Origin: Anolis carolinensis
Taxonomy: Eukaryota
Direction: 5' to 3'
Assembly (NCBI RefSeq): GCF_035594765.1
Contig: NC_085847.1
Location: forward strand, 5,766,001-5,830,000
DNA length: 64,000 nucleotides
Shown in pieces: positions 1-64,000 of this stretch. The position numbers were made by a program, and so were the translations under genes. The notes beneath the pieces were generated by a model. That model had not been told where the DNA came from, searched no databases, and saw nothing but the letters and a program-made list of their open reading frames with translations. The number at the start of each line of letters is the position of its first letter. Position 1 is the stretch's first letter.

Positions 1-169
1 CCAGAACATCATGTCATACAACAAATTTTACAGAAAAAGTAGTTCAATACGCAGAGATGCTATGGAGTAATTACTGTATTTACAAATTTAGCACCAAAAT
101 ACACGATTTATTGAAAACATTGACTACAAAAATGTGTTGGATAAGCGAGTGTTGGGTGAGACTCTACTG
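1..169 (-). mobile_element. Tc1/mariner-type non-autonomous MITE (partial)
   Basis: Ends in the TIR GTGAGACTCTACTG followed by TA; reverse complement of the family at 60442 and 62784. Confidence 0.8.
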
Positions 170-420
170 TATTATTATTACAATTATATCATTATATCAT
201 CACCACCATTATCACTATATAATTCTTATTTTATATTATTATTACAATTATCTTATATATTATTGTAATTATTATTCTATAGTATTATATTATATTGCTA
301 TTATTACAGTTATATAATATATAATAGAATTGTAATAATCATGATAATATAGTAATATATAATATCGTCACCACATATGACTATTATTATCATACAGTTG
401 TTATTTTATTATTACAATTA

Positions 421-755
421 AAAGTAAAAATAAAGGTTTCCCCTGACGTTAAGTCCAGTCGTGACCGACTCTGAGGGTTGGTGCTCATCTCCATTTCTAG
501 GCCGAAGAGCCGGCGTTGTCCATAGACATCTCCAGGTCATGTGGCCACTGGCATGACTGCATGGAGCGTCGTTACCTTCCCGCCGGAGTGGTACCTATTG
601 ATCTACTCACATTTGCATGTTTTCGAACTGCTAGGTTCGCAGGAGCTGGGGCTAACAGCGGGGGCTCATTCCGCTCCCGGGATTTGAACCTGCGACCTTT
701 TGGTCTGCAAGTTCAGCAGCTCAGTGCTTTAACACACTGTGCCACCAGGGGCCCC
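421..755 (-). mobile_element. Sauria SINE
   Basis: tRNA-like head at the right end, ACCTTT-type tail at the left, probable ACAATTA target-site duplication; same family as 24125 and 40723. Confidence 0.85.
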
Positions 756-2124
756 ACAATTATCTTATATATTATTATAATTATTTTTCTATAGTATTAT
801 ATATTATTGTTATCATTATACTGTTCTATAATATATAATAGAATTGTAATAATCATAATAATATATAGTAATCTATAATATCATTGTCACAATTTATGAC
901 TATTATCGTCATACAGTTCTTATTTTATATTATTATTACCATTATATTATTTTATATTATTTTTATTATATTTATTTATGCCCCCCCCCCCAAAGGGGAC
1001 TCAAAGCAGCTTAACATTAAAAAAAATTAAAAAACAAAACAAATCTAATGTGTGGAAGGAAAGGCGGGGGAAAAAGTGGAATTTTCCCTTTTCTAAGCAA
1101 GGAAATGAGTAAGAAATACACCTTTTTTCCACATTAAGGAAGTGTTTATTTGGGAGGCCCGCCTTGACAACGCCACCATTTCCCTTCTATGGAAACATGA
1201 GCAAAAAAGCCTGCTTTATAAATAGTAGGATGGAGAGAAACATAGAATACCCCCCCCCCATGAGGAATGGTACAGTCTGTTTTGTATGTTTCTCTATGAC
1301 AGTGGACAGTACCACTTGGGAACATTGAGGAGAACTGTGCAAGATTCCCCTCCAAATGAGACATGGTTTGGCCCTCTCCCTGTGCTTTCCTATTGCAGTT
1401 TTCATCAACCCCCCCCCCCGACTGAGGAATGGTTCGATCCTTTTTCTGTGTCACTGTATTGCAGTGGACCTCACCATTTGGAAACGCTGGGGGAGCCTAA
1501 GGTGCCCAGGAGGGCAAACCCCCACAAAGAGGAATGGTACAGTCCCATGTCTGCATCACTGTATTGCAGTGGAGCGTACCATTTGGGCAAAACAGGGGAG
1601 TTTGTATATGAAGAACTCCCAAATTGGGTCTCGCCAAGGTCTTTGTCAATGGGAACAAAGGCTATCTGTCTCTATTCATTCTTCCTTGGAACACAGTGTC
1701 CATTTGCTGGGCCTTTGTCGACCCAGCGCCTCACTGTCGCCTCGGTTTTTGGCATCCACTTCCCCCATTTCGTCACTTATCACCCCTTTTCTAATTCAAA
1801 ATATTAGCTGGGTCCCCAAGAGGTCAGCTAGACTGATCCGCTTCCGTCAAAGGCCTTCGATAGTTGACCAAAAGCCTCAAAATTGACTTCAAGCTTTACA
1901 TTCCACTGTATATATTATAAATAATAAATAATACAAGTCCAAACTATGCATCCCACTGTATTAGAAACAAAACAATAATAATAAAATAAATACACAAAAA
2001 TAATACAAGTCCAAACTATGCATCCCACTGTAGTAATATCTATGTATCTTTGTATCCCATGGTCTTAGAAATAATAATACATAAAAATAATACAAGTCAA
2101 AACAAGACATTCCAACTAATTAGA

Positions 2125-2156
<32 letters not shown>

Positions 2157-2346
2157 GAAATGATCTATATCAAAGCTAGATATCCCATGTATTATTAAAA
2201 ATAATAACATTATCATTAAAATAAAAATAAAAATACAAGTCAAAACTATACCTTTCATCTTATAAATAATATCAATTCAATTATTTTTAATACACAATAA
2301 AATAAATAAAATTAAGGTAAGTCAAAGCTAGACATCCCATGTTACA

Positions 2347-2394
<48 letters not shown>

Positions 2395-2804
2395 GCTCTT
2401 CCATTTCCATATTAAGATATAATCTTACGAAGCCAAACAGATGCCGATTTTTATTCTTTCTATTTATAAAACCTCATTAATTGAAAAATAAATATATATG
2501 GGGAATTAAGGCCCAAAATCCCCTTGTCATGCTCTCATGTGAGACAGCGCATTAGGACTGATTTCCCACCCAAAAAACGGGGCTATTTTTAGGTCCCTTT
2601 GGAGCATCTGGATCCCAAAAAGATTATATATAGAGATATTATACAAGACACATGTGTTTCCCTCCCGCTTTCCCTCCTTTGCATCTGGATTACAGAGCAT
2701 TTTTTTCTTTTTAAATAAGAGCCGTTTGCGAGCGAGTGAAAACGGAGAAAAAAGAGATGCCCAAAGCCCCTGACCTGCTTTGACTCCGTAATCTGTCCAA
2801 GCCC

Positions 2805-4430
2805 TTTTTCATGTAATAGTTGCAATAGTTGAGAGGAATCAATGGCATATTTTGGGTGCATATGTGAAATAGCTAGGTGCAATAGTTTAGGTGCATTGAT
2901 GGAATAATTTCAGTGCAGATGTGAAATACTTGAAATAGTTTAGACGTGTCAGTGGAATAATTTTGGCGCAGAAGTCCAACCATTAGTGCAATAGTTGCAG
3001 TTTCGACGCATCAATTGGACAATTTCAGTATAGAAGTTAAATAGTTTTTGCAATAGTTTAGCTGCGTAAATGGCATACTTTGGATGCATATGTGAAATAG
3101 TCAAGTGAAATAGTTTAGATGCATAAATGGAATAATTTCACTGTATAAGTGGAATAGTTATTTGCAATAGTTTAGACGCATCAATGGCATACCTTGGGTG
3201 CACAAGTGAAATAGCCAAGAGTAATAGTTTAGATGTGTAGATGGAATAATTTCAGTGTCTAAGGGCAATAGTTATGTCAAGTAGTTTAGATGCGATACCG
3301 GCATACTTTGGTTGTATATGTGAAATAGTTTATATATGTAGATGGAGCACTTTAGGTGCCCAAGTGCAATAGTTTAGATGTGTAAATTGGGTGCATGAAA
3401 GCAATCCTTTTGCTTTTGTGTACCCGTGTGTGTCTGCACACAATCCCTTTGCGGTGGAGGACTGTGTGGTTGCCAACTGTAATGTCTGGGTTGGGAGACT
3501 GTCTGGGAAAAAGGCCTCGATCTTTCTGCCTTGGCCGTATAATTGGCCTCGTTGGCAAGTTGGGACTTGTGGCGCAAGGTGTGGGTGCTGGAGAAATGGG
3601 CCTTTGCCTGGGGATTACGGAGCATTTCCCCCCTTTCGACTAAGATCCTTTGGGGAGGGAGAGCGAGAGCGAGAGGGCCCCCAAGCCCCTGACCTGCTTT
3701 GACTCCATAATCTGTCCAAGCTCTTTTGCATGTCAAACCTCCCTCCTTTGTGGTGTCGTGCCAAAAGGGCAGCGGAAGCGGCTGGACTCACCGCCCCTCC
3801 CAGACCCAACACCCAAGTTGTGGTTCATTGCTCATGGCATCCAAAGCCAACAAGGGGGGCCCTTCCACTTGCCAACGTCACGCAAACAAGGTGCATGGAG
3901 ACATCCATGACATCAGGATATGGCCCTCGTCCCTTCGGCCCCAAAGGCGCCTCTCCCAGACGGTCTCCGAACCGTATGCCATTTACGCATCAAAACTACT
4001 ACACATACCTATGCACCCAAAGTATTCCATTGACACATCTCAACTATTTCACTTGTGCACCGAAATTATTCCATTTACATATCTAAACTATTTTACTTGA
4101 TTATTGTGCTTGTGCACCAAAAAGTATTCCATTTACACATCTTAAGTATTGCATCGAACTATTTCACTGCTGCACCTAAAGTATTCTATGTACACACCTA
4201 AACTGTTTCACCCAAAGTATGTCATTACAAACCTAAAATCTACATTTTCCACTTAGGCACCTAAAATATCCCATGTCAGGATCAAAACTACTGCATATCT
4301 TTACGGCATAAATGAGCCAAAACTATAGAAAACATGCAACAGTAGACTATTACACATAACTATTGTACGCATGCATGAAATCTATTGTACATAACAGGTA
4401 CCATAGTTACATGCACTCAACTATTTCACG
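2805..4430. repeat. Inverted pair of roughly 58-bp tandem arrays (foldback-like)
   Basis: The left array (AATAGTTTAGATGCATAAATGGAATA units, about 2805-3395) is the reverse complement of the right array (TATTCCATTTACATATCTAAACTATT units, about 3975-4430). Confidence 0.8.
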
Positions 4431-4460
4431 CCTCCATGTGTGTGTGTGTGAGGGACTCAC

Positions 4461-5120
4461 CAGCTCGTCAAGGTTGCGGAGGTGGACGAGGGCCATTTGC
4501 TGGGGCCTGGGGGGTCTCCTGGGGAGGGGCTCGTCCCGGTGGCAGCGGCGGCGCTCCTGCTCCTCCTCCTCCTCCTCCTCGGCCTCCTCCTCTTCCTGTT
4601 CCTTCTCAATCTCTTCCTCCATCTGGACCAGGGTCGGGGCCAGCATCCCAAACTTGGAGCCCCTCCGCGCGACTTCCAGGAGGCAGAGCACCACGTTCTT
4701 CTCGTTCTTCTTGAGCACCAGGTCCTCGGTCTCGAACATGAGGACGTCCGGGATGCCCAGCTCTTTGCGGCACCAGCGGATGAAGTTGGAGATGTTGTCG
4801 CGGGCCAGGAAGGAGCCCGGGGCCACGCTCCGGGCCTGGAAGACCACCTCTGCCCTGGGGACCCGGAGTGAGGCAGCCGCCTCGGGGTGGAGGGCCTCGA
4901 ATTCGGCGGCCACCCTGTTGAGGTGGTTGGCGTGGCGGCAGAGGCCGTGGCCGGTCTCCAAGGCCTCCAGGAAGCCCTCGGGCCGCACCTCCAGGTCGTA
5001 GAGGGCGTTGAGCCACTCGGCCAGGTCCTCCTTCATGGCCTCCAGGTAGGCCTCGCTGGAGCGGAAGGGGCGGATGCTGCGGCAGGCTGACCACTCGATG
5101 ACGGCCGACGGGTCGGACAT
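4461..5120 (-). CDS. GAS2L1: GAS2-like protein 1, first coding exon (calponin-homology domain); remaining exons lie left of the window
   Basis: Reads [41 protein letters not shown]...[51 protein letters not shown]...LRNLDEL, matching the GAS2L1 N-terminus. 660 nt, GTGAGT donor at 4460, CAG acceptor ending at 5144. Next to EWSR1 as in mammals. Confidence 0.93.
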
Positions 5121-5275
5121 GGCGGGCGGGTGGAGGAGGGTCACTGCGAGGGGAGAGGGACTTCGTGAGGGTCATCGTGACCATCTGACACCCAACCCAA
5201 GGAGCCCCAGGAGAGGCCCCAAAGCCACTAGAAGTGGAAATAACCCCTATACTATTACTATCACTATTATTGCTG

Positions 5276-5680
5276 CTGCAAGTCACACTCTCTCAGCCTT
5301 GGAGGAAGGCAAACCTATGTTGTTGTTACTATTGTTACAAGTCACACTCTCTCAGCCTCAGAAGTAGGTAAACCATCACCACCACTGCAAGTCACTCTCT
5401 CAGCCTTGGAGGAAGGCAATCCTATATATTATTATTATTTCTGCAAGTCACACCCTCTCAGCTTTGGAAGAAGGCAAACTTATATTAATACTACTACTAG
5501 TGCTGCAAGTCACACTCGCAGCCGTGGAGGAAGGCAAACCATTATCATCATCATCATCATCATTACTATTATTACTGCTGCTAGTCACACTCTGTCAGCC
5601 TGGGAGGCAAACCCATGTTATTACTTTTACTTTTATTGCCGCTGCAAGTCACACTCCCTGCCAGGCAGAGTGGGCCCGGC
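5276..5680 (+). repeat. Minisatellite with a roughly 40-bp conserved core and variable trinucleotide spacers
   Basis: CTGCAAGTCACACTCTCTCAGCCTTGGAGGAAGGCAAACC in about 7 copies. Confidence 0.8.
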
Positions 5681-6789
5681 TTCCAGGTGGAGAAACGGCC
5701 TGCCTTTTGGCCGGGATCCCAGCCTGGAATGACTCACACCGTCAGCCACGTCTGCCTTCCGCTCCCAAAAAAGACCTTTTGCTTTATCCCACCCGTGAGT
5801 CACACTCTCTCAGCCTCTGATCCTCAACACGCTCTGCCTCATGAACCCCATTCTATATTCTTATTGTATGATTATTCTGACATATTATTATATCCTTATA
5901 TATCAACATCAATATCTATATAATATCATTATATATTATATGATACTTTATTATATAGTATAATACTGATCTATACATATATAATATTTTAGAATTACCA
6001 TACAATAATATACAATACTGACTTATAAATATAATATAATAATATAGCATTATAAAAGTAAAAGAATATAATGATATATATACTAATATAAGTTATACAA
6101 TAATATGTAATAAAGGATATCATAATCATGAAATAATATAACAGTAATTTATAATGACTATATATACATATACACACACACATATATACACATATAATAC
6201 AAATTTATAATAATAATAATATAGAATATTGAGATGAAATATGTCTAATATAAAATAGAATACTCATATATAAATATAATAATATTGTAACAATCATATA
6301 TACATATATAAAAATAAAACATCCTTTGCTGTAAGAGCTTGGGATCTAAGTTCAAATAATATTTGTATATAATCATAATCAGAATAATATATAAAACTAA
6401 ACAAGCAATATTTTATATCCTCATCATCCTCATCGTCAGATTGAAAAATAAACGAGCAATATTCTAATATGACAGTTTATATTAAAAAGCAATGTTTTAT
6501 GTATAGATCCAATGTATACGAGTAACAGTTGTGTGTATATATATATATGAGGAATATTTGTATATAAATATATGAAGTAATTATATACAAATCAAGAATA
6601 TTACCTCTACAGTATCTATATAGTCATAATATAACCATGTAATATAATAATCCTAGATCTCTCGATCTTGGTATTTGGAGTCACCTGAGCAGCCATGTTT
6701 TGGGGGGTGAAAGGTCAGGAGTCACCCAGCTTCTTGGTTGTCCTCATGCTGCAAAGGCCGGCGGCGGCCGCAAGCAAGAAGGGTCATGG

Positions 6790-7400
6790 CCAGAAGGAAG
6801 AACGAGAGAGAAAAGAGAAGGAAAGAATGAATGGAAGGAAGGAGGAGAGAGAGAGAGGAGGGGAAGGAGAGGAAGAAGAAGGCAGGGAGGAAAGGAGAGC
6901 AAGAGAAATCGGAGAAAAAAGAGGGAAAGAAGGGATCAAGGGAAGGGAGAGAAAGAAGGAAAGAATCAAGGGAGAGGAGAGAAAGAGATAAATCGGAGAA
7001 AAAGGAGAGAAGGAGAGAAAGAGGGATCAAGCTGAGAAAAGGAAGGAAAGAAGGGATCAAGGGAGAAAAAGGAAGAGGGAAGGGAGAGAAGGAAGGGAGG
7101 AATGAAATAGAGAGAATGAAAGAGTGCCAAGGAAGGTGTGTGTGTGTGTGGGGGGGGTGTTCTGCCCTTCTCCTTCTTCCTTCCCTTCCTCCTTCCCTTC
7201 TTCCTCCCGGCCGCTCTGGCTTCTTTTGCTGGGAAGAGAAGAAGGGGAGGGGGAGGAGGAGGAAGAGGAGGAGCTCTGGGTGGATGGAGGGAAAGAAGGA
7301 AGGAGGGAGAGAGAGAGAGGGAAAGCTCAATGGCTGCCCTTGCTTTCCCTTCCCTTCCCTTTTGGCCTCGGAAAAAGAAGAGGAGGAGCCTCCGCCCGCC
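6790..7400. repeat. Polypurine (GA-rich) low-complexity tract
   Basis: Nearly pure A/G on the plus strand with one CT-rich inversion; a similar tract lies at 21560-21760. Confidence 0.85.
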
Positions 7401-7882
7401 TGCCCAAGAGAAACACACGCAGGGATTATTAGGATTCAGATTCGTAATACATAAATGTTATTCATTAGCCCTTAGGCCAGATCCCCAGACCAAACCAAAT
7501 CCAAGTATTATTATTACGATTTGATACACAACAAGATGAGTACACAGCAAACAAGACCACTCTGCCAGCTGTTGTATTATATTATTAATTAATATTATTA
7601 TATTATACGGTTGCATTTATGGGATTATGTCATCACAATACAGACAAGCCAGATTTGTCTATCATGATCACACGAACGAGCAGATTCATCTTATTAGGAT
7701 ATCAAATACGGCTCATTCCTATTATTAATATATAAATATGAATGAGACATATTTTATATAATCATAATCATCATATTCTAGAAAAACAAATAAAGAGATG
7801 TTCCCCTTTGGGAAGTTTTGTGCTGGGAAATCCCCTTGACTCTCTTCTTGTTCCTCATAGGTTTACGTCTAATAAGAAGAAA

Positions 7883-7922
<40 letters not shown>

Positions 7923-8264
7923 ATCTCCTTCTGGTCTGCGCCGAAACAAATACTAAATAATGAAAGGCCGGCCTTTGAATAATTCAGTGTCATCTGTAAT
8001 GCAATGCCCACAAAAGGTAAGGCAATACCTGTGGAAAAGAATTGCCTTTGAGAACCACCGCATCTCCATTGAGATCAAGCAGGAGAGAAATACATATTAT
8101 ATGTATTTATATATATCCTATTATTCTTTTATTATATTCTATTTTTTAATTTGGAAATCCCAAGTGCTCCAAAATGGTAAATTACCATTGCTATTATTAC
8201 TATATTTATATTATTATTATTATATTTTATTTTTTATAATCATGATGATGCTTATGATGATGTT

Positions 8265-8960
8265 AAGCTCAGCATTGGAATACAAATAATCATTATTCCT
8301 GTTATCATTATTCTAAGCTTAACAGAGATAAAAATACCTTTATTAATGATAATAATAATGTTTGGCTCAACCTTGGGATAAAAAGACATCATTATTGTTC
8401 TAAAATCGACACTGGGTTAAAAAATACTTTATCATTTTTATTATTCTAAGCTCAACATTGGGATAAAAATACATATTATTATTATCTGATCATTGGGAAG
8501 ATACATTATTACAATTCTAAGCTCGACTGGGATATTTTATTATTCTAAGATCAATATTGGGATAATAATACATTGTTTTTATTATTCTAAGCTCAACATT
8601 GGGAAAAATACATTAATATTGTAATTAGCTGATCATTGGGAAGATACATTATTATTACTATTCTAAGCTCAACTTTGGGATAATACTTTATTATTCTTCT
8701 AAGAGCAATATTGGGAAAATAATACATTGTTTTTATGATTCTAAGCTCAACATTGGGAAAAATACATTAATATTGTAATTAGCTGATCATTGAGAAGATA
8801 CATTATTATTACTATTCTAAGCTCAACATTGGGATAATACTTTATTATTCTTCTAAGAGCAATATTGGGAAAATAATACATTGTTTTTATGATTCTAAGC
8901 TCAACATTGGGATAAAAATACATTATTTATTATCTCAACATTGGGATCAAAATACAAATA
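8265..8960 (+). repeat. AT-rich minisatellite of about 40 bp
   Basis: ATTCTAAGCTCAACATTGGGATAA-type units with a higher-order duplication near 8580-8930. Confidence 0.85.
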
Positions 8961-9422
8961 ATAATAATAATCCTTTGGATGTCTTCCTTGGAGGCATTTG
9001 TACTCAATTACTCTGACATTGCGATTGCGTTTTCTCTCTGGCTGACCTGCTCTGTCCTCCCTTTCCGTTGTCTTTGGCCCTTTCTTTCCTCGACATCTGA
9101 ACGTACTGAACTGCCTGGAAAAACGAGAGGGTTTCCTCGTAGCGTCACAGATCTGTCGCTTCCCATCCTCTTCCTGGAAGCCGACCTGTCCGGTGCCATT
9201 AACGTCTCTCTCCAGCCATCTTCCTCTGAAGCACCTCTTCCAGGAAACACAAATGGAATATTTATCCCAATTTTTGGGAAAGACAGTGAGCGTCCCATAT
9301 GAACGAGAGGTATAATATATAGTAATAGTAATAAATTTAAATGCTAAGCTGCCATCTAGTTATCATAATAAAATCTCACAGGCTTTGAAGATTGAATAAA
9401 ATATAGCTTAGTAATTTATATG

Positions 9423-9936
9423 CCGTATATACTCGAGTATAAGCCGAGGCACCTAATTTTACCACAAAACAACTGGGAAAACATTGACTCCAGTATAAGC
9501 CGAGATACCAATAAAATTACATTGATTGAGGTCTCAGTAGTTTAAATGTTTTTGAATCTTTATCTCAAACTGTAATTGAAGATAGGACTGTTCAACTCTG
9601 ATTAAATCATTATTTTCATCTTCTTCAATGTAAATGTGCTTATGTATCCCTTTAATAATAATAGAGTGAAATAATAAATATAATAATTAAAACAGTAAAA
9701 TAAATGTAAAAGTAACAATAAGAGTAAAATAATAATTGCAATAATAATTAATAGAGTAAAATAATAAATGTAACAATACCAATAATAAGAGAAAAATAAT
9801 AAATATACCATATATACTTGAGTATAAGCCGACCTGAATATAAGCCCACCAGGACCCTCACCCGATTATAAGCCGAGGTTTTTTTCCAGTCCTAAAAAAG
9901 GGCTGAAAAACTAGGCTTATACACGAGTATATACAG
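9423..9936. mobile_element. Tc1/mariner-superfamily (Tc2/pogo-like) non-autonomous DNA transposon
   Basis: Terminal inverted repeats CCGTATATACTCGAGTATAAGCC ... GGCTTATACACGAGTATATACAG then TA; internal copies of the TIR motif. Confidence 0.75.
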
Positions 9937-10499
9937 TACTTAATACTCTATATACTTATTAATACTCTATATGCTTATAAGTACTCTATATGCTTATTAG
10001 TACACTATATGCTGATTATTAGTTTTTTATATCATTATTATTCTCTATATGCTTATTATTTTATATGCTTCCTTTTTCAAAATTGTCAAAATCCAGTCGA
10101 ATACAGATATTCTGCTGTCAAATCAAATAAAATATAATAGAAGTTTATAGTCACTGACATACTTTATTTCTATTCCTATAATAATAATAAAAATTATTAT
10201 TTTATGGTCCCAGCTCCATAAATGGAAGTCAATTCCTAGCCAATTTCTTGGACGTTTTGGGGACAAACTCGCAGACGAGGTTTCGGCGAGCACAAAGGGA
10301 TTCTTGCTGCTGTTGCCAAGACAAGCTAACCAAGGGTTGCATTTAGAAACATTTGGAAGTTTATTATTTTTTAGAAAAGAAAACATCACAAACCAGGAAA
10401 ACATAGTTAACAGTTCCAAACTCCTCCTTCCTCCCTTCCTTAATTCATTCCTCCGGGAGGGGGTGCCTTTCTTACAACAGACCGATACTGGGCATGCGC

Positions 10500-10820
10500 A
10501 CAACAAAACAGTTTTATTTCTTTGCACTTAAAACAACCATTTTTATTATTATTATCATTTTAAAAAATCCCAAACAAAGGGAAACAAAGAAGAAGAACTC
10601 GGCACACGACCGTTAAGCTTTGTGTTTTAATGTTTCTCCCACAAAACGGTGAAAAATACTAAAGTACAGACAAGGAATCATCGTCGTCGTCATAATGTCG
10701 CCCGGAGCCAACATTATAAATATGGAATTATAAATTTAAAACATTTTTTCTGGTTTAAAAAATAAATCTGGTAGTAAATGCAGTCCGGCGGTGGGGAGAG
10801 AGGGAAGGAGGGACTTCCTG
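10500..10820 (-). terminator. EWSR1: EWSR1 3' UTR with tandem poly(A) signals
   Basis: ATTAAA at 10626-10631 and AATAAA at 10513-10518 on the minus strand. The AU-rich UTR resembles the mammalian EWSR1 UTR from recall. Confidence 0.7.
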
Positions 10821-13800
10821 TTAGTAGGGCCGGTCTCTGCGGTCCTGGCGGTGCTCTCCCCTAAAAAAGGGAAACAACAACAAAGAGGGTCACACTCTCT
10901 CAGCCGCCAAGCAAGAAGCAGGCACACACTGTCGTTGCATTCATATGCATCTGCTAATCCTGCTCTCCATTGCCCTCTTGTGGCTGTGTCTAAGCCATAC
11001 ATACCTATCAGTATATTTCACCCTTTGGGGTGAGGAGGGCGGAATATAAATACTATACACAAATACAAATAAATCCATCAGTCAGCAGCTAATCTTTTCT
11101 ATACAGCACCCTCTGGTGGCTGCATCTGAGCACTACATACAGACCGATCTAGAGGCTAATACTGTCTCTCCACTGCCCTCTTGTGGCTGCATCTGAGTCC
11201 TGCGTACATCTAGATGTAGAGGCTGACAGTGAAGCCTCCCTCTCTCTCTCTCTCTGTCTGTCTGTCTATGCACCCCGGGGTCTCTTCGTCCCCCCTCCCC
11301 CTTGAGCCCCGCTCCCCTCCTCGCCATCCCTACTTGTCCATCTTCCCGGGTCCTCCTCCTCCTCCTCCGCGCCGTCCTCCTCCTCGGCCTCCCATCTGCT
11401 CCATCAGTGGTCCAGGGGGTCCCCCAAGGCCTCCGCGGCGCCCCCCTCCGAAGCCGCCACCTCGGTCCATGCCCCGTCCTCGGAAGCCCCCTCCTCGGTC
11501 TCCGCGCCCCCCTCGGAACATCCCTCCGGGGCCCCCGCGGTCCATCAGGCCTCCTCCGCGGCCGCCTCGCATGCCGCCTCCGGGGCTGCCCCTTCCGCCG
11601 CGGTCGCCACCTGAAGCGGAGAGAGACGGCACCGGGCGTTCGGACAACGGCATCACACAAAGGCCAGCAGAAGCCAATCCCCGCAGCTCCGGAATAGGGG
11701 ACCCTCGTCACATGACGAAAGCAGCAAGCACAACAAGACACACCCAGACGCACGGGATCTGGACCCTCAACTGGCCCCATGGGTCAACTTCTTCCAGCCA
11801 ATCTATAGCATCTGGAGATTTCTGGAGAACCTTCGTAGGAATCTCTGGTCCCTCCACTGTGACTCCATGGTCAACTTCCTCCAGTTGTATTGGAGGCTCT
11901 AGATGTTTCTAGAGAACATCTTTTTAGGTCATCTAGAAAAACTCTAAAATCACCCTCCATAGAGACAGGCTGGAAGACCTGGACATTTCTAGAAACAACA
12001 CCTCTCTAGGAATCTCTAGGTCCCCCAGGGCAATTCTGTGGCCAATTGTTTCCATTTGTGGTGAAGATCCTAGAGATTTCGAGAGAGAATACATCCCAAA
12101 GAAGTTTTCAATCCTCCATTGCGGTTAAATTGTCAGAATTCAACCATAGAGCCATAGCTGTTGTTTGCCACAGGGATATGGAGATCCTGTTCCCCATTTG
12201 CCAAAACATATCTACATACGGTAACATAGAAATCCCTTTCTCTGTCTTGGGCTCCTTTGCCATAGCTATATGGAGATAAGCCTCCTTCAGATCTAGACAG
12301 AGATCATACATCCTCCTTCCCTCAGGCTCTCCTTGAAATACTTTTAGTTGTGTTTGTTATTTTTGATTGAATCCCACACTGGCCACTTTTGGAGCACAGC
12401 ACCCTATTTCCTTGATTCCAAGACACATGCTAATTTCAGTGCCACCACCAACAAAGAAAAGCCGTATCTAACGGTAAGAAAAGCACCCAGTTTCTCGAGA
12501 TGGCAAAAACCTGCGCATCTTCAAATCAAAGATACCATTTTTTTTTAGCAAGCCATGCAACCTTATTGTGTTTTCAACATGGGTTTGAGGGGTGAATGAA
12601 GCATGGGGAGGAAAAGGAGACCAAGATGGCGGCAAAAGAACTTTCCAAAGAGCCTTCGACCCCAAGGGCAGAGCCCCCCATGCATTTCACAAACAAAAGA
12701 GTGGTGCCATAAGTGACCTTGCATCACAAATGCCAAGGCTGCCCATTTTGCAGTTTCCCAACACACCAACTGATGCGGGATGCATTCGAGGCCTAAAGTT
12801 TGGCAAGTGGTTCCAGTATGGCTTCCCTCTGGGGCGCTTCCCTCCCTTGGTGCCCTCCTCACAAACCTGAAGCGGGGACAGCAATACCCAGCATCCCCCT
12901 CCCCAATTAGTGGAAGCATCACCAGCTAAAAGTGGGCAGTGCAACGGTGTGCCGTTGCGGCCCCGTGACGCTCTTCTGGAGTACACAAACGAAGGGAAAA
13001 GGGTAATACCACCTGTGCGAGCGAACGCCCTTACCACTATTTGTCCCGTAAATGAGCCCTCTAAGTGGCATCGGCTTCCCAAGCAAGAATCCAGGACCTT
13101 GTGGACATCACATAAGCAGAGGTCAGTGTCAACGTCAGGCCCGGAGCCCCGCCCCAGAGGTCGGCCGGAACGACGGGAAACGTACCTGGAGGTGGGAAGG
13201 GCGGCGGGAGGAAGCCTTCCGGTTTCGGGGCCTTGCACTGGTTGCACTCGGTCCTCCAGGCAAAGTTCTGGTTGCCACACCCCCTGTGGAGGAGGAGGAA
13301 GCCGTTGGTCTCCTCCGGGCCATTCTGTGGCATGCGGCCATCGGACCTTGCCACAGAATCGCATTGGAGGGCCTAGAACACTGACCCTGAGTCAAAGCAA
13401 GAGCCTGAGGGGTGGCGGGAAAAGGCGGCCACTTACGGGTTGGGGCACTGCCAGTCGCCCGCTCTGTGCTGGACATTTCCTCCGCCAGAAGGGTTTCCCC
13501 TTGACCCTCGCAATCCTCTTGGGGCAAAGCCGCCGCCTCGGTCACCTCCTCGGCCCCCCATGCGACCCATAGGGCCACCAGGACCTCCGGGCCCCCCGGG
13601 GCCTCCAAGACCTAAAAAAATGGAGACGGTGAAGCCTACCCGTCCATTCAACGACCATATGAAAACATCCTGTATGAATCCCTTTCTATCTGGGTCTTTT
13701 CCTAACAGTATATGGAGATCAAGCTCCAGAAAATCCCCGCTTCTTTCTTGGCCTCGTCTCCCATTCTGAATTGGAGAAACTTTGCAAAATCCTTTGGGGT

Positions 13801-16800
13801 GGGGTTACCTCCGCGGAGAGGGGGCGGCATCCCGCGGGGCTCACGGGGAGGCATTCCTCCTCGCATGCTGTTCAGGGGCTTCTTCCGAGGGAGAGAGACC
13901 TTCAGCTTGCTGCCCTGGAAGTCTTTGCCTGGAAGACAGGAAGGAAACCCTGACGCTCCACAGTGGCTGTTGTGTGCCCTCGAGCCCTAGCACAGAGCTT
14001 CCTGAGGCTGAGAGGCTGGCACTTGACTGAGGCTGCCCAGTAGATTTCCATGCCCAAGCAGAAATCTGGACCCTCGCCTCCCAAGATTTGCTTATATCAC
14101 CATATAAAAATGGTAAATATAAAAGTAATCAATTTAACAATAAATATATTAAGTAAAATAATAAATATATTATTGTAATTCACTCACCATCAAGCCATTC
14201 CACGGCCGCTTTGGCCGTTGGCGGATCATCGTAGCACACAGTTGCGTCTCCCTTGGGCTTCCCTGTGTCTTTATCAAGGTATATGGTTATCATGGGCTGT
14301 CCTGTTCTTTTATTCATCTAAAAGTGAGAAAAAGACGATGCCCGTATCTTGAAAACGTTCCCCTTCTCCCCCCATCATCCCCTCCGTTAGGAAAATGCCT
14401 CAGCAAAGGGGCTCTGGTAGCAATCCAGCCCAAATTCCACACGTTTCCAGGACAAGCGAGGCCATGGGAAGGGAACACACACCTTGACCACGCCACACTG
14501 CTTGAAGAAGTCCGTCAGCTCCTCGAGGGTGACGTTGTCAGTCAACCCTTGAACGTACACTGCGCTGTTGTCGGCATCGTCATCTAGGTCCAGAGGTGGG
14601 CCTGCGGAGAGACGGAAGCAAGTCAGAACGCGCCCCTTGCCGCACCCCCCCCCCCCAATGGTTCCCACGGCCAGGCCCCGGCCCTCACCGAGGTCGAGGT
14701 CCGGCCCGTCGTCCAGGTGTCCTGCCGCCCGAGGAGGAGGAGAAAGAAACCACAGAAGGACCCATTAGTATGCACTGAAGCGACGCCCGCACAAAAACAC
14801 ACCGCTACCTATATTTCCAACCATTTTATTGGATGGCATGTGTTTTTAAAAACTCAAATTGACCGCACTGCAAAACAAAAAAAAATTGCAATGCACACCC
14901 ATCTTAAAAATAGAGATGCATTTGGGGCTTGCCATTGTAGCAGCCTTCTAAACCATCACCTGGGTCATAGAGGGGCTTCTCTCTCTTAGGGGGCCAATGG
15001 GGGGGGGGCTCTTGTTTACCAAGATTATTTTTAAAAACCAAACCAAACACCAAAGCCTCTTACAGAGTGGTTCCTTCCCCAAATTACAAAAAAGGGAGCC
15101 ATTCCTCTCCATCCTTTCATCAACCCTTTTAGTACCCGTCGTTTTTACACCCGTCTCTTTGTGCTTTTGCAACCACCGTAAGCGTTAAAACCTTTTTGGC
15201 AATACCGGCAGGACCCGTTAAAAGACTTCTATGGCATGTCTTTAAAAAACCGCTTTAGAAATAATACATTATTTTTCTGGCTGCATTTTATTTTATTACT
15301 TTTTATTTTTTGTTTTTAAAACCACTAGTATCCCCCGTCGTAATGCTCAAAAACTTACCACCAGGCTTACTGAAGCCAACTCGCTCTCCAGCGCTGCTGG
15401 GGGGATAAACGAAGACATGAAGGCCTTTTTTCCCTTTAAATATATAGGGAGCCTCAGGGGGCTCCAGGGAGGAGGAGGAGGAGGAGGAGGAGGAAGAAGA
15501 AGGTGGGGTCTGGCTAAACATAGATTCCAAACAAGGCATCTCTCTGTCCTCTCTGTCTCTCTCCTTTCTTTTTCTTTCTTTCTTTCTTTCTCTCTTTCGT
15601 CACTAGGCCTTTCTTCGGGGCTCCTCGCGTTCATAATCGCCAACCTTTTTGTGTTTTGTTTTTTGACGGAGGTTTGTTTTTTTTTTGCCCCATTTTTTAG
15701 GGACGGCATTAAAACTGCAATACTTGGCCAAGGAAAAAAAAATCAAAAACAAGCACGTTCCCTACGTAATGATATATATATATGTATATATATTATTTAA
15801 GCATGAATTTAAAGTACTAAAGAATGGGTCCGAGGGCTCCCTGCCTCCCTCCCGCATCCGCAAACTTGTGCCTTCATCCTCTTTGGGGAGATTTTAACAA
15901 GGCTATGGTTGGACGCTGGTGACGCTTCCTGTCTGGAGAACCCGTTAAGCATTAACAATCAATGAATCAATGGGAGAAAGCGGAAGAAATCAAGAAAAAG
16001 AATAACAACAACAAATCCTAAACCATACATTCAACTGGATTTTTTTTTTTAAAAAGAAACATTCTTCTGCAGAAGGAGCGCTTTACAAAAATAATAGACT
16101 GAGGTTTTCGAAGGCCTGAAGGCACAGCTTTGCGGAGGCAAGGAAATCAACACAGTACAATATGCGTCTAGGATTTAAAGATCTAATTTACAGGGAAAAT
16201 AATAGGGTCAATCAATAGGTTTTGCTTTGAACAGCTTATCTAATTTACAGGCAAAATTGTGGCCAATCAATAGGGTGAATAATATTTTTGGAAGGAATAA
16301 TTGAAGGCTTAAGGAAGGAGGGAGTAGGACCAACAGTTCTCGCAAGTATTGCACTTTTAATCCAAAATATATAGTTCATATACACAATTCCCAAGCTGTG
16401 ACATGCAGCTCTGCTTCTCCCCCACCCCCAAATACCACATATATATATGTATCCCTTTTTTATTAACAGATGTTTACACTTTTCTTAATGTTACACAATG
16501 CTAAAAGTTAATCACACCTCCCCTCTTTGCTTCTATTAACCACACATGAAGTTACCAAAAGTTTACACAGAAGGTTTCTTTTTTTGTTTTCCATTTACAC
16601 AACAATGAACACATCGGGTTAAAAATAATATAGATTTCTATATGTGTGTGTGTTTTGTTTTTTTTCCTCTCCATATGGACACCGTGTCTAGTCCCACTTT
16701 TCATAATGGCTGCCGGCTGAGTACTGAGTACTTTTTTTAAAGCACTGAGGTGTATACAAGGCTCTCACTTTGTAAACCTGTAGCATATAAATGCGACAAA

Positions 16801-19800
16801 GCATGTTAAAAAGGTTCCATGTTTAATTAACAGCCAGTGAAAATTATATTTAAAAAGAGATATAGATAATCGAGGCAATGAAAAAGGGCATGTTAAGAAC
16901 ATTGGGCTCCTTACCTGCCGGAGGGACGGCAAAACGCATCACCGCATCAATGAAAGGGGGCAAAAAAATCCCCATTTAGTGGCCAATTTATGCTACAACG
17001 AAGCCGCTTTTCAGCTTTGAACAAACCCAGAAATCCTCCCCATAATTTTCACAAATCAATCTATATTGAAAGGATGATATCAGAAACCAATCCACATAGA
17101 AAGGATGATATCGGAAGGCAATCTATACTGAAATGACGATATCTATATTGAAAGGACGATATCGGAAATCAATCTGTATTTAAAGGATGATATTGTAAAA
17201 CAATCTATACTGAAAGGACAATATTGGAAACCAATCTATATTGAAAGAATGTTATCAGAAATCAATTATATTAAAAGGATGATATTGGAAATCAATCTGT
17301 ATTGAAAGGATGTTATGGGAAATCAAAGGACAATATCAGAAACCAATTTATATTGAAAGGACAATACTGAAAATCAAAGGACGATATTGGAAACTGGCCT
17401 ATATCGAAAGGATGATATCGGAAACTAATCTATATTGAAAGGACGATATCGGTAATCAATTGTATTGAAAGGATGATACTGGAAAGCAATCTATATCAAA
17501 AGGATATCAGACCAATCTATATTGAAAGGACGATATCAGAAACCCTCCCATAATGGAAAGTGATGCGGTGATAGCCGTTTTAAGTGTCCACCATCTACAT
17601 AACATATATATACAGCACTAATGGAGCCCTTTTCCATTCAAGCCAAGTCTGGAAGGGTTTAAAACTCTCCGACATTTTAATTTAAGTTTTAATAATATAT
17701 ATATATTTTTAAAGGCTTGGTTGTCGTTAACACATTGTAACAATTTAAAGATTGAAAAACCCATCTGATTTCATTTGCATCAAACTATGCAGAGTGGGTA
17801 TTATTTTTCTTTTGGATGGGTCAAAACCAATAAAAAATAAATAAAATAAATAAATTTGGCACGACAAGGGCCATGTTTCCTCCACCCTCTTTAACAATAA
17901 TAACAATAACGTATCATATCTAATAATAATAATAATACCAAGAAAACTCTGCATAGTGTGGATTAGACACATGGATGGAACACACACAACAGTCCCCTTG
18001 TTGTCATCTCTTGTGCTTGAGAATAAGGCCCGAAACCAAGGCGGGAGTGGATTTGGGAGGTCTGAATGCTCCGTGGGGGGAACTGGGCCAAAGGGCTGGC
18101 TCTCTTTGCCCCCAAAACCAACCTTCAACATGGAGAGAGAGTGGCTACCTATTGGAGAGCATTGGGGGCACCGCTACGGAGGCCTGGGGCGGACGGAGGC
18201 CTCTTCCCAAAAACCTGAGACACCTTTTGTACGTACCTGCAGTGTCTGGAACAGAAAGCGTAATGGAAGGGCCCCACAGAAGGGTGTTGTGTGTGTCCGA
18301 CCCCAAACATTTATTTATAAAACAACCCACTGTGGAAAGGAGCTGAAAGTTCCCCCCAAAACCCCCCACTCTCCTCCCGACCCAAGCAAAACGCTCCTAT
18401 CCCCCTTAGCAATGGAGAAACCAGAGTGGCCTGCGCCCCCCTCTTTCAGCCCCCCTTTCCACTGCTCACCCTATTGGGGGGCAAAGGTCATATTAGGTGA
18501 GAGGAGAAAAGGGTTTGCTCTTACCCCATTCCGCCTCCACGGCCTCCCCCTCGGCCCCCTCGGCCCATGCTGCCGCTTCCTCCTCCGCGGTCAAACCCTC
18601 CTCGGCCCCTGCCCCGGCTGTCAGGGCCGCTCAGGCTGCGGCTCTCCCCCGAGAAGCCCCCCGAATCCTGGCCGTAGAGGCCCATGCTGCTGGGGTGGTC
18701 CTGGCGGAAGGAGCCTGGGCAACAGAAAGGAAGGAAGGAAGGTAAGCGCCCCTCATCCTGAGAATCTGCCAGCAGACAGTCACAGCCCAGCCCCATTCTG
18801 CCTTAAAGATTGCCGTCTCTCTTAAAATGGGTGATTAGATTATTACAGAATCACAGCTGAAAGAGACCACCAAGGGCCATCCAGTCCAATCCCCCTTTTC
18901 CCATGAAGGAAAACACAATCAAAGCCCTCCTGGCAGACCACCATCCAGTCTGTATGAAAATTCTACTGTCTACTGGTGGGAACCTATCCAAAGCTTCCTC
19001 CCACTTCAAAGCAAAATGCTTCAATCCAAGGCATGAAAGTATGCTGATGAGGACTCACTGGGCTGCCCATAGCCGCTGCTCTGCTGGCCGTACTGGCTGG
19101 GGGTCTGGCTGTAGGAGCCGGTGGGCGGTGGGTAGCTGGTGGGGGGCTGCTGGCCGTAGCTGCTCTGCTGCCCATAGGCTCCTTGTTGGCCGTAGCCGCT
19201 CTGCTGCCCATAGCTGCTCTGCTGGGAGTAAGTACCCTGGTCGTAGCTGCTTGGCTGGGAGGAGGAGTAGCTGGGGAGAGAGGGGAGGAGGGAAAAGATG
19301 CAGAAGATTACCAAGACAGGCCTCTGCACAGCATCACCATCAGAGCCATCCAAATACCACTGCCCTGTGGCCATAACTGCATTATAGAATAATAATAGCA
19401 ATAATAATGTGTGCTGTGTGTTTATTTATATTCTGTTTTTCTCCCCACAAAGCATTTCACACGAAAGGGAATGAGACATACCTGGTGGGAGGGTAGGATG
19501 GAGGGGCAGTCACCGGCTGCATGGGGTAACTTCCTGGGACCTGGTAACTGTAGTTACTTTGCCCATATCCCAGGCTGGGCTGGCTGTAGCCGGCGGTGCT
19601 AGACTGCGGCTGGCTGCTCTCCGCAGGCTTGGTCCCATCCTGGGGCCTTTTTTAACAAGAAGAAACCAGGGACAGAAGTAGGTTATTTGAGCAAGCCCCA
19701 GCATCCACTTCACTGCAAGTAGACATTCTGAATAATTTAACCCAATGTATTTTTTGCTTTGAAATCTATGATAACATAGTAAACAAACCAGCCTTATGGG

Positions 19801-22800
19801 GTGTCCCTCCCAAAAATACCCCCTGCCAGTATCTGAAGTTGTATTATGATGGCTCTGCCAAGTCTGGTGCAGACCTTTTGTGGATCAAACATATATACAT
19901 ATACACACACACACACATACATGTGCTTAATTACCTGGCGGTGGCGGTGGCAGCCGGCTGCTGCCCATAAGAGGGGTAGGCTGGTTGGGTGCCATAGGCA
20001 GAAGGGGCAGCATAGGAAGCCTGGGTGGTGGTGGCCGTGGCCGCAGTGGTGTCGTAGGTGGCCGTGCCATAGCCCTGGGTGGGCTGGCTATAGGCCTGAG
20101 GGGCAGCCGGGGCAGTATAGCCTACCGCAAAGGAGAACCCAGTGAGGAAAAAAGCCAATGACAGGCACTATTACAGAGCAGACATGAGGCTAAAAGGCCC
20201 ATCAACCCCCCCTCCATTAAGAAATTCTGATTTAGGTTCTTAAAACTGGCATCAGATATCTTACAGTAGTTAAATATCTTCTAATTGCTCTTTCCTGCTA
20301 CAGACAAGGATCCAAAGTGTAACAAGAGAATGTCTATCAAAGACAAACAACCAAGCAGAATCAATATCCAAAGAGGACAAACGATGGCAACAAAACAATA
20401 CCAACATCCATAAGAGTCTGCATCCAAAATATCATATAAATTAATGTTAGCCCGTGTCCAGAACGCACATGCAACATATATATTATCAATGGATGCCATG
20501 AAGCCCAAGCTCTGTCTCACCAACAACAAAGGAATCAACTATGTACTTGTCCCTGCTATGTCTATCTTTGCTGTATAAATATAATCTAACAATAAAAAGA
20601 TAATAAGATACACTAATACTACTAATAATATAATGACAACGCAATAATAATATAATATTAATAATAATATACTATTATGCTACACTATTTACACAAAGAG
20701 AAAACATGGTATTGAATCACTGGGATACTTCCAACAAAATGCTCCCATGCATTTTAATTCATCTGACTGCTGAATTCCTGAGATATTCCTCAAAGCAGGG
20801 ACAGAACTCTATAGGTTGAAGGGCACAAGCCAAAAATTACAGAGGTTGATGAGGAACCATGCAGAAATGACCACCGAATACGTCTCATTCATGCTGTTCA
20901 CCCTTTAAGAACAGTAACGGCAGCTGGTTTGGACCATTTTAATATGTAGGTTAAATATGCAAAACAGCACCCTTTATATCATTGGGCAGATCTAGGGGCC
21001 CAATCTGCTGCCCCCCAAATGGAGTGTTTTAGGTGTCAAGAGAGTTAATACATTAAGTGGCTTGGATTCACATTTTTTGCGGCCATTTGGGGCATCTAAA
21101 GTGCCCTATGGACCCTTAGGGCTACACTTTTGCCTACTTCTTTGGCTTTATAGCATCAAAATCTCCATTAAAATAAAGGGTCAACACCATCAATGCGGAC
21201 GGAACGGGACCAATATGTTTCTCCATGCAAAAATGGAGGGGGTCCAAACCTGTACTGGTCCCTTCTACTGTGGGAAGCACCAGGAAGAGGAGGAGGAGGA
21301 ATAGGAGGAGGAGAGGCACAGTCAGAATGTGAAGTTTACCCATCATCATCAACAACAACAACACCATATTCAAGTGAACTCAAGTCTTCATATGCAAAAT
21401 ATGGACCACCCCCCAAAAAAACCTGGTTTCCCTTCTGCCATCGCGCAAGGCCTCAAAACTGCACCTACTATAGTGGTTCATAATATTCCAGAGAAATTAC
21501 TGGTATAGTTTGAAGTCTCCCTCACATTTTTTTCAAAGCACCTCAGGAAGGCTTGTATTGCAGGGGAAAGAAGGAAGGAAAAAGGGAGGGAGGGAGGGGA
21601 GAAAGAAAGAAGAAAAAGGAAATGAGAAAGAAAAGAGAGGGGAGGGTGCAAGAGGAAGGAGAGAGGAAAAAAGGAAGGGAGAAGGAAGGTAAAGAGAAGG
21701 AAGGAAAGATGGAAAGAGACAGAAAGGCAGGTAGGAAGGAAAAAAAGGGGGGAAGGAATTCAGAATCCAGGAAGCATCTCATAGTAGGTCTGAACCTGGG
21801 ACTGTGGGTCTGACCGCACCCGGTCTGAAATGACTGGAAGGCTCACAAGGACAGCAATCCTAATGGCTCTTCCTGACTTAGTCCTCTTTCAGATTGGCCC
21901 CTTATGAGCAACGAGAGACTCACCGGTCGGGGGCTGCCCATAGGAGCTGGCATAGGCCGTCTGCCCATACGAAGCTGTTGTCTGGGCCTGGCTGTAGCTG
22001 GCATCGGTGGGCTGCCCGTAGGTCCCATAGCTCTGCTGCCCATAGGCCTGCTACACAGAGAAAGAGAGATAAGGTTCAGATAACACTCAAAGGCTTACAA
22101 TTGCAGTAGCAGCCCTGAAGGCCCACTTCCTGTTTCATACTTAGAGATAAGAACATTAAAGGACAGGACGACATGTTATATTGCCCACAAAAGGCAATGC
22201 AATCTCTGATGGATTGCTTTGCACCCCAGCTATGTGACTGGCCTAGAAAATATTATCTCAAATAACAATAATAATATCACTTTTTAAAATGTTCCCCAAA
22301 CCTCAGCAATTAATGATGCCATTTAACCTACATACTTGAGGCTTGGTTTTAATTCCGGGAATATCAGCTTAAACTGAAGCATATTACTCGAGTTTATTTA
22401 CCAGCGGGCCGCTCGGTTTTACATTCAGGGTGAATGCCATTATGCCTTACCTGGGTGGTCTGGGCATATCCTTGAGCGGGCTGAGCCGCATAAGCAGCAT
22501 AGCTGGGAAAGGAAGAAAGACAAAGGATGAATGCAGGCAGTGATGACAGGAAGTAGTTTGAAGCTGGGCACTAACCCGCTAACCCCCAACCTTTTGACTT
22601 AACTAAGGGGACGGTTGTGTAACAGGTAAGCTCTAGGCCACCAAACCCATTGCAAAACTATTGTGGAAAGCAGCTTAACTCATTCTGCTAGTATTGATTT
22701 AGTTCCACTGAAAGTCAACACGACCCTTGGCCCATCTGATTTGCAGAAGAGGACACTAGGAAAAAACTTACCTCTGCTGGGCTGCCGCTTGGCTGTAAGT

Positions 22801-40722: not shown

Positions 40723-41035
40723 AGGTAAAGGTAAAGGTCTTCCTCTGACATTAAGTCCAGTTGTGACCAACTCTGGGGGTTGGTGCTCATCTCCATTTCT
40801 AAGCCAAAGAGCCGGTGCTGCCCCTAGACACCTCCAAGGTCATGTGGCCATAGGCATGACTGCATGGAGTGCTGTTACCTTCCCACCGGAGCGGTACCTA
40901 TTGATCTACTCACATTGGCATGTTTTCGAACTGCTAGGTTGGCAGGAGCTGGGGCTAACAGCGGGTGCTCATTCCGCTCCCAGGCCTTTTGGTCCACAAG
41001 TTAAGCAGCTCAGCGCTTTAACACACTGTGCTGCC
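40723..41035 (-). mobile_element. Sauria SINE
   Basis: (AAAGGT)n tail at the left, body matching 421-755; nested in another interspersed repeat. Confidence 0.85.
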
Positions 41036-41562
41036 AGAGATTCCTAGAAAGGACATATTCTGGAGTAGGTCAGAACCGGTCTTCCTCAGTCCTCTTTCAA
41101 CTTCCTGTTTTCTTCTTCTTTATTCCGACTCTCTTGTAACTGCTGAGCAAGATGGCGGAAGGAAGGACGAAACCAGACTATGTATCCTTTTGTGCCAGAT
41201 TTGTTTTATTAGTACAGCTGGAGGCGGGGTTTGCGGCCCCTCTCTCCCTCTAATAATAATAATAGTAATAATAATAAATTAGTATAAATAAGCCACCGAA
41301 CCCACCCACAACTCCAAGATGCCCAAGCCATGGCAACGCAGGTCCTTTTCCCACCCTAGGGAGACATAGTCCAAGGGGGGGGGGGGGGTGACAGCACCAA
41401 GGGGTTTATCCAAGGCGGAGATATGAGCGAGCGAACCCAAGAAGAGACAAAACACATTGGAGACACATCCAGACATTGCCTGTCCCTCTGCGGCGAGGCA
41501 GCGGCTTCAACCATGTTGGCCAAAGCCTCATGGGAAGCCCTTCAGGACAGGCGGCCATCTTG

Positions 41563-45347
<3,785 letters not shown>

Positions 45348-45424
45348 CGCCGCCGAAGGAAGGCAAAGGCAGGCAGGAAAACAGGCAGGCAGGAAGGCCC
45401 GCCCCCGGAACTCAGGCCAAGCCC

Positions 45425-46040
45425 AGAGTGGGAACGGGAGCCCCAAGGCCGTCCCGCCAGGAAGGAAGGCACCAGCGAATCCCTCCCGACAGATGGCCAC
45501 CCAGTCCTTCCTTAAGGCCGCCCAGAGAAGGGAGGCGTCTCCCATCATCATCACAGATTATTATCATTCTTAGACTCTAGAGTTGGGACCCTCAAAGGCC
45601 ATCCAGCATGACCCCGTCCCGCCAGGAAGGAAGGCACCATCGAATCCCTCCCGACAGATGGCCACCCAGTCCTTCTTTAAAGACACCCAGAGAAGGAAGG
45701 AGCCTCCCATCATCACCATCAGATGATAATGATGATGATTATATTCTAGAGTTGGAACCCCCAAGGCCATCCAGCTTGACTCTGTTCCACCAGGAAGGAA
45801 GGCACCATTGAATCCCTCCTGACAGATGACCGTCCAGTCCTTCCTTAAAGGCTCACAGAGAGGGGAAGGGTCTCCCATCACCATCAATTATGATGATGAT
45901 TATATTCTAGAGTTGGGACCCTCAAAGGCCATCCAGCCTGACCCCGTTCCGCCTGGAAGGAAGGCACCATCGAATCCCTCCTGACAGATGGCCATCTAGT
46001 CCTTCCTTAAAGACATCCAGAGAAGGGAGGCAATTCCCCC
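45425..46040 (-). repeat. Four tandem units of about 165 bp derived from a CR1 LINE 3' end
   Basis: Repeated AAGGCCATCCAGC...GGAAGGAAGGCACCATCGAATCCCTCCCGACAGATGGCCA...CTAGAGTTGG. Related single fragments lie near 18845-19030, 29145-29200 and 47050-47290. Confidence 0.7.
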
Positions 46041-48899
46041 ACACTCTCCCTTTTCTATCCAAGCCAATGTATATTGTTTTATGGCCCTGCGTCAATATGC
46101 ACAGGATTGCAGGTCTTTGTGGGAGAGGAAGTCCCGTTGACAGGCATTAGGGTTGAGTAAACAACTGATAAGAAACACCTCATCTTCTCCAAGTCAGTCT
46201 CCAGGATCTTGGAAACCATTTGGCCCAAAAGGAGAATAAATGTACCTATCGCTAAAGAAAGGGGCCAAGGGTGAGTCCAAGGGCAAAGATTCCTTTCGCT
46301 CCAGATCCGAAGGCTCGGCAATCTCTAATCTTGCTTTCGAAAGGCCCAGATAATGATCTGACCCTTGTTAGGGAGAGAGGCCACGGAGAGACGAGCCCAA
46401 AGCTCAGCAAAGCCACGGTTGGTGATAATGCCATCGCTTGCCTAACCCTTCATTGTGGGTCAAACCCTAAGGCACCGCCCTTGTTTGCTGGCTCGGAGAT
46501 GGTCTGGGGAGATAATGGGATCCCACACCCCCGGGACTGGGAATCTGGACCTGGCGTCTCACAGTCAGGGAAATACAGTATGGGTAAATAATATAATATA
46601 ATATATATAGAACAAGGATCTAATAATATACGTCATATATTATAATATAGTCTATGACATATAATATACATCAAATAATATAATATATTATATGTATCAT
46701 AGACTATATTATAATATAGCTTTACTATAATATATTATACCTATACTATAATATATTGTAATATAGTATATGACATATATGTCAGATAATATATATGTCA
46801 TATACTTTATTATAATACAATATTATATATATGTGTGTGTGTGTATATAGATATATAATATATATTATTCACTTCGTTTCTAGCCCGCCTTTCTCACCCC
46901 GGAACTGAGAAATTAAATTATACAGTAATAATATATGTCATATAATATATGACGTATATTATTATAATATAATTTCTCAGCTCTGGGGTGAGAAAGGCAG
47001 GTTAGAAACAAAGTAAATAAATAAATAATGTATGTGCTGAGCTTCTTCCAATCTTACAGTTGAAATGGGCCGCTAAAGGTCATCCAGTCCATCAAGCCCT
47101 CTTGACAGATGGCCATCCAAGCCTGTTTACAATCCATCGCACAGAAACAGGGACATTGTTGGCAATCTGCCTTGGGATCAGTTGAGCTCAAGCCGCAATG
47201 GCAAGGCTGCTACGGGCTTTCACAATTTCTCAGGGAGGTGCCTTTCTTCCTTTCTTCCCCACGCAATCCACCCGCCCACTGCTCTGGCTCTGAAACTTGC
47301 AAAAGGAGGAGCCAGGTCCTTGTCAAATGTGCAAAGGTTTTTCTACTGATCCCGGTCTCAAGCTCCGGGAGCCTCAAGGCTGATGGCTTGGCCTCCACAT
47401 CTGGAGGCGGAGGATCACTCTGGGATGGAAACTAAAGGCTGGATCCACACCGCCCTCTCTCCCAGCATCTGCTCCCAGATGGTCTGCTTTGAACTGGATC
47501 ATATGGGTCTACATCATATGATGGGATCCTGGGATACAGAGCAGTGTAGAGGTAGACAGAGGTGGAAGGCCTCTTGCCCAGGAAGAGAGGTGTTGGGACT
47601 ACAACTCCCATCCTCCTCCAGGGAATAGAGGGGGGCGCATAGGGTCAAACAGGCTCCGCTCTCCCACTGCAAGAAGTGTTGGGATTGCCATTGACATAAT
47701 CCTCCATAGGACAGAGCGGAAAGGGCTCTTGCCCATGAGAAGAAGTGTTGGGACTACAGCTCCCACCATCCTCCACGGGGTCAACCAAAGGCTCCCCTTC
47801 ATGATCAGAGGCCTTGGGACTACAACTCTCATCACTCGCCATGAACAGAGCCAATGTCCAAAGCGAATGGAAGCCTGACACACTAGACGTGGCTCCGGGA
47901 GGGGCTTTGTGGCCGAGCCAGAAGGATGGCGCCTGCCCCGTGGCTCCCTTGGCTTGGGCTCCAGGGCCACCGCTCTCCCATGGGTTTCCTATTGCAAGCC
48001 AGGCATTCCACAGACCAGGCTGTCGCTCCGATCCTTGCTCCAAAGAACGGGGCAAAAACAGATCAATCCATGACTGTGTTTCCAGCCTGGTATTGACTTT
48101 CCTCCTTTTACAAAACAAACAAACCGCTTTCCACTGGGCCTGAAAGTCAAGAGTCCAAGGCCACCATGCGCAGGGAGGGAGACAGGGCCTGGCCAAAGGG
48201 CCACCCCACCCACCCCCCCACCCCGCCTCCTTTCACCAGGGTTAGGTTAGACCATTCGGACTTTTATTCACAACTAGTTGCCCGCGTTATTTGAAAAAGT
48301 CCATTTTGCGTTGTACGAAATGCATCAGGTTGTGGGTGAACTACAACTCCCATCATGCCAGGTTCACCCCCAGAAATCCCATCAGTCCTTAAAGTTTGTT
48401 GGGCAAGCTTGCTTTGGGTGCATCATGGGTGGGGTTGAGTGTCTTCTCTGACTGTAGGGTGAACTACAACTCCCACCCTGGTGAGTCCGCTCCCCCCAAA
48501 CCCCTCCAATAAAAAAACGTGGGCATATCAGGTACGGTATGTGTGCCAAGTTTGGTCCAGATCGATCAGTGTGAACCAGGTGAACTATACATCCCAGGGC
48601 CTACAACTCCCAAATGCCTAGGCCCATTCCCCTCCAGAATGTGGGCCTACCGGGTCTGCGTGCCAAGTTTGGTCCAGGTCCATCCTTGTTTGAATTCGTA
48701 TCTGTATGTGGGCGAACTATGTACCTCTGTGCCCGGCTCAGCCTTTGGTTTGCCACCTGTGGCCCTTCAGGCCTTTGGACTTCAGGTCCCAGAATCCCTG
48801 GCTATTGGACAAGCTGGCCGAGGCTTCTGGGAGTTGGAGTCCCGAAGGATCTCAATCGTCTCTTCAGAAAAATGCGCGCAAAGCCGGCTCTTCCCCTCT

Positions 48900-49152
48900 C
48901 GGTCGCTCCCCCCGCCGCACCTCCACCTCGCAGCCAATGAGCGCCGGGTATTTCTAGTTTCCTCCCTCCCCCCCAGAAAAGAGACTAAGGCCCCGCCTCC
49001 AGTTAGCCTCTCAGCCAATGGGCCTCGCGCTCGTCTCGTTTCCGCCCTCCCCTTTTTTGGCAGCGCAATAGGCGGGGCCTAGCTGCCAATGAAAGCTGGG
49101 CAGGCTGGTACCTGGCAGGTAGAAGCGGGTTGATCGCGGGAGAACAGCAGCG
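48900..49152 (+). promoter_or_regulatory. SEC14L2 proximal promoter
   Basis: Three GCCAAT boxes (near 48933, 49013, 49085), GC boxes (near 48990, 49070), CpG-rich, directly upstream of the ATG. Confidence 0.6.
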
Positions 49153-52100
49153 ATGAGCGGCCACGTCGGGGATCTGAGCCCCAAGCAGGAGGAGGCCCTG
49201 GCCAAGGTGAGTGGCATCCCTTCTCCGCTTGGGATTGGGAAGCTCAGCATCCCATCCACGGTGCCAAGATAAAGGCTTCTCTCGCCCCGCTTGAGCTGCC
49301 AGGACCCCATCCCATTGCATGCTGGGAACTGTAGTCCGCTTGGACCCCTGCGCTCCCCGAGACAGAGGGGAAAGACCTCGCACAAAAACTACAACTCCCA
49401 TCATTGCACAGCATGGGTTGTTTTTCAAGCTCTGTCCAATCCAGAATGTCTCTGCCTGATTGGGCTACATGGTGAATCTAGAAGCAACGTATTTACAACA
49501 AATAGATCCACATAAAGTATAAAGATAAAATATAAATATTAATCAAGAAGTAATCTATTGGTAAGAAATCGATCAGTGTCTTGGCAAAATAGAAATATAA
49601 TCCATATCAAATATAAGTATCAAATAAATACTCGATAAGTCATATATTTTTAATAAATATATAAAGTATAATATAATATAATATAACAAAATCAAAATAT
49701 AATATGGGACAGTAGCTGCAAATAAATGTGTAATAACTATATTTCTAATAAATAGATGCCTGTATTTATCAAATACAAATATAATAATCAATCTAAATAT
49801 ACTAATGGTAAGCATAAATATATAAGATAAAGATAAAGAAGATGAAATGCCTTTGCTTGGTGCATCGACCAATATATTGGTTATATTGATGGATTTCCAT
49901 TAATCTCAACAATATGGCGAGACTTGGCATCCCTTGACCGCCTTTGCTACATCCCTAGCCACTCTCAAAGCCTCCTATTTTCTTCTCCAAACTTCATTTC
50001 CAAACAATGGAGCCCCCGGTGGTGCAGTGGGTTAAACCCTTGTGCTGGCAGGACTGCTGACTTGAAGGTTGGGTTGCTGACCTGAAGGTTGCCGGTTCAA
50101 ACCCAACCTGGGGAGAGCATGGATGAGCTCCCTCTGTCAGCTCCAGCTCCATATGGGGCCACGAGAGAAGCCACCCACAAGGATGGTATCACATCCAGGT
50201 GTTCCCTGGGCAACGTCCTTGCAAACAGCCAACTCTCTCACACCAGAAGCGACTTGCAGTTTCTCAAGTCACTCCTGACATGAAAAAAAAACAACTTCCA
50301 AACAATAAACACTTATTATCTTCTACTGTGTATTTTGCAGCTTCAGGCTTTCTTTTTGTCTTTGAGCGGGTCAACAGCTGAACATTTATTATATTATTAT
50401 ATTTATTATTGTTATTAACATCCGTTTAAATTGAGTCTGTTTGCCTCACCAAAGGACAGTTCCCAGGAGTCAAAGTGGTGTCAAACTGCATTAAATCCAC
50501 AGTGTAGATCCTCCTAGCTGGCCTCTTACATAAGGACTCCCTTCTAGGGCCGGCTCAATGGGTTCTAATCCAGCTTTGTGTATTTAAGGCACCCAGGACG
50601 GTGCCGAAGTTTCATAAGGTGTCTTACACAAGGCACGGCTCTCTTTACTGTCATTCTAATACACTGTTTCGTGGTCTGAAATGATTCCGAGACAGGTGGT
50701 TTCAACATCGCCTTCTCTTTCCAAAGGATGATCTCACAGACTTTTTGGGAAGTGTGTACTTGGGACTGGAGCCGGAGAACATTTCCGCAGAGTTGAATAA
50801 GCTTCCCACTTGGACCTAACAAGCAATAATATGCATAAGATGCATTTTCTGTACCAGTCTTTCTCGAATTATCTTTCCTATCTGGGCCTCTCCGGGATGA
50901 AAAAAAAATCTTAAGTCAAACCAGTTGATGCAAAGTTTGCAACTGGGGCCCAGGGCAACAATGCCTCAATTAAGCACCAGATTAATTAGGATTTCTTTTT
51001 TTCCCTGGGATGGTTGGGAAAGAGGCTGAGAGGCCCAGCCTGTGCCTTTCCCTTAACCCTTTCCCTGCAGAATTGGGATGGCAGAGATGTTGTGAGATCG
51101 GTTTCTGTGTCCGCCACCCGGGAATGCGGCCGTTGCTTAGAGACCCACAAATGGGGCGGCATACAAAGCAGCGGGTGGCAGGCGGGGAAAGAAGCCCAGG
51201 GCACGCTGGCTGAGACAAGGCGCACCTGCAGTCCCTTTTCCTAGGTTCAACCAACCCCTTAGAAGAGATACGCCGCATGCAGGAATTATCAAGGGGACAC
51301 AACACATCTCATAAGAACCTTTTATTTACATATTTCTAAAAAGATATGATGTTGCTTACTAGCATGTATATGCAATAGCATTGCCTGGGTGGCCTTGGGG
51401 CCACTGCCAGCGTACTTTCTCATTTCTCCAGCTCTGAAAATATCTACTTTCTCCAGCTCTGAGAAAAAGGCCTGCTTTCTCCTTTCTCCAGCTCTGAGAA
51501 GGCCTACTTTCTCCATAGGGACCCTATGACAATGGTGGGGAGGTTCTCTGTCGCTCTTTCCTTCCTTTCCCCGTTCTCCTCATACACCCAGATTACCTTT
51601 TTGGTTTGGCAGGGACACAACAGAGGGCCACTTCACTCAGCAACAGCCTTTGTGGTACAAAGTGACAAACATACATACTTTGGTATATAGATGAATACAG
51701 ACCAATAAATACATTGCAATAAATGAAATGTATGGGGATGCCACATGCCTCATGAAAACCTTTCATACACACACACACACACACGATTTATTGCTGAAAT
51801 GGCATATGGGAAGGAAGGTCTCTCCTTCCTCGGTGGCACTTCCCGGCTTCTGGCGGGGATTAATGACACCTCCTTTCAGGCAATGTTAATCCCATCGGCT
51901 TCGTTAAGGAGGACAGGACCTTGAGAGAATGCCTTCTGAGCGCATCTGTCCATAAATTGGCTTTGATGTGTTTTTCCAGGAGCAAAAAGAGCATGCCAAT
52001 CCCGACCAAGGGAAGCTAACCCTCTTGATCTCGATTTCTCGCAGTTCCGGGAGAACATCCAAGACATCCTTCCTCTGCTCCCAGCCCAGGATGACTACTA

Positions 52101-55100
52101 TATCCTGAAGTGGCTCCGAGGTAAGGAGAGAGGGTCTCCCGATCCAAGCTTTAGATGTCAACGCAGCTCAGAGTGGGAAGGCCAGGCCAGGTTGCCATTG
52201 AAGGAGCTCTCCAAGGTGCCAAAACAGCTTTCTTTTCAGCACCTTGGAGAACTCCAAGACGTAACAAAGGCTGGATCTGAAGGGCTTCCTTTTTTGACAA
52301 CTTGGCCTCGCAACCTTTCAGTGACACCTCACATCTGTTTGAATGTTGCCCTCTGGCCAAAAGTCCAAAAGCCAAGCTGGGAGGCCTATCAGTGACCCTT
52401 GAGCCGGGCCTGATAAACACGCTGCCCTCCCTGGGTGAAATTCCAAGGCTGAGGAGGAAGCGGGTCGTCCCGGAGGTCACTTCCAAGGGTGGGAAGGGCC
52501 CAATCTTTCTCGGACCCCAATCTTGGACCCCATCCTATCTTTCTCGGACTCAGCCCTGCCTTGTTGGGAAGATAAGAGTCAGGCGAAAGGACTCTTTCCG
52601 CAATGGGAAGGTGACGGCAGCAGCGTGCAGCAGGGAGATAAGATAGGGACGCCAGCCCCAGATAAGCGCCAACCTTTCCTCCCCAAAGAGCCTCTAATCG
52701 GGCAACTCATCAAGATAGCTGAGAAAGGATCAGAAGGCGCTTTCTCCTCCAATAGAAATAGGTCACGGACCTTTGAAAGGAGGCACGTGCCATACTGCAA
52801 CATTGCGTCTTCAATACCTTCCCGAGAGAGCCAAAAACCCTTTGGAGTAGAATCTCCTCTTCCGGTAAACAACCAGGTATAGTTCTGCAAGGCAATGGTT
52901 TCAGTTGTTAGACTGAATAACCTGCTATCTCTGATCTGTTAGGAAAACAGCACCCAAAAAAACAGCAGTGCTTCAGAAGTGTTTTCCAGAGACCAAAAAC
53001 ATATATGCTCTCCTATAAAATAACTTGTTTTACGCCAAGAGACAAAAAATGAAGTAGACGCGGATAAAAATAAACAATTTAGTTGACTCACAGCCTTCAT
53101 GTGTTCAGCATACGCAGGGACAAAACTTATCCAAGTTGGATCAGAGCAAAGTATCCCCTTTTGGCCCCTTTCCTGACCCACTCCTTCTCTCTCCTGAAAC
53201 TGAGCTTTGCATCAGGCGGAGGCGTCCCTCCAACCCAGCCACCTCTCGCCCAGGTATCATTCCTGGCTGAGGTTCAGGGATCCGTGGAAGAGATAAGACT
53301 CCAAAATTAATTAATTTGGTTTTTTGTTCCCTTACAAAACCGTTGGGAAAGGCAACCTTGCAGGTGTTGGTCCAACTGGAACAAGGTATAGCCTTGCTCA
53401 ATGTAAACAGCCATTGTGTTTGGATCAGAAGAACCTGGTGGAACTTTAATCTCCCTTCTTTCATTGCAGCCAGGTGTTTCGACTTGCAGAAGTCGGAGGC
53501 AATGCTCCGAAAGGTAAGGAGATCGATCTAGATCTAGATCTAGATATGAAAGGGGTGGGTTTCCCAGTTGAAAACCTGCCAGGATGTTAAGTTGGATCAC
53601 AAAGGGTATACGTGTGCAACTTTGGTCCCGACCCACCAAGCTGTGTAGGATCCTTTGTAGAACAAACCTATCTACATACATGCCTTTGCAACAGGGCTAT
53701 AGGGGAACAAATGGCAAAGGCTTGCACCACTGAGCAGGACTTTTTTTGTTTGTCTCCCGGCAGCATGTGGAGTATCGCAAGCGCATGGACGCCGAGCACA
53801 TCTTGGAATGGCAGGCCCCTGAGGTCAGTCCCCTCCTCGCTTGGCCCTGCCCCTGGCCCGCTGTCTTCAAGGCCTAGATCTCTGTGTTTTCCTCCTCCTC
53901 AAAGGTGGTCCAGAAGTACATGACGGGGGGCCGGTGCGGCTACGACCGGGAGGGCTGCCCCATCTGGTACGAGATCATTGGGCCGCTGGACGCCAAGGGC
54001 ATCCTCTTCTCCGTCTCCAAGCAGGACTTGCTCAAGAAGAAGTTCCAGGACTGTGAGATCTTGCGCGGCCTCTGCGACGCCCAGACCGAGAAAGTAAGCG
54101 CTCTCCTCTTCCCCAGCCAGCCTCCAAAGGTGCCTGGCCTCAGCAAAGCTCCGAGTTTACACAGCAACCTCCGCAAAGGCCTTCGGGGCAAGTCAAGCAA
54201 TTGCCCTTCACTTCCTTCCTCCACTTGAACACTCATTCTACAATTAACACTCTTCTGGAAAAACAGGTTGCCCCAAGACTTCCTCCGCCGTGCCCAAAGG
54301 CATGGAAGCCATGCTTAACAAAGCAAGGCCTCATTTAACGTGCCTATTAAATGATAAGCTGCTCTGAGAATGCCTCCTTTCTCCCTTCTCCAGCTCTAAG
54401 AAGAGGGCTTACCTTCTCCAAGTCTTAGAAAACCTACTTTCTCCCTCCTCCAGCTTCAAGGCCTACTTTCTCCAAGTCTTAGAAAGGGTACTTTCTCCTT
54501 TCTCCAGCCCTGAGAAGGCCTGATTTCTTTTAGGTGGCCTGCTTTTTCCTTTCTACAGCTCTAAGAAGGCCTACTATCTCCTTTATCCAGCTCTGAGAGG
54601 AGGGCCTACCTTCCTGAAGTCTTAGAAAACCTACTTTCTTTCTCCCTTCTCCAGCTCTGATGCCTACTCTCTCCAAGTCTTACAAAGCCTACTTTCTCCC
54701 TTCTCCAGCCCCGATAAGGCCTAAGTTCTCCAACTTTTAGGTGGCCTACTTTCTCCCTTCTCCAACTTTTGGAAGGCATACATACATACATCCTTTGGTT
54801 TTTATCAATATCGAGTGTTGTGAGCTGTAGAGTCCAGATTAGACACCAGGCGGTCTGAGCTGGGTGCTGGAGGCCTGGCGTCTGCTTTTCTGCTGGGCTG
54901 GCATGTTTCCTCCATGGGAATGGCTCCCTTTGGCCTGACCTTCCCTTTGTTTGCTTCCTAAAGCTGGGCAAGAAGATCGAGAGCGTCATCATGGTTTATG
55001 ACTTTGAGGGGCTGAGCCTGAAGCATCTCTGGAAGCCGGCGGTGGAGGCCTATTCCGAGGTAAAGAGACCACAGCCGCCATGGCGGGGGAGCCCGGCCTG

Positions 55101-56498
55101 CCTCACGGGCTTCAGGCCTGCATTGGGTTCCTCTTCTTCTTCTTCTTCTTCTCCTCCCCTTCCAGCTGCTTTCCATGTTTGAGGAGAACTACCCCGAGTG
55201 CCTGAAACACGCCTTCATCATCAAAGGTAAAGCTTTTCCTGCAAAACCTGGGCCTGGAAGGTGTGTTTCCCTTTGCCTGGCTGTGAACTGGCTTTTGCTT
55301 TCCCGCAGCTCCAAAGCTCTTCCCTGTGGCCTACAACCTGGTCAAGCGCTTCCTCAGCGAAGACACACGCAAGAAGATTGTCATCTTGGGAGGTGAGTCC
55401 AAATGGAGCCGGAACGGGCTTAAGGGCAAGGCGGAGGCTTCCAGGTCCAGCTCAGGGGTGTTGGGGCTTGCTTACTTTCTCCCTTCCTTATCTCTAAGAA
55501 GATGTCATACTTTCTCCCGTCTCCAGCTCTGTGAAAGCTCACCTTCTTCCTTCTCCAGCTTCAAGGCCTACTTTCTCCCTTCTCCAGCTTTGAGAAGGCC
55601 TAGTTTCTCTCTTCTCCAGCTCCAAAGCCTGCTTTCTCCCTTCTCCAGCTTTGAGATGGCACACTTTCTCCAGATCCAAGAAGGCATCCTTTCTCCCTCC
55701 TCCAACTCTGAAAGTAGGCCTACTTTCTCCATTTTCCAGGTCTGGGAGGCCTACTTTCTCCCTTCTCCATCTCTGGGAAGAGGGGTCTTTAAGAGATGCT
55801 TCCAAAGAGCCATTTCTCTGGAATGGTTCCCTCCTCGGACCGGAGCCGCCCTCCTTCCGTGCCTTTGCCTGGCTCCATGAGAAGGCCGCTCTGTGTTCTG
55901 GGAGGCACATGAATGGCTCCATTCAGGAATGCGCGATGCAGAAAACTGCCCCACTTTTGTTAGGAAAGGACATTCCTGGCTCTATTATAGAAGCAGAAGG
56001 AGAAGCAAGCCAAGCCAAAGGATGGCTGCTTCCTTCTGCTGATGGGGAATGACTGGACCTGGGCTCTAATCCGCATTTGGCCCTGAAGTTCAGCGTTCCT
56101 TGGAAAAACATGTCAACCATGGGGAAAACAAACCTCTGGATGTGCCAGACTCTAGCCTCTGAAACCAGGCCAAGGTGTTGGCACCAGAGCCGATAATCCC
56201 CTGATCCCTTTCTTTGAATCCTGCCTCCAATTGCTCAAGGCTTCCTGTAAGCTGCTTTTTAAAAAAGCAAAGAAACAGTAAAACACGTTTTTTTGTCTTT
56301 TCACTGGACCATTCTGGGTGGGACTATCCCAACTATAGGCATGGCACATTTTCTTGGATATCTTGTATGTATCAGTGGGCACGTTGCTTTGGATGGAGAA
56401 GGGGGAAAGCAGACTGCCTTCTCAGAGCTGGAGAAGGGAAAAGTATGCCATCTCGGCCCCTTCAAATGGACCATTTCCAGAGAAGGGATGCTCAAACA

Positions 56499-56548
<50 letters not shown>

Positions 56549-58458
56549 TGTATTCCGCTCTATCTCCCTGAGGGGTCTCACAGTTTAATGGGATTATTAT
56601 TATTATTATTATTATTATTTTGAGAAGGTTTTGGAGGACCACTAGTTGGGTAGGTTGACGCAAGTGCTCAGAAGACGAGTAACCCTCTGGCTTCCCTCTA
56701 GCGAACTGGAAGGAGGCCTTGCTCAACCACATTGATGCCAAAGAGCTGCCGGTGGAATACGGGGGCACCCTCACCGACCCCGACGGAGACCCCAAATGCA
56801 AGAGCAAGGTAGGAGGAGTGTAGTAGGGGGGAACCAGGGCCAGGAGAGAGGAAATACGGCCCCCTCCGCCTCTCCCGTTTGCCGATGCAATCGTTTGTTC
56901 TTTGGCGCAGTTGAACTACGGCGGGGAGGTGCCCAAGAAGTACTACATGCGGGACCAGCTCAAGACCCAGTATGAGCACAGCGTGGTGGTGAGCCGGGGC
57001 TCCTCGCACCAAGTGGAGTACGAGATCCTCTTCCCCGGCTGCGTCCTCAGGTGAGCCCAGGGCGGGAAAGCCAAGGGCGGCCCAATGGTCCGGGCATTGC
57101 AGAGGAAGGAGGCTCTCACGGGTGTCTCCTCTCGCCAGGTGGCAGTTCATGTCCGACAGCGCCGACATCGGCTTCGGCGTCTTCCTGAAGACCAAGGTGG
57201 GCGCCCGCCAGCACGCTGGCGATATGAGCGAGATCTTTGCCAACCAGCGCTACAACGCCCACATGGTGCCCGAGGATGGCTCCCTCACCTGCGCTGACGC
57301 CGGAATCTGTGAGTCGCCTCCCGCTTTAGTGTATCTGTGTATATTTCAAGTTGTCATGTTTTTGATTGTGAGCCGCTTTGAGTCTCCGTAGGGAGAGATA
57401 CAGCGGGATATGATATCAAGAAATAAACAAACAAGATAATACAATAGTGCCCCTGGGGATTGGTAGCTGCCAGATCAATGTCGTTTTGCTATATACCATA
57501 TGTGTGTATATGTATGTATGCAGATATATATATATATATGTGGTGTGTCTATCTACATCTATATGGTTTGTGTGTGTGTGTATGCTATGAACCTTGTGTA
57601 CAGCTAAACCTATCCTACACACACAGCATAAACTCTGTATATATCATATACTTACACACACGACATATATTTATCCATACACATACACATGCACACATAT
57701 ATGGTATGTGTGTATATCTATAGGGTGTGTGTGTGTGTGTATGCTATGAACTCTGTGTATAGCTAAATCTATCCTATACATGTTTGTGTGTACACACACA
57801 GCATACATTCTGTATATATACACATACACACACACTCACACACACACACATATATATGGTGCTTGTGTTGGTTGGGGTGTATGTATGTTATAAGCTCTGT
57901 ATGTATCATATATATATATATACACACACACACATATATATATTGCTGTTTTTAAATTGTTTAGATTTTAGCTGCTTTTGTAAGCCACTCCGAGCCCTGG
58001 GGGAGTGTTTTTAAGATTTTTTTAAAAGATATTTTTTAAAAAGCCCTAGGGGAGTGGCGGCATATAAGTTTAAATAATAAATAAATAAATAAAATATATG
58101 TGTGTGTATGTGTGTGTGTGTGTGTGTGTGGGTCTATATCTATCCCATATTTGTGTATGTATATATATACAGCATAAACTTCGTATATACCCTATATATG
58201 GTGTGTGTGTGTGACACCCTTTTTCACCTTGTATAAACATCCCTACAACCGGAGTGTGCCTTAGACTTACTGGGCTGTTTTTGTGACTGTTTTTGCTCTC
58301 TTGTCCTAGACGTTCTGCGCTTCGACAACACCTACAGCTACCTGCACGCCAAGAAGATCAGCTACACGGTGGAGGTGCTGCTGCCGGACAAGAAGGCCGA
58401 GGCGGGCTTCAAGCAGCTGGACAACCAGCTGGAAGTGCTGACCCTCAATGACGCCTGA
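49153..58458 (+). CDS. SEC14L2: SEC14-like protein 2 family (CRAL-TRIO plus GOLD lipid carrier), about 409 aa
   Basis: Exons 49153-49206, 52045-52120, 53470-53513, 53764-53823, 53905-54093, 54964-55059, 55166-55226, 55309-55392, 56702-56808, 56911-57050, 57139-57308, 58310-58458 (1230 nt). [25 protein letters not shown] start, [19 protein letters not shown]. Lies between RNF215 and MTFP1. Poly(A) signal at 59633-59638. Confidence 0.92.
50009..50291 (+). mobile_element. tRNA-derived SINE (Anolis SINE2-type)
   Basis: A-box GGTGCAGTGG, B-box GGTTCAAACC, poly(A) tail, 11-bp target-site duplication TTCCAAACAAT (49998-50008 and 50296-50306). Confidence 0.8.
54375..55780. repeat. Degenerate tandem repeat in SEC14L2 introns (blocks at 54375-54780 and 55480-55780)
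   Basis: CCTACTTTCTCCCTTCTCCAGCTCTGAGAAGG units; also near 51410-51520 and reversed near 39860-40000. Confidence 0.7.
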
Positions 58459-58954
58459 GCCCCTTGGGGACGGGAAGCCTGCTCCTTGGAGCCAACCTTG
58501 GGGCAGGGAAGCGGGCAGCTGGGGGGTCCAAGTCCCCCCCCAACAAAACGGGTCTGCCGCTAGCTTTAGGGCAGGGCTCGCACGACTCGGCGGTAGTAAG
58601 GGGCCACAATTCTAATAGGACTACACTTCTCCTCTATGCTTCATCCTGGTTGATTGCGACTCGTCCCGTGACCGCCACTTTGCCACCCTCTCCAATGCCT
58701 CGCTGGGCCGCCTGACGATCCCATGAAGGGCTGTGTGCGGCCCGCGGGCTGGACGTTGTGCAAGTCTGATTTAGGGCATAATGGGGGGGGAGGGTGTTGC
58801 CTTCTAGCTCCCATTTTGTGCCAGTTGAGAAAGCGAGAGTGGCCCACTTCCCTGTGGAGGGAATGGGATTAAGACTTGTCCAGTCCAGCCAACTGGAAGC
58901 CAATCGCTCGCCTCCAGTTTAGCCTCGTAAAGGTACGTCTAACTATGACGGTTC

Positions 58955-59175
58955 GTTATCCCCAGTAGGTTGATCCCAAACAGATTGACCTCCGGTAGGG
59001 TGACCCCCTAATAGGCCGATCCTGATAGGCTGATCCCAAATAAAGTGACACCCAATAGACCAACCCCCTGATAGGACAATCCTGATAGGCCGATCCCAAA
59101 CAGATTGCCACCCAATAGGACGACCCCCAATAGGCTGATCCCAAATAGACTGACCCCCGATAGGACAACCCCTCC
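58955..59175 (+). repeat. Tandem repeat in the SEC14L2 3' UTR
   Basis: ATAGGCTGATCCCAAA / GACCCCC units. Confidence 0.75.
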
Positions 59176-60066
59176 AGAAGTCAATCCCCAAAAGAGCGAC
59201 ACCCCCCCCCCCAATATTTTTAGCTCAATTTCTTTCAACCCTGGCCCACACTGGCCTCTCGCAACCAAATCCCGACTTGTTTGCCCAGAGATCCCAATGG
59301 TGGCCCTCTTGCTCACTCTTCCGGTTTCCCCTACGTCGACGACTTACTTCGATGAAGTGGCCACCTTAACCCCTCTATTTGCCCCCCGCCTTGTTTACTT
59401 TTTTGCCGGTGCCTGAGACGTCAAAAGGGCTGACGACCGAATGCACACACCAGAAAAAACCAACCCACATCCAAGCCATATTGTTTACACGCTCTGGGTT
59501 CGAGTGGCGCCCAGTCTTTCTTTTGGACATGGAGGCTTCTGGAGAAAGTTGAGTTTGGGATTCTCTGGACACAAGCCAGGGCTTTTGTTCTCCCACCATA
59601 CTTCTTCATATACCCCCCTCCCCCCCAGATCTAATAAACGCTGATGTCAGATTCTGGAGTGGACTCCTTGTCTCCCTTTTACACCAAGGCTTTGGATCGC
59701 AACTCCCATCATCCCCCAACCATTGGCCACACGATCTGGGGCTGCTGGCAGTTGTCAGCCATGTTGAAAATTGAACTTTGTTTGCTCCATAATAATTCAA
59801 AGGCCTTTTATGGGGTGCGGTAGGCATGGTTTGACCAATTTGCGCCATTTGAAGCCCATCCAAGGGCATTTTTGGGTTGTGGGAGGGATTAATTGACAGG
59901 ATAATTGGCTTTTTCCCTGGCAAACATGCAAGACAGTTTGTTGTCAATCTCATTTTTGTATTATTTATGTTAACAAACCAGTAAGGACGCTTCAATGAGT
60001 TCAATACAACTTTAAAAATACAAATATACAATAATAAAAAAGTATCACCATGATATATTATTATAC

Positions 60067-60107
<41 letters not shown>

Positions 60108-60441
60108 TTATTCTTTTCTATCCCGCTTTTCTTCATGGGTGGGATTCAAAGCGGCATACAATATATAAAAATCATACAAATACATTTTACCACAATACAC
60201 CATCAGTTCAAACATCATATCCTGATATAAAAACCCAATTAACGTATCAAATAAAACAAAGTATATTATCAGGAGTATTATAATTACTATATTAGTATTA
60301 CTATATTACAATATTATTATTTATTATTATATTGCATTCTGTATTATGAGTATTATATTGTATTCTATTATAATATTATTATGAGAATGTGTCTATACAA
60401 TATATTCTATGATGAGCCTGGCACAATATTAGTATGATATA

Positions 60442-60750
60442 CAGTAGAGTCTCACTTATCCAACGTTCTGGATTATCCAACGCATTTTTGTAGTCAATGT
60501 TTTGAATACATGGTGATATTTTGGTGCTAAATTTGTAAATACAGTAATTACTACATAGCATTACTGCATATTGAACGACTTTTTTCTGTCAAATTTGTTG
60601 TCTAACATGATGTTTTGCTGCTTAATTTTTAAAATCATAACCTAATTTGATGTTTAATAGGCTTTTCCTTAATCTCTCCTTATTATCCAACATATTTGCT
60701 TATCCAACGTTCTGCCGGTGCGTTTACGTTGGATAAGCGAGACTCTACTG
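60442..60750 (+). mobile_element. Tc1/mariner-type MITE, complete
   Basis: TIRs CAGTAGAGTCTCACTTATCCAAC / GTTGGATAAGCGAGACTCTACTG with TA duplication. Confidence 0.85.
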
Positions 60751-61254
60751 TATTATTATATTGTTTGATACCACTAGACTGCCATATTATTAGTAATATT
60801 ATATATAATTATTAGATATTATTATACTGTACTATATGATTAGACCACAATACCTATCATATTCTACCAGGATGTCATACTATTCGTATGATACAATATA
60901 TTGCACTAGAACATAAGTTGTAGTACAGAGAATACATTATGTGACAACATGATTGCTATTATATATTGCATAGTATGATCTAGAAACGAGACCAACCTGT
61001 GTGTGGATGCCAAGCCCTTGGCAAGAGGGGCCTTTGTGGGCCCAGTCCTCCTTTTTGCCGGCCTGGCTCTCCCTTTCCTGGCCCCATGTAAGCCGCCCCG
61101 AGTCCCTTCGGGGAGATGGGGCGGGGTATAAGAATAAAGTTGTTGTTGTTGTTGTTGTTGTTTCCTGGCCTGTCCGCCATTCCTCCTCACGGAGCCCTGG
61201 CTGAGGGGTCACTTGGCAACCGAACTTGTCGGGGAGCTTGCTGCTTTGCCGCTC

Positions 61255-61371
61255 AAAAGCGGGCCTTCCCTATTGGCTGGGGTTGGCCAGGGGCGGGGCC
61301 GGGGCGGGTCTGTCTCCGCCTGGCCCCGCCCCCTCATGGGGACGCTTTCCCGCGATTTGGCCGAGGCGGCC
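61255..61371 (+). promoter_or_regulatory. MTFP1 promoter
   Basis: ATTGG (inverted CCAAT), several GGGGCGGG boxes, E2F-like TTTCCCGCG near 61346. Confidence 0.6.
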
Positions 61372-63778
61372 ATGGGCTCGGGCGGCCCGGAAGCGGGGGT
61401 CGACCTCTACCGAGACACGTGGCTGCGCTACCTGGGTAAGGAAGGCTTCCCTCCGCGCCTGACCTGCTCGCTCCAGATTCCTTGCCCGCTGGGGGCCCTG
61501 CTTTCTAGAGACGGGTGAACTGGAACTCCCAGACTCCAAGGGCCATCACCCCCAAAACGCGCCAGTATTAACAGTTGGTTATGTTGGGTCTCTGTGCCAA
61601 GTTCGGTCCAGATCTGTCATTGGGGAGGCTCAGAGTGCCATCTGGATGCAGGGGGAACTACAACTCCCATGCAGGTGGGTCAGCCCCCCACCGCCAAACC
61701 CTGCCAGTATGTTCAGTTAGTCATCAGGGTTCTGTGTGCCATGTTTGATCCCGATCTGTCATTGCTGAGGCTCAGAGTGCCATCTGGATGCAAGGGGAAC
61801 TACAACTCCCATGCAGGTGGGTCAGCCCCCCACCTCCAAACCCTGCCAGTATGTTCAGTTAGTCATCAGGGTTCTGTGTGCCATGTTTGATCCCGATCTG
61901 TCATTGCTGAGGCTCAGAGTGCCATCTGGATGCAGGGGGAACTACAACTCCCATGCAGGTGGGTCAGCCCCCCACCTCCAAACCCTGCCAGTATGTTCAG
62001 TTAGTCATCAGGGTTCTGTGTGCCATGTTTGATCCCGATCTGTCATTGCTGAGGCTCAGAGTGCCATCTGGATGCAAGGGGAACTACAACTCCCATGCAG
62101 GTGGACCAAGGTCTCCAGTATGCTTTGGTGGTCATCAGGGTTCTGTGTGGCAAGTTTGATCCAGATCTGTCATTAGTGGGATTCAGAATGCTCTCTGGAT
62201 GCAGGGGGAACTATAACTCCCACCGAGAAATAACAATAGAAATGACTATATTATAGAAATGAAGCAAATACTAATGCTCCCACCCTCTCTCCCTGTTTGG
62301 TGGCCAAAAGCAAGGTGACTTTGGGAGATAGAAGTAAAGTTAATCATCATCATAATAAAGATAATAAACATAAAGCTAATAAAGATAATATATTGATGTT
62401 AATAAAATAATAATAATATAAAGATGATGATGATGATGATGATAATAATACTTCATCTCTGTTTGGTGGCCCAAGACAAGGGAACTTTGTGGGATAGAAA
62501 CAAAGTGAATAATGATGATGATGATGATGATGATGATGATAATAATAAAGATAATGTTAATATATTGATAATAATAATAATATGATGATGATGATGACGA
62601 TAAATATTTCCTCCATGTTTGGTGGCCCAAGGCAAGGAGACTTGTACCCACGTTCACCTTGGCCTTTGTTGACATCGGGAAGGAGCTTCTATTACCAAAA
62701 CGCGGCTAAATATAACTCACTCGTAGCCTGAAATAGAATATTATGTAAGAGTTTTGATATAGTATAAAATACAATAATATATACAGTAGAGTCTCACTTA
62801 TCCAAGCCTCGCCTATCCAGGTTTCTGGATTATCCAAGCCATTTTTGTAGTCAATGTTTTCAATATATCGTGATATTTTGGTGCTAAATTTGTAAATACA
62901 GTAATTACTACGTAGCATTACTGCGTATTGAACTACTTTTTCTGTCGAATGTGTTGTCTAACATGATGTTTTGGTGCTTAATTTGTGAAATCATAACCTA
63001 ATTTGATGTTTAATGGGCTTTTCCTTAATCCCTCCTTATTATCCAAGATATTCACTTATCCAAGCTTCTGCCGGCCCGTTTAGCTTGGATAAGTGAGACT
63101 CGACTGTAATATGAAATGATAATGTAATAGTACAGTAGAATATAAGAAGATGCTGGCCAAGGCTAGGATGGTAGTGGCCCAAGGCTTTGGGGTCAAACCA
63201 GGGGAGGAAAATGCGTGACCTCGGTTGCCGTGTGACCTTTGGTGACCCTGGCCTGGGGCTGAGAGAGTGTGGCCCTTTGGGGATCCAGGCCCTCAAGGAT
63301 TGGGCATCTCTCCTTCTAGGTTATGCCAACGAGGTCGGGGAGTCCTTCCGGGCCATCGTCCCGGTCTCTTTGGTCTGGGCCAGTTATGGGGTGGCCACGG
63401 CGTACGTCACCGCGGATGCCGTCGACAAGGGCAAGAAGGCCGCCGCCCTCCAGGTAGGTGCCTTGACCCCACACGAGGCCCATTGCTTGGGTTCCGATGA
63501 CCCAAGGGTTCCCTGGACTCTGACGCCGCGTCCTTCCTCCTCCCGCAGGCCCAGCAGGGGGGCGGTGTGGCCAAGGAGGCCACGCTGGCGGTGGTGGACA
63601 CCTTCATCTGGCAGGCGCTGGCCTCGGTCATCATCCCCGGCTTCACCATCAACCGCATCTGCGCCGCCTCCCTCTACCTCTTGGCCTCGCGGACCCGGTG
63701 GCCCCTGCCCGTCCGCAAGTGGGCCACCACCGCCCTGGGCCTCTCCGCCATCCCCTTCATCATCAAGCCCATCGACCG
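61372..63778 (+). CDS. MTFP1: Mitochondrial fission process protein 1 (MTP18), exons 1-3; last exon beyond the window
   Basis: Exons 61372-61435, 63320-63453, 63549-63778. Reads DLYRDTWLRYLGYANEVGESFR...DAVDKGKKA...VVDTFIWQALASVIIPGFTINRICAAS...IKPIDR. An alternative in-frame ATG lies at 61336. Confidence 0.94.
61570..62230 (+). repeat. 142-bp tandem array (about 4.5 near-identical copies) in MTFP1 intron 1
   Basis: The unit recurs at 61669, 61811, 61953 and 62095. Related dispersed sequence (TGCCAAGTTTGGTCCAG, AACTACAACTCCCA) lies near 48330-48730. Confidence 0.9.
62784..63106 (+). mobile_element. Tc1/mariner-type MITE, complete
   Basis: TIRs CAGTAGAGTCTCACTTATCCAAGC / GCTTGGATAAGTGAGACTCGACTG with TA duplication. 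Confidence 0.85.
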
Positions 63779-63974
63779 GTAGGTTGCCCCTCCTCGGGGA
63801 TGATGGGACATTGGGCGGCAAGCAGAACCATCGATCCAATTCCAGCCATTTCCCCTTTTCACGAGGAATCTAGGGCAGCCATAAATCCATGTTCCCGGGT
63901 CCCATTGATCGCTCGCCTGCATCAGGACTTATCGATTGACTTTGCCCTGAAGCCGAGCATATAGCAGCTCACAA

Positions 63975-63989
63975 GCGCCACCTAGTGGC
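63975..63989. promoter_or_regulatory. CTCF core motif
   Basis: GCGCCACCTAGTGGC is a close match to the CTCF consensus; it lies in MTFP1 intron 3. Confidence 0.65.
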
Positions 63990-64000
63990 TTGGTTGTTAC

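What the first reader, a model, noticed from the sequence alone, without database searches (positions are those of the whole stretch)
16900..17580. EWSR1 intron 8: AG|GT recursive-type site whose branch point sits in a long-range RNA duplex that loops out a minisatellite
Seen: the transcript strand reads cattgatgcggtgatgcgttttgccgtccctccggCAG|GTAAGGag, with the junction at 16915/16914. This is a polypyrimidine tract and AG fused directly to a strong 5' splice site. The predicted branch point (TTGAT) overlaps a 12-nt segment (16938-16949) that is the exact reverse complement of 17561-17572, and a 5-bp helix adds to it (16926-16930 with 17574-17578). The roughly 600-nt loop is mostly a 31-bp minisatellite. 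Established: FET-family genes regulate themselves through conserved intronic elements. Inference: a structural switch that gates recursive splicing or entry into the downstream alternative last exon, and that tolerates repeat expansion in its loop.
Basis: partly seen in the sequence, partly recalled or inferred. Interest (0 to 1): 0.8.

Follow-up and report, generated by a model that had tools for sequence, protein, structure and literature searches.

The report
Conserved RNA helix guarding EWSR1 splice-site
Inside intron 8 of the EWSR1 gene, a long-range RNA helix kept by compensating mutations from this reptile to birds covers the sequence just before an invariant acceptor-plus-donor motif upstream of the gene's short-isoform exon, so it is probably a real but untested control element, and the minisatellite is a harmless insertion in its loop.

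Summary
Every sequence fact in the finding is correct. They lie in the 3.1-kb intron 8 of a minus-strand EWSR1. Taken alone they look like chance: about 4.6 perfect 12-nt inverted repeats are expected per shuffled window.

Orthologous intron 8 was recovered from four bird-like lineages and one more distant vertebrate, and this changed the verdict.
- CAG|GTAAG is invariant in all of them. It lies 117-137 nt upstream of the acceptor of the conserved alternative last exon (the human ntEWS exon).
- Both arms of the duplex are conserved islands.
- RNAalifold predicts a 24-pair helix on its own. It has three double compensatory changes between reptile and birds, and 140 of 144 cells are paired.
- The distant vertebrate has a different 13-nt perfect duplex at the same place.
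- The minisatellite is found only in this lineage and sits in the loop.

The helix covers the polypyrimidine tract up to 3 nt before the AG.

Recursive splicing is not shown.

Verdict: a real conserved RNA structure with a dual splice-site motif. Its gating role is inferred. I found no description of it in the literature.

The parts
17561..17591 (-). 5' strand of the conserved long-range helix.
   Evidence: MAFFT aligns it with the bird 5' strand (A3 columns 10-40). RNAalifold pairs columns 10-37 with 655-681.
17049..17542 (.). 31-bp minisatellite of about 16 units in the helix loop, found only in this lineage.
   Evidence: TRF. No tandem repeat in the orthologous intron of L001, L002, L014 or L028.
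16920..16949 (-). 3' strand of the helix. It covers the polypyrimidine tract and the predicted branch region, and ends 3 nt before the AG.
   Evidence: 140 of 144 cells are canonical in register, against 16-50% when the partner is slid. Compensatory pairs at A3 columns 20-670, 24-666 and 35-657.
16907..16917 (-). Invariant CAG|GTAAGGAG. The acceptor-like AG (16916-16915) is fused to a strong donor-like GTAAGG (16914-16909).
   Evidence: Identical in the window and in every bird-like locus that reaches the site. L028 has CAG|GTAAGTAG.
16778..16914 (-). Highly conserved 137-nt spacer from GTAAGG to the alternative-last-exon acceptor CTACAG. It has the outline of a mini-intron and is 117 nt in birds and 125 nt in L028.
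   Evidence: Alignment A1; blastn 85% over 264 nt against L002.
16440..16777 (-). Alternative last exon homologous to the human ntEWS exon. AATAAA lies at 16464-16459. In this species an extra T gives Gly-Phe-Thr-Lys-stop.
   Evidence: PMC8364332 describes the human exon. Birds and L028 keep a 29-aa tail.
18525..18714 (-). EWSR1 exon 8. Its donor is ATGGG|GTAAGA and it ends in phase 2, so joining it to 16914 would read GG-G TAA (Gly, stop) and rebuild a donor.

Best explanation
This is a conserved regulatory module of the EWSR1 pre-mRNA. It sits directly upstream of the alternative last exon that makes the short, N-terminal-only isoform. Shown: a long-range helix of about 22-24 pairs (17591-17561 with 16949-20) closes a loop of 180-235 nt in birds, 220 nt in a distant vertebrate and 611 nt here, where a minisatellite has been inserted. 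The 3' strand of the helix occupies the whole pyrimidine tract and ends 3 nt before an invariant CAG|GUAAG. That motif lies 117-137 nt before the conserved last-exon acceptor. Inferred: while the helix is closed, U2AF cannot read the acceptor half of the motif. The motif can then act only as an intronic U1-binding (pseudo-donor) site beside the last exon, and it influences whether that exon and its poly(A) site are used. When the helix opens, the AG becomes usable. Exon 8 joined to 16914 reads Gly-stop and rebuilds a donor (GGG|GUAAGG), which could be spliced again to the last-exon acceptor or to exon 9. The module would thus set the ratio of full-length to truncated EWS. My odds: some role in this choice about 0.55. 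Within that, U1 docking only is about 0.3 and true two-step (recursive) use about 0.2-0.25.
For: The block from about 17010 to 16337 is more conserved than exon 8: 85% over 264 nt and 73.5% over 631 nt, against 74% for exon 8 (alignment A1). AGGTAAGGAG is invariant in all bird-like loci that reach it, and CAG|GTAAGT is present in L028. MAFFT aligns both strands. RNAalifold predicts the helix with no input from me: 24 pairs, three of them with both sides changed and pairing kept, plus a UG/UA/CG series. 140 of 144 cells are canonical, against 16-50% in slid registers. Reptile-versus-bird substitutions keep 21 of 24 pairs, P about 0.001. L028 has a different, perfect 13-nt duplex ending 8 nt before its AG (0 of 1000 shuffles). 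MFE and centroid folds contain the closing helix in the window, L001 and L028. G.U pairs occur in every lineage, which makes the helix specific to the sense strand. The human homologue of the downstream exon is a regulated last exon (PMC8364332). Conserved stems that conceal splice signals, and conserved pseudo-donors, are known regulators (PMC11162794, PMC13100119).
Against: The overall folding z-scores are unremarkable (-1.96, -0.42, -1.51). The comparison has few independent lineages: one reptile, four closely related bird-like lineages and one distant vertebrate. Mammals were deliberately not examined. Birds have AGs at -4 and -13 that would compete as acceptors. In the teleost-like L029 the donor-like motif is preceded by GG and no significant duplex was found. 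Three outer or junction pairs are broken in the window.
Confidence: 0.55

Rival explanations
1. True recursive splicing. Intron 8 is removed in two steps through the zero-length site at 16915/16914, and the helix gates the first step.
For: The motif has a pyrimidine tract, an AG and a strong donor, and it is invariant. Exon 8 ends in GGG, so a donor would be rebuilt. Exons that begin with GURAG are known to be re-spliced (PMC6224609).
Against: The intron is 3.1 kb, whereas vertebrate recursive sites are described for long introns (as summarised in PMC7997972). No junction, lariat or saw-tooth data exist. Competing AGs are present in birds. The AG is absent in L029. The conserved helix would block this acceptor rather than favour it.
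Confidence: 0.22
2. The motif is a pseudo-donor only. GTAAGG is an intronic U1 docking site that silences or times the nearby last exon or its poly(A) site. The AG in front of it is never used, and the helix has another role or simply presents the site.
For: CAG|GUAAGG gives 8 contiguous pairs with U1, which is stronger than exon 8's own donor (sequence). The donor half, but not the AG, has a counterpart in L029. Thousands of vertebrate-conserved pseudo-donors are catalogued, and one of them is proven to be a U1-dependent silencer (PMC13100119).
Against: It does not explain why the helix ends exactly at the AG in three very different sequence contexts. It also does not explain why the AG itself is invariant in sauropsids and L028.
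Confidence: 0.28
3. The AG is simply an alternative, upstream acceptor that gives a longer form of the last exon. That form would encode Gly-stop, with no re-splicing. The GTAAGG is conserved as part of the ultraconserved exon block.
For: The tract and AG have an AG-free zone of about 77 nt in the window. Conservation runs without a break from the AG into the last exon.
Against: An acceptor places no constraint on a perfect donor consensus on its exon side, yet that consensus is invariant, and in L028 it is an even better donor (GTAAGT).
Confidence: 0.12
4. The features are chance motifs, or the terminal inverted repeats of a mobile element that carries the minisatellite.
For: About 4.6 perfect 12-nt inverted repeats are expected per shuffled window and 138 are observed. 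AGGTRAG is common.
Against: Both arms and the motif are conserved in birds, which lack the minisatellite. Compensatory changes are present. There is no target-site duplication and no second copy of the arm in the window.
Confidence: 0.03

Closest known systems
Human ntEWS alternative last exon in EWSR1 intron 8 (NM_001163287; PMC8364332)
   Same: The downstream exon here is its homologue. The acceptor context CTACAG|GTTACAAAG and a 29-aa tail are kept in birds and L028, and a poly(A) signal follows.
   Different: The paper does not describe the helix or the AG|GTAAG upstream of the exon. In this reptile an extra T truncates the tail to three residues.
Conserved intronic stems that conceal branch sites upstream of poison exons, SF3B3 (PMC11162794)
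   Same: A conserved intronic structure hides 3' splice-site signals just upstream of a non-productive or truncating exon in an RNA-processing gene.
   Different: Here the stem is long-range, with a loop of 180-611 nt. It hides mainly the pyrimidine tract. The masked AG is fused to a donor and lies upstream of a terminal exon, not a cassette exon.
Recursive splice sites and RS-exons (PMC6224609; Sibley 2015 as cited in PMC7997972)
   Same: An AG|GURAG motif that would rebuild a donor after the first splice.
   Different: The intron is short. What follows is a polyadenylated last exon, whereas PMC7997972 notes that typical RS-exons lack poly(A) sites. Use of the site is not shown.
Ultraconserved pseudo-5' splice sites, ENOX1 (PMC13100119)
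   Same: A deeply conserved intronic match to the donor consensus next to an alternative processing event.
   Different: EWSR1 does not occur in the main text of that paper. Here the site is fused to an AG and flanked by a covarying helix.
Pairs of conserved complementary regions in human genes (PMC8052449)
   Same: Long-range intronic complementarity with compensatory substitutions, associated with pre-mRNA processing.
   Different: In that paper's text and the supplements held, EWSR1 appears only as an eCLIP target. This pair is not reported there as far as I could check.

Membership tests
Vertebrate recursive splice site | Pyrimidine tract plus AG fused to GURAG | tested here: met
   15 of 20 pyrimidines upstream, CAG|GTAAGG.
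Vertebrate recursive splice site | Motif conserved in orthologous introns | tested here: met
   The exception is the teleost-like L029 (GG|GTAAGA).
Vertebrate recursive splice site | Lies in a long intron (tens to hundreds of kb) | tested here: not met
   Intron 8 is about 3.1 kb.
Vertebrate recursive splice site | Junction reads from the upstream exon to the site, lariats, saw-tooth coverage | not testable with these tools
Conserved long-range RNA structure (pair of conserved complementary regions) | Both arms conserved in orthologues | tested here: met
   Alignment A3.
Conserved long-range RNA structure (pair of conserved complementary regions) | Compensatory substitutions keep the pairing | tested here: met
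   three double changes and one wobble series, P about 0.001. An independent 13-nt duplex in L028.
Conserved long-range RNA structure (pair of conserved complementary regions) | Pairing seen in cells | not testable with these tools
   Needs probing or proximity ligation.
Stem with concealed 3' splice-site signals (SF3B3 type) | Branch site or tract inside the stem | tested here: inconclusive
   The tract lies inside the stem in all lineages. The predicted branch point is inside only in the window, and no branch point has been mapped.
Conserved pseudo-5' splice site | Donor consensus conserved in the intron but never spliced | tested here: inconclusive
   The consensus and its conservation are met. 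'Never spliced' cannot be tested.
Non-autonomous DNA transposon with terminal inverted repeats | Target-site duplication, further copies, and arms absent from orthologues that lack the insert | tested here: not met
   No duplication. No other copy of the arm in the window. The arms are present in birds, which have no minisatellite.

The most novel reading that the evidence does not exclude
A structure-gated, zero-length recursive splice site has been conserved since birds and squamates diverged, and possibly longer. It acts as the decision point between full-length EWS and the truncated N-terminal isoform. Opening of the helix would let exon 8 splice to the AG and rebuild a donor. That donor then chooses between the adjacent polyadenylated last exon and exon 9. 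This would be a recursive site coupled to intronic polyadenylation in a short intron.
Probability: 0.2. Interest if true: 0.85.

Novelty: new variant of a known kind. Interest (0 to 1): 0.62.

Why it matters
[quoted passage not shown] A deeply conserved helix that masks a dual acceptor/donor motif right next to that exon gives a concrete cis-element to test for control of the isoform ratio, and possibly for FET-family feedback. Compensatory mutants or antisense oligonucleotides could test it directly. The case also shows that a minisatellite can expand inside such a loop without destroying the pairing.

Tried and rejected
1. My starting view was a chance motif plus a chance or transposon-derived inverted repeat. 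I dropped it after the orthologue comparison.
No read-level evidence exists. The message called them the first such part, so other parts may exist that were not named.
3. The look-up of sequencing runs gave only coded runs kept as contigs, with their kind guessed. Fourteen small runs hold 96% of the stretch, which hints at intron detention but is not usable as evidence.
4. RNAduplex over whole introns picks GC-rich partners in L001 and L004. In birds the perfect-match test alone is not significant.
5. P0001 matches the human exon 8 peptide as I recall it (from memory, not checked with a tool). I took it for human, so its contig was not fetched, and mammals were left out.
6. L030 ends at exon 8 and was therefore useless. 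L029 gave no clear module.
7. Supplements of PMC13100119 and PMC11162794 are not held.
Exons were used singly, by reference.
9. The count of structure pairs was not used, because it needs a 701-character typed string. The counts were made in Python instead.

Full report
**Setting.** The window carries EWSR1 on the minus strand. The SYGQ-rich exons lie at 19-22 kb. Exon 8 is 18714-18525, with acceptor CCCAG| and donor ATGGG|GTAAGA, and it ends in phase 2. The small exon 9 lies near 15.4 kb, and RRM, zinc-finger and RGG exons follow at 14.6-11.3 kb. RHBDD3-like and SF3A1-like genes follow upstream.

**Observation.** All the coordinates hold.
- CAG|GTAAGGAG has its junction at 16915/16914, with 15 of 20 pyrimidines upstream.
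- A perfect 12-nt inverted repeat joins 16938-16949 and 17561-17572, with 611 nt between the arms.
- The 5-bp pair ACGGC/GCCGU is present.
- A 31-bp minisatellite at 17049-17542 fills about 81% of the loop.

Window-wide these features are not unusual. AGGTRAG occurs 27 times. Dinucleotide shuffles give 4.6 perfect inverted repeats of 12 nt or more within 1 kb, and the real window has 138. My first reading was therefore chance. The isolated 741-nt RNA does fold with this helix in both the MFE and the centroid structure.

**Reads.** No junction or lariat evidence exists in this report. The message called them the first such part, so other parts may exist that were not named.

**Orthologues.**
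- A word search with the exon 8 ORF, given by reference, returned five fragment proteins.
- One of them (P0001) matches the human peptide as I recall it. I took it for human, did not fetch its contig, and left mammals out.
- Exact look-ups of the others and of their cluster members gave contigs that carry exon 8 plus intron 8.
- These fall into four lineages that are 80-88% alike over the intron: L001; L002/3; L004-13 with L027; and L014-17 with L020. I take them for birds from their peptides and this similarity; their organisms are not known to me.
- A more distant vertebrate (L028) was also recovered.
- A second search seeded with the L028 peptide added a teleost-like contig, L029.

**A conserved block.** The window from about 16949 to 16337 aligns with L001 at 73.5% over 631 nt. 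The stretch 16921-16661 aligns with L002 at 85% over 264 nt. Exon 8 itself aligns at only 74%. In alignment A1 the string CCGGCAG|GTAAGGAGC is identical in all three sequences. AGGTAAGGAG is present in every bird-like locus that reaches the site.

Downstream lies the acceptor CTACAG|GTTACAAAG, 137 nt from the GT in the window, 117 nt in birds and 125 nt in L028. In birds and L028 this acceptor opens a 29-residue tail, which fits the alternative last exon of human ntEWS (NM_001163287; PMC8364332). L028 has CAG|GTAAGTAG at the matching place.

**The helix.**
- MAFFT aligned both strands of the window with the birds, although the rest of the upstream intron does not align (A3).
- RNAalifold, given only that alignment, predicted 24 pairs between columns 10-37 and 655-681. 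These correspond to window 17591-17564 and 16946-16920.
- Three pairs are changed on both sides between reptile and birds yet stay paired: GC to AU, UA to CG, and AU to GC. One pair shows a UG/UA/CG series. Only four cells are broken.
- In register, 140 of 144 cells are canonical. With the 3' partner slid by 1-6 columns the figure is 16-50%.
- I placed the observed reptile-versus-bird substitutions at random. This reaches 21 of 24 pairs together with three double changes in about 0.1% of trials.
- G.U pairs occur in every lineage, so the helix is specific to the transcribed strand.
- L028 has unrelated arm sequences but a perfect 13-nt duplex (1330-1342 with 1563-1575). Its loop is 220 nt and it ends 8 nt before its AG. 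None of 1000 shuffles reaches 13 nt.
- The MFE and centroid folds of L001 and L028 both contain the closing helix, although their overall z-scores are unremarkable.
- No orthologue tested has a tandem repeat in the loop. The minisatellite is therefore a lineage-specific insertion into a loop that is 180-235 nt elsewhere.
- The conserved outward extension in the window is UAAAAC (17582-17577) with GUUUUG (16935-16930), followed by two aligned pairs (17585-17584 with 16927-16926) and a few further outer pairs.

**What this implies.**
- The 3' strand covers the whole pyrimidine tract and stops 3 nt before the AG. The GUAAGG stays outside the helix. A closed helix should therefore deny U2AF the acceptor half and leave a strong U1 site: 8 contiguous pairs, better than exon 8's own donor.
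- If the AG were used, exon 8 (phase 2) would read GG-G UAA, that is Gly then stop. The junction would also rebuild a donor that could be spliced again to the last-exon acceptor or to exon 9. This is the behaviour described for exons that begin with GURAG (PMC6224609).
- I conclude that the module most likely tunes the choice between the truncating last exon and exon 9. I cannot say whether it does so as a pseudo-donor (compare PMC13100119), as a masked acceptor (compare PMC11162794) or by true recursion.
- Four points weigh against recursion specifically. The intron is short. The competing AGs in birds at -4 and -13 lie within or beside the paired strand. L029 has a conserved last-exon acceptor, but its donor-like motif about 205 nt upstream is preceded by GG, and it shows no significant duplex. 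There are no RNA data.

**Literature.** Full-text searches found no paper that links EWSR1 with recursive splicing, and none that describes this structure. In the catalogue of conserved long-range pairings, EWSR1 appears only as an eCLIP target. FUS autoregulates through conserved retained introns, and Ewsr1 is among the genes with FUS-regulated retained introns (PMC7337901). This makes feedback through the block plausible but does not show it.

**Limits.**
- The independent lineages are few.
- The organisms of the fetched contigs are unknown to me, and I call them bird-like or teleost-like only from their peptides and mutual similarity.
- Mammals were not examined.
- The spliced gene model was not joined or searched.

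**Verdict.** The splicing mechanism remains open.

Noticed in passing
window 18306-18281 and 17997-17970 (minus strand): A second conserved long-range helix in intron 8: GGACACACACAACA with UGUUGUGUGUGUUCC, loop about 297 nt. It is present in all four bird-like lineages with loops of 427-449 nt.
   Followed up: partly
window 17957-17946 and 17795-17784 (minus strand): A third conserved helix: ACUAUGCAGAGU with ACUCUGCAUAGU, loop 152 nt. It is also found in L014 and L002, and L002 shows a compensatory A-U to G-C change. Together the helices would fold up most of the 1.6 kb between exon 8 and the AG|GT.
   Followed up: partly
window 16777-16765 (minus strand): At the last-exon acceptor the window has GTTTACAAAG, where birds and L028 have GTTACAAAG. 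The extra T gives Gly-Phe-Thr-Lys-stop in place of the conserved 29-residue tail. Whether this is real or an assembly error could not be checked.
   Followed up: partly
window 17551-17533 and 17047-17028: A direct repeat of about 20 nt (ATTATGGGAGGGTTTCTG-like) flanks the minisatellite on both sides. This suggests the array grew from a local duplication.
   Followed up: no
window 15300-18800: Fourteen small runs from five studies (48-189 million letters of contigs, guessed to be RNA) hold 96% of the sampled words, including the whole intron 8. If they are RNA, this would mean a detained intron.
   Followed up: no
L029 1600-1860: The teleost-like contig keeps the last-exon acceptor context. It has TTACAG|GTGCAG followed 21 nt later by TTGG|GTAAGA about 205 nt upstream of that acceptor. 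This may be a diverged version of the dual site or a tiny exon.
   Followed up: partly
window 16866-16851 (minus strand): A 16-nt insertion relative to birds lies inside the otherwise near-identical spacer between GTAAGG and the last-exon acceptor.
   Followed up: no
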